NCBI GenBank assembly: GCA_016183365.1
Contig: JACPES010000003.1
Location: 269,051 to 333,050 of the forward strand
Length of the DNA: 64,000 bases
Direction: 5' to 3'
DNA from: Candidatus Collierbacteria bacterium
Lineage (GTDB): Bacteria; Patescibacteriota; Microgenomatia; UBA1400; JACPES01
Made by a program: the position numbers and the translations under genes. Within the stretch, counting starts at the first letter, position 1; each line of letters begins with the position of its first letter. Positions 1 through 64,000 of the stretch are shown piece after piece. The notes below the pieces were generated by a model. The model ran no database searches. It saw nothing but the letters and a program-made list of their open reading frames with translations, and was not told the origin of the DNA.

Positions 1-2245
1 GGCCAAAGCGGCTTTGGAAAGAAGAAGCCCCGAGGTTTACGATATTTTGGAAAAAATTACCAAAAATCACCCGGTTTTGCTCAACCGGGCCCCGACTTTG
101 CATAAATTAGGAATTCAGGCTTTTTATCCGATTCTGATCGAAGGCAGCGCTATCAGAATTCATCCTTGCGTTTGTTCCGGATATAACGCTGACTTTGACG
201 GCGACCAAATGGCTGTTCATGTCCCTCTGTCCGTTCACGCCCAGGAAGAAGCCGCGTCCATCATGATGCCGGAACGCAATTTATTAAAACCCTCCAGCGG
301 GACGCCCATAACCGTTCCAAATAAAGAAATGGCGATGGGTTGTTATTATTTAACTTCTTTCGACCCTAATTTTAAAGTTAGCGATTCGGTTTTTTCTGGA
401 AAAGAAGAAGTGATTACCGCTTTACAAAACAATTTTATTGAATACCGTCAACCGGTAATGGTTAGAATTGAAGGAAAAATAATTGAGACTACCGCCGGAA
501 GGATTATCTTTAACCGGGCTTTACCCGATGATGTGCCATTTATTAATCGGCCGATTACCGCCGGAGCAATCCAGGATTTAGTCAGGGAAGCTATAGGCAA
601 ATTAAGTATAGAAGATACGGTCAGTTTAATCGACTCGATTAAAGAGGTAGGTTTTAATGCCGCCACCATCTCCGGGTTATCGGTTTCTGTCAGCGATTGT
701 GTCCTTATTTCCGAAAAAGACGCTATTATAAATTATGCTAATCAAAGGGCGGTTCAAATTGAACAGAATTTTAATATTGGTTTGATTACCAATGAAGAGC
801 GTCGCCGCCTGACGAATCAGTTGTGGATGGAAACTACCGATACAATCGCCGAAAAAACCTGGAATGCTTTGGGCGAAAATAATGCCGTAAAAATTATCAT
901 CGATTCCGGCGGTACCCGGGCCAGCCGGGATCAGGTTAAGCAACTTTCGGCTATGCGCGGATTGGTGGTTGACCCGTTAGGCAATATCGTGGAATTGCCG
1001 ACTAAATCCAACTTCAGGCAGGGTTTGTCGGTGTTTGAATACGTTACCAGTACCAGAGGTTCGCGCAAGGGTTTGACTGATTCAGCCCTAAAAACAGCAG
1101 ATGCCGGTTATTTGACCCGCAGATTGGTTGATGTTACTCATGACGTAATTGTCAGAAGCGATAATTGCGGTACCGAGAGCGGCTTAACCATTTCTAAAAT
1201 CAACCGCCGCGGAGACCAATTTATCAAAAGAATCATTGGCCGGGTTTTGGCCGAAGATGTTTTAAGCCTCAAGAAAGTTATTGCCAAGCGCGGAGACCTA
1301 ATTGACGAATCAACCCAAAAGAAATTGCTGGGAGCTGGAGTGGATTCAGTTATAGTCCGTTCGCCGTTAACCTGCGTTTTGGCTTACGGGATTTGTAAAA
1401 TGTGTTACGGCTGGGATTTTGGCCAAAGAAAATTGGCTGAATTAGGGTTTCCGGCCGGAGTGGTTGCCGCCCAGTCAATCGGGGAACCGGGTACCCAGCT
1501 GACAATGCGGATTAAACATACCGGAGGTATCGTCGGTTTAGACGTAACCCAAGGATTGCCAAGAGTAGAAGAGTTATTTGAAGCCAGGACTCCCAAGATG
1601 CTGGCTCCAATATCTGGGATTGCCGGAAAAGTTGAGATTAAAGAAATCGACCGTGGAATTTTGATCAAAATTTCCGGTCAAGAAGGCGTCGAAGAAGAAC
1701 ATTTGGTGTCAGCTACCGCTCAGCTCCAGGTTCAAAACGGCCAGCAAGTGCCGGCCGGTTGGCAGATGGCTTCCGGAGCATTAGATGTTGATCAACTGGT
1801 GGAAGTTAAAGGAGTTAGAGCCTCACAAGAATATTTGATCCACGAAATCCAGACAGTTTATGAATCCCAGGGAATCCCGATTAACGATAAGCATTTTGAA
1901 GTCATTGTCAGGAAAATGAGCGATAAAGCCAGGATAGTTGATCCTGGTTCAACTGCTTTCCTGCACGGAGAATTAGTAGATTCGGTCACTTTAAATACCA
2001 CCAATGCTCAAGCGATAGCTTCCGGCGGGAAACCGGCGGCAGTCACCCAGGTTATTTTGGGAATTACCCGGGCCAGTCTTTATACTCATTCCTGGTTATC
2101 GGCAGCGTCGTTTATTGAAACCACCAAAGTCTTAACCGAAGCTTCGTTAGAAGGTAAAGAAGATCCGTTATTGGGATTAAAAGAAAACGTAATTATCGGT
2201 AGGTTAATCCCCACTTCGGGAGACCGCGCCGCCATTCCTGGTTGA
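1..2245 (+). CDS. rpoC: DNA-directed RNA polymerase subunit beta' (C-terminal part; 5' end lies outside the window)
   Basis: Translation contains the catalytic [12 protein letters not shown] motif and extended beta'-typical segments. The frame is open from base 1. TGA stop at 2243-2245. Confidence 0.93.
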
Positions 2246-2277
2246 CAGTTATCTCTTCAGCAGATACAGTTAAGCTT

Positions 2278-2937
2278 ATGAATAAGCCATTGTTTTTCGG
2301 ATTTTTATTATTGGGATTGACTTTTTTTATTCAGGTGAAAACCGTTTTTGCTGCCACCAATCCCCGGTTATATTTGGACCCGGCTACCGACAGCGTTGAG
2401 TCCGGATCCCAATTTACGATTAAACTATTTATCGACGCCGGAACTAAATTAACGATAGCCGCCGACGCTAAAATTTCTTTCCCTAAAGCTAAACTGGAAG
2501 TAGTTTCAGTTAAAAGCGGAACTTATTTCGATTCCGTCACTAAAATTATCGGCAATCAAACCGGCAATTTAGAGATCCACGCCTATAATCAAGCTCAAGG
2601 CGAAACCAAAACCGGTTTGGGCGAACTGGTAACTATTACCTTTAAATCTTTATCGCCGGGTTCGGCCTTTATCGATTTAGCGTGTAACGATGGCAGTACT
2701 ATTGATAGCAATATTGCCGATGTGGTTGGCAATGATATTATCGATTGCACTCAAACTTTCGGCAGCGAAATTTCCGTGACGCAAGCCGGGGTTGCCGACA
2801 CCGCTACTCCGACCTCGACCCCTTCCAAACTTCCGCAAGCTGGAAACATAAGTCCTTCTATAATGCTTTTGACAGTTGGATCATTGGCATTAATATCAGG
2901 CTTTTCGTTATTGGCAATGCAAAAAGAATCTGTATGA
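2278..2937 (+). CDS. Secreted surface protein with a cohesin-like beta-sandwich domain and a C-terminal LPQAG sortase-type sorting signal
   Basis: ATG at 2278 (MNKPLFFGFLLLGLTFF, a signal peptide). The body shows a cohesin-like pattern (AADAKISFPKAKLEVVSVKSGTYFDS... GELVTITFKSLSPGSAFIDLA). C-terminus: LPQAG, then a roughly 24-residue hydrophobic stretch, then a short QKESV tail. Confidence 0.5.
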   Translation: MNKPLFFGFLLLGLTFFIQVKTVFAATNPRLYLDPATDSVESGSQFTIKLFIDAGTKLTIAADAKISFPKAKLEVVSVKSGTYFDSVTKIIGNQTGNLEIHAYNQAQGETKTGLGELVTITFKSLSPGSAFIDLACNDGSTIDSNIADVVGNDIIDCTQTFGSEISVTQAGVADTATPTSTPSKLPQAGNISPSIMLLTVGSLALISGFSLLAMQKESV

Positions 2938-3254
2938 AAAAGAAACAATTGATCGGATTCGCATTTTTATCATTACTTCTCGGAGCCGGATTGGCTGGCG
3001 GTCTATATGTTATCAACACCCCGGCTAAAATAGCTCCCAGGGCCGTATCCCCCTCCTTAATAAATCAACCGTCTCCGACTAAAGTTTTGGCTCCGGCCAC
3101 AGTCCCGCCTCAAAAACCACCTGCCAAAACACAATTATCGGAACAGGCGATTATCGACGCTTTCGGAACAGTCTCGACAGACTTTGATCTAAATCAGGAC
3201 GGAACCGTTAATTCTTTAGATATTTTGGAATTTAGAAAAACTTTATTGAAGTAG
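2934..3254 (+). CDS. Small N-terminally membrane-anchored protein with a dockerin-like / EF-hand-like calcium-binding repeat
   Basis: ATG at 2934 overlaps the upstream stop (ATGA). It encodes MKKKQLIGFAFLSLLLGAGLAGG (TM or signal), a Pro-rich linker, then DFDLNQDGTVNSLDILEFRKTLL, which matches the dockerin DxNxDGxVNxxD pattern. The 5' part of the 2745 ORF overlaps the previous gene and was trimmed. Confidence 0.45.
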   Translation: MKKKQLIGFAFLSLLLGAGLAGGLYVINTPAKIAPRAVSPSLINQPSPTKVLAPATVPPQKPPAKTQLSEQAIIDAFGTVSTDFDLNQDGTVNSLDILEFRKTLLK

Positions 3255-4265
3255 TTTCGGTTGATCGATCTCCTGAAAAGATACCGTGGAGGTGATTTTT
3301 TGCCCCAATCTTTGGGTATGGCCTGAAACATCGCTGAATTTGTTGTACGCGTTATTGATATGCCCGCCTAAGATGTTTAACGAATCTTCCAATTGTCCAT
3401 AATCTTTTTCCACCGCCCGCAACAGATTTAAAATTTGCCTTGATCGAGAGGCGAATTGTTTGCCTTGAAATGCCCGCATAATTATTGACAGAGTGGCGTA
3501 CATGGTGTTCGGGCTGACCGGATAAATCCTTAAATTCCTGGAGTAATCCATTAAATCGGGGTTAGTGGCGATTTCGTAATATACCGATTCGCTGGGGATG
3601 TACATCATCGCAAAATCGGTAGTCCCTTCGTCCGGCAAAACGTATTTTGAAGAGATGGCCCGAATATGTTTTTTCACGTCGTTGACAAATTCCTTGCCGG
3701 CTTTTTCTCTTTCAGATTTTTCTTCCGCTTGATTCATTTTCTGAAAATTTTCCATCGGGAATTTGCTGTCTATCGGCAAAATTCCGGCGTCGGTTTTGAT
3801 AGCCGCGTCCACCTTGTCTCCGGAAACAAATTGATATTGGAGATAAAAAGAACTTTGAGGAATCATTTGGGCGATTAGATCGTTCAGGACTTGCTCGCCG
3901 ATATTTCCCCGTAGTTTCGGGCTTTTTAAAAATTCGTGCAATTCTTTCATTGATCGGCCGATTTCGCTGAAACTGCCGGTTTCGCGCTTTAACTCGCCGA
4001 TAACCTCGGCAGCTTTAGTCAGGCGCTCATGGATATCGTGGGTTTGTTTAGTCAAAGATTCTGATAAATGGCGGGTAGAATCCGATAAAGTTTCGTTAAG
4101 GACTTTTTTAGTGTCCGAAATATCTCGGCTCATGGTCTTTAACCATTCGGTCATGGTTTCATCGGTCTTAGGTTTTTTTAATTCCTGAATCTGGCGGTTA
4201 AGATACCAGGTGATAGCCGCCAAAACTGCGATTAAAACCGCCGCCGCTAAAGATAGTTCCAGCAT
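3243..4265 (-). CDS. rmuC: DNA recombination protein RmuC
   Basis: N-terminal TM segment, long coiled-coil region, and the RmuC-typical C-terminal region (GNIGEQVLNDLI ... YVLPDEGTTDFAMMYIPSESVYYE). Confidence 0.8.
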   Translation of the reverse strand: MLELSLAAAVLIAVLAAITWYLNRQIQELKKPKTDETMTEWLKTMSRDISDTKKVLNETLSDSTRHLSESLTKQTHDIHERLTKAAEVIGELKRETGSFSEIGRSMKELHEFLKSPKLRGNIGEQVLNDLIAQMIPQSSFYLQYQFVSGDKVDAAIKTDAGILPIDSKFPMENFQKMNQAEEKSEREKAGKEFVNDVKKHIRAISSKYVLPDEGTTDFAMMYIPSESVYYEIATNPDLMDYSRNLRIYPVSPNTMYATLSIIMRAFQGKQFASRSRQILNLLRAVEKDYGQLEDSLNILGGHINNAYNKFSDVSGHTQRLGQKITSTVSFQEIDQPKLLQ

Positions 4266-4333
4266 ATAACTTCTATGATAACATCATTTACGCCTCACTG
4301 TCTTCCGCCCTTGGCGAAACTATATAAATAACC

Positions 4334-4672
4334 ATGGAACAAGTCTATAAAATTCTAGCCCAGATAATCGCCGATACCTCGTCTCCGGATGAAGCCCAAG
4401 CTCTGATATCCGATTTATTCTCCGAAACCGAGAGGCAGGGGATTGCTAAAAGATTAGCCGTAACCTTGATGTTGTCTAATGGCCGGAGTTACAACGAAAT
4501 AAAAAAACAATTGGGGGTCAGCTCGGCCACCATCGCCAGAATTCAGGAATCGCTGGATAAACCCGGAATTAAAATAGCCATTTCAAAAGTTAAAACCGAC
4601 GAATGGGCCGGCAAATTGGCCAATAAATTCGCCGGGGCTTTAGATAAACTTCTTGCCAAACCCACTCCCTGA
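4334..4672 (+). CDS. YerC/YecD family TrpR-like DNA-binding protein
   Basis: 112 aa carrying the ERQGIAKRLAVTLMLSNGRSYNEIKKQLGVSSATIARIQESL helix-turn-helix signature of the TrpR-related YerC family. Confidence 0.75.
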   Translation: MEQVYKILAQIIADTSSPDEAQALISDLFSETERQGIAKRLAVTLMLSNGRSYNEIKKQLGVSSATIARIQESLDKPGIKIAISKVKTDEWAGKLANKFAGALDKLLAKPTP

Positions 4673-4843
4673 TTTTTCCTATTTCCCTCAGTCAAACGAA
4701 ATCTTCCTGTGTCTTTCTTCAAAAACAATTCTAAATTTCTCAAAGACCGAGTCTCGACCCAAGAAATTAACTGATACATGATATTCAAAAGAAAAAACTA
4801 TCGGACAAACTAAATTTTTACTTGCGACTGCAATTTTTAAGCT

Positions 4844-5221
4844 GTGGATATATCCTTTGATTCGACCACCAACTCCGCCAAGATATATTTTTTTCCACTA
4901 AGATTTTATGAATCCCTGCCTGGCTTTAAATGCGTAGCCAACTATCCGGATTTTGTAATGTTTTCCGCCGGAAATTTCTATTTGGGATTAACCACTCATA
5001 AAGGGAAAACGTCGAAAAATTTGTTCAGTGAATTTAATATTGGTTTGGACCATTTTTCTTTTGAGGTAAAATCAAAGAAAGATTTGGAAAACGCGCTGGA
5101 GTTTTTTGATAAAAACAAAATTCCGCACGGAAATATCGATGAACTGTCAAATGGCTTGTTGATTCTGGTATTCCGCGAACCTGATAACATTCAGCTAGAG
5201 CTTTGCTGTAAAGAACAATGA
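4844..5221 (+). CDS. Hypothetical protein, possibly VOC/glyoxalase-like fold
   Basis: 125-aa ORF immediately upstream of metG, with a 4-nt overlap. Weak glyoxalase-like pattern only. Confidence 0.35.
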   Translation: MDISFDSTTNSAKIYFFPLRFYESLPGFKCVANYPDFVMFSAGNFYLGLTTHKGKTSKNLFSEFNIGLDHFSFEVKSKKDLENALEFFDKNKIPHGNIDELSNGLLILVFREPDNIQLELCCKEQ

Positions 5222-6642
5222 GAAAGAAGTTTTATATCACCACTACCATCCCTTACGTTAACGCCGATCCGCATATCGGGTTCGCCTTAGAAATTGTACA
5301 AGCCGATGTTCTGGCAAGATTTCATCGGCTTTTTGGTGATGAAATATTTTTTAATACTGGGACTGACGAGCACGGTCAAAAGATCTATCAAAAAGCATTA
5401 GAAGCAGGAAAAGATCCACAAAAGTATTGCGACGAATACGCCGCTAAATTCGACAATTTAAAATCTTCCCTTAATTTGAGCTACACCAATTTTATCCGGA
5501 CTACCGATCCCCACCATAAAAAATCCGCCCAAGAATTTTGGAAGCTGTGCGCTGCCAAAGGTGATATTTATAAGGCTAATTATAAAGTGAAATATTGTGT
5601 TGGCTGCGAGCTGGAAAAAACCGATTCAGAATTGACTGAAGGTATTTGTCCGATCCATCCCAATCTTAAGTTGGAGATTAGAGAAGAGGAAAACTATTTT
5701 TTCAAATGGTCGGGATACAAAGATAAACTCTTAAATCTCTATAAAGATAATCCCGAATTTGTGGTTCCTGATTTTAGGTATAACGAACTAAAAAAGTTTG
5801 TTACGTCCGGTCTGCAGGATTTTAGTATCTCTAGATTAAAAGAAAAAATGCCATGGGGAGTTGATGTCCCGGATGATCCCAAGCACGTTATGTATGTTTG
5901 GTTTGACGCCTTAGTAAATTATATTTCCGCTACCGGCTGGCCGGAAGACGAAAAAAGTTTCAGCGCTTGGTGGCCGGGAATTCAGATTGCCGGGAAAGAC
6001 AATCTAAGGCAGCAATCGGCCATGTGGCAAGCAATGTTGATGTCAGCCGGACTTCCCAATACAAAACAAATCATGATTCATGGTTTCATTACCAGCGGTG
6101 GACAGAAAATGAGTAAAAGTTTGGGTAATGTGGTAAGCCCATATGATTTGGTTGACAAATACGGAACCGATGCGACAAGATATTATCTTTTGGCAAAAAT
6201 TAATCCATTTGAAGACGGCGATTTCACTTATGCTAAGTTTGAGGAAGCTTACAATTCCGACCTCGCCAACGGACTGGGAAATTTAGTCCAACGGGTAGCA
6301 AAACTCTGTGAATTAAAGAATCTTGTTTTATCTTTTACTAATCCTTTTGATCCTTCTTTTCCATCTATTTCCTCCCATATCGAAAACTTTGAATTTAACT
6401 TAGCCATAGAGGAATTATGGCGGGAATTCAGCGATCTCGACGCCAAAATTAATCTTGACAAGCCATGGAAAAAATCTGACGAGGAAGCGGGTAAAGACTT
6501 AAAGGTATATCTTGAGAAAATCCTGCAATTAACGTTGCCGTTGAGTATTTTTCTTCCCTCAACCGCCGCTAAAATCCAACAGATTTTCGCAGGCCCAAAA
6601 ATTTCCGCCCCCTCCAGCCCCTTGTTTCCACGCATCGGGTAA
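5218..6642 (+). CDS. metG: Methionine--tRNA ligase (short form, no C-terminal tRNA-binding domain)
   Basis: Class I aaRS motifs: PYVNADPHIGFALE (HIGH-like) and GGQKMSKSLGNVV (KMSKS). Overall MetRS-like. Confidence 0.88.
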   Translation: MRKKFYITTTIPYVNADPHIGFALEIVQADVLARFHRLFGDEIFFNTGTDEHGQKIYQKALEAGKDPQKYCDEYAAKFDNLKSSLNLSYTNFIRTTDPHHKKSAQEFWKLCAAKGDIYKANYKVKYCVGCELEKTDSELTEGICPIHPNLKLEIREEENYFFKWSGYKDKLLNLYKDNPEFVVPDFRYNELKKFVTSGLQDFSISRLKEKMPWGVDVPDDPKHVMYVWFDALVNYISATGWPEDEKSFSAWWPGIQIAGKDNLRQQSAMWQAMLMSAGLPNTKQIMIHGFITSGGQKMSKSLGNVVSPYDLVDKYGTDATRYYLLAKINPFEDGDFTYAKFEEAYNSDLANGLGNLVQRVAKLCELKNLVLSFTNPFDPSFPSISSHIENFEFNLAIEELWREFSDLDAKINLDKPWKKSDEEAGKDLKVYLEKILQLTLPLSIFLPSTAAKIQQIFAGPKISAPSSPLFPRIG

Positions 6643-6651
6643 AATATACCC

Positions 6652-8154
6652 ATGGACTCAATAAAACGCTACTTCCTCCGCCACCCGATCCGCACCCGGA
6701 GGGCTTTGGAAATCCTGCCGGGGTCGGTTAGTTGGTTTCTCATTTTATTTCCAATCTGGGGGTCGTTTCTCATTCCAGAAATCGTCGCGATTTACATCGT
6801 TACATTTACGGTATATTGGCTGTATAGGTCTCTCTCTGTGGCTGGTTTTGCGCTCGTCGGACACTTTAAGATCGAGGCCAGTAAAAGGTTTGACTGGGTA
6901 GGAGACCTCGCGTTCTTCCCGGATTGGCAGCGGATTCGTCACATCGTCGTTTTGCCGACGTACAAAGAGCCTTTGGGAACCTTGCAACGATCCTTAAAAG
7001 GCATTGCGAACCAAACATTTCCACTGAAACGAATTCACGTCATTCTTTCATTTGAGGTTCGCGAGGGAGATGCGGTGAAAGAAAAAGCGAACAAGCTTCG
7101 AGAAGAATTTGGAAACCGGTTCGGCACGTTTGACGTTACCTTCCACCCGGATATTCCGGGAGAAGTGAAGGGGAAATCGAGTAATTCTGCGTGGGCAGCT
7201 ACGTCTGTCGTTGAGCCGAAACTCATCAGGAAAGGCATTATCGATGCGAAGTACGCGACTATAACGAGCATGGACGCGGACGCGCAACTCCACCAGAATT
7301 ACCTTGCGGCCCTCGCGTACAACTTTCTTGACCATCCGAAACGGTATGAGCGTTTTTGGCAACCAAGTATCATGTTCTACAACAACATCTGGCGGATTCC
7401 TGCTCCGATTCGGGCTTTGGTTACCGTGTGGGGAGTGATCCACATGTATCTTCTGGTCCGTCGGGACAGGCTCATCAACTTTTCGACATATTCTCTCTCG
7501 CTACAGCTGCTCCGATCATTCGGATATTGGGATACGAACGTGATTCCGGAGGATTACCGTGTCTTCTTTAAGGCATTTTTCGCAACGAAAGGAAGAGTGG
7601 AGGTCGAACCGATTTTCTTACCGGTCTCGATGGATGCAGCCCAGTCTACGACGTTTTGGAGAACGATGGTCAACCAGTACGAACAAGTGAAGCGGTGGGC
7701 GTGGGGAGTTGCGGACGACCAGTACGTCATCCGGCAGACGGTCCTGACCGCAGGTTTACCGTTCTGGGACAAGATCTTGCGGGTGGTCAGGCTCATGGAG
7801 GATCATTTCCTCTGGCCGGTTAACTGGTTTGCGATCACCATTGGCGCCTTGCTCCCGCCGCTGTTGAATCCGACATTTTCAAGGACGGTGATCGGGAAGA
7901 CGCTTCCCCAAGTAAGCTCCGGGATTCTCACTGTTTCGCTTGTTGCGATTATCGTTATCTTATTCATTGACGCTCGGCAACGGCCGAAGCGGCCGGCAAA
8001 TGTTTCTCGGTTTCGGCGGCTTCTTCAACCCCTTGAGTTTTTTCTGCTTCCGGTTGTGGGATTTTTTTTCAACGCTCTCCCCGGTCTTGACGCCCACACC
8101 AGATTGATGATGGGGCGATATTTGGAATACCGGGTAACGGAAAAAGTCGAGTAA
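6652..8154 (+). CDS. Processive family-2 glycosyltransferase (cellulose/chitin-synthase-like), integral membrane
   Basis: N-terminal TM helices, a DxD-type MDADAQ motif, QVKRWAWG (the Q-x-x-R-W motif of processive GT2) and C-terminal TM helices. Noticeably higher G+C than the flanking genes. Confidence 0.7.
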   Translation: MDSIKRYFLRHPIRTRRALEILPGSVSWFLILFPIWGSFLIPEIVAIYIVTFTVYWLYRSLSVAGFALVGHFKIEASKRFDWVGDLAFFPDWQRIRHIVVLPTYKEPLGTLQRSLKGIANQTFPLKRIHVILSFEVREGDAVKEKANKLREEFGNRFGTFDVTFHPDIPGEVKGKSSNSAWAATSVVEPKLIRKGIIDAKYATITSMDADAQLHQNYLAALAYNFLDHPKRYERFWQPSIMFYNNIWRIPAPIRALVTVWGVIHMYLLVRRDRLINFSTYSLSLQLLRSFGYWDTNVIPEDYRVFFKAFFATKGRVEVEPIFLPVSMDAAQSTTFWRTMVNQYEQVKRWAWGVADDQYVIRQTVLTAGLPFWDKILRVVRLMEDHFLWPVNWFAITIGALLPPLLNPTFSRTVIGKTLPQVSSGILTVSLVAIIVILFIDARQRPKRPANVSRFRRLLQPLEFFLLPVVGFFFNALPGLDAHTRLMMGRYLEYRVTEKVE

Positions 8155-8201
8155 TTTGCAGTGCTTGCTATATTCATGGTGTTTGTGATACTTTTTAAAA
8201 C

Positions 8202-9512
8202 ATGAATCAATTTACGGCTTCTTTATGGGGGGACGAGGCGTTCTCCACAATTTTGGCAATGAGAGATCCAGTTGAAATCATTAAGACGGTGGCCAAAGAC
8301 ACTTCCCCATTTCTGCATCCTTTAATACTTCATTACTGGATGAATATCTTTGGGACTTCAGAGGTGGCCATTCGCAGTCTATCATTTATTTTTTATTTCC
8401 TGACGGTGGTTACCGCCTATTTTATTGGCAAAACTATTGAAAATAAAAAAACGGGATTGTTGGTCGCTTTAATGGTAGTTGTAAACCCGTTCCTATTTGC
8501 CTATGCTTTCGAAGGTCGAATGTACTCGCTTCTACTCTTTACTTCCACCTTGTCTACATATTTTTTTCTAACTAGAAAACCCTGGCTTCATGCTTTAGCC
8601 ACCGCTGCGGCTTTATACACTCACCATTTTTCTTTGACAGTGATTGGAATTCAAGGCATCTGGACCTTTTTTCAAGCTCTGACTTTGCCTAAAAAATCTA
8701 ATTTTGTCAAAAGCATCTTCAGCCGATATTGGTCATTTGGTTTGGCGTTATTGATTTACTCTCCCTGGCTTCCAACTCTTTATCAACAAACCCAAATGGT
8801 AATTTCAGGTTTTTGGTTGCCTAAACCATCTTTTTCTGATTTGACTGGTTTGTATTCAAGTTTTGTAATTGGAAGCCATGAAGGGATCGTTAGACTTATC
8901 CTTTTGGGATTGGTGGGAACCATTCTGATTTTTAGGAAATGGAGGCAAAACAAATGGCAATATTGGTTTTGTCTAAGTTGGTTCCTAATTCCTACTTTTT
9001 TAGTTTGGCTTTTCTCCCAATTTAAGCAATCAATATTTTTTGACCGCTATTTGCTGGCCTCAATTCCCGGGGGATTGTTTTTTTTGGTTTCCAGAAGAAG
9101 GGGTTGGTATTCTCTGGCCCCAATTATTTTGTTAATGGTTTTTTTATTCTGGTATGACTGGCAATATTTCGGCAATCCTACCCGAAGGCCATTTAGGGAA
9201 TTGGCTGACTATGTCAAACAGACACGCCAGCCCGGAGATGAATTGGTGAACTGGAATACCACCGCCCATCATCTTTGGGAATTAAAATATTATCAGATTC
9301 CAGCGCCTATTTATGCCGACGGGGTAACAGAATTACCATTCTTTGTGGGGACTGCCTTGATGCAGACCGGAGACATTATTCAAAAACTTCCCAATGCTCC
9401 CCGATTGGGTATAATCTACAGTGGCGATCCCGGGATGATTGAAGTCGATAATTATGAAATTATGGAAGAAAAAAAGTTTGGAGATTTGACGTTTCAATGG
9501 TGGCGGTTTTAG
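8202..9512 (+). CDS. GT-C superfamily membrane glycosyltransferase (ArnT/PMT-like)
   Basis: 436 aa, polytopic, with an N-terminal WGDEAFS acidic motif in the first loop, typical of ArnT/PMT-type GT-C enzymes. Confidence 0.55.
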   Translation: MNQFTASLWGDEAFSTILAMRDPVEIIKTVAKDTSPFLHPLILHYWMNIFGTSEVAIRSLSFIFYFLTVVTAYFIGKTIENKKTGLLVALMVVVNPFLFAYAFEGRMYSLLLFTSTLSTYFFLTRKPWLHALATAAALYTHHFSLTVIGIQGIWTFFQALTLPKKSNFVKSIFSRYWSFGLALLIYSPWLPTLYQQTQMVISGFWLPKPSFSDLTGLYSSFVIGSHEGIVRLILLGLVGTILIFRKWRQNKWQYWFCLSWFLIPTFLVWLFSQFKQSIFFDRYLLASIPGGLFFLVSRRRGWYSLAPIILLMVFLFWYDWQYFGNPTRRPFRELADYVKQTRQPGDELVNWNTTAHHLWELKYYQIPAPIYADGVTELPFFVGTALMQTGDIIQKLPNAPRLGIIYSGDPGMIEVDNYEIMEEKKFGDLTFQWWRF

Positions 9513-9544
9513 TGGAAGGAGTTTTGGCTTGGGAAAATATATTC

Positions 9545-9583
9545 GGCAAAACCTTACCACAGGTTAACTCCGGGATTTTGACA
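9545..9583 (+). other. Duplicated fragment of the 3' part of the GT2 gene at 6652..8154
   Basis: Translates as GKTLPQVNSGILT, against GKTLPQVSSGILT encoded at 7895..7933. About 80% nucleotide identity over 39 nt, followed by a GC-rich tail. Confidence 0.5.
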
Positions 9584-9825
9584 ATTTTCCCTCTGGCGCG
9601 GCGTTTTCCGTCCACCGACCCGGGATAGGCCAGAATGAGAACGACAATTCAGAATAACATAATAAGAATAAGCGAGAGTAGGAAAACCACATCGAAAGTC
9701 ATAATTACTTTTTACGCATTAATATGAGACTAATCAGCCAACAAATTAGTACTGCTACTAATCCTAATATTAGTACTTCAGCACGGAAGCTGTCAAATGA
9801 AATAAGCGGTGATAAAATAATCAAA

Positions 9826-10450
9826 ATGAAACTTAATCCCTTTAAACTCGAACGTTATTTTGCCAAGTACGAATTTTCTGCCAAATATTTGTTATCCAGT
9901 TCCGATTGCGATGGATTGGGGCAGAAACAATTATTGCAATTAGCGGATGAAGAAACAAAAAATCTTTGGGATAATCTTCACTTGGGGTATACGGAATCTT
10001 TTGGCCATCCGTTGCTTAGGCAAGAAATATCTAAGTTATATCAGGAGGTTAATAAAGATGAGGTATTGGTCGTAGTCCCGGAAGAAGGAATATTTATAAC
10101 TCTGAACACTATGTGAAATTTTATCGATAATTTCTTTAAGATCAAAGGACAGAATAATTTCCGATCACCTGAATAGAATCGAGAGAAATTTAAAAGCTTT
10201 TGAAATTTTTATGAATAAACATCAAAATTTATTTGACTGGATAAGGCCAAATGTCGGGACTATTTGTTTCCCTAAGTTGAAAACTGAAATAGGGGCAGAA
10301 GAATTTTGCGATAAAGTCGTTACATCTGCCGGAATAATGGTTATTCTTTCGAGTGTTTATGACTATGGCGATAGGCATATCAGGGTAGGTTTTGGTCGGG
10401 AAAATTTTCTGGAAGTATTGAATGCTTTTGATAAATTTTTTATAGATCGC
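9826..10450 (+). pseudogene. PLP-dependent aminotransferase (class I/II) with the central catalytic core deleted
   Basis: 5' ORF encodes a typical aminotransferase N-terminus (MKLNPFKLERYFAKYEFSAKYLLSSSDC...). 3' ORF (10211..10540) encodes a typical C-terminal domain (…HIRVGFGRENFLEVLNAFDKFF). The two are only about 95 nt apart, and the roughly 200-aa middle, including the PLP-lysine region, is absent. Confidence 0.6.
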
Positions 10451-10468
10451 TCTTTTTCGTTAATGTCA

Positions 10469-10500
10469 TTAACTCTCCGCGGCCGCGTAGAGAAAAGAGC
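10469..10500 (+). promoter_or_regulatory. Conserved CCGCGGCCGCG-containing motif directly upstream of the argS ATG
   Basis: TTAACTCTCCGCGGCCGCGTAGAGAAAAGAGC. A near-identical copy lies at 44137..44170 upstream of another ATG, and related copies lie in the 44899/45897 direct repeats. Confidence 0.45.
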
Positions 10501-10511
10501 AAAAACAAAAT

Positions 10512-12254
10512 ATGAAATTTACTATCGACAAAGCCATTAAAACCGCAATTCAAAAAACGCTTAAAGATCTTGGGTTTCCGGAAACTCAAGTATCGCTCGA
10601 GCATCCGGCCGTCGAAGTCCACGGCGACTATAGCTCAAATATTGCGTTAACTCTTTTTCCGTCATTGCGATCCGCCAGTCGGCGGAGTGGCAATCTTAAA
10701 TTTTCTTCTCCCCGCCAACTGGCCGAATCAATCGTCGACGAACTTTCCTCAAATAAAGAATTGAAAAAAATCGTCTCCAAAATCGAAGTCGCCAGTCCGG
10801 GGTTTATAAATTTTATTCTCAACGAGAAATTATTGATCATTGGACTCGAAGAAATTCTGAAAGAAAAAAATGGATATGGAAGTTCCAATTCAGCAAAAGG
10901 TAAAACTATGGTCATAGATTATTCTGCTCCTAACATAGCCAAGCGTTTTACCATCGGTCATTTACGCTCGACAATTATCGGTCAGGCGATTTATAACATT
11001 TATAAATTTTTGGGCTGGAAGTGCATCGGCGATAATCATCTTGGCGATTGGGGGACGCAGTTCGGAAAAATGATTGTGGCAATCCGTAAATGGGCCGGAA
11101 AATCCGTGGATGAACTGACAATTGACGAAATGGAAAGTTTATATGTCCGATTTCATCAGGAAGCAGAAACTAATAAAGAATTGGATGAGGAGGCCCGGGT
11201 TGCATTTAAAGCTCTCGAAGACGGTAAGAAAGAAGAACGGGAACTTTGGAAAAAACTCGTTATCCGGTCGATGGAAGAATTTCAGAAAATTTACGATTTG
11301 TTAGGGGTCAAAATAGACGAGGTTTATGGAGAAAGTTATTACGAAAGTATGATGCCTCCGATTATCGATGAAGCCAAGAAAAAAGGTGTTGCCATTGAAA
11401 GTAAAGGCGCGTTAATTATTCCCTATCCGAAAGACGCTCTCCCGCCGAGTATGCTTCTTAAAAGCGATGGGGGAACAACTTATTTAACTCGGGATTTGGC
11501 GACAATCAAATTTAGGAAAGAAAAATGGAATCCTGATTTGATGATATACGAAGTCGGATCAGAACAAACTTTGCATTTCCGGCAAGTTTTCTTGGCAGTA
11601 GAACTTCTTGGTTGGGCAAAGCGCAACCAATTCTTTCATATACCGCATGGACTAATAAGGTTGAAAGAGGGGAAAATAAGTACTCGAAAAGGAAATGCCG
11701 TTAAGCTGGAGCAGGTATTGACGGAAGCGATAGACAGGGCTAAAAAATTCAATGATGATCCTGAAATTTCTAAAATGGTAGGTATTGGCGCGGTTAAATA
11801 TAACGATCTTAAACATTCTCCATCAACAGGATATGTTTTCGATTGGGCTGAAATGATAAATTTGGACGGTAACTCCGGTCCTTATCTCCAATACACCCAC
11901 GCCCGCTGCCGATCCGTATTAAACAAGGCTGGCGTTTTTCCTTCTTCCTTTTTCCCTCTTCCTTCTTCCTTAAACTTCGAGGAGCTTTCCATCCTCCGCT
12001 TTATCTACCGTTTCCCCGAAGTCGTCATGGAGGCGGCTAAACAATACGCCCCGAATTTAGTCTGTACTTTTCTTTACGAACTGGCCCAGCGGTTTAACAC
12101 TTTCTACAACAAGCACCGGATTTTAGGAGACAACGCTCAACGTTCAACGTTCAACGCTCAATTAGTTTTCCGTCTCCTCCTGACTTCCTCCGTCGCCCAA
12201 GTCCTCAAAAATGGCCTAGCTCTTCTCGGTATCCAGTCTCCGAACGCTATGTAA
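10512..12254 (+). CDS. argS: Arginine--tRNA ligase
   Basis: ArgRS N-terminal domain and the DYSAPNIAKRFTIGHLRSTIIG (HIGH-region) signature. Contains an in-frame palindromic insertion at 10661..10695 and a short CAACGTT tandem repeat near the 3' end. Confidence 0.88.
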   Translation: MKFTIDKAIKTAIQKTLKDLGFPETQVSLEHPAVEVHGDYSSNIALTLFPSLRSASRRSGNLKFSSPRQLAESIVDELSSNKELKKIVSKIEVASPGFINFILNEKLLIIGLEEILKEKNGYGSSNSAKGKTMVIDYSAPNIAKRFTIGHLRSTIIGQAIYNIYKFLGWKCIGDNHLGDWGTQFGKMIVAIRKWAGKSVDELTIDEMESLYVRFHQEAETNKELDEEARVAFKALEDGKKEERELWKKLVIRSMEEFQKIYDLLGVKIDEVYGESYYESMMPPIIDEAKKKGVAIESKGALIIPYPKDALPPSMLLKSDGGTTYLTRDLATIKFRKEKWNPDLMIYEVGSEQTLHFRQVFLAVELLGWAKRNQFFHIPHGLIRLKEGKISTRKGNAVKLEQVLTEAIDRAKKFNDDPEISKMVGIGAVKYNDLKHSPSTGYVFDWAEMINLDGNSGPYLQYTHARCRSVLNKAGVFPSSFFPLPSSLNFEELSILRFIYRFPEVVMEAAKQYAPNLVCTFLYELAQRFNTFYNKHRILGDNAQRSTFNAQLVFRLLLTSSVAQVLKNGLALLGIQSPNAM

Positions 12255-12375
12255 GATTTTCCCTACCCTTCTTATCCTTCTTATCCTTCTGATCCTTCTA
12301 ATTCTTCTCGTCTTACGCTCCTCTCCTAATATCTATATCTCTCTTAATATCCTTTAAAATCCTTATAATTATCTA

Positions 12376-12405
12376 TTGACAGGCAATGGTTTCAGTCACT
12401 ATACT
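12376..12405 (+). promoter_or_regulatory. Sigma70-like promoter (TTGACA - 18 nt - TATACT) upstream of the 12414 CDS
   Basis: TTGACA at 12376-12381 and TATACT at 12400-12405. The ATG lies 9 nt downstream, possibly giving a leaderless or short-leader transcript. Confidence 0.4.
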
Positions 12406-12413
12406 GTTTTCAA

Positions 12414-13358
12414 ATGAAACTTCGTTTTGCCACAGTTTTTCTCTTTCAATTATTATTGATGTCTGTTTTTGTTCCCAAGATTCAAGCTTGGTGGTTGGTC
12501 GATCAATTCGGCCAGTTGATTAAAATGGATTCGAGCGGCCAGGTTTTAGGTGATGAAGATAAGGCTCCAAAAAAAGAAGATAAAAATGAGATCAAGAGTG
12601 GTGTCAAGGCAGAAACTACAAATACTAATTTTTCAACCAATCCTAAAGGAAATATTGAGCTAAAGTCAGGTGAAAATAAAAGAGAATTTGAAAATAAAAG
12701 AATAAAAATAAAAATGGAGCAGAAAAATGGCGAGCTGAAAATAAAAACAAAAAGTGAATTAACCGGCGAAGAAATTGAAATTGAGACTAGAATGGAAAAT
12801 AAAGAGAGGCCGGAAAAGACAGAGCCGCGGGAATCACGGGAATCGAAAGAATCCGAAGAATCAGTAGAGGTTCAGGAGACGCAGGAACAGCCGGAAAATG
12901 AAACAGAGATAATGAGGATTAGAGAGCGGGAAGAAAAGAACGAAGTTAAGATAAATACCAGAAATGGCGATTTCGTTATTGATAGGAATAATGTCGGAGC
13001 CACTACTAATTTCCCGTTATCAGTAGATTCTTCAACTAATATTTTGACTGTGACCACTCCGTTAGGAGAAAAACAGGTAACTGTTTTGCCGGATCAGGCA
13101 GTTCAAAATATGTTATCCAGGAATGTAATTGATCAGATTTCCGGTCAAGATAGCACCAGTTCATCCAGTCGGGTAAAAATGAGCCAAAAAATCGACGGGT
13201 CATTGGTTTATGAAGTCGAGGGTGAAAAACAAGAAAAACTATTTGGCTTGATGCCGTTGAAATTCAAAAAAACCGCTATAGTCTCCGTCGAAACAGGAGA
13301 ATTAATAGAAACCAAGGAATCTTTTGTTAACAAGTTCCTCGGGCTGATTTCGTTTTAA
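12414..13358 (+). CDS. Secreted hypothetical protein with a Lys/Glu-rich low-complexity region
   Basis: Signal peptide (MKLRFATVFLFQLLLMSVFVPKIQA), a long K/E-rich charged repeat region, and a C-terminal globular part. Confidence 0.55.
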   Translation: MKLRFATVFLFQLLLMSVFVPKIQAWWLVDQFGQLIKMDSSGQVLGDEDKAPKKEDKNEIKSGVKAETTNTNFSTNPKGNIELKSGENKREFENKRIKIKMEQKNGELKIKTKSELTGEEIEIETRMENKERPEKTEPRESRESKESEESVEVQETQEQPENETEIMRIREREEKNEVKINTRNGDFVIDRNNVGATTNFPLSVDSSTNILTVTTPLGEKQVTVLPDQAVQNMLSRNVIDQISGQDSTSSSSRVKMSQKIDGSLVYEVEGEKQEKLFGLMPLKFKKTAIVSVETGELIETKESFVNKFLGLISF

Positions 13359-13681
13359 CTTTTCAGTGAACGTTTTCGAACAAATTCGAACTCATTTCAA
13401 GTCAATGGGTTAGCTAGCCCCGCCACGGCAGGGCTCGCAAGGTGAACGCGGCGCCTTTACACTGAGCAGTTCGACTGAACTCACTGTAAACCTGCCGAAC
13501 GAACACCCGCCGCGCTGGAGTTTATCCTAAGCGGTGTCGAGAGGTTCAGGACAAGCTTTTTCGGAAGCGTAGCGATCCGGAAAGTAAACTATAAATATGA
13601 GCAGGTATTTCGAATTTTTTACCGAGTGGAATTTTTGGAATACAACAGTCAGCCCCGGAATAAATTCGCCGTTTTTATTTT

Positions 13682-13757
13682 TGGTGACGCTACCCGGATT
13701 CGAACCGGGGTTACCAGGATGAGAACCTGGTGTCCTGGGCCTCTAGACGATAGCGCC
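13682..13757 (-). tRNA. tRNA-Glu (anticodon CTC), CCA encoded
   Basis: Reverse complement GGCGCTATCGTCTAGAGGCCCAGGACACCAGGTTCTCATCCTGGTAACCCCGGTTCGAATCCGGGTAGCGTCACCA. The D-arm is identical to canonical tRNA-Glu. Anticodon loop TTCTCAT. Good cloverleaf. Confidence 0.9.
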
Positions 13758-14003
13758 AATTGAACCTAATTTTATCAGCTTTTCAATCAGAGATCGACTT
13801 TTATAACCTTTAATTTGATATTCTCTTTTCCCAGCCTCGGAATAAGTTTCGTATTTTTCAGTGTGAACTATTTCTATGGGAAGCCTAGATTTAGTAAATT
13901 TACACTTTTCCAATAGATGCTCCTGATATCTATTATTTAAATCAACAGTCGAGCCTGTGTAGTACCGATTATCTTTACATTTGAGAATGTAAACGCTGGG
14001 CAT
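13743..14003 (-). CDS. Small GIY-YIG nuclease-domain protein
   Basis: Trimmed to the ATG at 14001-14003 (MPSVYILKCKDNRYYTGSTVDLNNRYQEH... KREYQIKGY), a GIY-YIG-type core. The upstream ORF extension is low-complexity and overlaps a structured noncoding region. The 3' end overlaps tRNA-Glu by 15 nt. Confidence 0.65.
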   Translation of the reverse strand: MPSVYILKCKDNRYYTGSTVDLNNRYQEHLLEKCKFTKSRLPIEIVHTEKYETYSEAGKREYQIKGYKSRSLIEKLIKLGSIGAIV

Positions 14004-14235
14004 AATTGTTAGGATGTCCCGGTTCGATGATATCGAACCGAGGATGCTCGATCCGATCCGAAGAATCGAGATCGGCAAGAACCTGCTGTCTCCCGACACA
14101 TTTGTGTCGAGGATTCTCGACCTTTGGTCGGAACTAGCCATTAGACGATGGGGTCAACGCTTTAAACTATTCAGAATTATATCAACCCCTAGGTTATAAT
14201 TCTTATTGTCCTTATAATTTTTATCGTTTATAAAC

Positions 14236-14306
14236 TGCGGGATCGGCTAACGGTAGGCCACGACACTCTGAATGTCGGTATCTAGGTTCGATTCCTAGTC
14301 CCGCAA
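14236..14306 (+). tRNA. tRNA-Gln (anticodon CTG)
   Basis: TGCGGGATCGGCTAACGGTAGGCCACGACACTCTGAATGTCGGTATCTAGGTTCGATTCCTAGTCCCGCAA. The U1-A72 pair is typical of bacterial tRNA-Gln. Anticodon loop CTCTGAA. CCA not encoded. Confidence 0.88.
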
Positions 14307-14402
14307 CAAATTTTTTCTTAAGAAAAAATTTGTCCTGAGCGAATGGCGAGCGTAGCCGAGCCAGAGTCGAAGGACCAGTTTCTAAAAAAACTGGAAAATA
14401 TT

Positions 14403-14654
14403 ATGTATTTTGTCTACATGCTTCTTTGCCAAGACGGAAGCTATTACATCGGTTCTTCAAACAATGTTGAGAAGAGGCTGAAAGATCATTTAAATGGTAA
14501 AGGCGGCAAATATACAAAGAGCCATAAACCCCTCAAATTGGTTTATCAAGAGGCGTTGGGAAATAAATCAGAGGCATTAAAACGCGAATTTCAGCTTAAA
14601 CAATGGTCCCGTGTAAGAAAAGAAATATTAGCTCAATCTGTTACGTTTCCCTAA
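14403..14654 (+). CDS. Small GIY-YIG nuclease-domain protein
   Basis: ATG at 14403 (MYFVYMLLCQDGSYYIGSSNNVEKRLKDH ... REFQLKQW). The ORF extension upstream of 14403 is encoded by a palindromic repeat element (14332..14375) and is probably not translated. Confidence 0.65.
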   Translation: MYFVYMLLCQDGSYYIGSSNNVEKRLKDHLNGKGGKYTKSHKPLKLVYQEALGNKSEALKREFQLKQWSRVRKEILAQSVTFP

Positions 14655-14657
14655 CTT

Positions 14658-15941
14658 ATGTTTCCCAAACTAAAAAAATTCTTCAAAAATTTAGGCCCGG
14701 GATTAATTACTGGGGCCGCCGATGACGATCCGTCAGGCATCGCCACTTATTCCCAAACCGGGGCCCAATTTGGTTACGGGATGCTATGGACCGCCGTGTT
14801 TATGCTGCCTTTCCAAGCCGGAGTTCAGGAGGCGTGCGCCAGAATCGGAGCAGTAACCGGAAGGGGAATCGCCGCCAACATCAAACGGCTTTATGGAAAA
14901 AAAATTCTATACGTAGTGGTATTTTTGCTATTGATTGCCAATACAATTAACATTGGGGCAGACATTGGTGCCATGGCCGCGGCTGCCGATTTAATCTTTC
15001 CGGTGGGATTTATTCCTTTGGCTTTAATATTTACGTTAACAATTTTACTTCTGGAAATTTTAACTTCCTATAAAGTTTACTCCAAGATTTTAAAATGGTC
15101 GGTTGTAACTCTTTTAGCCTATCCGCTTACCGTGTTTATGATTAATCAGCCTTGGACGACGATTCTGGCGGCCACATTTATCCCGCATATACAATTCAAT
15201 TTTCAATTTTTATTCATCATCACCGGAGTTCTGGGAACCACCATTTCGCCTTACATGTTTTTTTGGCAAGCCTCGGAAGAAGTAGAAGAAGAAAGACAGG
15301 TCCGTTTACTTAAAGTAGACGGTAAACCACGGATAGATGGCCAATTTATGCATAATCTAAGGGTAGATAATTTTGTTGGAATGTTGTCTTCAGAAATCGG
15401 GACTTGGGCGATTATTGTGGTAGCGGCCACGGTTTTAAATTCTCATGGGATAACCGACATCAAAACTGCCGCCGACGCCGCCAAGGCTTTGGAGCCATTG
15501 GTGAATACTTTCCCGAATGCCGGATATTTAGCCAAAGTCATATTTTCCGTAGGCATTATGGGTTTAGGTTTTCTGTCTATTCCGGTTTTGGCGGGTTCGG
15601 CTGCGTACGCGGTGGCGGAAACGTTCAGTTTAAAAGAAGGCCTGAATTTAAAACTTAAAACCGCTCCTGGTTTTTACGGAATTATCGCCATATCAATGTT
15701 GATAGGTTTGATGATTAATTTTATCGGGATTGATCCGATTAAAGCCTTGGTTTATACAGCGGTGATCAATGGAGTGGTGGCAGTGCCTTTGATCTTTGTC
15801 ATCGCCAAAATCGCCAATAATGGATCAATTCTAGGTCAATACAAAAGCGGCCGGCTATCCAATTTTTTGGTTTGGACGGCATTTGCCGGCCTAGGCTTAG
15901 CCTCCATCGGGATGTTGGCGATAGTCTTGAATATTGTTTAG
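14658..15941 (+). CDS. mntH: NRAMP-family divalent metal cation transporter
   Basis: GPGLITGAADDDPSGIATYSQTGAQFGYGMLW matches the Nramp consensus GPGxLxSxAYxDPG. 427 aa, polytopic. Confidence 0.75.
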   Translation: MFPKLKKFFKNLGPGLITGAADDDPSGIATYSQTGAQFGYGMLWTAVFMLPFQAGVQEACARIGAVTGRGIAANIKRLYGKKILYVVVFLLLIANTINIGADIGAMAAAADLIFPVGFIPLALIFTLTILLLEILTSYKVYSKILKWSVVTLLAYPLTVFMINQPWTTILAATFIPHIQFNFQFLFIITGVLGTTISPYMFFWQASEEVEEERQVRLLKVDGKPRIDGQFMHNLRVDNFVGMLSSEIGTWAIIVVAATVLNSHGITDIKTAADAAKALEPLVNTFPNAGYLAKVIFSVGIMGLGFLSIPVLAGSAAYAVAETFSLKEGLNLKLKTAPGFYGIIAISMLIGLMINFIGIDPIKALVYTAVINGVVAVPLIFVIAKIANNGSILGQYKSGRLSNFLVWTAFAGLGLASIGMLAIVLNIV

Positions 15942-15949
15942 AATAAACA

Positions 15950-16618
15950 TTGTTTATGTCTAAATTCTTTGTTCGTCTTTTCCCCCTATTTCTTCTAATC
16001 CTTCTTTTTCCCTCTTTAATTTTTAATGCGATTTTGTATCAAAAACTTAAGAAACCCGAGCAGGGGATTAAAGTTTTAGGAGTAATCGACGGGGATACTT
16101 TAGTTTTGGACGGAAAAGTCAGATTAAGGTTGCGTAGTGTTGACGCCCCGGAATTGGATTTCTGCGGAGGTCCGGAGGCCAAACAAGAATTATCATTACT
16201 TGTGGCCGATCGGAATGTCGTAATTAAAGAACAAATTATTGACCAAATGGATCGGCCGATGGGTTTGGTTTATGTCGATGACAAACTGGTAAATAAAGAG
16301 ATTTTGGCTTCCGGGTGGGGCCGGTTCCATAGCGATACCACGGATGAAAGGGAAAATTTGAAGTCGGCTTATAACAAAGCCAAAGAGGAGAAATTAGGGA
16401 TATGGGGCCCGAAATGCCGCCAAACTGAAAATCCGGATAATCCAAAATGTAATATTAAAGGCAATATCGATCCTCAAGGCGGGCGAAAAGTGTATTATAT
16501 TCCCGGCTGCGTTCAGTATAAAACCGCTGTGGTGGAAAAAGACCGGGGCGAACAGTGGTTCTGCGATGAGAAAGAAGCCAAAATTGCCGGTTACATTAAA
16601 TCACAGCGTTGTCCCTGA
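15950..16618 (+). CDS. Secreted thermonuclease (staphylococcal nuclease homologue) with a Cys-rich C-terminal extension
   Basis: Signal or TM N-terminus. The SNase core (VIDGDTLVLDGK…RLRSVDAPE) is present, followed by a Cys-containing tail. Confidence 0.75.
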   Translation: MFMSKFFVRLFPLFLLILLFPSLIFNAILYQKLKKPEQGIKVLGVIDGDTLVLDGKVRLRLRSVDAPELDFCGGPEAKQELSLLVADRNVVIKEQIIDQMDRPMGLVYVDDKLVNKEILASGWGRFHSDTTDERENLKSAYNKAKEEKLGIWGPKCRQTENPDNPKCNIKGNIDPQGGRKVYYIPGCVQYKTAVVEKDRGEQWFCDEKEAKIAGYIKSQRCP

Positions 16619-16634
16619 ACCGCTTTAATTTCCT

Positions 16635-17438
16635 CTAATTCTCCTTTCCTATCTTTACAAACCTCCTTTTTCCAAACTGATCCTTAATAATTTCGGCCCG
16701 GAAATTTTTCGGCAGTAATAAATCTTTGATCTTATGGGTTTCGTCAATTTCCAAAAGCAGAACTCCACTAAGTTTTAGCCTTAATTGCGATTGAGCAATT
16801 AATTTATTGATCAATTTTAATCCGTCAGGTCCGCCGTCAAGTGCAAGGAGCGGTTCAAAATCTTTGACCGATTTCGGCAATTTCGCAATTCTAGCAGAAG
16901 GAATATACGGCAGGTTGGCGATGATTAGATCAAACTTTAAATTAGAGGGAAATTGATCAAAAATATTACTTCTAATAAGATTAATTAAGTTTGGTTTCGG
17001 TACCAGGCGATCTAAGTTTCTTTGAGCGACTTCCAAAGATTTGTCCGAAATATCGGATAAAAACATTTGTATCCCCGTGCTAGATCCTTCGACTCGTCGT
17101 TGACCCCTCGCTCGGGATGACAAAGAGAGAATTTCCAGATATAAAGTAATTCCGATACACCCCGATCCGGTGCCGAGGTCGGCAACAGTTAATGGTTGAT
17201 GATTAATGGTTAATGGTTGATGAAAGATAGACTTTAAATGGGCAAGGCTTAAATTTATAAGTTGTTCGGTTTCTATCCGCGGAATTAAGACATTTTGATT
17301 AACCTCGAATTCCCGTCCGTAAAATTCTGCCCAACCCACCAGATATTCGACAGGCGCCTCACCGATCTTGATCCAATCTATTTCCTTTATACCGTGATGG
17401 TTGAGGAAGTTAATTTCTCGTGGAATTAGTTGTCTCAC
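16635..17438 (-). CDS. prmC: Release-factor glutamine N5-methyltransferase (HemK/PrmC)
   Basis: EYLVGWAEFYGREFEVNQNVLIPRIETE, DLGTGSG (SAM-binding) and NLPY (NPPY-type) motifs. Contains an in-frame 21-bp tandem duplication (HQPLTINHQPLT) and an in-frame GC-rich element insertion (17074..17121). Confidence 0.82.
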   Translation of the reverse strand: MRQLIPREINFLNHHGIKEIDWIKIGEAPVEYLVGWAEFYGREFEVNQNVLIPRIETEQLINLSLAHLKSIFHQPLTINHQPLTVADLGTGSGCIGITLYLEILSLSSRARGQRRVEGSSTGIQMFLSDISDKSLEVAQRNLDRLVPKPNLINLIRSNIFDQFPSNLKFDLIIANLPYIPSARIAKLPKSVKDFEPLLALDGGPDGLKLINKLIAQSQLRLKLSGVLLLEIDETHKIKDLLLPKNFRAEIIKDQFGKRRFVKIGKEN

Positions 17439-17476
17439 TTGAAAATGGTCTGTAAAGTATCTGATACTTTACACCC

Positions 17477-18250
17477 TTACAAAAGTAAACGCCAAAAAGC
17501 CACAGCTAAAACTACCCGGTAAACTCCAAATGCGGCCAGAGAGTGGTTTTTCATAAATTTGATCAGCCATTCAACCGCGATTTTGGCGGATATGAACGAT
17601 ACTATAAATCCGACAATCAAAAATTTAATGTCCTGGGCGGAAAAATATTGATACGACTTGATTAAATCCAAACCTGTGGCGGCCACCATTGTCGGAATAG
17701 CTAAAAGAAATGAAAATTCAACCGCGCTTGAACGGGATAAACCGACCGACATTCCGCCGATGATAGTCGCCGCCGCCCGGGAAATTCCGGGGATCATGGA
17801 AACTGTTTGTGCCAGTCCGATCATCAAACAGGGTTTAATCCCCAGTTTTTCAATGGTTAAATTTTTCTGAATTTTGGTTTTAGCCAAAATTTTCTCTAAA
17901 ATGATCAATAAAATTCCTCCGATTAAAAGTGATGCTAAAACAATCCGCGAATCACCGATTAAATATTGTTTAATAAATTTGTACAGAATAAATCCGATGA
18001 TAGCCGAAGGCAAAAAAGCCGCTAAAATTCTGGGATACAATTTTTTATTATCAATTAATTTTCTGTAATAAAGGACGGTTACGGCCATAATTGCTCCAAG
18101 CTGAATAGCAATCTCAAAACTTTTAACAAATTCAGTTTGGGAAAGATTTAATAATTTAGAAACCAAGATTAAATGGCCGGTGGAAGATATCGGCAGAAAC
18201 TCAGTTATGCCTTCAACGATGGATAGAATTAGAGTTTGAATTAAATTCAT
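17477..18250 (-). CDS. uppP: Undecaprenyl-diphosphatase
   Basis: MNLIQTLILSIVEGITEFLPISSTGHLIL (the UppP/BacA signature). Start chosen at the ATG at 18248-18250. The longer ORF up to 18388 runs through the repeat element. Confidence 0.82.
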   Translation of the reverse strand: MNLIQTLILSIVEGITEFLPISSTGHLILVSKLLNLSQTEFVKSFEIAIQLGAIMAVTVLYYRKLIDNKKLYPRILAAFLPSAIIGFILYKFIKQYLIGDSRIVLASLLIGGILLIILEKILAKTKIQKNLTIEKLGIKPCLMIGLAQTVSMIPGISRAAATIIGGMSVGLSRSSAVEFSFLLAIPTMVAATGLDLIKSYQYFSAQDIKFLIVGFIVSFISAKIAVEWLIKFMKNHSLAAFGVYRVVLAVAFWRLLL

Positions 18251-18269
18251 TAGTTTATAGGTTAATTTT

Positions 18270-18386
18270 GTCATTCCGAGCGATCCGCCAGCCAGCGGAG
18301 AGCGTGGGAATCTTTTGTCAGATTGCCACGCTGTCCCGAAGTAACCTCGTCTCGCAAAGCGAGATCCTGCTTTGCAGGACAATGAC
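18270..18386. repeat. GC-rich palindromic repeat element with GTCATTCCGAGCGA … GGACAATGAC termini (full-length member), intergenic between divergent uppP and ugd
   Basis: Several internal hairpins (TCTCGCAAAGCGAGA, CCTGCTTTGCAGG). Both termini carry outward-facing ATGs (…aATGac / gtCAT…). Confidence 0.7.
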
Positions 18387-18420
18387 AACTACAAAACTTG
18401 TTTATGTTATCATTTCATTC

Positions 18421-19713
18421 ATGACTATTGCAGTCGTTGGTGTGGGTTTTGTCGGCCTAGTAACCGCGGCGGTGTTTTCTAAATTCGGCAATACCGTTTG
18501 GGCGGTTAACCGAGATAAACAAAAGTCGGAAGAACTCAAAAAGGGCAAAGTTCCTTTTTTTGAGCCCGGTTTAGAGGAATTAGTCAAGGAAAACGTTGAT
18601 GCCGGCCGATTGAAGTTCACGGTTGAATACCCGGAGGCTATCCGCGAAGCGGATGTGATTATGATAGCCGTCGGAACTCCGTCAGCGCCGGACGGAACCG
18701 CTGATTTATCCGCCGTTTTCGAGGCGGCCCAATCTTTAGCCCCGCATATAAAAACCGGAGCGATCATAATTGTTAAATCGACTGTGCCGCCCGGGACAAA
18801 CAACAAGGTTAAAGAAATTATCAAAATTTATACCAAGAAACAATTTTATACCGCTTCAGTCCCGGAGTTTTTGCGCGAAGGCACTGCGGTCGAAGACACT
18901 TTGCACCCAGACCGGATATTAATCGGGGCCAATGAGCCGTTCGTCATTAAAAAACTTTTGGAATTGCACCGGCCTCTGAACGGAGAAACCGTAATTATGC
19001 GTCCGGAATCCGCCCAACTGACTAAATATTCGGCCAACGCTTATTTAGCCAACCGGATCGTATTTATTAATCAGATATCCGATTTGGCCGAGAAAACCGG
19101 GGCCGATGTTCAGGAGATTATCCGCGGAATGGGGCTGGATCGCAGGATCGGCTTGCATTACTGGTGGCCGGGCCTTGGTTATGGTGGGAGTTGCTACCCC
19201 AAAGATATTAAAGAATTGACGGCTTACGCCAGAAGGGTGGGTGAAGGCGATGGATTATTTGAAAAAATAGACCAATTAAACGAAAATCGGCTCTTAAAAA
19301 TGCTTTCCAAATTTGAAAAAGCCGTTGGTGGCTGGAACGGGAAAACTATTGCCGTTTTAGGGTTATCGTTTAAGCCCAACACCGACGATATGCGGGAAGC
19401 GCCTTCGATGAAAGTGATTCCGGTCTTGACTGCTGCCGGAGCAGCGGTTTCGGTCTATGACCCTCAAGCGTCTGGTCATGCTAAAAAAATCTTGGGAGAC
19501 AGTGTCGCTACGTATGCCGCTAATCCCTATGAAGCTGTAAAAGGAGCAACTGCATTAATAATTTTAGTGGAGTGGGACGAATTCAGATCATTGGATTTGG
19601 CTAAAATTAAAAAGAATATGACTACAGACGCGGTTTTTATTGACACCCGGAATTTATATGATCCGCAAAGAATTAAAGAAGCAGGATTAAAGTATGTCGG
19701 AATAGGAAGATAG
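18421..19713 (+). CDS. ugd: UDP-glucose 6-dehydrogenase
   Basis: MTIAVVGVGFVGLVTAAVF (NAD-binding GxGxxG) and UDPG/GDP-mannose dehydrogenase family features (…GGSCYPKDI…). Start trimmed to 18421. Confidence 0.85.
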   Translation: MTIAVVGVGFVGLVTAAVFSKFGNTVWAVNRDKQKSEELKKGKVPFFEPGLEELVKENVDAGRLKFTVEYPEAIREADVIMIAVGTPSAPDGTADLSAVFEAAQSLAPHIKTGAIIIVKSTVPPGTNNKVKEIIKIYTKKQFYTASVPEFLREGTAVEDTLHPDRILIGANEPFVIKKLLELHRPLNGETVIMRPESAQLTKYSANAYLANRIVFINQISDLAEKTGADVQEIIRGMGLDRRIGLHYWWPGLGYGGSCYPKDIKELTAYARRVGEGDGLFEKIDQLNENRLLKMLSKFEKAVGGWNGKTIAVLGLSFKPNTDDMREAPSMKVIPVLTAAGAAVSVYDPQASGHAKKILGDSVATYAANPYEAVKGATALIILVEWDEFRSLDLAKIKKNMTTDAVFIDTRNLYDPQRIKEAGLKYVGIGR

Positions 19714-19784
19714 GAGAAATTGCTAAATTGCTACATCGCTAAACTTGAACTATGTAACAATCTAACAATATAACAATATAACAA

Positions 19785-20666
19785 TTGAACATTCTTGTCA
19801 CCGGCGCTAACGGATTTGCCGGCCGTCATTTGGTTGAACGTCTTAAGGTCAGCGGTTATACGGTCTTGACTCCGAAAATTGACTTATTAAACGCGACTGA
19901 AACTGAAGTGGTTATTTCCAAACATGAGTTTAACGGGGTTATTCATTTGGCGGCCATGGCCGAAGTCGGGACCAGCCTGATTTCTCCGGCTAAAATTCTC
20001 CGGAATAATATTTTTGCCCAGTTGAATTTACTGGAAACTTTAAGGCGGAGAAAATCCGCGGCTAAAGTTTTAATCATCTGCAGCGCCGACGAATATGGCG
20101 GCAGTCAGGGAGAGCTCATCGATGAAAATACTCCCCTGATGCCAGCCAGCCCTTACGCGGTTTCAAAAGTGGCCCAAGATTTTTTGGGGCTGCAATATTT
20201 TTTATCCTATGGATTAAATATTATCAGGCTTCGGCCTTTTAATCATATCGGCGAGGGGCAACGGACCGGTTTCGTGGTTCCGGATTTTGTCAGACAGATT
20301 GTTGACATAGAAAGAAGCGGTAGTCCCAATGAAATTGTGGTGGGAAATTTAGAAGCCATCCGCGATTTTACCGATGTTAAAGACATGGTTAGGGCTTATG
20401 AATTGGCTCTGACAAAAGGCCAAGCCGGGGAAGTCTACAACGTCGGTTCAGGTCAGGGCATCAAGATTTCTTATCTGCTTCAAGAATTGATTAAGATGTC
20501 AAAGGCCAAAATTAAAATTACAGTGGATAAGTCCAGATTCCGTCCCGGAGAATCCCCTCAACTGGTTTGCAACCCCGGAAAATTTATCCGGGCTACCGGT
20601 TGGAAACCGGAGATTCCTTTAAATAAAACCCTGGAGAGAGTGCTAGAATATTGGCGAAGCAATTAA
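19785..20666 (+). CDS. NAD-dependent epimerase/dehydratase (GDP-4-keto-6-deoxymannose reductase / Rmd-like)
   Basis: ILVTGANGFAGRHL (Rossmann) and an SDR-type YxxxK (PYAVSKVAQ). Located immediately upstream of gmd. Confidence 0.7.
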   Translation: MNILVTGANGFAGRHLVERLKVSGYTVLTPKIDLLNATETEVVISKHEFNGVIHLAAMAEVGTSLISPAKILRNNIFAQLNLLETLRRRKSAAKVLIICSADEYGGSQGELIDENTPLMPASPYAVSKVAQDFLGLQYFLSYGLNIIRLRPFNHIGEGQRTGFVVPDFVRQIVDIERSGSPNEIVVGNLEAIRDFTDVKDMVRAYELALTKGQAGEVYNVGSGQGIKISYLLQELIKMSKAKIKITVDKSRFRPGESPQLVCNPGKFIRATGWKPEIPLNKTLERVLEYWRSN

Positions 20667-20756
20667 ACGAACAAACGAATAAAAAATCAAACGAACAAAT
20701 AAACTAACAAACCAACAAACTAAAAAACGATTTTGTGAATTGTTAGTTTTATATTT

Positions 20757-21788
20757 ATGTCAAAAAAGGCATTCATAACGGGTATCACCGGCCAAGACGG
20801 GAGTTATTTGGCTGAATTTCTGCTTGATCGCGGATACGAAGTTCATGGTTTGATTCGGCGCACCTCGACGGTATCGACGGAAAGAGTATCACACCTTCTT
20901 CACCATATTTCCGTAGTTGACGGCGATCTCACAGATCAACATTCATTAACCCAAGCCATTCAAGACATCAAACCGGATGAAGTATACAATTTGGCAGCTC
21001 AATCGTTTATTCCCACTTCTTTCCGTCAGCCGGTCCTAACCGGAGAAGCCAGCGCTTTAGGCGTTACCAGAATTCTGGAAGCCGTCCGCATCGCCAAACT
21101 CGACACCAAATTCTATCAGGCCAGTTCTTCAGAAATGTTTGGTAAAGCGGTGGAAGTCCCCCAATCGGAAACTACCCCGTTTTCTCCCCGCAGTCCCTAC
21201 GGGGTAGCCAAGGTCTACGGCCATTGGATCACAGTTAATTATCGCGAAGCTTACAATCTTTTCGCTGTATCCGGTATACTCTTTAACCACGAATCTCCCC
21301 GCCGCGGCTTAACCTTCATTACCCGGAAAATTACCATGAGCGTCGCTTGTCTGGCAACCGGCCTAAAATGGGTGCCGCAAAATGAAATCGGCGAGCCATT
21401 AGTTACCGCGGACGGTAAAATCGCTGTCGGCAATCTCGAGTCAAAAAGGGATTGGGGTTTCGCCGGAGATTATGTCGAGGCCATGTGGATGATGCTGCAG
21501 CAAAAACAACCTGACGATTTTGTCATTGGCACCGGCGAAACTCATTCTGTCAAAGAGTTTATCCAAACTGCTTTTGAATCCGCCGGACTAAAAAATTGGG
21601 AATACCATGTTACAGTCGATAAAAGATTTTACCGGCCTGCCGAAGTTGATTTATTGATAGCCGACCCTGCAAAAGCCAATAGAAAGTTGGGCTGGAAACC
21701 AAAGACCAGCTTCAAAGAATTGGTGAATATGATGGTGGAACACGATATTAAATTTGTCAAAAGACAAATTGAGGGAAATCAGAAATGA
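20757..21788 (+). CDS. gmd: GDP-mannose 4,6-dehydratase
   Basis: [31 protein letters not shown]…, the classic Gmd N-terminus, with SDR catalytic residues. Confidence 0.9.
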
Positions 21789-22945
21789 CAAAACAATCAA
21801 AAAAACAAACCGTGGTGATGGTAATTCCAACCTACGATGAACGTGGAAACATCGGCAGGGCTATAGATCAATTGGAAGATGTTTTTAAGAAAATTCCGCT
21901 TAACTACGAGATGCATATTTTAGTGGTTGATGATTCATCTCCGGACGGGACCGCCGACGAGGTGAAAACAAAAATGAAACAGCTGAAAAATGTTCACCTG
22001 TTGATAAATAAGAAAAAGATGGGATTGGGCGGAGCATATTTATCGGGAATGAAATACGCCGTCGAAAAATTGAATCCGGATATTTTCTTTGAATTCGACG
22101 CCGATCTGTCTCATGATCCCAAGTTGGTGCCGCAGTTTTTAACAAAACTGGAGGAGGGCTATGACTTGGTGTTGGGGAGCCGTTATATAAAAGGCGGCGC
22201 CATCCCAGACAATTGGGGATTAAAGAGAAAATTCTATAGCGTAGTCGGGAATATGATTATTATGTTTGTTTTAACCGACTTCAGTATTCGCGACTGGACC
22301 ACCGGTTACCGGGCAATCCGCCGCTATGTTTATGAAAAAGTTTATCCGTTGTTGGGAGAAGAGCGGTTTTTCGGTTATACCTTTCAGATTGGTTTCTTGC
22401 ACAAAGCCGTCCGGGCCGGATTTAAAGCCGGAGAAGTGCCCTTGAAATTCGTGGACCGGACTTTAGGTCGGAGCAAATTGGGGGCGGAATATATTAAAAA
22501 TACTTTAATTTATATTTTCAAAGCCCGATTTTTTGAATTATTGCGGTTCTTCAAATTTGCCACAGTCGGTTCTTTAGGTCTGGTAATCCAAACCGCTCTC
22601 TATTGGATCTTAGGATTCGGATTGAAAGTCGTTTCTCCAACCGTTGCCACCATTCTTGGAGGACAGCTGGCAATCTTGTCAAATTTTATTTTGAATAATG
22701 TCTGGACATTCGGCGACCGGAAAATCACTTCGGTGCCGGTACTGCTTAAAAAACTGGCCGTTTTCTATGCCACATCCAATATTGCCGTTCTGTTTATTCA
22801 GGGCGGAATAATGAAAACAGGTGAGTTAATCGTGGGGAGGGAGAATATTTTAATTCATGGATTTTACGTGGCCGCCTTAGTTTTGACTCTTGTTTTTAAC
22901 TTCACAGTTTACAATAAATATATTTGGAAAAAGGCTCAAGGCTAA
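21785..22945 (+). CDS. Polyprenol-phosphate mannose/hexose synthase (GT2 catalytic domain fused to C-terminal GtrA-like TM domain)
   Basis: [14 protein letters not shown]…[10 protein letters not shown]…DADLSHDP (GT2 / DPM1-like), then 4 TM helices (GtrA-like). Confidence 0.8.
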
Positions 22946-22954
22946 GCCCTCATC

Positions 22955-23038
22955 GTCATTCCGGACTTGCCTGCCCGCCTATGGAGGGATCCGGAATCTA
23001 TATATCATATAAATAGATTACTGTTTTCGCAGGAATGA
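22955..23038. repeat. GC-rich palindromic element (GTCATTCCGGA… hairpin, tail GCAGGAATGATA), intergenic
   Basis: ATTCCGGA-[24 nt]-TCCGGAAT hairpin, same 5' terminus as the element at 35872. Confidence 0.6.
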
Positions 23039-23070
23039 TAAGGTCGGGATAGTTTTGAGGCGGGTTCATT

Positions 23071-23811
23071 ATGTCAAAAAAGACTTCTGTCGACATTGTC
23101 GTTCCGGTATATAACGAAGAAATAGCCCTGCCTGACAATATTCCGATGCTATATAACTATTGCAGAAATAACTTGTCCGAATATGATTGGCGGATAATTA
23201 TCGCCGATAACGCTTCGACGGATTCGACTTCTGCCATCGCCAAAAAATTTGCTAAAAGGCCGCAAATTTCCTATCTCAAGCTTCCCACGAAAGGCAGAGG
23301 GTTGGCCTTAAAGACTGCTTGGCTTAATTCTCAAGCTCAAATCGTCAGTTATATGGACGTGGATTTATCGTCAAATTTGGAATTTTTCAAGGGCTTGCTT
23401 TCGGCGATTGAAGATAGTTCCGATATCGCCATAGGTTCCCGTTTAGCCAGAGGGGCAAACGTGGTCGGGAGGACCGTTTTGCGCGGAATTATGTCCAGGG
23501 GTTATAATTTATTGATAAAAGCGTTTTTTTCAATATCATTCAAAGACGCTCAGTGCGGTTTTAAAGCAATAAAAAAAAGCGTTTTTCAGAATTTGGAACC
23601 TTTGATTGAAAATAATAATTGGTTTTTTGATTCTGAAATGTTAATTTTGGCTGAAAAATCAGGATATAAGATTGCTGAAATCCCGATCTCTTGGCATGAC
23701 GACCCCAGCTCAACCGTTAAAGTCGCCAAAACCGCCAGTGAGGACTTCAAAGGTTTGTTTCGTTTATGGAAAACAAAGCCCTGGAAAAATGTCAGAAGGG
23801 GGGATGGCTAG
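23071..23811 (+). CDS. Family-2 glycosyltransferase (polyprenyl-phosphate sugar synthase-like)
   Basis: VDIVVPVYNEE…IIIADNASTDST…DVDLSS (GT-A DxD). Confidence 0.75.
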   Translation: MSKKTSVDIVVPVYNEEIALPDNIPMLYNYCRNNLSEYDWRIIIADNASTDSTSAIAKKFAKRPQISYLKLPTKGRGLALKTAWLNSQAQIVSYMDVDLSSNLEFFKGLLSAIEDSSDIAIGSRLARGANVVGRTVLRGIMSRGYNLLIKAFFSISFKDAQCGFKAIKKSVFQNLEPLIENNNWFFDSEMLILAEKSGYKIAEIPISWHDDPSSTVKVAKTASEDFKGLFRLWKTKPWKNVRRGDG

Positions 23812-25347
23812 ATGGTTACAATGAACAAAATGGCTAAATTGCCAAAATGGCTACAATGGTTTAAAAAACCACAGATCTTAATTTTGATTTTCATTTTAAT
23901 TGTGGCTGCGTTCTTACGTTTATATCGTATCAGGGATTACATCGTTTTTTTAGGCGATGAAGGCCGCGACGCTTTAGTTTGGTTTAACATGGTGGAAAAA
24001 GGCAAATTCACTTTTTTGGGTCCAACAGCTTCGGTCGGAGGATTTTATTTAGGGCCGGTTTATTACTATTTGGCTTTGCCGTTTTATTTCATTTTCCGCG
24101 ATCCGGTCGGGCCGGCAATTTTCGTAGGCTTATTGGGAGTAGCTACGGTTTGGCTGATTTATTTCGTTACCCAAAGATGGTTTGGAAAAACTTCCGGATT
24201 ATTCGCTTCAGGGATATACGCCGTTACTTCTTTGGTTATCCGTTATTCCCGGGCGTCCTGGAATCCAAACCCGGTACCATTTTTCTCCCTGTTGGGAATA
24301 TACTGGGCCGCTACCGGGGCGAAAGAAAAAAAATGGTGGAAATTAGTCGGAGCCGGAGTTTGTTTGGGGATTCTGTGGCAACTTCATTATTTAACCTTGA
24401 TAATGGCCCCGATTTACTTAATAATTGTATTGATATATAGCAACATTGAAGGTCTGACCTTCAATCGGGCGATACGCCAAGTATTTTTGTTAACGGTCGG
24501 GTGGATGATCGGATTTTCTCCGTTTTTGGCGTTTGAAATTTACCATCATTTTCCCAATGCCAGAACGGTTTTAGAGTTTATCAGTCGACCCAATGGCGCA
24601 GTTTTTAATTGGGAACTTTTGGGACTGTTCAGGTCGGTTATCCGTAATGCCAACAGGCTGACTTTGACTATTTTTAGTTGGCAAAACGGAGTAGTAACTT
24701 TAATCACGACTTTAATTTGGGCTCTGGGCGGGAGCTTGATGATTATTTTTAACAAATCGAATCGTTCGGACAAATTTTTGCCGCGCCAATCGTTGTTGTG
24801 GTGGTTTTGGCTGGGAATAACAATTTTTTCGCTCTATCAAGGCAGTATTTCTGATTACTATTTTGGTTTTTTATTTCCGGTTCCGGCTATATTCTTGGGA
24901 GCGGTAGCGGGATATCTGTTTGAAAAAAAACTGTTTGGCAGATTGTTGGCTGGATTTGTAACTTTGTGGCTGGTTTATGATCAGTCCGGCCGTTTATTTT
25001 TGCGGTTTGAGCCAAATAGATTGCTTCAGCAAACAGAATCTGTTTCCCGCCAAGTAATCTCCCTTTCGGGAAATGAACCATATAATTTTGCCTTGATAAC
25101 TTCCGGAAACAGCGACCACGCCTATCGTTATTTTTTAGAAAAGCTTAATCGGCCGCCGGTTAAGCTTCAGGATTTGATTGCCAAGCAGTTGATAGTGGTT
25201 TGCGAAAAACCGGCCGGCGATTGCCAGCCTTTGGGAAATCCAATTTGGGAAATAGCCGGTTTCGGCCGGGCCGAAGTTGCCGATTCCAAAATTATCCCGC
25301 CGGGGATTACAATCTATAGACTAACGCATTATTTTGGTCAATTATAA
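23812..25347 (+). CDS. GT-C-like polytopic membrane protein (paralog family with 27100 and 51903)
   Basis: The shared N-terminal pattern FLGDEGRDAL…LGPTASVGGFYLGPVYYYLALPF is conserved in three paralogs. Acidic DE motif in the first loop. Confidence 0.5.
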   Translation: MVTMNKMAKLPKWLQWFKKPQILILIFILIVAAFLRLYRIRDYIVFLGDEGRDALVWFNMVEKGKFTFLGPTASVGGFYLGPVYYYLALPFYFIFRDPVGPAIFVGLLGVATVWLIYFVTQRWFGKTSGLFASGIYAVTSLVIRYSRASWNPNPVPFFSLLGIYWAATGAKEKKWWKLVGAGVCLGILWQLHYLTLIMAPIYLIIVLIYSNIEGLTFNRAIRQVFLLTVGWMIGFSPFLAFEIYHHFPNARTVLEFISRPNGAVFNWELLGLFRSVIRNANRLTLTIFSWQNGVVTLITTLIWALGGSLMIIFNKSNRSDKFLPRQSLLWWFWLGITIFSLYQGSISDYYFGFLFPVPAIFLGAVAGYLFEKKLFGRLLAGFVTLWLVYDQSGRLFLRFEPNRLLQQTESVSRQVISLSGNEPYNFALITSGNSDHAYRYFLEKLNRPPVKLQDLIAKQLIVVCEKPAGDCQPLGNPIWEIAGFGRAEVADSKIIPPGITIYRLTHYFGQL

Positions 25348-25367
25348 CCCTTGTAGCCATTTTAATT

Positions 25368-26117
25368 ATGTATCCATTCTTATCAATCGTAATTCCTTCT
25401 TTTAACGAATCTGAAAATATCGCTAAAGGCGCGCTGAATGAGGTGGATAAATATTTATCCGGCCAAAAATATGATTGGGAAACAATTTTAGTTGATGACG
25501 GGTCGACTGACGGGACATTGGAGGATTTGCAAAAATGGATAAATGGTAAAAAGCATTGGCGGGTAATAAAAAATTCTCATCAAGGGAAAGCCCGGGCGGT
25601 AAAAACCGGAGTCTTGAGCGCGCGAGGAGACCTGGTTTTGTTCACTGATTTTGATCAAGCTACTCCTCTATCCGAGGTAGAGAAATTGCTTCCGTTTCTG
25701 CAAAAGGGTTATAACGTGGCAATCGGGTCGCGGGAGGTGAAGGGCAGCGAGCGCCTCGGTGAGCCCTGGTACAGACACCTGATGGGAAAAGTATTTAATT
25801 TTTCCGTCCAAACCATCGCCATCGGCGGCATCCGCGACACCCAGTGCGGCTTCAAACTTTTCACCAATCAGGCCGCCAAAGATCTATTCAATAGTTTGAT
25901 TGTTTACGGCAACGGGATTGAAAAACAGGCCTTCACCGGCGCATTTGACGTCGAACTGCTATACATCGCTCAAAAACGGGACTACAAAATCGCCGAAGTC
26001 CCGGTTTCTTGGCGCCACATTAAAACCAACCGCGTCAATCCTCTCCGCGACTCCGCTAGAATGTTTTTTGATGTCATCCGAATCCGAATGACAGATTTGT
26101 TCGGGGGTTACAGATGA
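25368..26117 (+). CDS. Family-2 glycosyltransferase (DPM-synthase-like)
   Basis: LSIVIPSFNESENI…LVDDGSTDGT…FTDFDQATP. Confidence 0.75.
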   Translation: MYPFLSIVIPSFNESENIAKGALNEVDKYLSGQKYDWETILVDDGSTDGTLEDLQKWINGKKHWRVIKNSHQGKARAVKTGVLSARGDLVLFTDFDQATPLSEVEKLLPFLQKGYNVAIGSREVKGSERLGEPWYRHLMGKVFNFSVQTIAIGGIRDTQCGFKLFTNQAAKDLFNSLIVYGNGIEKQAFTGAFDVELLYIAQKRDYKIAEVPVSWRHIKTNRVNPLRDSARMFFDVIRIRMTDLFGGYR

Positions 26118-27124
26118 ATTCAGTTAAATTTTTCTCACTCTTTACTCTTTACTCATTACTCTTTACTTCTTTCGTTCTTTACTCCTATACCCAAGTCGAT
26201 CTCAACCTGACATTGTCGAGCAATCCTGTCTATCAAACCATTCAACGTCAATTGACAAATATCGGTTACTTCAACCGCCCGCAATCCACCGCAATATTCT
26301 TTGCTATCCTAGCAGGACTTGTTGCTTGTTACTTGTTAATTGTTATTTTTCACGACAAATGGAAACTAACCACTAGGCAACTCTGGCAATTGCTTTTTGC
26401 TTTTTGCTTTTTGCTTTTTGTTTCCTATCCCGCTTTTGCCCACGACATTTTCAATTACATGTTTGACGCTAGGACTGTAGTTAAGTACGCTCAAAATCCC
26501 TACCTGACTACTCCTCTGGATTTTCCAAATGACGATTGGACTAGATTCATGCGTTGGACCCATGTTAGTTCGGTTTATCCTCCTGGTTGGCTGATAACCA
26601 CGATACCGTTTTATCTGTTAGGATTTGGGAAATTCACTTTAACGTTGCTATCGTTTAAATTCTTGGGGATGATTTCGTTTTTGGCATCCAGTTGGTTGAT
26701 GCTAAAAATTGCCGGACGACACGCCTGGATTCTCTGGAGTTTCAATCCGATGATTTTGATTGAGTCTCTAAGCAGTGTCCACAATGAAATCACTATGGTA
26801 GCTTTTACTCTGTTGGCCTTTTACATTGTCGGTGTCAACAAAAAAAATACAGCGCCTTATTTCTCGCTAATTTTTGCTGGACTTATAAAGTATATTTCGT
26901 TTCTGTTACTTCCATTCATAAACCACCCCGCGCGCGCTGCCGTCGCCGCTTGGGTTGGAGCATTGGCATTTTTCATTATGCGTGAAGTCAATCCGTGGTA
27001 TATCATCTTGCCGGTATCAATATCATTTATGTCAAAAAATAGATTTCTGACTAAATTTGCCATAATTGCCAGTTTGTTTGTAATGTATCGTTACTACCCA
27101 TGCGTAGCTATTTTTTCCTGTTAG
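26114..27124 (+). CDS. Polytopic membrane protein of unknown function
   Basis: 336 aa, multiple TM helices. Contains heptamer tandem repeats (TTTACTC)n and (TGCTTTT)n. Confidence 0.45.
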   Translation: MNSVKFFSLFTLYSLLFTSFVLYSYTQVDLNLTLSSNPVYQTIQRQLTNIGYFNRPQSTAIFFAILAGLVACYLLIVIFHDKWKLTTRQLWQLLFAFCFLLFVSYPAFAHDIFNYMFDARTVVKYAQNPYLTTPLDFPNDDWTRFMRWTHVSSVYPPGWLITTIPFYLLGFGKFTLTLLSFKFLGMISFLASSWLMLKIAGRHAWILWSFNPMILIESLSSVHNEITMVAFTLLAFYIVGVNKKNTAPYFSLIFAGLIKYISFLLLPFINHPARAAVAAWVGALAFFIMREVNPWYIILPVSISFMSKNRFLTKFAIIASLFVMYRYYPCVAIFSC

Positions 27125-28812
27125 TTTCCATAATTATTTTTTTATCGTTAACCGGGCCATCAATCGTTTCCGGTAATTTCGCTTTTGTGTTTGACATGGG
27201 TCGCGATCAGCTGTGGATCAGAGATATGGTGGAATTGCGGCGTCCGACTTTGATCGGTCCGTGGGGGTCAATTGCCGGTATTTTCTTTGGGCCGCTATGG
27301 TTCTATTTGTTATCTATCCCGTATTTGATTTTTAAAGGTGACCCGCGGGGAGCGGTTCTAGTTTCTCTGGCGGCTAATTTACTGACGATGATAATCGGAT
27401 GGCAATTTTTGCGGAAAAACAAACATCCGGTCGCCGGGAATATTTTCGCGATCTTGTATTCAGTTTCTCCTTTAACGATTAGCCTTTCATCTTTTGCTTT
27501 CCATGCTAATTTATTGCCTTTAATTACGCTGTTATTTTTTATCGGTCTCTATGTTTTTCATAAATCATTATTCATAAATCATAAATCATTGCTTGGTCTG
27601 TCTTTAGCGGCTCTATCCGCCTCTCTAGCCTATCATTTTGAACCCGCCGCCGGAGTGATGTTAACGGGGTTCATGACTGTTTTAATCTTAATAAATATGC
27701 GGCAAATGAAGATATTTCAATCATTTAAATCATTAAAAAATATATTAATAGCAATTATCTTATTTTTGATCCCCTTCCTCCCTCAACTTGTTTTTGAACT
27801 CCGCCACGATTTCATCCAAACCAAATCTTTGTTTGGCTATTTTAGCGGAGAAAACACCAGTTTGGGCGGGGTTCTGCCTTTAAGCGAAAGAATTGTTGAG
27901 CGGGGAATTAAGCTGGGCGAAACCTTGACATATTCCTTATTCACCATTGATTCTAATCTTTGGAAAATAGTTTTCTTGGGACTTTTTATCCTCGCGCTTC
28001 TTGCTTTAACAAAATTGAAAAAGTTCACCCTGAATCTCGATAGTTTTACTCTTTACTCTTTACTCTTTACCCTTTACTTTCTATCTTTCCATTATTTGGC
28101 TTATACATTTTTGTTTCCGGCAGAATTAAAAGGTTGGTATCTTAGCGGTTTCGTTTCAATTCATATTTTGGCATTTAGTTTGATTTGTGAATTTGTTTAT
28201 GGAGCCCCACGCTCTATCAATAGTGCGACATCCCGCTCGTTTCGCCAGAGCTTCAACGAGGCGAGCCTAAGCGCAATCCATCCACGGGTAAACTCACGAT
28301 TTTCTTGCGAAAGGCGGGATAAATCTAGCCATTTATTTATTTTAACCATTTTGATATTTATAATTATTAGGAATATTAATCCTTTTGATCGGATTTTCGG
28401 CGGACAAAAACCTCCGCTCCCTCCGGAAACTTTCAGCGCCCAAATTGAAGTGGTGGATTGGATCTATCGAGATGCAATTCATAAGGATAAGCCGTTTGCG
28501 GTTTACACCTACACTCCGCCGGTTTATGACTATCAATATCAGTATCTTTTATGGTGGCGCGGGATAAATAAATATAAGTTATTGCCTGCCGAGTATAGTT
28601 ATAAGCCGGGTGAGACCTCTTATCTTCAATATAAAGATCGATTTGTTTCCTCAATCTGGAAACCTAAAGACGCCCAGTTAATGTATTTGATAATTGAGCC
28701 GGATAATCTGGAGTTCAGAGTAGCCGGATGGATGGGAAATTTTTTAAGGTCTGATAAACTGGAAACCCGGGAATTTCCTTCTAAAGTCAAAGTTTTATTC
28801 GGAAGCTTATAA
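27100..28812 (+). CDS. GT-C-like polytopic membrane protein (paralog of 23812 and 51903) carrying a roughly 110-bp in-frame repeat-element insertion
   Basis: N-terminal FDMGRDQLW…GPWGSIAGIFFGPLWFYLL pattern. GC-rich insertion at 28187..28297. Confidence 0.5.
   Translation: MRSYFFLLVSIIIFLSLTGPSIVSGNFAFVFDMGRDQLWIRDMVELRRPTLIGPWGSIAGIFFGPLWFYLLSIPYLIFKGDPRGAVLVSLAANLLTMIIGWQFLRKNKHPVAGNIFAILYSVSPLTISLSSFAFHANLLPLITLLFFIGLYVFHKSLFINHKSLLGLSLAALSASLAYHFEPAAGVMLTGFMTVLILINMRQMKIFQSFKSLKNILIAIILFLIPFLPQLVFELRHDFIQTKSLFGYFSGENTSLGGVLPLSERIVERGIKLGETLTYSLFTIDSNLWKIVFLGLFILALLALTKLKKFTLNLDSFTLYSLLFTLYFLSFHYLAYTFLFPAELKGWYLSGFVSIHILAFSLICEFVYGAPRSINSATSRSFRQSFNEASLSAIHPRVNSRFSCERRDKSSHLFILTILIFIIIRNINPFDRIFGGQKPPLPPETFSAQIEVVDWIYRDAIHKDKPFAVYTYTPPVYDYQYQYLLWWRGINKYKLLPAEYSYKPGETSYLQYKDRFVSSIWKPKDAQLMYLIIEPDNLEFRVAGWMGNFLRSDKLETREFPSKVKVLFGSL
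28187..28297. repeat. GC-rich repeat element with GTGAATTTG … AAACTCAC termini inserted in frame in a GT-C gene
   Basis: Encodes …EFVYGAPRSINSATSRSFRQSFNEASLSAIHPRVNS…. Related to the 32749 element (GTGAAGTTT…AAACTTCAC). Confidence 0.55.
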
Positions 28813-28819
28813 TTTAAAT

Positions 28820-30361
28820 ATGTGGAAACGCCGCGCCCTAGCCATTACCGCCTTAACAATTTTATATCTCTCTTCAAGATTAATTAATTTAACCCTAATC
28901 CCGATTTTTACGGATGAAGCTATTTACATTCGTTGGGGCCAGATCGCTCTTCAGGATCCGGTTCACCGGTTTATTTCCTTGGAAGACGGCAAACAGCCTT
29001 TGTTTATTTGGTTGATGTTGCCGATGTTAAAGTGGGTTTCGGATCCGTTAATTGCAGGCAGATTGGTGTCCGTGTTCTCCGGAGCGATAACTCTAGCGGG
29101 ATTGATGGCGTTGTCATGGAAATTATTCGGGGAGAGAACCGGCTGGATAGCCGGATTGACGTACATCATTTCTCCATTCTTTCTATTGTATGATCGGCTG
29201 GCGCTCTACGATTCTCTGACAACAGTGCTGATGATTTGGGCCCTTTTCTTATCTGTCCTGTTGGCAGAGACATTGCGAATTGATGTTGCTTTGCTTTTAG
29301 GCATGACTGTCGGAGCGGGATTTCTGACGAAATCATCTGCGCAGTTTGCGCTGATTCTTCTGCCAACGACGTTTTTATTGTTTGATTGGAAGGAGCGAGG
29401 GAAAGGGAAAAGATTATTGAAATTGGCAGGATTAGGGATTATTGTCGTCTTGTTGTCCAAAGGTATCGAGTTAATACTTCGGCTGGCGCCTCTTTCGCAC
29501 ATGATTGCCTTAAAGGATCACACATTTATTGTGACGACTCAAGAATTCATTGCGCATCCATTTGAAAGATTGCTTGGAAATATGGGTGGACTGTGGAATT
29601 GGATGCAAGCGTATGCGACGTATCCCTTGTTGGCGCTTTTTGCCGTTGGAATGGCGTACGGCTTGAAAAAATACAAGAGAAGAACGACGTTCTTGAGCTT
29701 GTGGTTTCTTGTTCCGTTTCTGGCTCTGGCGTCATTTGGCAAAGTATTGTATCCGCGATATTTGCTGTTTATGATAGCTCCGCTTCTTCCGATTATTGCT
29801 CTTGGAATTTCGGAGATAGTATCCCTTGTGCCCGAACTCCGTACCGACGCCCTTCGCGAACGCCCCCGCTCAGCGGGACGGCGAGAAGTAAATCCGGTAT
29901 GGGGCTTTATTATAACCTTCCTTTTAATTTCTTATCCGATTTGGTTCTCCTATAAAATTATTTTTGATCCACTATCCGCTCCGTTACCGAAAGTCGACAG
30001 GTTCCAATTTTTTGACGATTGGCCTTCCGGATATGGCATAAACGAGGTAATTGGTTTTATAAAAGTTAGGGCTGAAACCCAAAAAATTTTTGTCGGCACC
30101 GAAGGCACATTTGGCCTGACGCCGGCAGCCTTGAATATTTATCTGAAAGATAATCCGAACGTTGAAGTCAAAGGATATTGGCCGATATCTGACGGGATAA
30201 AAGAATTGACAGAAATCGCGCTTACCGGAAAACCGACTTATGTCTTATTCAAAGATACCCAAAAGCCAAATCCCGAATGGCCGCTGGAATTTATAGTGAA
30301 ATATCAAAAAGGCAGAGGAGAAGTCTACATGTCTTTATATCATATTAATTCTAAAAAGTGA
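28820..30361 (+). CDS. GT-C superfamily glycosyltransferase (ArnT/PMT family)
   Basis: IPIFTDEAIYIRWGQ… in the first loop. Polytopic N-terminal half plus soluble C-terminal domain. In-frame GC-rich insertion at 29828..29889. Confidence 0.6.
   Translation: MWKRRALAITALTILYLSSRLINLTLIPIFTDEAIYIRWGQIALQDPVHRFISLEDGKQPLFIWLMLPMLKWVSDPLIAGRLVSVFSGAITLAGLMALSWKLFGERTGWIAGLTYIISPFFLLYDRLALYDSLTTVLMIWALFLSVLLAETLRIDVALLLGMTVGAGFLTKSSAQFALILLPTTFLLFDWKERGKGKRLLKLAGLGIIVVLLSKGIELILRLAPLSHMIALKDHTFIVTTQEFIAHPFERLLGNMGGLWNWMQAYATYPLLALFAVGMAYGLKKYKRRTTFLSLWFLVPFLALASFGKVLYPRYLLFMIAPLLPIIALGISEIVSLVPELRTDALRERPRSAGRREVNPVWGFIITFLLISYPIWFSYKIIFDPLSAPLPKVDRFQFFDDWPSGYGINEVIGFIKVRAETQKIFVGTEGTFGLTPAALNIYLKDNPNVEVKGYWPISDGIKELTEIALTGKPTYVLFKDTQKPNPEWPLEFIVKYQKGRGEVYMSLYHINSKK
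29828..29889. repeat. GC-rich in-frame insertion with CCGTACCG and CCCGCTCAGCGGGACG modules
   Basis: Shares modules with the 32749 element (CCGTACCG; CCCGCTCCGCGGGACG). Encodes VPELRTDALRERPRSAGRRE. Confidence 0.5.
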
Positions 30362-31644
30362 AGTACCTGGTTGCGGTTTTATTTATACTAGCTGTTGTCA
30401 GAAGTTTTTATCATTTACCCCACTCCAGTTTTGACGCCGACGAAGAGTACTTTGCCAAATCCGGAAAATCAATTCTGTCGGGAAACTTGACTTTAATCGG
30501 TCAGGAAACCGGAGTGGGTGCCCTCTATCACGCGCCTTTGTTCAATTACTTGATTGCTTTTTTTCTTTGGATTTTTCATGGAAATCCCTTGGTGGTCAAG
30601 GGGCTGGGGGCGGCATTCGCCGCCATTACCGTCCCGGCATTTTTCTTGATCGGAAGAAAGCTGACGTCCACCACGGCGGCCTTCTTTTCCTCGCTCCTGG
30701 TTTTATTTAGCGATAGCTTTTTGGGGTTGGAATCGTTTGCTCCGAATATTACTCCTCTGACTCTTCTGGTATTATTTTTTTTGTTAGCGGCGGCACATAA
30801 TTGTAAAAGCAAGTTCAAATCAATGATTCTTGGAGCCTTGGTCGGTTTATCTGCTCACTTCCATATCGTGGGTATGATGTTAATTCCATCATTGGTGATT
30901 ATCAATTGGAGATGGTTGCCCGTATTCCTGTTGTTTGTTTCACCGCTAATATTTTTCGATTTCCGTCATAATCATCTAATTACGAATAACGCTTTGTCGT
31001 TTTTTGCCAATCCCGGCATCGGGACCCCTCTTATCTTCCGGTTGAACACATATTTTCTTTCTCTTGCCGACCACATCAACCTCGGGGTGAGCGCCGGAAT
31101 TTTCATTCCGGTGGCGATACTAGCGCTAATTTGGGGATTATTTACTCCAAGAATTACCCGGATGATTAAAATAGTATTGTTACTTCCTCTGTTTTTCTTC
31201 CTTCTATACTCCAAGCATCTGGTGCCGTATTACGCGATCGTTTCCTGGACGCCATTCATTCTGATATTTGGTGTGGCGCTAGAAATGATCTGGGAAAAAA
31301 GATCAATCGGAAAAATGGTTGTTTTGGCATACCTGGGCCTATTTATCTATGGAAATACTATCAGTCTATTCCGGTGGACGGCGGTCAGAGGGATTAATAA
31401 TAAAATCGCCGCCTTGGAGTACATTAAGAAAGAGTCAGGGAGTCGTCCGATTTATATTTCCAGAACCATGGAGAGGGCAACCAACTTTGGTTTTGATTAT
31501 CTGATGGATTATGTCGCTTTGGTGTCAACCGGAAATCCCAATGACCCTACTTATACGCTGGTAGTCCCGGCAGATTGGCAGGGAATTAAACCGGACAAAC
31601 AATTTGGCGATATCGGAATAGTATTGCCGCATGAAGGAAAATAG
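30358..31644 (+). CDS. GT-C-like polytopic membrane protein
   Basis: GTG start at 30358. SFDADEEYFAKSG acidic first-loop motif. About 11 TM helices. Confidence 0.5.
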   Translation: MKYLVAVLFILAVVRSFYHLPHSSFDADEEYFAKSGKSILSGNLTLIGQETGVGALYHAPLFNYLIAFFLWIFHGNPLVVKGLGAAFAAITVPAFFLIGRKLTSTTAAFFSSLLVLFSDSFLGLESFAPNITPLTLLVLFFLLAAAHNCKSKFKSMILGALVGLSAHFHIVGMMLIPSLVIINWRWLPVFLLFVSPLIFFDFRHNHLITNNALSFFANPGIGTPLIFRLNTYFLSLADHINLGVSAGIFIPVAILALIWGLFTPRITRMIKIVLLLPLFFFLLYSKHLVPYYAIVSWTPFILIFGVALEMIWEKRSIGKMVVLAYLGLFIYGNTISLFRWTAVRGINNKIAALEYIKKESGSRPIYISRTMERATNFGFDYLMDYVALVSTGNPNDPTYTLVVPADWQGIKPDKQFGDIGIVLPHEGK

Positions 31645-31746
31645 AAATACATTAATCATCTGGATATTCCGGGGGAATCCTCTGGTTGTCAATAGATTAA
31701 ATGTCGACTTCGGTCTGGTGGCAACGGAGCCGAAAACAATCAAACA

Positions 31747-33315
31747 ATGAACGATAAGCAAAAAGATAAAATTATGCTGCCTTTTATAATTTTTATCTCC
31801 GTTATTCTTTTTTTCTATCGGCTCGGGGAGACTGCTTTAACCAATTGGGACGAGGCTTGGTTTGGATCTGTGGCCCAAGACATGGTTTCTTCCGGTAATC
31901 TTTTGACAGGGAAATGGAATGGGCAAACATTTTTTTATGAACCCCCGCTTTTGGTTTGGTTGTTGTCTTTGTCGATTAAAGTTTTCGGCGAGAGCGAATT
32001 TTGGCTGCGGTCGGTCAGCGCTATAGCCGGACTTTTTACGGTTGTCGGTTGTTATTTTTTGACATTTCGAATCACAAAATCAAGACCGGCCGGAATTTTG
32101 TCAGGGCTGATAATTTTGTCTGATATCGAGTTTCTGTTCCGCAGCCGCCAAGTCAACGTCGAAATCCTTCTGACAGTTTTATTGTTGTGGTCGATGATTT
32201 TTATCTCTAAAGCTTATGAAAGCAATCGGCGACGGTGGATATTTTTTTCCGCTATTTGTTTAGGTTTGGCCTTTTTAACTAAACGAGCCAGTCCGGTTTT
32301 AGCTCTGCCGGCAGTCGGTTATCTTTTGTTAAAAACAACCTTCCGTGAACATCCTGTTCCTTTGTTTATATTCTTTATAACTTTTATAACCGTCACTTTA
32401 CCCTGGTATTTGCTTAGTTATTTTAAATGGGGGGACCAATTTATTAATGAGTTTTTTATCGGATATACTCTCAATAAAATTAAATCAGTCAACGTCAGTA
32501 TCGGAACTTCACCATTTTTTTACTTAAATTCTATTAAGCATGCCTTTAAATTCTGGTCTCTTTTAATTCCGCTTGCGGCCGTTTGGGCAGCGGTAACAGC
32601 TTTCCGTGACCGGAAAATTGCGGGAATAATGATTTTCATTTTGACTTTTCTATTTTTTCTGACCTTAGCGCCAATCAAATCTTCGTGGTTTTTCTTACCT
32701 CCTCATCCATTCTTGGCTATTTTGATAGGATTATTTATTTCAAGAATTGTGAAGTTTATCCTGCGAAGCCCCGTACCGTCTGGTACAGGGCGAAGCAGGA
32801 TCCCGCTCCGCGGGACGAAACTTCACAATCAAATAATTGTCATTTCAGACGCAGCAAAGCGAAGATCCGGAATTTATGCGGATATTCTATATAGCTTTCA
32901 ACTCGCCTCGCGACGAAGCGGGTTCAGGGTTGGGGTGATATTAGTTGTAATAATCTCTTTGGCGGGATGGCAACTTTATCGTTACCGTCACGATTACATA
33001 GTTCCCGACACCACCGGAAACCAAGCGATGATTTCCAGTTTGGCCGGGGCATTATCTAACAAAGGCGAACCGATTTATTTGGATGACGAATATCTGCCGG
33101 TGGCGGTTTTTTACAGCCATAAAAAAATTATTCCTTTAAGATTTAGCCGGACGGTTAATCGCGTCCCGAGCCAAACTTCTATTCCTGATAACAGTCTGAT
33201 TTTAACCAATCCGGAAACATTTCCCGCTTTAAAATCCGCTACCGGAATTTTGTTTGAGGAGCTTTTTTCCGTTAGGGATTTGATTTTGGTTAGAGCTAAA
33301 GGATTTAAGGTTTAA
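31747..33315 (+). CDS. GT-C superfamily glycosyltransferase (ArnT / PMT family, GT83/GT39-like)
   Basis: LTNWDEAWFGSVAQDMVSSGNLLTGKWNGQTFFYEPPLLVWL, a textbook ArnT/PMT N-terminal signature. Carries a roughly 190-bp in-frame GC-rich insertion (32749..32935). Confidence 0.7.
   Translation: MNDKQKDKIMLPFIIFISVILFFYRLGETALTNWDEAWFGSVAQDMVSSGNLLTGKWNGQTFFYEPPLLVWLLSLSIKVFGESEFWLRSVSAIAGLFTVVGCYFLTFRITKSRPAGILSGLIILSDIEFLFRSRQVNVEILLTVLLLWSMIFISKAYESNRRRWIFFSAICLGLAFLTKRASPVLALPAVGYLLLKTTFREHPVPLFIFFITFITVTLPWYLLSYFKWGDQFINEFFIGYTLNKIKSVNVSIGTSPFFYLNSIKHAFKFWSLLIPLAAVWAAVTAFRDRKIAGIMIFILTFLFFLTLAPIKSSWFFLPPHPFLAILIGLFISRIVKFILRSPVPSGTGRSRIPLRGTKLHNQIIVISDAAKRRSGIYADILYSFQLASRRSGFRVGVILVVIISLAGWQLYRYRHDYIVPDTTGNQAMISSLAGALSNKGEPIYLDDEYLPVAVFYSHKKIIPLRFSRTVNRVPSQTSIPDNSLILTNPETFPALKSATGILFEELFSVRDLILVRAKGFKV
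32749..32935. repeat. Composite GC-rich repeat insertion in frame in the ArnT-like gene
   Basis: Three parts: a GTGAAGTTT…AAACTTCAC hairpin element (32749..32826), a GTCATTTCAGACGC…CCGGAAT element (32839..32873) and a GC-rich tail. Encodes …KFILRSPVPSGTGRSRIPLRGTKLHNQIIVISDAAKRRSG…LASRRSGFRVG…. Confidence 0.6.
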
Positions 33316-34476
33316 AATCAGGAAAATCAATCCACTGGTTAAAAAATGGCTGGATAAAAACGGATTTAATTGCAGAGGGAGATAAGGATCTTTGATATAA
33401 AAAATCAGTAAGAAATAGGTTAGGCCGACTATTGCCAGGTCTTTGAATTTTTTAGTTTGAATAAATTTTGCGATTAGAACTATCCAAACGGGAATTAAAA
33501 TAGTGTAATGATGCTGCCACACAAAAACCGGCAAAAATAGCAAAACTATTATTGTTAAATGCCAAAAATCAATAAAGTCATTCCTAGTTGTTCCGGTTTT
33601 TATAATTTTTATAATTCTTATAGCTCTTACTCCTAAAATAAAACTAATCCCTAACCTAATCGCCGAATTTAAATTTCCGAAAACCCCAAATCTCGCTATC
33701 AACGCCGTTATCGACTGATTCATGTAGGAAGCGTTAACAGTTTCTTTGGTTACTTCACCCATCAGACCGGGAACAACCGACACAAAATAATATTTTGTCA
33801 AATCCCAACCGAAAACGAACCCTCCCATAACTGTTAGAAACGCAAAAGTGAAAACATACCAGTTAACCACTTTCCATTTTTTTCTAATCAAAAAATAAAT
33901 TAGTATCGGCGCCGGAGTCAACTTGAGAATAGTTGCCAAACCAAATAAAATTCCAGAAACAGTATCTTTTTTCCTGATTGTGACAAAATAATAACTGCCG
34001 ACAATCAATGCCAAAACGATCAAATTAATCTGCCCAAGCGCTAAAGTTAATTTTACCGGAAACATTTTTAAACACAGCGTAAAAATCAGCCATTTAATAA
34101 CCAATGATCCACGAGATCCCTCGACTACGCTACGTTCCGCTTGGGATGACGGGGAGGAACGATCAAAGTTGAGAATCCGTAAAGTCATGGATACCGTCAA
34201 CCAAAGACTTACTACTGACAAAACTGTAAATAACCATTCTGATAATTCTGTCGGTGCTGCCGCCAATGGAAGAAAAAAAAGGGTAGTGGCCGGCGAATAG
34301 TTATACCGGTCAAAAAATTTCAGCTTATAAGGATTTTCTCCATTCAAAGTCGCTTTTGTACCATCAATATAGACGCTAAAATCATTAAGAGGAAAGTTTT
34401 TTACCAAATTTGCCAACGGCACTACCTGACGGTATAAAATTATTGCTACAATCAAGAGTATTATTCTTTTAGCCAT
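33229..34476 (-). CDS. Polytopic membrane protein, GT87/DUF2029-like (putative mannosyltransferase)
   Basis: DFSVYIDGTKATLNGENPY, resembling the GT87 DFxxYYxAAxxxxxGxNPY motif. Start trimmed to the ATG at 34474-34476, which shares a CATG with the divergent 34475 gene. The 3' end overlaps the convergent 31747 gene. Confidence 0.45.
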   Translation of the reverse strand: MAKRIILLIVAIILYRQVVPLANLVKNFPLNDFSVYIDGTKATLNGENPYKLKFFDRYNYSPATTLFFLPLAAAPTELSEWLFTVLSVVSLWLTVSMTLRILNFDRSSPSSQAERSVVEGSRGSLVIKWLIFTLCLKMFPVKLTLALGQINLIVLALIVGSYYFVTIRKKDTVSGILFGLATILKLTPAPILIYFLIRKKWKVVNWYVFTFAFLTVMGGFVFGWDLTKYYFVSVVPGLMGEVTKETVNASYMNQSITALIARFGVFGNLNSAIRLGISFILGVRAIRIIKIIKTGTTRNDFIDFWHLTIIVLLFLPVFVWQHHYTILIPVWIVLIAKFIQTKKFKDLAIVGLTYFLLIFYIKDPYLPLQLNPFLSSHFLTSGLIFLILNLKSFSSNQNQIPNGKKLLKQNSGSGF

Positions 34477-36766
34477 GAAATCTTTCAACCATTTAACCAT
34501 TCTAACCATTTTAACTTTTGTAGTCACCACAATATTTTACTTCAAGCCCATCTGGAAAAATAAGTTGATTCCTTTTCCAGGCCGCCTGCTGGTATCTTAT
34601 TTTAGCCCCTGGAAAGAAGAATCATGGCCCGAGTTTCCGACCGGAGTTCCGCGTAAAGGTCTATTGGGTTTTGATACCGCCAGAATGATGGGTTCCTGGC
34701 GCAGTTTTATTACAAACGAACTTAAACAAGGCAGATTGCCGACCTGGAACCCGCATCAGTTCGCCGGCGCCCCGCTTTTAGCCAATTTCCAATCGGCCAC
34801 TTTCTTTCCTCCCAATCTAATTTATCTCCTGCTTCCTTTTTCAATCGCCTGGACAATTTTAGTCATTTTTCAACCCTTGTTAGCAAGTTTTGGGATGTAT
34901 TTATTGCTTAAATCACAGTTTAAAGACAAAAACCTAATAACTAACAACCAAATACTAATAACTATTCTTCCTTCTCTCGCCTACGGTTTTTCCGCCTGGA
35001 TGTCTGTTTGGATAGAATGGAATATTCACGGTTTTGTTTACGCCCTGCTTCCATTTGTGCTCCTTTTTATCCATAAGAGAAAAGCCATTTTAATCATTTT
35101 AACCATTTCAGCCATTATTTTTGCCGGTCATCCGCAAATGGCCTTTATTGCCCTGACGGCTGCCGCGCTCTTTGCCGCGGTCAATCACCGTCTTAAAAAA
35201 TTTCTGTTGTCAGCCGCGGTCGCCCTTCTAATTACTTCTGTCCAGTGGATTCCCGCTGTTCGTTACTACCAAGAGGCCAGCCGGGAACAATCCTCAAGCG
35301 AATTTACTTACGAAAAAACTCTCTTACCGTGGGGCCAAATCTCGCAATTAATAGTTCCTAATTATCTGGGAAATTCCGCCACCGGAAATTTCCGCGGCCA
35401 AGCAAATTTTGTAGAAACCACCGCTTATTCAGGAATAGCAATTTTGGGATTTGCGATTATGGGATTGTTGGCAAGAAACAAGAAACAAGAAGTAAAATTT
35501 GCCGTTTTTCTCCTTCTGACAATTTTCCTTTTTGTTCTCCCCAACCCATTTTCATTTCTTGTAGGCAAACTCAACATCCCGATTCTTTCCACCAGCGTCG
35601 CCAGTCGCTGGCTGATGCTTTTGCCTCTGGCGGTAACTTTGTTAGCTGCCGCCGGTATCGACCGATTTATTGAACTAACTACATCAAACCCTACTAAAAA
35701 GGCCAGGCCTTTTCCGGAAAGGCCTGGCCTTTTCTCTCCCGCCGTTTTTGTTTTTATCCTAATAGCTGGTCTGTGGATATACGCTTTGCTATCTCCTTCT
35801 GAACTCCGTTCGGTTTCCATCCGCAATCTGATGATACCCAGCGCCATCGCCGGCTTATTCCTATTAACATTGTCATTCCGGACTGCCGACCCGCCTGCAA
35901 GCGCCTGGAGCGCTAGCGACTGGCGGGCAGGTCGGCAGTCTGTAATGAAGATTTTATTGTTTTCTTTGGTTGTTTTGTCTATCGGTGAGCTTATTTTATT
36001 CGGTTGGAAAACAATGCCGTACACTGAAAAAAATTTCGTTTATCCGGAGACTCCGGTGTTAGAAAAATTACAGGAGTTTTCCAAAGATGGTAGTAGATTT
36101 GCATCTACTGATGGCAGCGTAATCGAGTCAAATTTTGCCACTTATTATAAGTTATATGATTTATCAGGCTACGATGCTTTGTACCCGCGCAGAATCGGAG
36201 AATTGATTTGGGTAGCTCAAAATAAAGGGCAACCTGTAGCCGATTTTTCCCGGTCTACCGTGGTCACTCCCACCTCTCCTTCACTGACCAAAGATAATCT
36301 TTGGAACTTGGCCGGCGTCCGCTGGATCATCAATAAAGATGACCTGCTGTCAGAACATCCCGGCCAAAGATCTAATGATTTATCTCCCGACTTCAAACTT
36401 ATCTGGGAAGAAGGCAAGTGGCAAATCTACGAAAACCTTAACGCATTTCCTCGGGCTTTCTTTATTAAGAGTGGGGATTGGATTGGTGAGGGTGATGACG
36501 TGATTAGTAGCTCCTTAAATCTCTCAACCTCTTTAGTCTCCCTTATCACCCCGGCTAGAATTGTCTTCTATCAGCCGACAAAGGTGGCGATAGAGGTTAG
36601 CGCCCCAGCTGATGGTTATCTGGTATTAACCGATACTTTTTATCCCGGCTGGACGGCTACCGTTGATGGTCCTTTGGCGGAGATTGTTCCGGCGTTTCAT
36701 GCTTTTAGAGCCGTTCCGGTCTCTCAAGGAAATCATATTGTTAAGTTTAGTTACGGTTCTTTATAA
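34475..36766 (+). CDS. YfhO-like GT-C polytopic membrane protein (paralog of 56130 and 59927)
   Basis: Shared N-terminal pattern: …YFSPWKEE…GRLPTWNPHQFAGAPLLANFQSATFFPP…. Carries in-frame palindromes at 35697..35734 and 35872..35948 and a (CAAGAAA)3 repeat. Confidence 0.5.
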   Translation: MKSFNHLTILTILTFVVTTIFYFKPIWKNKLIPFPGRLLVSYFSPWKEESWPEFPTGVPRKGLLGFDTARMMGSWRSFITNELKQGRLPTWNPHQFAGAPLLANFQSATFFPPNLIYLLLPFSIAWTILVIFQPLLASFGMYLLLKSQFKDKNLITNNQILITILPSLAYGFSAWMSVWIEWNIHGFVYALLPFVLLFIHKRKAILIILTISAIIFAGHPQMAFIALTAAALFAAVNHRLKKFLLSAAVALLITSVQWIPAVRYYQEASREQSSSEFTYEKTLLPWGQISQLIVPNYLGNSATGNFRGQANFVETTAYSGIAILGFAIMGLLARNKKQEVKFAVFLLLTIFLFVLPNPFSFLVGKLNIPILSTSVASRWLMLLPLAVTLLAAAGIDRFIELTTSNPTKKARPFPERPGLFSPAVFVFILIAGLWIYALLSPSELRSVSIRNLMIPSAIAGLFLLTLSFRTADPPASAWSASDWRAGRQSVMKILLFSLVVLSIGELILFGWKTMPYTEKNFVYPETPVLEKLQEFSKDGSRFASTDGSVIESNFATYYKLYDLSGYDALYPRRIGELIWVAQNKGQPVADFSRSTVVTPTSPSLTKDNLWNLAGVRWIINKDDLLSEHPGQRSNDLSPDFKLIWEEGKWQIYENLNAFPRAFFIKSGDWIGEGDDVISSSLNLSTSLVSLITPARIVFYQPTKVAIEVSAPADGYLVLTDTFYPGWTATVDGPLAEIVPAFHAFRAVPVSQGNHIVKFSYGSL
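35697..35734. repeat. Near-perfect palindrome AAAAGGCCAGGCCTTTTCCGGAAAGGCCTGGCCTTTT, in frame in a CDS
   Basis: Member of the AAGGCCWGGCC family (see 52251, 52534, 57168). Encodes KKARPFPERPGLFS. Confidence 0.75.
35872..35948. repeat. GC-rich palindromic element GTCATTCCGGACTGCCGACCCGCC…GGCGGGCAGGTCGGCAGTC…TGTAATGA, in frame in a CDS
   Basis: Long imperfect stem. The 5' terminus is identical to the 22955 element. Encodes LSFRTADPPASAWSASDWRAGRQSVMK. Confidence 0.65.
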
Positions 36767-36773
36767 TTCTTTT

Positions 36774-37448
36774 ATGAAAATCTCAATTATTATCCCTGCT
36801 TTCAATGAAGGAAAAACTATTTCCAAAATAATTGAGTCTTTAAAAAAAGTTGATGGATTCCATAAAGAAATTATTGTGGTTGATGACGCGTCAACTGACG
36901 GAACATATAAAAAACTTCAAGATACTAAAGGAATAAAAGTTATCCGCCATCCAAAAAATTTAGGTAAAGGTTCGGCTATCAGAACCGGGATAAAGTCTTC
37001 CTCTGGCGATTATGTATTAGTCCAAGACGCCGATCTGGAGTACGATCCTCAAGACATACTGACCATGATAAAGCCTATTAACCAAGGGAAGGCGGAAGTC
37101 GTTTACGGGTCCAGATTTACCGGCTCGCGGCGCAATATGTTTTTTTGGCACTGGATGGGAAACCAGTTATTGACTCTGGTGACCAATATTCTCTATAACA
37201 CCACTCTTTCGGACATGGAAACTTGTTATAAATTAATTCCCTTGAAATTAATTAAATCGTTAAATTTGAGAGCTAAAAGGTTTGAATTTGAGCCGGAAGT
37301 GACCGTCAAGATTTTAAAAAGAGGCATCAGAATTTGGGAAGTCCCGATTTCCTATGCCGGCCGGGAATATCATGAGGGCAAGAAAATTACTTGGCGAGAT
37401 GGTATTCCGGCATTGTTTACATTACTAAAGTATCGTTTTGTGGATTGA
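36774..37448 (+). CDS. Family-2 glycosyltransferase (DPM-synthase-like)
   Basis: ATG at 36774. MKISIIIPAFNEGKTI…IVVDDASTDGT…VQDADLEYDP. Confidence 0.8.
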   Translation: MKISIIIPAFNEGKTISKIIESLKKVDGFHKEIIVVDDASTDGTYKKLQDTKGIKVIRHPKNLGKGSAIRTGIKSSSGDYVLVQDADLEYDPQDILTMIKPINQGKAEVVYGSRFTGSRRNMFFWHWMGNQLLTLVTNILYNTTLSDMETCYKLIPLKLIKSLNLRAKRFEFEPEVTVKILKRGIRIWEVPISYAGREYHEGKKITWRDGIPALFTLLKYRFVD

Positions 37449-37454
37449 AGGAAA

Positions 37455-38837
37455 ATGAACAAAAAACAAAAAACAAAAAACATCTTTGCTCTTTGCTCTT
37501 TGCTCTTTGCTCTTTTACCCCTATTCTGGAATCTCTTGCGTCCAGGTTTCTATTCTTCCGATGACGGCGAATGGATGGTAATTAGGTTAACCGCTTTTCA
37601 TGAATCTTTCCGCAAAGGGCAAATTCCGGTTAGGTGGTTGTCCAGATTAAATCATGAATATGGATATCCGGTAACTAATTTTCTTTATCCATTGCCATTT
37701 TATCTGGCTGAACCATTTTATGCGCTAACCAGGGATCCGGTTTTAGCCGTAAAAATAGTTATGGGATTGGCGATAGCCAGCATGGCTGTCGGATCATACG
37801 TTTTATTTAAAAAATGGGGAACAGCGGAGGGGATTATCGGTGCTTTAACATATTCTTATTCTCCATATGTAGTTTTTAATCTTTACCAGCGTGGTTCATT
37901 GGGAGAACTAGTGGCTATGGGAATAGTTCCATGGGTATTTTGGGCCATTTCTTCAAAAAAGCTGTTATTGTCATCGTTTTTTACCGCGGCATTAATAACA
38001 GCCCATAACGTGGTTGCCGCGCTTTTTTTGCCCCTAGTCGTGGTCTGTGTTTTGTGGAAATTTAAAACCAGAGCATGGTTTATGGTTCATGGTTTATGGT
38101 TTATGCTCGCTTTTGGCTTGAGCGCCTTCTTCTGGTTCCCGGCTTTGGCCGAGTACCGTTTTGTCCGGACATCTCAAATCGCGGTTTCGGATTTTAGTAA
38201 CGAATATCTTTCTTTACAAAATGCTTTTGAACGGACCGGACCAATCTCCGTTTTGACTAATTTTGGCTTGCCCTTGTTCTTTTTAACCGAAAATTCTAAA
38301 TGGTTTTGGAACTTATTCAAACCTTTGCAAATAATTCAGTTTCCCTGGAGATTATTAAATTTATTCTCTTTTATTTCTTCAGGAATTATTTCGTTTTTAA
38401 TTTTTAAATTAAAAAAATACCGCTTATTTCAATCTTTAATTATAATTTTTATAGCTGTTATAACATTTATTTCAGTTTTTCCCTTTCTGTCTCCAAAGTC
38501 TTTTACCAATTATCCTCCGAGCTATTATCAAACTAACGATGATAGTACCACGGTTAGAGCCGAATATACCCCGATCTGGGTAAATGATTGGCCTTTGGTT
38601 CGTCCGGAAACTCCCGTAAAACATTACTACCCCGGTCTAAAGTTGTTTGTGAACGGATCGGAAAAATTTGTTAATCCTGGTGAATATAACGGAGAGATAA
38701 GAAGTTCCGTTTTTGGCGAAGGCGGTAAGATCAAATTCATTTGGAGCGAGACGCCCTTGAGGGCAGCAACGGATTTAATATCAATTTTTAGTTTTTTGAT
38801 TATTTTATTTTTGTTTAAATATAGGTGGATAATATGA
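37455..38837 (+). CDS. Polytopic membrane protein (putative GT-C; paralog of 38834)
   Basis: The N-terminus is encoded by (AAAAAAC)3(TTTGCTC)4. GQIPVRWLSRLNHEYGYPVTNFLYPLPFY is conserved with the downstream paralog. Confidence 0.45.
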   Translation: MNKKQKTKNIFALCSLLFALLPLFWNLLRPGFYSSDDGEWMVIRLTAFHESFRKGQIPVRWLSRLNHEYGYPVTNFLYPLPFYLAEPFYALTRDPVLAVKIVMGLAIASMAVGSYVLFKKWGTAEGIIGALTYSYSPYVVFNLYQRGSLGELVAMGIVPWVFWAISSKKLLLSSFFTAALITAHNVVAALFLPLVVVCVLWKFKTRAWFMVHGLWFMLAFGLSAFFWFPALAEYRFVRTSQIAVSDFSNEYLSLQNAFERTGPISVLTNFGLPLFFLTENSKWFWNLFKPLQIIQFPWRLLNLFSFISSGIISFLIFKLKKYRLFQSLIIIFIAVITFISVFPFLSPKSFTNYPPSYYQTNDDSTTVRAEYTPIWVNDWPLVRPETPVKHYYPGLKLFVNGSEKFVNPGEYNGEIRSSVFGEGGKIKFIWSETPLRAATDLISIFSFLIILFLFKYRWII

Positions 38838-40357
38838 AGTTTATCCTTTTCATAATGTTGTTGAGTGTGCCTGCGGTCTGGCAAATCATCGCTCCTGGAT
38901 TTTTCCCGATGCACGACGATATCCAGGTGGCCAGAGTCGAGCAGATGTTTGTGGCTTTAAAATCAGGGCAGTTTCCTGTTCGTTGGGTGCCTGATTTAGG
39001 GTATGGCTACGGGTATCCGATTTTTAATTTTTATAATCCCTTAGCCTATTATTTTGGAGCGGCTTTTATGTTTTTAGGACTTGATGCTTTAGAGGCCACA
39101 AAATTGATGTTTATCTTTCCGGTTTTGGTATCGGGAATATCAATGTTTATATTTTCTAAACTTTTTTTATCCGATTTCGCTTCAGGATTTGCCGGATTAC
39201 TTTATGTTTATGCTGCATACCACGCGGTTCAAATCTACGTTAGGGGCGCGGTCGCCGAGTATTGGGCTTATGCCCTATTGCCGTTGGTTTTCTATGCCAT
39301 TTGGAAAAGAAAAATTATTTTTGCCGGACTAACTTTGGCTGCTTTAATCGCATCTCACAATCTTACTGCTTTTATGACTATTCCTTTTTTGGTGCTTTTA
39401 TTTTTATTTCGATATTTTAAAATATCGAAACTAAAAAATTTCAATAATGATAATTTAATCTTAATATTGTTTAGAGGAATGGTGCCATTGATGATTGGTT
39501 TAGGTTTGAGCGCCTTTTTTTGGCTACCATCTATTCTGGAATCTCCAAAAACCTTAGTTAGCCAAATGGTATTTGAAAAATTTGATCCCCCCTCAAAACA
39601 TGTGGTTTATCCATTACAACTATGGTCCGGAGTTTGGGGTTACGGCGGGTCATCTGCCGGAATTGATGATGGATTATCGTTTCAAATAGGTAAAATTCAT
39701 TTGATAGGAAGTCTTGCGGCAATTGCTATATTGCTATATTGTTATATTGTTAAACGAAAAGAAATTCAATTAACAATTGAGCAATTTAACAATTTAGCAA
39801 TTTTCTCTGTCGTCGGCTTAATACTTTCAGTATTTATCCTACTTCCTTTATCCCGGCCAATTTGGGATGCCTTTCCGGTCCTTTCCTATATCCAATTTCC
39901 CTGGCGCTTTCTGACGTTTGTTTCTCTATTTAGCTCTCTATTGACAGCTTGGGCGATTACAATGGTCTTGAACCTGATAGTAAAAAAAGAAGCCATGAAA
40001 AATGTAGCGTTCATTGCTTCTTGCTTCCTGCTTCTTGTTTCTTATATCAAATTCTTCCAACCCCAATTTAAATTTCCGGTTACAGCGGATGAACTAATTA
40101 CCCGGGAAAAACTGGTCTGGGATTATTCTAGGATCTCCTATGAATACTTGCCAAAGGGGTTTATTCCGCCCATAAACGCTGAAGTTGCCTTAAGAGTAGA
40201 TAATAAGCAGAATCAACTATTGGTCGACAGCCTAAAAGAGCAAACTATGGTTAGACGGGTTGCGAATATAATTAGCTTGTTCACGTTTATAACCTTTATA
40301 GCATTTGTTGTTGTTATTCCCTTTTGTAAGAAAAATGGACAAAATCTCTCAAGTTAA
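38834..40357 (+). CDS. Polytopic membrane protein (putative GT-C; paralog of 37455)
   Basis: GQFPVRWVPDLGYGYGYPIFNFYNPLAYY. ATG at 38834 (the ORF call from 38825 uses GTG). Confidence 0.45.
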   Translation: MKFILFIMLLSVPAVWQIIAPGFFPMHDDIQVARVEQMFVALKSGQFPVRWVPDLGYGYGYPIFNFYNPLAYYFGAAFMFLGLDALEATKLMFIFPVLVSGISMFIFSKLFLSDFASGFAGLLYVYAAYHAVQIYVRGAVAEYWAYALLPLVFYAIWKRKIIFAGLTLAALIASHNLTAFMTIPFLVLLFLFRYFKISKLKNFNNDNLILILFRGMVPLMIGLGLSAFFWLPSILESPKTLVSQMVFEKFDPPSKHVVYPLQLWSGVWGYGGSSAGIDDGLSFQIGKIHLIGSLAAIAILLYCYIVKRKEIQLTIEQFNNLAIFSVVGLILSVFILLPLSRPIWDAFPVLSYIQFPWRFLTFVSLFSSLLTAWAITMVLNLIVKKEAMKNVAFIASCFLLLVSYIKFFQPQFKFPVTADELITREKLVWDYSRISYEYLPKGFIPPINAEVALRVDNKQNQLLVDSLKEQTMVRRVANIISLFTFITFIAFVVVIPFCKKNGQNLSS

Positions 40358-41831
40358 GCAAAAAACAGTTAAAGGGTTGGTGGCCCTGATAGCCAGAACC
40401 GGTCTGCTGCAGGTTATAGCGGTTGTAGCGACATTTATTTTGACGGTATTTTTAGATCCAGCTCAATTTGGAGTTTTTGCGATCGTGGCCGCAGCAGTTG
40501 ACATTTTGGTTTATTTTTCAGATATCGGTTTAGCCGGAGCGTTGATCCAGAAGCAAGATATAAACGAAAAAGATCTGGCTACAACTTTTACGATTCAGCA
40601 GATATTAAGTTTGACTTTGTTGGGTCTTGGATTTTTAGCCGGCAGCTTGGTGGCTAATATTTACTCTCTTTCCTTAGCCGGAATTTGGTTGTTCAGAGCG
40701 TTATTGGTTTCAGTTTTTTTGTCAGGCTTGAAAACGATTCCCAGTGTTTTATTGGAAAGAAAACTTGATTTTATTAAAGTCGTTACCGTCCAGATTGCGG
40801 AAACATTAATTTTTTACGGACTGGCGGTATTTTTGGCGTGGAAAGGGTTTGGAGTATCCAGTTTTTCTTGGGCGGTTTTATTCAGGAGTGTCATTGGGTT
40901 GATAATGATTTATATTTTAGCGCCATGGAGACCGCGAATCGGGATTGACAGGATTTCATTCAAAAAACTGATATCGTTTGGAATGCCGTTTCAATTAAAT
41001 AGTCTTTTAGGTTTGGTAAAAGATCGGATGTTGGTGGCATATTACGGAGCGATTTTGTCTCCGGTTCATGTCGGGTATCTACAGTGGGCGGAAAGATGGT
41101 CTCTTTTCCCGTTGAGAATGGTGGTGGATAATGTCTCAAAGGTGACTTTTCCGGCTTATTCCAGACTGCAGGCAGAACGCGATCATTTAGTCAAAGCTAT
41201 TGAAAAATCAATTTTTTTTACCGGTCTTTTCATTTTCCCGATCTTAATAGGACTGATAGTTTTGGCTCCGACTGCCCTGGAAGTTATTCCCAAATATAAT
41301 AAATGGCAGCCGGCTCTTTTGGCTTTAGGTTTATTTTCCATAAATGCTATGTGGTCTTCAATTTCGACTACAATTACTAACGCGTTTGCGGCTATGGGGA
41401 AAATTAATATTAATTTGAAATTAATGTTAATGTGGACCGTGCTGACATGGATTTTGACTCCATTATTGATGTCTAAATACGGTTATAATGGCGTGGCCGC
41501 CGCTTCGGCTTTGGTAGCTTCATCTTCAATAATTCCGATGATAATCCTTAAAAGGATATTACCGATAAGGCTATTCTCGAATATCTGGCCGCAATTAATC
41601 AACGCGTTAATAATGGGGTTAATAATCCGTTATGTTAATTTAAAATTACCATTTACTATTTACTCTTTGCTATTTACCGTTCTCCTCGGTGCTATACTTT
41701 ATGGTGCGTTATTAATGGTTTTAATGCCTAAAAAACTGATAGCAGAAATAAAATCAGTCTGGTTGTTGTCATCCCGAGCGAAGCCAGGTACCGGCCGGAA
41801 CCTGGCGAAGTCGAGGGATCTAACGGAGTGA
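40335..41831 (+). CDS. Wzx-type oligosaccharide flippase (MOP superfamily polysaccharide biosynthesis protein)
   Basis: About 14 TM helices with a Wzx-like N-terminus (…LVALIARTGLLQVIAVVATFILTVFLDPAQFGVFAIVAAAVDILVYFSDIGLAGALIQ). The last 22 residues are encoded by the palindromic element at 41768..41832. Confidence 0.65.
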   Translation: MDKISQVKQKTVKGLVALIARTGLLQVIAVVATFILTVFLDPAQFGVFAIVAAAVDILVYFSDIGLAGALIQKQDINEKDLATTFTIQQILSLTLLGLGFLAGSLVANIYSLSLAGIWLFRALLVSVFLSGLKTIPSVLLERKLDFIKVVTVQIAETLIFYGLAVFLAWKGFGVSSFSWAVLFRSVIGLIMIYILAPWRPRIGIDRISFKKLISFGMPFQLNSLLGLVKDRMLVAYYGAILSPVHVGYLQWAERWSLFPLRMVVDNVSKVTFPAYSRLQAERDHLVKAIEKSIFFTGLFIFPILIGLIVLAPTALEVIPKYNKWQPALLALGLFSINAMWSSISTTITNAFAAMGKININLKLMLMWTVLTWILTPLLMSKYGYNGVAAASALVASSSIIPMIILKRILPIRLFSNIWPQLINALIMGLIIRYVNLKLPFTIYSLLFTVLLGAILYGALLMVLMPKKLIAEIKSVWLLSSRAKPGTGRNLAKSRDLTE

Positions 41832-41886
41832 CAAAAATAATTATTAATATCGCTTTGCTAGATTTCTCGCTGTAGCTCGAAATGAC
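41768..41886. repeat. GC-rich palindromic element GTCATCCCGAGCGAAGCCAGGTACCGGCCGGAACCTGGCGAAGTCGAGGGATCTAACGGAGTGAC plus a degenerate second copy ending …CTCGAAATGAC
   Basis: Forms the 3' end and stop codon of the flippase gene and the spacer before the next ATG. Close relatives at 17074..17121 (reverse) and 14332..14375. Confidence 0.65.
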
Positions 41887-41902
41887 GAAAGAATTATAGT
41901 TT

Positions 41903-42823
41903 ATGAAACAAACACTTTCTGTAGTTCTGTCTGTTCACAACGAAGAAAAACTTCTAGAAGAGGCCCTAAAATCTATTAAAGATTTGGCCGATGAAATTAT
42001 CGTTGTCGATAATGAATCAACAGACAAGACAGTCCAAATTACCAAAAAGTACACAAAAAATATTTTTGTTCACCAAAATACCCCAAATTCCCTAAATATC
42101 CCAAAAAATTACGGTTTTTCCAAAGCCAAGGGCGATTGGATTCTTTCTCTCGATGGTGATGAAGTGATACCGGTGGAATTGGCCGCTGAAATCAGTCGTA
42201 TCATCAATTCTCCATCTGATTCTTCTGTCAATGGCTACTGGATGTCAAGAAAGAATATAGTTTTCGGCAAATGGATCAAGCATGGAATTTGGTATCCGGA
42301 TAAACAGTTAAGACTATTCCGCCGCGGCAAAGGGAAATTTCCGGAAAAACATAATCATGAATATTTGGAAGCAACAGGGGAATTAGCTGAATTAAAAAAT
42401 CATTTGATTCATCAAAATTATCAAACTATTGTTCAATTCGTGGATAAAATGAATCATACTTACACTGACAATGAAGCCGAAGTCCTGTTGGCGTTGGGGA
42501 AAAAATTAGAGTGGTTCGACGCTATCAGGATGCCGGCTTCTGATTTCATCCTGAATTTTTTCCGCCGCCAATCATATAAGGACGGGCTTCATGGTTTGAT
42601 CTTGTCGTTACTGCAAGCCTTTTATGCGCTTTTGGTATTTGCTAAAGCATGGGAAAAACAAGGGTTTTGGGAATACGATTCTAAGGATTTTGTCCGTGAC
42701 GTTAAGTCTGAACTGAAAGACAAAGGCAAAGAGTTCTCTTGGTGGTACACTAAAGAACTTATACCTTGGTTTTTAAAACCAAAGCAAATAATTAAGAAGT
42801 TTATCAACGCATCAACTCATTAA
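41903..42823 (+). CDS. Family-2 glycosyltransferase
   Basis: LSVVLSVHNEEKLL…IIVVDNESTDKT…LSLDGDE. Confidence 0.75.
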   Translation: MKQTLSVVLSVHNEEKLLEEALKSIKDLADEIIVVDNESTDKTVQITKKYTKNIFVHQNTPNSLNIPKNYGFSKAKGDWILSLDGDEVIPVELAAEISRIINSPSDSSVNGYWMSRKNIVFGKWIKHGIWYPDKQLRLFRRGKGKFPEKHNHEYLEATGELAELKNHLIHQNYQTIVQFVDKMNHTYTDNEAEVLLALGKKLEWFDAIRMPASDFILNFFRRQSYKDGLHGLILSLLQAFYALLVFAKAWEKQGFWEYDSKDFVRDVKSELKDKGKEFSWWYTKELIPWFLKPKQIIKKFINASTH

Positions 42824-42850
42824 CGCATTAACGTATCAACACATTAATCT

Positions 42851-43882
42851 ATGAACATATTTATCACCGGCGGAGCCGGATTTATCGGTACCCACTCCGC
42901 GAATTTCTATCTGAAAGCCGGTAACAAGATTACAATATTTGATAATTTTTCCCGAAAAGGGACTAGAGAAAATGTTAAATGGCTGGAGAAAAAATATGGA
43001 GTAGGGAGCATGGAAGTTATTGAAGGAGATATACGGGATTTCGATAAGCTTAAACAGTCAATTGTCGGCAATGATGTAGTTATTCATTTGGCCGGTCAAG
43101 TGGCGGTGACGACTTCAGTTACTAACCCAAGAGAGGATTTTGAAATTAACGCTTTGGGCACGTTTAACGTTTTGGAATCCGTTCGGCTTCTTACTCCTGA
43201 CTCTATACTCCTATTCGCTTCGACCAATAAAGTTTACGGCGGGATGGAAGAAATAAAAATTATCAAAAAAGGCAAAAGGTATGTTTACCGCGATTTGCCG
43301 GGCGGGATTTCTGAAGCCCAGAATTTGGATTTCCATTCTCCGTATGGATGCAGCAAGGGGACCGCGGACCAATATGTCCGGGATTATCACCGGATTTATG
43401 GTTTGAAAACCGTGGTTTTCCGTCAGAGTTGTATCTTCGGCACTCATCAATTCGGAATTGAAGATCAAGGATGGGTGAGCTGGTTTACCATCGCTTCTGT
43501 TTTGGGAAAACCGATAACCGTCTATGGCGACGGGATGCAGGTTCGAGACGTATTGTTCGTCGAGGATTTAGTTAAAGCCTATGATTTGGCGATAAAAAAA
43601 ATTGACAAAACAGCCGGAAAGATCTATAACGTCGGCGGCGGACCAAAGTTTACTCTTTCTTTACTTGAATTATTGGCTCTTCTCGAGAAAAAACTCGGCA
43701 AAAAAATTCCATACAGTTCTGCCGACTGGCGCCCCGGCGACCAGCCGGTCTATGTCAGCAGTATTTCAAAGATAAAAAAAGAATTGGGTTGGGAACCACA
43801 AATCTCCGTCAATCAGGGAACCGGCAGAATGATTGACTGGATTATCAAAGAAAAAGATCTAATAGAAAAAGCACTGAATTAA
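42851..43882 (+). CDS. NAD-dependent epimerase/dehydratase (CDP-paratose 2-epimerase / UDP-sugar epimerase-like)
   Basis: MNIFITGGAGFIGTH (Rossmann) and YGCSKGTADQY (SDR YxxxK). Confidence 0.75.
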   Translation: MNIFITGGAGFIGTHSANFYLKAGNKITIFDNFSRKGTRENVKWLEKKYGVGSMEVIEGDIRDFDKLKQSIVGNDVVIHLAGQVAVTTSVTNPREDFEINALGTFNVLESVRLLTPDSILLFASTNKVYGGMEEIKIIKKGKRYVYRDLPGGISEAQNLDFHSPYGCSKGTADQYVRDYHRIYGLKTVVFRQSCIFGTHQFGIEDQGWVSWFTIASVLGKPITVYGDGMQVRDVLFVEDLVKAYDLAIKKIDKTAGKIYNVGGGPKFTLSLLELLALLEKKLGKKIPYSSADWRPGDQPVYVSSISKIKKELGWEPQISVNQGTGRMIDWIIKEKDLIEKALN

Positions 43883-43906
43883 ATTTATGAAGGGAAAAAT
43901 TGCGGT

Positions 43907-44130
43907 AACGGGGTGGAAAGATTGGATGAATGTTAAGGTTCTGCAAAAGGTAGTTATTGTGGACGAGATAGATAATATTTTGCTTCAAATTCTCATTTTT
44001 GACTATTTGCTATCAGGCTAAAGTTAAAGGAATTTCTCCAAATGTGGTTTTAAGCCAAGAATATGCCGAATACCGCTGGCTCTCAAAATCAGAAGCGCTA
44101 TCGCTCAATTCAATTCCTATCTTTTTAATC
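43907..44130 (+). pseudogene. Possible NUDIX hydrolase remnant (frameshifted fragments)
   Basis: Frame 1: MKGKIAVTGWKDWMNVKVLQKVVIVDEIDNILLQIL. Another frame: …SQEYAEYRWLSKSEALSLNSIPI, which is a NUDIX C-terminal-like pattern. No intact ORF. Weak evidence. Confidence 0.25.
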
Positions 44131-44136
44131 TTTGCT

Positions 44137-44170
44137 TTTAACTCTACGCGGCCGCGGATAGAAAAGAGCA
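44137..44170 (+). promoter_or_regulatory. Second copy of the TTAACTCT-CGCGGCCGCG-TAGAAAAGAGCA motif, abutting the ATG at 44172
   Basis: Near-identical to 10469..10500 upstream of argS. Confidence 0.45.
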
Positions 44171-44171
44171 T

Positions 44172-44873
44172 ATGACTTATCAAAAACTCCAAAAAGAACT
44201 GTTTGATCGGATTGAAATTCAGGCTAAAATCGGCAATTCTTCAAATACTCTAGTTGCAATGCGAAATTTTGATAATGACAATAGCCGGTGTTTAACCTCA
44301 GTATTTTTTCTGTCTCAAACTAAGGTTGTGTCAGAAATACAAAAATTTACAGAAGAACTACAGGTTGCTGATAACAGGCAATATTATTATCCAGTCTTTT
44401 CGCTTCATATAACTATCCAAAACATTAGAAATGAAAACATTCAGCCTTTATTCAATCAAGAAGATATTGATATGACCAAGCAGGTTTTTGCAAAAATCAT
44501 TCCGAAACATAAACCAATTAAATGCCATTTGAAAGGGTTATTTGAATTGCCGACAAGCATATCTATTAGAGGATATACAGATGAATCTCTGAAAGATTTG
44601 GTTTTAGACTTAAAGAGAGAACTGATTTCTGTTGGAGTTCCTGACAATAAAAAATATGCTTCCGATTCGATATTTTTCTGCAACAGCACCATCTGTCGTT
44701 ACCAAGTTCAACCTAATGATAAATTTTTCGAGATTGTCAGACGGAACAAGAATCGGGATTTCGATGCCGTTGACATCAATGAGGTCAGTTTGATGACTAC
44801 AAATGCGGTTGCTGATCAGAAATACACCAACATTATTAACAGTATCCCCTTAGCTTCCCCTAATTTCTTTTAG
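44172..44873 (+). CDS. Hypothetical protein (single HxTx motif reminiscent of 2H phosphoesterases)
   Basis: 233 aa. …YYYPVFSLHITIQNI… has one H-x-T-x motif, and a second could not be found, so no family is assigned. Confidence 0.5.
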   Translation: MTYQKLQKELFDRIEIQAKIGNSSNTLVAMRNFDNDNSRCLTSVFFLSQTKVVSEIQKFTEELQVADNRQYYYPVFSLHITIQNIRNENIQPLFNQEDIDMTKQVFAKIIPKHKPIKCHLKGLFELPTSISIRGYTDESLKDLVLDLKRELISVGVPDNKKYASDSIFFCNSTICRYQVQPNDKFFEIVRRNKNRDFDAVDINEVSLMTTNAVADQKYTNIINSIPLASPNFF

Positions 44874-44898
44874 TTCCATTATTTTCGCTTGACTACTA

Positions 44899-44980
44899 TT
44901 CTTTTCCATCCGCGGCCGCGGACTCAAAAGAGTAAAAGTTAATCTTAACTTACAGCGGCCGCGGGGAGTTATTGACATTA
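44899..44980 (+). repeat. 82-bp direct repeat, copy 1: CCGCGGCCGCGG - 33 nt AT-rich - CGGCCGCGG - TTATTGACA
   Basis: Nearly identical (1-2 mismatches) to 45897..45978. Ends in a TTGACA -35-like hexamer, about 58 nt upstream of the paaX-like ATG. Confidence 0.8.
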
Positions 44981-45034
44981 GTTATTCTTTTAATTAGAGT
45001 AATTTGATTAGAGTAATAAATTCAAACCTTTTTT

Positions 45035-45865
45035 ATGGCACGTAGTCGAACTACATCCAAATTGATTTCTAGGCTTACCGGTGAGTTGGCCGTTACGACC
45101 TTGGATTTCGTGGTACTATCTGCTGCTTTGGCCGGTGGGATGATTCTATACGGACCTAGTGGAAAAGATTTATACGCCAGCCAAAAAACCCAAAGAGCTC
45201 TGAAAATGACGGGATTAATGTACAAAAAATGGGACGAATCGGCTTTCCGCCGTGCAGTTGGTCGGGCAGCCGGCGAAGGATTGGTTAAACGAATTACAGA
45301 TGGCTTTAAATTGACAGGGTCAGGTAAAAAGCGGTTGAAGGAATTATTACCGTCGTATAAACAACCCAAACCTTGGGATGAAAAATTGTGGTTGGTGACC
45401 TATGACATTCCGGAAGACAAGCGTTACATTCGTGATCGCTTTCGCAATTGGCTGTTTGAAATCGGCTGTCGAATGATCCAGGAATCAGTATGGCTATCAG
45501 TCAAAGATCCAAAACCTTGGATTAAAGATTCGATAGCATCAATGGAAAAGGGAAATATCATCGTATCGTGTTTGGGTAAGGATGGAAGTATCGGGAATGA
45601 GAATTTAAACGAACTGATTTATCGCGTGTTTGAATTAAAACGATTGAACAAGGCATATAAAAGTTGGTTGCAAGCAGTAAATCAACAAAGTAGTAAATCA
45701 ACAGTATTGAGTTTAGGTTTTAGATTTTTATCTCTTTTGCGTCAAGATCCAATGTTTCCGAAAGATCTACTGCCTCAAGATTGGGCGGGCAACAAAGCCA
45801 GGAGAATCTTCGAGACAGAAATCGAGTCTGAAATGGGTGCGATCAAAATATACTTGCAAAAATAA
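45035..45865 (+). CDS. PaaX-family transcriptional regulator
   Basis: WDEKLWLVTYDIPEDKRYIRDRFRNWLFEIGCRMIQESVWLS and DPMFPKDLLPQDWAGNKARRIF match the PaaX middle and C-terminal domains (compare E. coli PaaX WDGKWLLLL… / DPLLPEELLPAHWAGHTARQL). Confidence 0.8.
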   Translation: MARSRTTSKLISRLTGELAVTTLDFVVLSAALAGGMILYGPSGKDLYASQKTQRALKMTGLMYKKWDESAFRRAVGRAAGEGLVKRITDGFKLTGSGKKRLKELLPSYKQPKPWDEKLWLVTYDIPEDKRYIRDRFRNWLFEIGCRMIQESVWLSVKDPKPWIKDSIASMEKGNIIVSCLGKDGSIGNENLNELIYRVFELKRLNKAYKSWLQAVNQQSSKSTVLSLGFRFLSLLRQDPMFPKDLLPQDWAGNKARRIFETEIESEMGAIKIYLQK

Positions 45866-45896
45866 TTTCTCCTAAAACTTGATTGAGAAAAATTTG

Positions 45897-45978
45897 TTCT
45901 TTTCCATCCGCGGCCGCGGACTCAAAAGAGTAAAAGTTAATCTTAACTTCCAGCGGCCGCGGGGAGTTATTGACACTA
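45897..45978 (+). repeat. 82-bp direct repeat, copy 2 (promoter/operator-like module upstream of larE)
   Basis: See copy 1. TTGACA at 45970-45975 lies about 64 nt upstream of the larE ATG. Confidence 0.8.
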
Positions 45979-46038
45979 ATACTAATTAATAGAATTCATC
46001 AAAAGGGATTTATCAGTCGTTGTATACTCACTGTTGTC

Positions 46039-46851
46039 ATGATGCAGGAAAGCCGTTCATTGAAACAAAAAGAAACACTATTGAAAGAGCTATTTTCGGA
46101 AATGAGGAGCGTTGTCGTTGCCCTATCTGCTGGAGTGGATTCATCGCTTACGCTTGCGGTGGCGCATGATGTATTAAAAGAAAAAGCAGTTGCAGCAGTT
46201 GCGATATCTCCCAGTCTATCTCAGGACAATGTAAAACTTGCAAGAAGAGTCGCGAAACTTATTGGGGCTGAGCTTATAGAAATTGAAACTCATGAGGTCG
46301 AGGATCCGGAGTACCAGAAGAATAATCCGCTGCGATGCTATTTTTGTAAGCATATTGTCTATTCGGAGTTGAAAAAAATCGCGGAGCAAAAACACGCTTT
46401 TCTTGTCGATGGTTTTAACACTGACGATACTGCGGAAACGAGACCAGGCATGCGGGCAGCAAAAGAAGAACGAGTCAGACATCCGCTTTTTGAAGCAGGA
46501 TTAACCAAAAAAGACGTGCGGTCTCTGGCTGGAAAATACGGGTTGCCGAACTGGAATAAGGCTGCCGATGCGTGTTTATCGTCCCGATTCTTAACCGGCA
46601 TTCCGGTAAATCCCCGCTTGGTGAAGCGCATTGAAGGACTGGAGTCGGTAGTGCGCCGCATCCTACAATTGGGAGCAGAACATACATTACGCGTCCGGCA
46701 TCTTGGAGATCAAGAAGCTCGAGTTGAAGTCAATTCTGAGTTGTTTCCAATTCCGGTCAGACTTGAGAAAAAAGTGAAAAATGTTGTCGAGTCATTTGGA
46801 TATCGCGAGATTTCATTTGCCGTTTACAGATGGGGGAGTGCCAGTGGTTAA
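46039..46851 (+). CDS. larE: LarE-family PP-loop ATP pyrophosphatase (sacrificial sulfur transferase for nickel-pincer cofactor synthesis)
   Basis: PP-loop ALSAGVDSS and the LarE-typical NPLRCYFCK motif. About 270 aa from the ATG at 46039. Higher G+C than surrounding genes. Confidence 0.75.
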   Translation: MMQESRSLKQKETLLKELFSEMRSVVVALSAGVDSSLTLAVAHDVLKEKAVAAVAISPSLSQDNVKLARRVAKLIGAELIEIETHEVEDPEYQKNNPLRCYFCKHIVYSELKKIAEQKHAFLVDGFNTDDTAETRPGMRAAKEERVRHPLFEAGLTKKDVRSLAGKYGLPNWNKAADACLSSRFLTGIPVNPRLVKRIEGLESVVRRILQLGAEHTLRVRHLGDQEARVEVNSELFPIPVRLEKKVKNVVESFGYREISFAVYRWGSASG

Positions 46852-47373
46852 ACGAGTCGTTAATATCATTGAAAATCTCGGTTTTGCTCAAATTGATCAC
46901 GGCCGTTTCGAACGGACCGGAATTCCCGAAGTGGTTTTTTGCGAAGGGAAAACGCCGGAACAGGTTGCGGAGATTTTCTCAAGGCTGGCCGCGACCAGTG
47001 GATTCGCCATGGCGACACGGGTGAAGCCCCGACACCAGAAAGTTATTCAAAAGAAAGTTCCCGAAACCGTATGGCATGAACGGGCTGGCATTATGACTAT
47101 GTTGTAGTTGTGACCGCGGGGACAGGAGATATTTCGGTTGCGGAAGAGGCAAAGGTGACATTAGAGTTTTTTGGCATTCGGGCAGAGAAACTTTGCTGAC
47201 TTCTTGTCTGGTTATTGGCGTCCCGACGGCAATCGGATACGGGATGGGGCGAGGCGGAAAAACGGCTCTTCGCACAATGCTCGATTCTTGTGTTCCCGGG
47301 ATGGTGGCAGTTAATATTGACAACGGATTCGGAGCCGCGTGCGCGGTGATGAGAATGTGGAAAAACTAGAAAA
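46781..47373 (+). pseudogene. larB: larB (pyridinium-3,5-biscarboxylic acid mononucleotide synthase), frameshifted with an internal deletion
   Basis: LarB-like pieces lie in three different frames: …VVNIIENLGFAQIDHGRFERTGIPEVVFCEGKTPEQV…ATRV; [24 protein letters not shown]; [48 protein letters not shown]. The conserved DVGVAGIHRL…IVVAGMEGALP segment is missing. Confidence 0.65.
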
Positions 47374-47375
47374 TC

Positions 47376-47546
47376 ATGAAAATAGGGTATTTCGATTGTA
47401 TCGGCGGGGCAAGCGGCGACATGATTTTAGGGTCTTTGATTGATGTCGGCCTCCCTATCGCGGTTTTGAAAAGAGAACTTGAAAAACTTCCAATTCAAGG
47501 TTGGACATTAAACGCAAAAAATCCGAGTAAAAGTGGCAAGATATGA
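47376..47546 (+). pseudogene. larC: larC (nickel insertion protein), N-terminal fragment only
   Basis: MKIGYFDCIGGASGDMILGSLIDVGLPIAVLKRELEKLPIQGWTLNAKNPSKSGKI, then stop. LarC normally exceeds 400 aa and the remainder is absent or frameshifted. Confidence 0.55.
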
Positions 47547-47626
47547 AGGAAAAATTGTTCGCGCCTTGCCGGAATACGATGATTGCAAAAAAACTGCAGC
47601 GGAGAAAAAAGTGTCGATTCAAACAG

Positions 47627-48700
47627 TTATTGATAGTGTAAGAGATATCGTTCTTTCCACATTATTCCATAATTAGTTTTCATCATACGCCTAACGTTTT
47701 TGATGCCTACAGTTGCGTACCAGATGTCGTAATACACTTTAGCCGCCCAACGGAGAAGGAATAAAAATGGCGATTTAACGTCGAACATCAGCCATTCCAT
47801 CCATTTTCCGCGATGCCTTAACCACATTTCAGTAGCCATGACGATATTCGACTGATTAGCCTGTTCGAATTTGAACTGGGGAAGTTTATCTCCGACAACT
47901 TCGGTCTTCATAGATCCAACTCCGACTTGTTGTGCAAAAGTAATATGCTTGACGGTTTTCGGGTCTATCCCCATAACTCTTGAGGCTACCGTATCCAACG
48001 CCACCCGGTCCGGCGAAGCAAAAATATATCCGATTTTACGAGGTTTTCCGGTTTTAGGGCCTTTGCCCTCCATTCCAAACAAGCCGTCCATTAAAGCAAA
48101 AGTAATTTTGCCTTTGAAGAAATTGTTGACGTCGGCGATGGCCTGATGCAGAACCATATGGAAATTATGCCGCAGGTCATGGATGCATCCCCATTGATTT
48201 TTTAAAGCTCCGGTCATTGAGGAATACGAATGAGTTTTTAAAACCGGCATGGTGATGATCGTATCGGCATCAAGGAGCACTTTGCTGATTTTGAGATGAT
48301 GGAGAACCAGCGCTTTTTCAAATGACACAACACGAAATTCCGTGTGAGAAAGATTGACAACGGTCGCATCATACTTTTTTACCATATCTTCAATTCCCTG
48401 AACTTTAAACGATATATCCGCCCGCATAATTGCGGCTGTATCGGTATCCACGATAGTAATTTTTTTCGGTCGGTATTTTTTAGACGCTTTGATTACTTTT
48501 AAAACACCTTCAATCACAATTGGAGTAGTGGTGCAGGAAGGATAAATCGTGTCCCAAACCACATTGACTTTTAAAACCAAATTTTTCCCCTTCATGTATT
48601 TTTCCCATTGGGCCAATATCATGGCTTTTTCGACAGCCTTAAAGACGACTTGAGGATTAGTAGATTTATCGTCGACTTTGACGCAAGAAACGAGAGACAC
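47627..48700 (-). CDS. DUF362-family protein, possibly LarA-like (NPN-cofactor enzyme superfamily)
   Basis: 357 aa. The PVLKTHSYSSMTGALKN segment resembles the LarA PHFFAGFSGGRK region around the cofactor-binding lysine. Assignment is tentative, but adjacency to larE/B/C supports it. Confidence 0.5.
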   Translation of the reverse strand: MSLVSCVKVDDKSTNPQVVFKAVEKAMILAQWEKYMKGKNLVLKVNVVWDTIYPSCTTTPIVIEGVLKVIKASKKYRPKKITIVDTDTAAIMRADISFKVQGIEDMVKKYDATVVNLSHTEFRVVSFEKALVLHHLKISKVLLDADTIITMPVLKTHSYSSMTGALKNQWGCIHDLRHNFHMVLHQAIADVNNFFKGKITFALMDGLFGMEGKGPKTGKPRKIGYIFASPDRVALDTVASRVMGIDPKTVKHITFAQQVGVGSMKTEVVGDKLPQFKFEQANQSNIVMATEMWLRHRGKWMEWLMFDVKSPFLFLLRWAAKVYYDIWYATVGIKNVRRMMKTNYGIMWKERYLLHYQ

Positions 48701-48776
48701 AATAATAAATGGTTATAATGGTTAATAAATGGTTTAAATGATTGAGATCTTAATTTTTTTAGCCATTTTAACCATT

Positions 48777-49532
48777 CTAACCATTTTGACCATTTTGTCT
48801 ATATTCCGGGTGTCCGGTTAATTTTTTCATTCTTTCTGTTATCATGATTCTTAAATATTTCGGCACCGACTGAAAAATTGTTAATTTTGATTGTCCTTCA
48901 CCGCGGCGCTCGTATTGGATGGGAATTTCACCGACTTTGTATCCGTGGAGGTGAAATTTTATCGGGATTTCGGTGTGAATTTCAAACCAACCGCTTTTTA
49001 AGTTTAATTTTTTAAGAGCGGACGCTCTCATGATTCTATAGCCGCTGCTGGCATCATGAAGCGGATAACCGGTAGTAAGTTTGGCGGCTAAAACGCAAGC
49101 TTGCGATAATAATAGACGAAAAGCCGGACCGTCCATCGATCCTCCGGAAACGAAGCGGCTGCCGATAACCATGTCATAGCCTTTGTTTGCGGCGGAGATA
49201 AAATCCGGAATTTCCTCCGGTCGGTGAGATAGGTCGGTATCCATGGTGATAATCCATTTGCCGCGGGCAACGGCAAATCCGGCTCTTTCGGCGTTCCCCG
49301 GTCCATTATTGGAATAGCGGTGAATGACTTTAATCTGTGGGAATTCATCCGATAGTTTGTCCAGAATTTTCCCGGTATTATCCGAGCTGACGTCATCAAT
49401 GGCGATAATTTCATAAGAAAGTCGGTTGCTTGTGGCCATTTTGATAATTCTGGATATAAAAGAGAGGATATTTCCTTCTTCATTGTGAGCCGGAGTAACT
49501 ATGGAATATTTAATGTCTTTAGTCTTTGGCAT
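48777..49532 (-). CDS. Family-2 glycosyltransferase (DPM-synthase-like)
   Basis: YSIVTPAHNEEGNI…IIAIDDVSSDNT…TMDTDLSHRP. The C-terminus is encoded by CCATTTT-type tandem repeats. Confidence 0.78.
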   Translation of the reverse strand: MPKTKDIKYSIVTPAHNEEGNILSFISRIIKMATSNRLSYEIIAIDDVSSDNTGKILDKLSDEFPQIKVIHRYSNNGPGNAERAGFAVARGKWIITMDTDLSHRPEEIPDFISAANKGYDMVIGSRFVSGGSMDGPAFRLLLSQACVLAAKLTTGYPLHDASSGYRIMRASALKKLNLKSGWFEIHTEIPIKFHLHGYKVGEIPIQYERRGEGQSKLTIFQSVPKYLRIMITERMKKLTGHPEYRQNGQNG

Positions 49533-49561
49533 AACAACTGATTATCGCCTATAATAAGCCA

Positions 49562-51004
49562 ATGTTCAAGGGGATTTTTCACCGCGGCCGGTTCCTGCTT
49601 CCCCTTTTTGTTCTTTCCGGCATATTATTTAGCGGAGCTATCAGATATCCCTTTTTCCAGGATGATTTTTTTGCCCTCCAAACATCACGCGTTTATACCC
49701 CCAATGATGTTTTTCGCCTTATAGGCATACAAGATGGAACTGTTTATTGGCGTCCAATCGGGATTCAATTGTACTTTGCGTTATTACAGGCAATAAATAT
49801 AGGTTCACCTCTGGGATTTCATTTGGCCGCGTTCTTTTTTCACCTGATCAACATTTACTTGATTTTTAAGCTCACTAAATTAATTTATCCGAAAACTTCC
49901 GTCAGCCGGCTAACGGCGTTTTTCTATGCCATCAGCCCATTGCATTATTTTGCTCTAGGCTGGGCTATCAATTTTTCATATGTGATTGTTGTCACTTTGG
50001 CATTATTAGTGTTTATTTTTGCCATATCCAATAGATTAATTCTCTCTTGGACATTTCTGGTCTTAGCGTTGGCAGCCAATGAATTGGCAATATCTGTGCC
50101 AATTTTACTTGTTCTAATTCTTGTTAAGTTGAACGGAAAGCAATTTTTAAGCCAAAAGCGATTACTGAAATTCACCGCAGCGGTGTTTGCGGTGACAGTC
50201 GGTTATTTAATATGGCGGTTTTCCCAAGGAATTAGAGCGGAGAACGATTACATTATTTCGCTGATTGCCCCGATTCTTTCGATGCGTTGGTACGGATTAT
50301 GGATGATCGGTCTTAGCGACATCATTAGGGATCAGATGACAAGCATTTTTACCTTCCAAACTTTATTTACGATGAGTTTCCCCTGGGTTGTGTTTGTCTA
50401 TACATTTCAGATTGGAGTGATGTTATTAGTGATGAGCGGTATGGCGATTGAGGCTGTCCGTTCGAAACGCTGGCTGACAGAGCGGTTGTTTCAAATCGGA
50501 TGGATAGTAATTGGATTGTCTCCGGTTTTATTTTTTCCGGTTCATCTTTATTCGCATTATGCCATTTTGGCCTCCATTGCTCTTTATTGGGCAATTTCTC
50601 AATTTTTGGTCGAACTTAAGACTCCTTATAATTTAAGAATTCGGCAAATTATGACAGGGTTATGGCTGTTGGTGGCGGTAGTTACTTTGAGATTAAATTA
50701 TTTAGCCTCATGGATGAGCGATCACGCTCGCCATAGCCAACTATTTCAAGGCGAATTATTACGGCAGTATAAACAAGTTGACTCATCCGCCACTATTTAT
50801 ATAATTACGAACTCCACTAAAGCGCCTTTGGTTCTGGCCAAAGGATACTCGCTAAACTATTTGTATGGTGTTTCGCCGGAGAAAGTACACTATACTAAGT
50901 CAGCAAAAGCCTATTTATTCCCGATTGGAAATATTGATAGTGATATTACGGAACAAGAAGCTCGTGAGTTGTTAGCAATAAATGGCGTAATTTTTGATTT
51001 ATAA
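49562..51004 (+). CDS. GT-C-like polytopic membrane protein
   Basis: 480 aa, about 12 TM helices, with an FFQDDFFAL acidic first-loop motif. Confidence 0.45.
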   Translation: MFKGIFHRGRFLLPLFVLSGILFSGAIRYPFFQDDFFALQTSRVYTPNDVFRLIGIQDGTVYWRPIGIQLYFALLQAINIGSPLGFHLAAFFFHLINIYLIFKLTKLIYPKTSVSRLTAFFYAISPLHYFALGWAINFSYVIVVTLALLVFIFAISNRLILSWTFLVLALAANELAISVPILLVLILVKLNGKQFLSQKRLLKFTAAVFAVTVGYLIWRFSQGIRAENDYIISLIAPILSMRWYGLWMIGLSDIIRDQMTSIFTFQTLFTMSFPWVVFVYTFQIGVMLLVMSGMAIEAVRSKRWLTERLFQIGWIVIGLSPVLFFPVHLYSHYAILASIALYWAISQFLVELKTPYNLRIRQIMTGLWLLVAVVTLRLNYLASWMSDHARHSQLFQGELLRQYKQVDSSATIYIITNSTKAPLVLAKGYSLNYLYGVSPEKVHYTKSAKAYLFPIGNIDSDITEQEARELLAINGVIFDL

Positions 51005-51928
51005 GTGAAGTTATCAGTTGTCATCCCAAGCTATAACGGAAAACTTTTACTGGAGAAAAACCTCCCGGCGGTAATTCTGGCAGTTAATAACTGGGATCAA
51101 GGCCATAAATGGGAGGTTGTGGTTGTCGACGACGCTTCGACTGATGGGACTATCGAATGGTTGGCGCAAAACTATCCATCGGTAAAAGTGGTTAAAAACA
51201 AAAATAATTTACGTTTTGCGAAAAGCTGCAACCGCGGTGTGTCGCAAGCTATTGGCGACGTGGTGCTGCTTTTAAATAATGACGTCAAGCCTCAAAAAAA
51301 CTTTTTATCTCACCTATTGACACATTTCTCTGATGAATCTGTGTTTGCCGTGGGATGTTGCGAGCTTAATATGGTTGATGGTCAAGTCAAAGAAGGCGGT
51401 AGAGGAGTGTCAAGGTTTAACCGCGGGTTGGTGATCCATTGGCGGCCGGAGGATCAAAAAAATCAGGATGTCACTTGGGTTTCCGGCGGTAGCGCCGCCT
51501 TTAATAAAAGTATCTGGGATAAACTGGGAGGATTTGATAAATTATTCAGGCCGGCTTACGAAGAAGACCGCGACTTATGCTGGCAAGCTTTAAAATCCGG
51601 ATACAGAATAGTTTTTGAACCAAAAGCGGTGGTAGAGCATTTTCATGAAACCACTAATTTTAAATTATTCGGAAAAGCAAAAATTTCTTTATATTCCCTA
51701 AAAAATCAGCTTCTGTTTGTTTGGAAAAATGTATCTTCTCCGGAATATTTGTTTAATCATTTTCTTTGGTTACCATACCATTTGATTTTGACCACTTGGC
51801 GGACGAAGGGAATATTTTTAATAGCCTTTTGCTGGGCTTTGATTCAATTGCCGGAGGCCTTGGCTTCTAAAAGAAAGGCGTCAAAACTTTGGAGAGTAAA
51901 AGATGAAGAAATTTTTAAATTGGCTTAA
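51005..51928 (+). CDS. Family-2 glycosyltransferase
   Basis: GTG start. LSVVIPSYNGK…VVVDDASTDGT…LLLNNDV. Confidence 0.72.
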   Translation: MKLSVVIPSYNGKLLLEKNLPAVILAVNNWDQGHKWEVVVVDDASTDGTIEWLAQNYPSVKVVKNKNNLRFAKSCNRGVSQAIGDVVLLLNNDVKPQKNFLSHLLTHFSDESVFAVGCCELNMVDGQVKEGGRGVSRFNRGLVIHWRPEDQKNQDVTWVSGGSAAFNKSIWDKLGGFDKLFRPAYEEDRDLCWQALKSGYRIVFEPKAVVEHFHETTNFKLFGKAKISLYSLKNQLLFVWKNVSSPEYLFNHFLWLPYHLILTTWRTKGIFLIAFCWALIQLPEALASKRKASKLWRVKDEEIFKLA

Positions 51929-53456
51929 AGATAATTGGGGTTTAGTACTGGTTGTAATAATCGGCGGGCTTTTAAGGTTTTACCGCCTGCAGGACTTGAC
52001 TACATTTGGCGGAGATCAGGGGATTGATTACCAAAATGTGGCGAGAATGGTGGTAGAAAAAAGATTATCGTTGTTGGGCCCGGTAACCCATGTAGGAGTT
52101 TTTTTGGGTCCACTCTACTATTATCTTTTAATTCCGTTTTTTTTGATTTTTAAATTCGATCCGATTGCCACGCCGGTAATGTTTGGGTTGTTTGGGACGA
52201 CGACTGTGGGTTTGGTTTACATTTTGGCGAAACTTTTATTAAGGCCTGGCCTTGCCGGGCAAGGCCAGGCCTTTGTTGATATATTCGTCTTTCTGACTGC
52301 TCTCCTCTACGCCGTTTCACCGGTTATTCTAGAGTCCAGCCGGGCGCCATCGCAACCGCACTTGATTCCATTTTTTGCGACTCTACTGTTAATTTCAATT
52401 GTCCGCATTGTCGAGAAAAGGGATAAATGGTGGGATTGGGTTCTAACCGGGATATGTTTGGCCAGTGTGATTCAATTCCACTTTTTGGCGTTTCCGCTAT
52501 GGATTTTTACAGCAATTATATTGGTTGTCAGTAAAGGCCTGGCCCCGCTCAGCGGGGCCAGGCCTTATAAGATTTTTCTACTGGCGATTCCGGCGGTAGT
52601 TCTGTTGTTTCCCTGGTTTTTATTCGAAATCCGCCACAATTTTTTTATCACTAATCAAATTCTTGCCTACCTTCGTTCAGGAGAAGTTGAATTTCACCCA
52701 ATTGTTTATATGGAACGTGTTTTGGATTTAATCTGGTTTAGTTTTGATAAGCTGATAGGACAGGGAAACCAGTTTATTACACTTTTGTCAATCATTTTTT
52801 TCTTGTTTGCGACTAGTACTTTCTATTACAAAAAGGAGTCTCCTTTACGGAGAGACAACAGGGTCTTTTTCATCTTAATATCGTACTTCTGGCTGAATAT
52901 TTTCGGCATTGCTCTATATAAATTTCCTTTTTCCAACCATTACATTTCTGCTTTGTATCCCATAATAGTATTATTATTTTCTATCGGAGTATTTCAGATT
53001 ATGCCTCGACTATTAGCTTTTATAACTTTTTTAATATTTATTTTCTTTATTTTTCTCCACAATAATTTTACTTCTAATCACGGATATACCATGCCGGAGT
53101 GGGTAAATGCCAGCCTGATTCAAAAAGCGGCGGAAATGATTACGGGAGATATTAAAAAACAAGCCGGAACTTATAATGTGGTAAATACCCTAGACGGCGA
53201 TACCAGAGCAAATCCATACCGTTATGTTTTAATGTATAAATACAAAGTTGCCCCATTGGGGGTAGAGAAATATCCCGAAGCGGATCATTTATATATTGTC
53301 ACCAGAAACAGAAAGAATGAGTTACTGGATGACAGGCGTTGGGAATTGGCAAGTTTTCCGGTAGAAATGATTGAAGATTTAGGCATGATCGGCGGGGATA
53401 TAAAGATGTATAGATGGGATAATGGATCAGCCGATAGAAAGGATTTAAGAGAATGA
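51903..53456 (+). CDS. GT-C-like polytopic membrane protein (paralog of 23812/27100) carrying three in-frame palindromes
   Basis: FGGDQGIDYQNVARMV…LLGPVTHVGVFLGPLYYYLLIPF. Palindromes at 52251..52283, 52534..52566 and 52832..52846. Confidence 0.5.
   Translation: MKKFLNWLKDNWGLVLVVIIGGLLRFYRLQDLTTFGGDQGIDYQNVARMVVEKRLSLLGPVTHVGVFLGPLYYYLLIPFFLIFKFDPIATPVMFGLFGTTTVGLVYILAKLLLRPGLAGQGQAFVDIFVFLTALLYAVSPVILESSRAPSQPHLIPFFATLLLISIVRIVEKRDKWWDWVLTGICLASVIQFHFLAFPLWIFTAIILVVSKGLAPLSGARPYKIFLLAIPAVVLLFPWFLFEIRHNFFITNQILAYLRSGEVEFHPIVYMERVLDLIWFSFDKLIGQGNQFITLLSIIFFLFATSTFYYKKESPLRRDNRVFFILISYFWLNIFGIALYKFPFSNHYISALYPIIVLLFSIGVFQIMPRLLAFITFLIFIFFIFLHNNFTSNHGYTMPEWVNASLIQKAAEMITGDIKKQAGTYNVVNTLDGDTRANPYRYVLMYKYKVAPLGVEKYPEADHLYIVTRNRKNELLDDRRWELASFPVEMIEDLGMIGGDIKMYRWDNGSADRKDLRE
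52251..52283. repeat. Perfect 33-bp palindrome AAGGCCTGGCCTTGCC-G-GGCAAGGCCAGGCCTT inside a CDS
   Basis: 16-bp arms checked by hand. Encodes LRPGLAGQGQAFV in frame. Confidence 0.85.
52534..52566. repeat. Perfect 33-bp palindrome AAGGCCTGGCCCCGC-TCA-GCGGGGCCAGGCCTT inside a CDS
   Basis: 15-bp arms. Shares the CCCGCTCAGCGGG core with the 29828 insertion. Encodes KGLAPLSGARPYK. Confidence 0.85.
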
Positions 53457-54292
53457 AAATAGCAACGGTCATTTTAGTTTACGGAGAAAGCCCGCATTTG
53501 AACGAATGTTTAGCCAGCCTAAAATCGGCAGAAAATTCGGGTATAAATAATCAGGTTATCGTGGTTGACAATTCCAAAGATAATGCCGGTTTTTCCGGAG
53601 GGAATAACAAGGGTATCCGTCAGGCTTTAGCCGAAGGGGCAGAAGCGGTATTGATTCTAAACGATGATACAAAAGTGGCTAAATCGGCATTGTTAGAAAT
53701 GATAGATAGTCTAGAAAAAGAAGGGGTCGGAGTCGTCGCTCCTAAAATTTATTTTTATCCCGGATTCGAGTTTCATAAATCAAGATATAAGCCGAAAGAT
53801 AGAGGCAAAGTTATTTGGTATGCAGGCGGTTTAATCGATTGGAGTAATGTTGTCGGAGTCCATCGGGGAGTTGACGAAGTTGATCGCGGACAATATGAAA
53901 TAAAAGCGGAAACGGAATTCGCTACCGGATGCGCAGTTTTGATTAAAAGGGAAGTTTTCGAGACTATTGGCCTGTATGACGAAAGATATTTTTTGTACTT
54001 AGAAGATCTGGATTTTTCCGTTAGAGCTAACAAAGCAGGGATTAAAATTATTTATCAGCCCAAGGCAGTTGTCTGGCATAAAAACGCCCAATCCAGCGGA
54101 GTGGGGTCGGGGTTGCACGATTATTTTTTCACCAGGAATAGGTTGTTGTTTGGGTTAGAACATGCAACTATTAAAACTAAATTGGCTCTAATTAGAGAAA
54201 GTATCAGAATTTTCCTGAAAGGGAATAGTTGGAAAAGAAAGGGAGTAATGGATTATTATTTGAGGAAATTTGGCCGGGGTAGCTGGAAATGA
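53453..54292 (+). CDS. Family-2 glycosyltransferase
   Basis: IATVILVYGESPHL…VVDNSKDNAGF…LNDDT. Confidence 0.72.
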   Translation: MKIATVILVYGESPHLNECLASLKSAENSGINNQVIVVDNSKDNAGFSGGNNKGIRQALAEGAEAVLILNDDTKVAKSALLEMIDSLEKEGVGVVAPKIYFYPGFEFHKSRYKPKDRGKVIWYAGGLIDWSNVVGVHRGVDEVDRGQYEIKAETEFATGCAVLIKREVFETIGLYDERYFLYLEDLDFSVRANKAGIKIIYQPKAVVWHKNAQSSGVGSGLHDYFFTRNRLLFGLEHATIKTKLALIRESIRIFLKGNSWKRKGVMDYYLRKFGRGSWK

Positions 54293-55083
54293 AATTATCT
54301 GCGATAGTTATCACAAACAATTCTGCTGCCAAAATAAAAGGTTGTCTGAAATCGTTAAAATTTGCCGATGAAATTATAGTTGTGGATTCAGGCTCTACCG
54401 ATAAGACTAAAGAATTGGTCGAAAAAACCGGGGCCAGGGTTTTTGAAGTTGAAAATGTCGGCTATTCTCATAGCCGTAACGTTGGGGCCCAAAAGGCCAA
54501 AGGCGAATGGTTACTTTATATTGACGCGGATGAAAGGGTTACTCCTGAATTGGAAAAAGCAATATCCGTCATTGCGAGCCCCGTTGCGGGGCTCGCAATG
54601 ACTTTTCAGAGCTACAAAATTTACCGCAAGAATATTATCCTAGGAAAATGGCTCAAACACGGCGGCTGGTGGCCTGATCCGGTCCACCGGCTGATCAAAA
54701 AATCAGCGCTGAAAGAATGGACGGGAAAACTCCACGAATACCCCATTATTGATGGGAATGTTGGTCTGATTACTGAGCCTCTCGTTCATTTTTCAAAAGG
54801 TTCGATATCGGAAATGGTAAAAAATTCCCGCGACTTTGTGCCAATAGAAGCGCAATTGAAATCAGATGCTGGTCATCCGCCGGTAAAAATCTATCATTTT
54901 GTTTTGGCTATGTGGAGAGAGTTTTGGACCAGGGGTATTTTGAAAGCCGGTTGGTTAGATGGCATAGTCGGCATAATCGAAATCTTTTATCAAATGTTCC
55001 ACCAATTTATGGTCTATTCAATATTATGGCAAATGCAACAGTCTTCTTTCCGTCATCCTGAGCGAAACAAAAAATCTCGTTAA
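54289..55083 (+). CDS. Family-2 glycosyltransferase carrying an in-frame 35-bp perfect palindrome
   Basis: LSAIVITNNSAAKI…IIVVDSGSTDKT…YIDADE. Palindrome at 54568..54602. The C-terminus ends in a truncated element (55052..55068). Confidence 0.75.
   Translation: MKLSAIVITNNSAAKIKGCLKSLKFADEIIVVDSGSTDKTKELVEKTGARVFEVENVGYSHSRNVGAQKAKGEWLLYIDADERVTPELEKAISVIASPVAGLAMTFQSYKIYRKNIILGKWLKHGGWWPDPVHRLIKKSALKEWTGKLHEYPIIDGNVGLITEPLVHFSKGSISEMVKNSRDFVPIEAQLKSDAGHPPVKIYHFVLAMWREFWTRGILKAGWLDGIVGIIEIFYQMFHQFMVYSILWQMQQSSFRHPERNKKSR
54568..54602. repeat. Perfect 35-bp palindrome GTCATTGCGAGCCCC-GTTGC-GGGGCTCGCAATGAC inside a GT2 CDS
   Basis: Carries the GTCATTGC…GCAATGAC termini of the main element family. 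Encodes IASPVAGLAMT in frame. Confidence 0.88.
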
Positions 55084-55087
55084 ACTT

Positions 55088-56032
55088 ATGAATCATAATT
55101 CGCAAATCATTTTATACAAGACTCCCGATGATCAGATTAAAGTCCAAGTTAAATTGGAGAAAGAAACTGTTTGGTTGAATCAAGACCAAATGGTTCAACT
55201 TTTTCAGAGAGATCAGTCTGTAATTTCAAAACATATCGCGAATGTGTTTCGGGAAAAAGAACTAAAGAAAGAAAGCAATATGCAATTTTTGCATATTGCT
55301 GGATCAGATAAACCGGTAGCCTTTTACAATTTAGATGTAATTATTTCTATTGGCTATAGGGTTAAATCGATCAGAGGTACACAGTTTAGGATTTGGGCCA
55401 CGAAGACGATTAAAGAATACATGATTAAAGGCTTTGTGATGGATGACGAAAGATTGTCTCAAGGAAAAACCGGAAATAAATTTAATTATTATGACGAACT
55501 TCTAGAGAGGGTTAGGGCAATTAGAGCGTCGGAAAAGAATTTATACGAAAAAGTAAAAGATATTTTTGCCACCAGCGTTGATTATAATTCTAAAACAAAA
55601 GAGGCCGCTAAATTTTTTGCCACGGTCCAAAATGAATTTCACTACGCCATTGCCGGATACACGGCGGCGGAGCTGATTGTTAAAAGAGCTAGCGGAAGGC
55701 AAAAAAACTTGGGAATGACTAACTGGAAAGGTAAAAGCGTGGTTAAGAGCGACGCGGTAATTGCTAATAATTACATGTTGGAAAGAGAACTTCGTCAATT
55801 GTATCTGTTGGTAGAGCAATTTCTATCTTTTGCCGAACTTCAAATTGAAAGAGAAAGACCGATGTACATGAGCGATTGGAGAAAGGCGCTAGATGAATTT
55901 TTAAGCCTGAATAGATTGGAATTATTGAAGAAGAAGGGTGGAATATCACACCAGAAAATGGAAAAATTTATTAAAAGCGAGTTAGAGAAATATAAAAGAA
56001 TTTCACGGTTGTCCTTAAGGAAAAAAACATGA
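55088..56032 (+). CDS. RhuM-family (virulence-associated) protein
   Basis: N-terminus …DDQIKVQVKLEKETVWLNQDQMVQLFQRDQSVISKHIANVF… matches the RhuM family signature. Confidence 0.7.
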   Translation: MNHNSQIILYKTPDDQIKVQVKLEKETVWLNQDQMVQLFQRDQSVISKHIANVFREKELKKESNMQFLHIAGSDKPVAFYNLDVIISIGYRVKSIRGTQFRIWATKTIKEYMIKGFVMDDERLSQGKTGNKFNYYDELLERVRAIRASEKNLYEKVKDIFATSVDYNSKTKEAAKFFATVQNEFHYAIAGYTAAELIVKRASGRQKNLGMTNWKGKSVVKSDAVIANNYMLERELRQLYLLVEQFLSFAELQIERERPMYMSDWRKALDEFLSLNRLELLKKKGGISHQKMEKFIKSELEKYKRISRLSLRKKT

Positions 56033-56129
56033 ATATCGTAGCTCAAAGTCTTTGGGAGTAGCCCTTAGCACCCTATCTCATTTAATTCCGATGATAATAA
56101 TCGTTTCAAAGTTTCTTTAAGGCCAAAAA

Positions 56130-58190
56130 ATGATTAAAAGACAATTATTTCAATCAATTAATCAATTAATTAATTGGAGAGAAATTAAACCATATCTGGC
56201 ATTTTCTTTTATCTGGATAATATTTTCGTACCCTTTCTTTTTTCAGGGCAGGATTCCGGCGCCGCTGGATTTTTTGGTTAATTTTTACGCGCCGTGGGAT
56301 ACCTACTATGATTCGCCGGTAAAAAATCCGAGCTTATCCGATGTGGTCGCCCAAATAATTCCATGGAAGATTTTCAATGGCCAAGAACTGCGCGCTGGCA
56401 GAATTCCCTTATGGAATCCATATAATTTGACAGGGGCACCTCATTTGGGGAATTGGCAAAGCGGGGTTTTGTATCCGACGACTTTATTGTTTCTGATTTT
56501 TCCAGATCCTATTGCTTGGTCGCTTCATGTTTTACTTCAACCTTTGCTGGCTGGAATTTTTATGATTTTATTTTTACGGCAACTAAAAATTTCCCCCCTA
56601 GCTTCACTTTTGGGAGCAATAGTTTTTGCATATGGCGGATTTATGACATCCTGGTTTGAATGGGGAACTTTGGGCCACGCTCTGCTGTGGTTGCCGCTGG
56701 CATTATACGGAATATTAAGGACGAAGGACGAAGGACGAAGGACGAAGATATCAGCGTTAACGATTTTTTCTTTAACAATGTCTCTTTTGGCGGGGCATCC
56801 ACAAACCTCGATTTACGTCATGATTGCAGTTATCGGATACTATTTATATAAGAATATAAGAAATGACAATAAGCTCTCACTGTTTCTTGTTTCTTGTTCC
56901 TTGTTTCTTATCCCCATACTTCTTGCAGCCCCCCAAGTTTTTCCTTCAATCCAAGTTTATTCGGAGTCTGCACGGAATTTGGTTGACGGCAGAAGCTGGG
57001 CTAAAGCGTTTTTGATCAAGCCTGCCGATTTTTTAACATTCCTCGCTCCGGATTTCTTCGGTAATCCTACTACCAGAAATAGTTGGAGCGATTTTTCGTA
57101 TGTGGAAATGCAAGGATATGTTGGTGTCGTGACTTTTATGTTGGCATCAGTGGCTGTTATGAACATTAAAAGGCCTGGTCCCGCGGTGGCGGGGTCTAGC
57201 CTTATCAAGTTTTTGATTTGCGGGATTGTTATCGCATTAATGCTGGCGACTAAAAATCCGATTTCGGAATTGATTATTGATTTGAATTTGCCAATTATTT
57301 CCGACAGCAGTCCGGCCAGAATCATGGGACTAATTAACTTTTCATTGGCGGTTTTGGCGGCATTTGGTCTGGATTCTTTTACAAAACTTATTAAAGAGAA
57401 AAAGACAAAATTCTTAAACTCCGGGATTTATTTTATCGCGGCTATTTTGGCCGGAATGTGGATATGGACTTTTGCGTCAACTAATCCTAATGCCCTGGTG
57501 ACCAGAAGAAACTTGATTTTTCCCTCAACCGTTTTTGCGGTCTTTAGTATGGCGTATTTTCTGATTTCAAAAATATTCGCTAATCCGCGGGTCCGGACAT
57601 TGTTTTTTGTTTTTTGTTTTTTGTTTTTTGTCTCTCTCGATCTTTTCCGCTTTCACCATAAATTTACGCCTTTTTCAGATATAAAAAATTGGTATCCGGA
57701 AGTTCCGGTTATTACTCAACTCAAATCATCTTCAGGACGAATTTTTGGGACTTTGGAGGCGAATTTAAACCTGCCGTTTAGGTTGAAATCAATTGATGGT
57801 TACGATCCCTTAATCAATCGGAATCTTGTTTTAATGACGTACGATCCACAGGCGCTGTCAACACATAACAGGATTACTTCGCCGGACTTTCCGAAGGGAA
57901 ACGCCCAAACAATTGCCAGCTTAGGTAAATTGGGAGTCAAGAGAGTTATAGATTCTGCCGTTCCCGGGGGTAATTCCTGGGATCTTCGGTTATGGGAATA
58001 CGGCGATCAGTTCCGGTTGGATTGGAAAGATGTAAAGTATCAGATACTTTACAACACGCAGGCTCAAGAATCAGAACTGGAACCGATTTCCGGAATGAAA
58101 AACGGCCAAATAAAACTATTTAACCTTGGGATATTAATTTCCAGCTCGACCGTATTTGGTATGCAAATTTGGAAAAAATATGCTAAATAA
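56130..58190 (+). CDS. YfhO-like GT-C polytopic membrane protein (paralog of 34475/59927)
   Basis: …YAPWDTYYDSPVKNPSLSDVVAQIIPW…GRIPLWNPYNLTGAPHLGNWQSGVLYP…. Contains (ACGAAGG)4, (TTTCTTG)4 and (GTTTTTT)4 heptamer arrays and a degraded palindrome at 57168..57205. Confidence 0.5.
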   Translation: MIKRQLFQSINQLINWREIKPYLAFSFIWIIFSYPFFFQGRIPAPLDFLVNFYAPWDTYYDSPVKNPSLSDVVAQIIPWKIFNGQELRAGRIPLWNPYNLTGAPHLGNWQSGVLYPTTLLFLIFPDPIAWSLHVLLQPLLAGIFMILFLRQLKISPLASLLGAIVFAYGGFMTSWFEWGTLGHALLWLPLALYGILRTKDEGRRTKISALTIFSLTMSLLAGHPQTSIYVMIAVIGYYLYKNIRNDNKLSLFLVSCSLFLIPILLAAPQVFPSIQVYSESARNLVDGRSWAKAFLIKPADFLTFLAPDFFGNPTTRNSWSDFSYVEMQGYVGVVTFMLASVAVMNIKRPGPAVAGSSLIKFLICGIVIALMLATKNPISELIIDLNLPIISDSSPARIMGLINFSLAVLAAFGLDSFTKLIKEKKTKFLNSGIYFIAAILAGMWIWTFASTNPNALVTRRNLIFPSTVFAVFSMAYFLISKIFANPRVRTLFFVFCFLFFVSLDLFRFHHKFTPFSDIKNWYPEVPVITQLKSSSGRIFGTLEANLNLPFRLKSIDGYDPLINRNLVLMTYDPQALSTHNRITSPDFPKGNAQTIASLGKLGVKRVIDSAVPGGNSWDLRLWEYGDQFRLDWKDVKYQILYNTQAQESELEPISGMKNGQIKLFNLGILISSSTVFGMQIWKKYAK

Positions 58191-58893
58191 ATTCTTTTTA
58201 CCTCCTGATGTTTTTATTCGCCACTGGTTGGTAGCGCGAGAGATTCGCAAAGGGCCTCTCCGAAGGTTATCGGGAGAATCATTATTAGATGTTGGGGGAT
58301 CGCTCGCTGAATTTCGTAAATTTATAGCCAAACTGGAAATTACCACCGCGGACGTGGTGGCGGGAGCAGACGTTGTCTATAATGGCCAAAAACTTCCGTT
58401 AGATAATGCTTCATTTGATTATGTAGTCTCGGTTGATACTTTAGAACACATCCCGCCGGAAAAAAGATTAGGTTTTGTGAATGATTTAGTTAGAGTAGCT
58501 AAACAAAGAGTTGTTATTATCGCGCCTTTTGCTTCAATGCAACATGATATATATGAGAAAAATTTAATATTGGATTTCAAGAAGAGTGAAAAAAAGATTC
58601 CGGTTTATTTAACTGAACATCGAAAACACGGTTTGATAAGTCTCGGTCAGTTAATTGAGATCGGGAAAAGTTACCCGACGGCAATTTACAGTCTAGCCGG
58701 TCTGGTTTGGCTGGATAAATTAAATTTTGCGGTCCACATGTTTGAAGTCAATCCCGGAAAAATAAACAGAGTTATTTATATTTTAAAGTTTATTTGGAAT
58801 TTGGTTATAAACCTTATATCTTCTTTAATGATTATTAATCCTGATAAAAATACGGCCAGCAGGGTAATTATCGTTATTGACAAATACAATTGA
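58180..58893 (+). CDS. Class I SAM-dependent methyltransferase
   Basis: LDVGGSLAEF (motif I-like) … VVSVDTLEHIPPEKRLGFVNDLVRVAK (motif II/III-like). ATG at 58180. Confidence 0.6.
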   Translation: MLNKFFLPPDVFIRHWLVAREIRKGPLRRLSGESLLDVGGSLAEFRKFIAKLEITTADVVAGADVVYNGQKLPLDNASFDYVVSVDTLEHIPPEKRLGFVNDLVRVAKQRVVIIAPFASMQHDIYEKNLILDFKKSEKKIPVYLTEHRKHGLISLGQLIEIGKSYPTAIYSLAGLVWLDKLNFAVHMFEVNPGKINRVIYILKFIWNLVINLISSLMIINPDKNTASRVIIVIDKYN

Positions 58894-59930
58894 AGAAAAT
58901 TTTAATCCATTCTCCATATTGGCATATCGGCGGCGGCGGAGAACGATACGCTTTGACAGCGGCGCAATGTTTAAGTCGTGAGGCTTTAGTCTCGGTGGAC
59001 GTGGGAGAAAATAACAACTTGGAAGTTCTCGGTGAAAGCTTGGGGCTAGATTTAAACCGGGTGAAAACCGTTCGAAAAATAACCGAGGTTAAGAAAATTA
59101 TAGGTTTCGATGGCATATTTTGGCTGTCAGATGGCAGTATCCCATTTCTGCCGTTTTTTTCGACTAAAGTTATTCATTTTCAAGCTCCGTTCCAAAAAGT
59201 AGATGGTAAAAACCTGAAAAACAGGTTGAAACTAATGGGGACTAAAGTGATTTGTAATTCCAAATATACTAAAGGGTTTATTGATAAAGAATTCGGGATA
59301 AATTCAATGGTGATTTATCCGCCGGTTGCGACTGACCGATTTAAACCAATGTCTAAGGACAAATTGATTTTGACAGTTGGCCGATTTAGTTCTTCTTCCC
59401 AATTTAAACGTCAGGATTTACTGATAGAGGCGTTTAAAGATTTAATCAAAAACAGAGTTAGGGGTTGGAGGATGGTTGTGGTCGGTAAAGTCGAAGATAA
59501 CCAAAGCCTTAAAATGATTTCCGACCTAAGGTCGAAAATAAAAGGTTTTCCGATAACCATTAAAACAGATTTAGATCAGGACAGATTAAGGTCTCTTTTT
59601 TGCCGGTCGGCGATATATTGGCACGCTGCAGGTTACGGAGTAAATTTGAACGATTATCCGGAACGAGCCGAGCATTTCGGCATTAGCACGGTTGAAGCTA
59701 TGGCCGCCGGAGCTATTCCGTTATCTTTCGCTGCCGGTGGTCAATTAGAAATAATTTCTAGTGGGGAGAACGGATTTTTATGGACAACTTCGCAGGAACT
59801 GATAATGCTGACAAAAAAGATAATTAATGATTCCGAATTAAAAGAGCGGATTGGTTTGGCGGCTATTAGCCGGGCCGAGAATTTTAGCCAAGACAATTTC
59901 TGTCGGAAAATTAGAGAATTGTTTAAGTGA
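58890..59930 (+). CDS. GT4 (group 1) glycosyltransferase
   Basis: C-terminal GT-B pattern …LTVGRFSSSSQFKRQDLLIEAF…FGISTVEAMAAGAIPL…. Confidence 0.72.
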   Translation: MKKILIHSPYWHIGGGGERYALTAAQCLSREALVSVDVGENNNLEVLGESLGLDLNRVKTVRKITEVKKIIGFDGIFWLSDGSIPFLPFFSTKVIHFQAPFQKVDGKNLKNRLKLMGTKVICNSKYTKGFIDKEFGINSMVIYPPVATDRFKPMSKDKLILTVGRFSSSSQFKRQDLLIEAFKDLIKNRVRGWRMVVVGKVEDNQSLKMISDLRSKIKGFPITIKTDLDQDRLRSLFCRSAIYWHAAGYGVNLNDYPERAEHFGISTVEAMAAGAIPLSFAAGGQLEIISSGENGFLWTTSQELIMLTKKIINDSELKERIGLAAISRAENFSQDNFCRKIRELFK

Positions 59931-62011
59931 AAATATTAAATTTGGTTCGAAATTTAATAGCTTATGTCATTCCAGCGATCCTTCGACAAGCTCAGGATGG
60001 TGAGCACCGTCGAACCAAAGCTGGAATCTATTTAAATAGTAGTTCCGCCAAAGGCGGAATGACAATGGTGATTTTGATTGTACTATCTTTGTCTTTTTTC
60101 TGGCCTGTATGGTTTAAGGGAAAACTGCCGATTCCGGCCGATGCTTTAGTCGGATTGTATCACCCGTTCCGAGATTATTACGCGGCTGATTTTCCGAATG
60201 GGGTCCCGTTTAAAAATTATATTTTGACTGATCCGGTATTGCAGCAGTACCCGTGGAAATGGTTAGCTATAAATCAGTTAGGGAGTATCCTTAAAGGAGT
60301 CTCCTTTAAGGATACTCCCTTGTTGGAAAATCCTTATTCTTTTGGCGGTTACGGAGCCAGTTCAATAGAAAATATTCAGGCGGGGACATTTTATCCGCTG
60401 AACATCCTTTTTTTTCTTATCAATAATTTTTCCGCGGCATGGACGGTTTTTATCATCCTTCAGTCAATCTTGGCTTCATTATTTATGTACTGGTGGCTTA
60501 AAGAAAATTCCTTAAAAAATTCGGCAGCGATTTTTGGCGGGTTAGTTTGGGCGTTTTCTTCTTTCAATTTGGTCTGGCTGGAGTGGGGGAATATTGGACA
60601 TGCCGGACTGTGGTTGCCATTGGCACTATTGTGTGTTGACAAAATGCAAAAAACAAAAAACAAAAAACAAAAAACCTGGAAATGGCATGCGATTCTGCAA
60701 TTTGTACTATCAAGCAGCCTTTTTGCCGGACATTTGCAAGTGACGCTTTATCTACTGATGGCTGTGGCGCTGTATTGGTTTATCCGGCTGGGTATTTCGA
60801 AACGATCTATTTCATTGTTTCTTGTTTTTTGTTTCTTGTTTCTTGCCCTTACGTCCATTCAATGGATTCCATCACTGAAATTTACTCTCTCATCAAATCG
60901 TGAAGTCGAGCAACAGGATGCTCTTACCCGCGAAGGGTTTTTCATTCGTCCCCATCAGTTAGTTCAAATGATAAGTCCGGATTTTTTTGGCAACCCGTCG
61001 ACTTTGAATTATCGCGGCGCTTGGAATTATGCCGAACAGGTAATTTATATCGGAATCATTCCTTTACTATTTGTTCTTTTAGGCGTTCTCACCAAAAACT
61101 CTCAAAAAAATGATGTAGATTCGATATGCTATAGCTTATCGAATCTACATCTACATAGGTTTTGTTGGTCGCTGATAATTATCGGTTTGTTGTTCGCGAC
61201 TGACAATCCGATTTCGCGTTTGCCTTATCAATTAAAGCTGCCATTAATTTCTGATCTGCAACCGACAAGATTATCTTATTTGATTACTTTCGGACTATCT
61301 TCCCTTTCGGCTTTTGGTCTCAACGAGTTTATTAAAAATCCCCGGAAATTATTCTCAAAAGTTATAACCATCGTTGTCGTCTTTACCGTTTTGCTGTTTG
61401 CCCTATTAATAATTAGCAGTAAACTTTCACCGGAAGATAAATTAATTTCCCAACGCAACTTAATATGGCCAGTAACGCTTTTGATTTTATTTTATATTTT
61501 AAGTGGATTGTTCTACTTGTTTGAGAACAAAAAACAAAAAACAAAAAACAAAAAACTTCAGCTCTTTGCTCTTTGCTCTTTGCTTTTTGTCATTTCCGAT
61601 CTCTTCCGTTTCGGCTGGAAATTTACTCCGTTCTCTCCAAAAGAATATTTGTATCCCATAACTCCTGCCATAAAATTTTTGCAAAACAATATTCGGGAAA
61701 ACGACAGATATATGACTTTAGACCGCCGCATTTTACCTCCGAATGCAAATATAATTTATGAATTGAAATCAATCGAAGGTTACGATCCAATTTATTCGAA
61801 ACAATACGCGTTGTTAATAGGAGAGATGGAATCCGGGGAAGTAGCCGATAAGCCGCAGAGTTTTGGTCGGATTATCAGGCCTATAAACTATAAATCCCCG
61901 ATTACTGCTCTTTTGGGAGTCCGTTACGCGCTTAGTCTGTCTGATCTTGAAGAGGAGAGGTGGGTTAAGGTTTTTCAAGAAGGGAAAACTAGAATCTATG
62001 AAAGACGGTAG
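59927..62011 (+). CDS. YfhO-like GT-C polytopic membrane protein (paralog of 34475/56130); start uncertain
   Basis: The ORF call uses GTG at 59927. Alternative ATGs at 60059 and 60065 lie at the end of the 59966..60063 repeat element. Carries (AAAAAAC)4 ×2, (TTTGCTC)3 and (TTTCTTG)4 arrays and a perfect 39-bp palindrome. Confidence 0.5.
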   Translation: MKILNLVRNLIAYVIPAILRQAQDGEHRRTKAGIYLNSSSAKGGMTMVILIVLSLSFFWPVWFKGKLPIPADALVGLYHPFRDYYAADFPNGVPFKNYILTDPVLQQYPWKWLAINQLGSILKGVSFKDTPLLENPYSFGGYGASSIENIQAGTFYPLNILFFLINNFSAAWTVFIILQSILASLFMYWWLKENSLKNSAAIFGGLVWAFSSFNLVWLEWGNIGHAGLWLPLALLCVDKMQKTKNKKQKTWKWHAILQFVLSSSLFAGHLQVTLYLLMAVALYWFIRLGISKRSISLFLVFCFLFLALTSIQWIPSLKFTLSSNREVEQQDALTREGFFIRPHQLVQMISPDFFGNPSTLNYRGAWNYAEQVIYIGIIPLLFVLLGVLTKNSQKNDVDSICYSLSNLHLHRFCWSLIIIGLLFATDNPISRLPYQLKLPLISDLQPTRLSYLITFGLSSLSAFGLNEFIKNPRKLFSKVITIVVVFTVLLFALLIISSKLSPEDKLISQRNLIWPVTLLILFYILSGLFYLFENKKQKTKNKKLQLFALCSLLFVISDLFRFGWKFTPFSPKEYLYPITPAIKFLQNNIRENDRYMTLDRRILPPNANIIYELKSIEGYDPIYSKQYALLIGEMESGEVADKPQSFGRIIRPINYKSPITALLGVRYALSLSDLEEERWVKVFQEGKTRIYERR
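59966..60063. repeat. Full-length GC-rich palindromic element GTCATTCCAGCGA … GGCGGAATGAC at the 5' end of a GT-C gene
   Basis: Long-range stem ATTCCAGC/GCTGGAAT plus a TTCCGCCAAAGGCGGAA hairpin. Translated in frame if the GTG start is used (…VIPAILRQAQDGEHRRTKAGIYLNSSSAKGGMTM…). Confidence 0.7.
60281..60319. repeat. Perfect 39-bp palindrome GGGAGTATCCTTAAAGGAG-T-CTCCTTTAAGGATACTCCC inside a CDS
   Basis: 19-bp arms checked by hand. Encodes GSILKGVSFKDTPL. The core AAAGGAGTCTCCTTT recurs at 52832..52846. Confidence 0.88.
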
Positions 62012-63650
62012 AAAGATTGTTTTCTTTCTATTCTTTTTTTCTCTGTTTTTGAGGGTAGTGTGGTGGGGTAAGTTTCCTCCGGGATTTACTGCAGATGAAG
62101 CGATAATGGGTTACGACGCCTATAGCTTACTTAAAACCGGAAAAGATCAATTCGGAACATCCTGGCCGCTGGCATTCAGATCGTTCGGCGACTGGCGACC
62201 GCCTTTATACATATACACGTCAATGCCGTTTGTGGCCATTTTTGGATTGACTCCATTGGCGGTTAGACTGCCATCGATGATTGCCGGATCACTGGAAATA
62301 GTTCTTATCTATCTGGTTGGAAAAGAGATTTTCTCGAGGGACACCGGACTATTTTCTGCAATTTTACTTATGCTGTCTCCATGGTCAATATTGCAAACCC
62401 GATTTGCCCAGGAAGCAAATCTTTCTACTTTAACTATATTTGCCGGAATAGCAGGTTTAATTTTTTGGATAAGAAGGAAAAAGTGGAAACATATTGTTTG
62501 TAGCGCGTTGTTTTTTGGCCTGTCATTTTATTCATACCACAACGCCAGATTAACAACGCCTCTTATTTTGCTTGGATGTTTAGTCTTAATAAAGTCAGTT
62601 AAAATTGTGTCCGGACGACAAATTGTGATTGCGGTGATAATTGGAATTTTAACAGTGTTGCCGCAATTAGTTTGGATGAAAAATAATCCGCAGACAATAT
62701 TCCGCCGCGCTTCTTCCCAAAGCGTTCTCACTGATCAGGGCATCAAAGGCTCTTTATGGAAAGATATTGTATCGATGCCGCCGGGTTATCCGGTTTGGCT
62801 GTCGAGATTACAGCACAATAAGCCGCTCTATTATGGGAGAGCGATTTTTAAAGGATATCTGTCGCATTTAGATCCGCGGTTTTTGTTTTTTTCCGGTGAT
62901 CCGCATGAACGGTTTAGAATGCCTTATTCCGGGCTCCTCAATTGGACAATGTTGTTATTTTTGCCAATCGGTTTTTTTATGGTTCTAAAACGCTGTTTTC
63001 GTTATACAGATAAATCTCTGGCGTTTTCTTTCCGCTTAATTGTTTGGTGGCTTTTGGTTGCTCCGGTTGTGGCCTCCTTATCAACCATTGTGCCAAATTC
63101 TCAACACGCCCAAGATTTAATGATTCCGCTTCATCTCATCGGCGGAATTGGCGCTGCCTTGGTTTTTGAACGGATGGCTGTTCTACAAAAATCCCTTGCC
63201 TTTTCATTGTTTTTCGTTTCTCTTTCCTTGTTTCTTTATGGTTATACGCAGATAATCCCTGTTCAAACGAAATATCTTCAGGCTTGGCATTACTATGGTA
63301 ATTTATTCGAAAAATTACGCCCATATAACCAGAGCAAAATAGTATTTTTGGGCGGGCAATACTATATCAATTTAGCATTTTATTTGAAAGTTGATCCTTT
63401 GGCGTTTCAGAAAGAAGTAAAGATTTCACAACCGGATAATTTGGCGGAATTAGATCATGTGGAATCGTTTGGCAGGTTTACCTTCACCAGAGATCGCGAT
63501 ATTCCAAACAATGTAGATATTAATACTTTTTATGTGCGATTGAATGAATTCGAAGAAGTGTTGCCCGAAGGTACTACTGTTGTTGATCGGGAAGTTTGGC
63601 CGGACGGGAAAAGAGAATATATAATTTTTCGATATAATGGGAAATCATGA
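61998..63650 (+). CDS. GT-C superfamily glycosyltransferase (PMT/ArnT family)
   Basis: …GKFPPGFTADEAIMGYDAYSLLKTGKDQFGTSWPLAFRSFGDWRPPLYIY… (PMT-type loop-1 signature). ATG at 61998 (the ORF call from 61947 overlaps the previous gene). Confidence 0.62.
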   Translation: MKDGRKIVFFLFFFSLFLRVVWWGKFPPGFTADEAIMGYDAYSLLKTGKDQFGTSWPLAFRSFGDWRPPLYIYTSMPFVAIFGLTPLAVRLPSMIAGSLEIVLIYLVGKEIFSRDTGLFSAILLMLSPWSILQTRFAQEANLSTLTIFAGIAGLIFWIRRKKWKHIVCSALFFGLSFYSYHNARLTTPLILLGCLVLIKSVKIVSGRQIVIAVIIGILTVLPQLVWMKNNPQTIFRRASSQSVLTDQGIKGSLWKDIVSMPPGYPVWLSRLQHNKPLYYGRAIFKGYLSHLDPRFLFFSGDPHERFRMPYSGLLNWTMLLFLPIGFFMVLKRCFRYTDKSLAFSFRLIVWWLLVAPVVASLSTIVPNSQHAQDLMIPLHLIGGIGAALVFERMAVLQKSLAFSLFFVSLSLFLYGYTQIIPVQTKYLQAWHYYGNLFEKLRPYNQSKIVFLGGQYYINLAFYLKVDPLAFQKEVKISQPDNLAELDHVESFGRFTFTRDRDIPNNVDINTFYVRLNEFEEVLPEGTTVVDREVWPDGKREYIIFRYNGKS

Positions 63651-64000
63651 AACGCTGGCCGATTTTTTTTCTTTTAACAATCTTATTTTTTCTTCATTTT
63701 TATAGGCTAGGAGATATACCACCCGGATTAAACAATGATGAGGCGAACATTGGTTATGAAGCATGGTCTATTGCCACCACCGGCCGCGACCAATGGGGAA
63801 ATTTTTTGCCGCTGGTATTTCAAGGCTTCGGTAACTGGAGTTTGCCGGTTTATATTTATTTAACTGCTCCATTTGTTCGGATATTAGGGCCGACGATTCT
63901 TGCGGTTCGGGCGGTTTCCGCGTTGTCATTTTTGGCGCTGGTTTTATTGGTCTATGCGATTGTCAAAAAATTCCGGCCGCAAATAGCTTTTCCGGCGGCA
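63647..64000 (+). CDS. GT-C superfamily glycosyltransferase (PMT/ArnT family), 3' end outside the window
   Basis: …GDIPPGLNNDEANIGYEAWSIATTGRDQWGNFLPLVFQGFGNWSLPVYIY…, a paralog of the preceding gene. ATGA start/stop overlap. Confidence 0.6.
   Translation, partial: MKRWPIFFLLTILFFLHFYRLGDIPPGLNNDEANIGYEAWSIATTGRDQWGNFLPLVFQGFGNWSLPVYIYLTAPFVRILGPTILAVRAVSALSFLALVLLVYAIVKKFRPQIAFPAA

Follow-up and report, generated by a model that had tools for sequence, protein, structure and literature searches.

A recently broken larE-larB-larC operon beside a LarA-fold DUF362 gene in a bacterium of the candidate phyla radiation

A stretch of 64 kb from Candidatus Collierbacteria (the window) holds, at positions 46039-47676, what is in all probability (about 85%, from examination of the whole window) a recently inactivated larE-larB-larC remnant, next to a DUF362 gene that is most likely independent of it. 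The break in the operon is ordinary recent pseudogenisation, or gene loss. In the synthesis of the nickel-pincer cofactor (NPN), LarB carboxylates and hydrolyses NaAD, LarE adds two sulfurs, and LarC inserts nickel. LarA is the only classical user of the cofactor. The first-pass annotation had described a decaying lar cluster in a reduced-genome host, and both parts of that description stand: larE is intact while larB and larC are broken, and the host belongs to the candidate phyla radiation (CPR). It is a groundwater bacterium with a tiny genome. The features of the lar locus are as follows.

46039-46851, plus strand: larE, intact, 270 aa; ATP-dependent sulfur transferase of nickel-pincer cofactor synthesis, CXXC-C ([4Fe-4S]) type
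46844-47369, plus strand: larB pseudogene in three frames (46844-47107, 47098-47196, 47196-47369)
47096/47097, plus strand: larB deletion junction 1, 37 nt lost relative to L102 11059-11095, frame shifted
47194/47195, plus strand: larB deletion junction 2, 118 nt lost relative to L102 11194-11311, frame shifted
47376-47676, plus strand: larC pseudogene, with an N-terminal remnant (47376-47520) and a C-terminal remnant (47521-47676) in different frames
47520/47521, plus strand: larC deletion junction, 842 nt lost relative to L102 11638-12479, out of frame and inside an A-run
47627-48700, minus strand: DUF362 gene, intact, 357 aa; LarA-like fold, PF04015
48777-49532, minus strand: GT2 glycosyltransferase, 251 aa, PF00535 at 112 bits; invariant upstream partner of the DUF362 gene

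Profile searches, which the first pass had called for, place larE with TIGR00268, larB with NF033503, larC with PF01969, and the neighbour with PF04015 (DUF362). The larE product scores 249.1 bits against the TIGR00268 equivalog (cutoff 150) over profile positions 2-256 of 259, and its motifs are in place, so the earlier reading of an intact gene with a PP-loop is borne out. The CXXC-C cysteines mark the [4Fe-4S] class of LarE, the Thermotoga maritima type, and SGGXDS is the ATP-binding motif of the PP-loop (PMC9283937). The window protein is of this kind, with an SGGXDS-like PP-loop, SAGVDSS (S30-A-G32-V-D34-S35), and the cysteines C100-x-x-C103 and C179. The PP-loop residues S30, G32, D34, and S35 and all three cysteines are invariant across the clade alignment. 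The first glycine of SGGXDS is alanine here, as in most of the clade; six members (P0103, P0105, P0109-P0112) have glycine. Every clade-invariant residue is retained, with the sole exception of R265W. NCBI lists the same protein as MBI2309831.1; it shares 93% of its amino acids with the LarE of L102, L103, and L104, and the gene has a dN/dS of 0.065 against L102.

The state of larB is very different. Its start codon, a GTG at 46844, overlaps the stop of larE, and its three pieces (as segments 46781/46844-47107, 47101-47196, and 47193-47369) match NF033503 at positions 1-69, 82-112, and 153-206, with positions 70-81 and 113-152 missing. The pieces score 58.9, 31.5, and 73.9 bits, each below the cutoff of 175, and thus larB fails as a single full-model LarB reading frame. 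In a tblastn search with the intact LarB of L011, they correspond to residues 5-85, 94-128, and 169-224; the third is annotated at NCBI as the hypothetical protein MBI2309833.1. The first deletion, placed by gapped alignment with L102 and giving the same gap against L014, has a CTAT microhomology at its junction. The second takes out the conserved core (YDVGVAGIDRL...VAGMDGACPVV, from the alignment with L102), a segment that is present in the intact LarB sequences P0213 and P0214. These findings confirm the earlier view of a larB split over three frames without its conserved central segment.

For larC, the first-pass annotation had seen a 56-codon stub. The gene is indeed broken after its N-terminal part, but it is not a mere truncation, since a C-terminal remnant is kept at 47533-47676; the lesion is therefore an internal deletion of about 280 codons. 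The reading frame at 47376-47546 matches positions 2-51 of PF01969 (Ni_insertion; E 2e-11), and the one at 47533-47676 matches positions 347-374 of 375 (E 5e-4), so that larC fails as a full-length single reading frame over the approximately 375 positions of the model. With the LarC of L011 as the tblastn query, the remnants correspond to residues 1-54 and 343-386, and BLAST alignments break at the same points against L102, L103, L104, and L014.

One concern with lesions of this kind is that they could be artefacts of assembly or sequencing that hide intact genes. The window does come from a metagenome-assembled genome (MAG), and a related contig, L014, is clearly indel-noisy. However, separate Logan read-set assemblies, six in all (SRR12113420, SRR12113383, SRR12113384, SRR12113385, SRR12113426, and SRR12113428), match the window at 100% identity through every lar junction, over spans that begin at 45920, 46452, or 46529 and run to 48800. 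The runs are separate but belong to a single sequencing project, and the assemblies therefore sample the same population. Their identity through all three junctions means that the lesions are not assembly error, which bears on the earlier call to check the frameshift sites. In addition, deletions of 37, 118, and 842 nt are unlike homopolymer slips, and the NCBI annotation of the MAG lists the fragments as separate small proteins. An artefact is thus barely credible. Programmed frameshifting, or split but functional genes, was also considered and rejected, because the DNA for the LarB core and for about 280 of the roughly 381 LarC codons is no longer there.

The first pass had suggested comparison with relatives, and intact larBCE was found there. 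At the same locus, larE-larB-larC is intact in L102/L103/L104 and in L105, converging on the same DUF362-GT2 pair. In all, at least four lineages related to the window carry the operon here (L102-L104, L105, L013, and L014). A further CPR context, L011/L012, has an intact larEBC as well, and L105 was the sole CPR-clade locus returned by a metagenome scan. The decay in the window is lineage-specific and recent. The larB and larC remnants have a pooled dN/dS of 0.20, compared with 0.065 for larE, their divergence is still mostly of the purifying-selection type, and extra substitutions are few. A relative-rate test on the remnants did not show significantly more changes on the branch of the window (21 vs 13), nor did it for the genes separately (larB 11 vs 7, larC 10 vs 6). 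Purifying-type divergence without a significant excess on this branch indicates that inactivation was recent.

This timing bears on the survival of larE, which might have been kept for a function of its own, such as another ATP-dependent thiolation, in an operon that is being remodelled and is not dying. The gene is fully intact under a low dN/dS with one unusual substitution, and larE survives in every eroded relative: in the window, which has lost larB and larC, and in L013, a differently eroded copy in which larB is cleanly absent and larE and larC are intact. It could be that these two genes are of value to L013 without larB. Yet so little has changed even in the dead remnants that an intact larE of 813 nt is expected by chance over so short a time. 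LarE is not known to act outside NPN synthesis, which counts against a separate role, and TIGR00268 is an equivalog model of which the window protein is a typical member. Retention for a separate role is distinctly improbable.

The origin of the operon was also questioned. The first-pass annotation had noted that the region is richer in G+C than its surroundings and had taken this as a sign of horizontal acquisition followed by decay. The first part is correct: G+C in 46039-47676 is 46.1%, whereas the window averages 41.2% (sd 2.5%), and an excess of about 2 sd puts the region among the highest 4% of stretches of its length. The excess does not extend to third codon positions, where larE (GC3 0.40) equals the rest of the window and the genome average. 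An excess so modest, and absent at third positions, leaves a recent foreign origin unsupported. The dS of the lar genes between the window and L102 is 0.5-0.6, two to four times below the 1.0-2.3 of the flanks (where dS is near saturation), and gene identities are discordant along the locus; together these observations point to a segment with a separate history. The nearest non-CPR LarE proteins, at 42-47%, are those of Chloroflexota, and a GTDB scan started from the CPR LarE alignment picked up zero CPR loci among the representatives, its best hit (47%) again being from Chloroflexota. All of this could suit a foreign island. Nonetheless, because at least four related lineages carry the operon at this position, it is ancestral to the clade, not a recent import, and any transfer into the CPR would be older than the roughly 55-70% LarE divergence within the clade. 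The GT2 and DUF362 genes are mosaic as well, which fits homologous recombination within the clade and not distant import; the data do show mosaic recombination among close relatives at the lar locus. A recently acquired island that then decayed is quite unlikely, and the earlier claim of acquisition is not sustained.

Upstream of larE lie the following features.

42851-43882, plus strand: NAD-dependent sugar epimerase/dehydratase (SDR); Pfam Epimerase and GDP_Man_Dehyd, with GGAGFIG and YGCSK motifs
43883-45936, plus strand: insertion of about 2.07 kb, lineage-specific, separating larE from the epimerase
44131-44168, 44899-44980, and 45897-45978: hairpin repeats of the GCGGCCGC palindrome, which bound and split the insertion
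44172-44873: insertion gene, 2H/AKAP7-like
45035-45865: insertion gene, PaaX-like with a Cas2-like domain

The epimerase lies directly upstream of larE in L013, L014/L104, and L105; L013, L014, L104, and L105 all lack the insertion. Folding of the repeats gives -34.7 kcal/mol (z -4.6), and of the six Logan contigs, four stop at 45920, within one of the repeats. An Rfam scan of 43500-49000 gave no match. The epimerase was set aside as a possible NPN client, with its canonical GxxGxxG and YxxxK NAD motifs.

On the other side, the DUF362 gene converges on the larC remnant and shares the 50 nt of its 3' end with it, and the whole lar locus sits within a large cell-envelope glycan locus. The constant companion of the DUF362 gene is the GT2 gene: the pair is found in every orthologue context examined, while the convergent neighbour downstream of it varies (methyltransferase, BacA, APH, PRTase, KTI12-like, or lar). 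Within NCBIfam, the GT2 protein most resembles transferases of polyprenyl-phosphate sugars (ArnC, PgfS, AglJ, and dolichyl-P hexose transferase), without reaching the cutoff of any. The arrangement recalls the ArnC/ArnD-type pairs, in which a polyprenyl-phosphate sugar synthase is accompanied by a modifier of the lipid-linked sugar. As there, the ArnC-like GT2 gene is tightly coupled to the gene of a second enzyme, often by overlapping reading frames; here, that enzyme has a LarA fold and not a deformylase fold. The analogy may suggest a role for the pair and is no more than an inference.

The DUF362 protein itself matches PF04015 at 150.6 bits (threshold 24) over its full length (profile positions 2-199 of 200), as is common to this uncharacterised family, and scores 75.6 against the NCBIfam "Npun_F2552 family" equivalog, whose cutoff is 500. 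Within the wider DUF362 family, it belongs to a subfamily specific to the CPR, named in several CPR groups, whose members always have a GT2 partner of about 245-254 aa. Its relation to the LarA superfamily (PF09861; 5HUQ, 7S91, 9EIA, 9Q3J, and 4NAR), which comprises NPN-dependent 2-hydroxyacid racemases and epimerases, is that of a distant homologue sharing the fold. Compared with that superfamily, it has just 11-15% sequence identity, is shorter (357 aa against about 420), adds an aromatic and basic helical extension at the C-terminus, and has its gene coupled to that of a GT2. It is not a member of PF09861/DUF2088, since Pfam gives PF04015 and no Lar_N match. PDB sequence searches with the protein as query (phmmer, and hmmsearch with a 38-sequence profile) did not return LarA, so the kinship is visible only by fold comparison.

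The earlier description of the neighbour as LarA-like is upheld for the fold and for the Lys/His motif. The H-x5-[ST]-G-[GA]-x-K segment reported before is present, from H157 to K167 (H157-SYSSM-T163-G164-A165-L166-K167). Alignment with hhalign to Lactiplantibacillus plantarum LarA (a reference sequence 100% identical to 5HUQ) pairs H157 with His174, T163-G-A165 with S180-G-G182, and the invariant K167 with the NPN-tethering Lys184, of which it would be the counterpart. The key residues of LarA are the catalytic His108 and His174, Asp72 (ribose), and Arg75 (phosphate and substrate) (PMC12611868). D50 aligns with Asp72 in this DUF362 subfamily only, and counterparts of His108 and Arg75 are absent, the former aligning with A88 and the latter with a non-basic residue. 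The nickel-coordinating His200 of LarA lies 16 residues after Lys184, and an invariant histidine, H181, lies 14 residues after K167; an extended hhalign alignment (global and low-mact runs), of low confidence there, did not pair the two.

Does this protein use the cofactor? As an NPN-dependent client other than LarA, it would have been supplied by the adjacent operon, and in this genome it would now be apo or inactive, use scavenged cofactor, or have switched cofactor. Such a role would agree with the paired tether, glycine, and histidine residues, with the position of H181, and with the intact larEBC that converges on DUF362-GT2 in L102-L104 and L105. Furthermore, no LarA (DUF2088) was found in the 64-kb window by an HMM that, being built on just three solved LarA sequences, is possibly insensitive, and many larBCE-bearing genomes lack LarA while new client families are still emerging (PMC13524815). 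A functional link may thus exist, given adjacency in four or five lineages, the LarA fold, the Lys/His motif, and the absence of DUF2088 from the window. One could go further and propose that DUF362 proteins, or at least the GT2-coupled ones of the CPR, are a second LarA-fold NPN family, with K167 as tether, that epimerises a polyprenyl-phosphate-linked sugar made by the GT2 and for which the lar genes were recruited; this is somewhat more doubtful still.

Other observations speak against it. The adjacency is convergent and not co-transcribed, and it is limited to one syntenic CPR sub-lineage, which makes it effectively a single evolutionary event. The closest orthologue outside the lar-bearing sub-lineage (P0002, 88%) has no lar gene nearby, nor do five other contexts, and the GTDB scan turned up no close LarE in CPR species representatives, though the DUF362 subfamily is found in several CPR groups. 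HMM scans of 159 non-CPR LarE loci found no DUF362 within 8-10 kb (and were negative for LarA too), and the H-x5-[ST]-G-[GA]-x-K pattern had zero matches in the open reading frames of 80 LarE loci. His108 and Arg75 lack counterparts, and the equivalence of H181 with His200 is unproven. The DUF362 gene is under strong purifying selection (dN/dS 0.037) although larB and larC are dead. On present evidence, use of the nickel-pincer cofactor by this DUF362 protein is unlikely. The first pass had offered a choice between a non-functional LarA-like enzyme and a scavenged cofactor; this omits the best-supported option, a DUF362 enzyme without need for NPN, which follows from the invariant GT2 partner, the six lar-free contexts, and the strong constraint.

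The preferred reading, of a recently broken lar operon beside an independent DUF362 gene, can be put together as follows. In the ancestor of the lineage, the order was epimerase, larE, larB, and larC, converging on DUF362 and GT2. In this genome, three out-of-frame deletions took away the LarB core and about 280 LarC codons. Because all three enzymes are required and larB and larC are destroyed, NPN is presumably no longer made in this genome, as judged from the 64-kb window of a contig of about 588 kb; a second larB and larC, intact, might lie elsewhere in the genome. Most likely, larE is still intact for want of time for damage, and the DUF362 enzyme probably modifies the lipid-linked sugar made by the GT2, independently of the lar genes.

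Among known systems, the L. plantarum lar operon and the T. maritima [4Fe-4S] LarE offer the closest parallels, with the same three families in a compact overlapping operon. The window differs from known larBCE systems in its order (larE-larB-larC), in having no adjacent larA (DUF2088), in its CPR host and glycan-locus setting, and in its larB and larC pseudogenes. Non-LarA users of the cofactor are actively sought by the field (PMC13524815). One of them is NphT, an AKR-like protein with a TIM-barrel fold whose cofactor binding was shown by experiment (Nat Chem 2026, PMC13524815). The logic of its discovery was the same, namely a LarA-less larBCE cluster beside a candidate with a Lys/His pair; the DUF362 candidate differs in having the LarA fold, in a linkage that is convergent and narrow in lineage, and in being a putative client.

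The locus shows a clean and well-dated gene loss in an ultra-small CPR genome, with exact deletion junctions, and a cofactor pathway caught between intact, as in the sister lineage, and gone. It also shows that genes for nickel-pincer biosynthesis exist in Patescibacteria; in the literature searched, "lactate racemase" was never combined with "candidate phyla radiation," and the papers listed there on larB, larC, or larE made no mention of Patescibacteria. The lead to follow is the intact larEBC of relatives without LarA, beside a LarA-fold DUF362 protein with a tether lysine, inside a glycan-synthesis locus. If DUF362 does use NPN, the repeated erosion of lar, in the window and in L013, would mark lineages that are abandoning or replacing that envelope modification. 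Were the link between lar and DUF362 true, the large uncharacterised family PF04015 would gain a cofactor, and envelope glycans would come within the reach of nickel-pincer chemistry.

The lesions in larB and larC, two genes for nickel-pincer cofactor biosynthesis, are real, since six sequencing runs, each assembled on its own, gave contigs that encode the exact DUF362 protein and match the window with 100% identity through all of the lesions (6 of 6). Assembly error, a concern of the first-pass annotation, can thus be set aside. The features of the cluster are as follows, with the sizes and positions of the deletions taken from an alignment of the window to L102, a related groundwater locus.

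46039-46851, + strand: larE, full-length LarE (TIGR00268, 249 bits against a cutoff of 150)
before 47097: first larB deletion, 37 nt, with CTAT microhomology
before 47195: second larB deletion, 118 nt, with loss of the conserved YDVGVAG...AGMDGA core
before 47521: larC deletion, 842 nt, with an A-run at the junction
47627-48700, - strand: DUF362 gene, convergent to the lar genes (PF04015 full-length, 150.6 bits)
48777-49532, - strand: GT2, the glycosyltransferase partner of DUF362

None of the three deletion sizes is divisible by three, and larB and larC together have lost about 1 kb out of roughly 1.83 kb. Profile searches find larB downstream of larE as three pieces in three frames (NF033503 positions 1-69, 82-112 and 153-206), the third of which is called as a separate 58-aa hypothetical protein in the NCBI annotation of the MAG. 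In larC, two pieces remain (PF01969 positions 2-51 and 347-374), and the gene is internally deleted rather than merely truncated. The first-pass annotation had described an intact larE, a larB broken over three frames without its conserved core and a larC stub; the profile searches and ORF listing uphold these family assignments, but the second larC piece had been missed. LarE itself is identical to NCBI protein MBI2309831.1 (Candidatus Collierbacteria bacterium, 588-kb contig) and has the PP-loop and the CXXC-C cysteines that define the [4Fe-4S] LarE class (PMC9283937). R265W is the sole otherwise-invariant site at which it departs from its 16 closest relatives.

Comparison with relatives, as had been proposed, finds larE-larB-larC intact or open at several loci. 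In L105 (a JGI contig of 163 kb), the epimerase, larE, larB and larC are followed by convergent DUF362 and GT2 genes, all intact. In L102, L103 and L104 (Hainich groundwater, ENA), whose LarE is 93% identical to that of the window, larE and larB (226 aa) are intact, larC is an open frame of 381 codons, and the operon converges on DUF362-GT2 in the same arrangement as in the window. Two JGI loci from a different CPR context (L011, 7111-12661; L012, 40-3340) carry intact genes of 273, 228 and 390 aa after murL, of the UDP-MurNAc-L-Ala-L-Glu epimerase family, and a MurD-like ligase, with the operon beginning one base past the ligase. Envelope biosynthesis is here, for a second time, the setting of CPR lar genes, and LarA was not seen in the available stretch around them.

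Other states of erosion are also found. In L013 (LarE 77% identical; 4626-6661), larB is cleanly missing: the larE stop directly overlaps the larC start, with both genes at full length (274 and 404 aa). An inserted hydrolase gene stands ahead of DUF362. The absence of larB may be another route to pathway loss, or may hint at a use for larE and larC on their own. The upstream SDR epimerase of L102 (9447-10000) has lost most of its length and is down to about 260 nt, a gene loss at this locus separate from the lar decay. The lar locus is in flux throughout the lineage. L014 (ENA ERZ1286166 contig_802) is a 99-kb contig syntenic with the window, with nearly all genes in fragments of 40-200 aa, the usual result of indel errors in uncorrected long reads, and its gene calls are not readable as pseudogenes.

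In the window, a 2.07-kb insertion (43883-45936), missing from all relatives compared, splits the epimerase from larE. Its two genes code for a 2H/AKAP7-like phosphoesterase and a PaaX-like protein with a Cas2-like domain, and each is followed by an 82-nt repeat. The copies are 98% identical, with two GCGGCCGC-centred palindromes apiece, and form a stable predicted hairpin (-34.7 kcal/mol, z -4.6).

44131-44168, 44899-44980 and 45897-45978: hairpin repeats with GCGGCCGC palindromes, bounding the insertion

A partial GCGGCCGC-type palindrome also lies at 10477-10488, and Rfam gives no match in 43500-49000. Four of six short-read assemblies break within the 82-nt repeat, which suggests further copies elsewhere in the genome.

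The first-pass annotation had favored horizontal acquisition followed by decay. However, the lar operon did not enter this genome recently, because several related lineages have it at the same position. The G+C excess of the region is real (46.1% against 41.2%) but small, at about 2 sd, and is absent at third codon positions (larE GC3 = 0.40). In a scan of 185,579 GTDB species representatives, the nearest non-CPR LarE proteins are from Chloroflexota (42-47%), and CPR genomes are absent among the best 80 loci. The strongest compositional outlier of the window is a 503-codon ORF at 6643-8151 (G+C 0.51, GC3 0.60 against about 0.41), for which a foreign origin is much more plausible than for the lar region.

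The lar segment has a history of its own, because the window and L102 differ in it by a dS of 0.5-0.6, lower than in six flanking genes (1.0-2.3), and because identities are discordant: LarE pairs the window with L102 (93%, against 81% to L105), DUF362 pairs L102 with L105 (95%, against 89%), and GT2 pairs the window with L105. Across 35500-57000, compared with L102, L105, L013 and L014, dS runs from 0.5 to >2 between the same two genomes. The whole surface-glycan locus bears the signature of a recombination mosaic among close relatives.

Judged by substitution patterns, inactivation of larB and larC is recent, because the remnants are far from neutral and branch differences are not significant. 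Against L102, dN/dS is raised in the pooled larB and larC remnants (0.20, 0.13-0.30) and is 0.065 in larE (95% interval 0.035-0.105). When L011 and L013 serve as outgroups in a relative-rate test, changes on the window and L102 branches number 5 and 6 in larE, 11 and 7 in the larB remnant, and 10 and 6 in the larC remnant, with no significant difference for any of them. That larE is intact calls for no special explanation; conceivably, it could be kept through a separate function of its own.

The gene converging on the lar remnants had been called LarA-like, which stands for fold and motif but not for family, the protein being a full-length PF04015 member. DUF362 and DUF2088, the family of LarA, share Pfam clan CL0471 (PMC11770544). 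An AlphaFold model built with 38 homologues as input has a pLDDT of 95, and Foldseek agrees on a LarA-like fold. In a profile-profile alignment to the L. plantarum LarA sequence, verified against 5HUQ, H157 pairs with LarA His174, T163-G-A165 with S180-G-G182, and the invariant K167 with Lys184, the cofactor tether. LarA His108 and Arg75 have no DUF362 counterpart in this alignment, and H181, which is also invariant, is a possible but uncertain counterpart of LarA His200.

The DUF362 protein could be a non-LarA client of the nickel-pincer cofactor, an unlikely reading that is retained because its fold and lysine match LarA, LarA is not seen in the window, and the same neighborhood logic still reveals new client families (PMC13524815). 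DUF362 genes are absent within 8-10 kb of LarE at all 159 non-CPR loci, and in the window, DUF362 is under strong constraint (dN/dS = 0.037) despite dead larB and larC. DUF362 is preceded, in each orthologue context examined, by a GT2 gene of about 245-254 aa, and the two reading frames often overlap; in several relatives (L007, L008, L009 and L097), GT2 and DUF362 either overlap or lie almost end to end. The genes converging on DUF362 vary and include methyltransferase, BacA, APH, phosphoribosyltransferase, KTI12-like, hydrolase and lar genes. GT2 best resembles polyprenyl-phosphate sugar transferases, and the surrounding 20 kb hold a flippase, several GT2s, YfhO/PTPS-like membrane proteins and an SDR epimerase. 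On the favored reading, DUF362 acts with GT2 on a lipid-linked sugar, independent of the lar genes, and the lar-DUF362 adjacency would go back to a single event in the history of one CPR sub-lineage. In the window, the GT2-DUF362 spacer and final GT2 codons (48701-48803) consist of short tandem repeats, TAATAAATGGT three times and TTTTAACCA 4.4 times.

The observation on the lar cluster is correct and now well documented: a known pathway has recently decayed to pseudogenes in a CPR genome. As biology this is ordinary, and it brings a modestly interesting, testable side-lead on DUF362.
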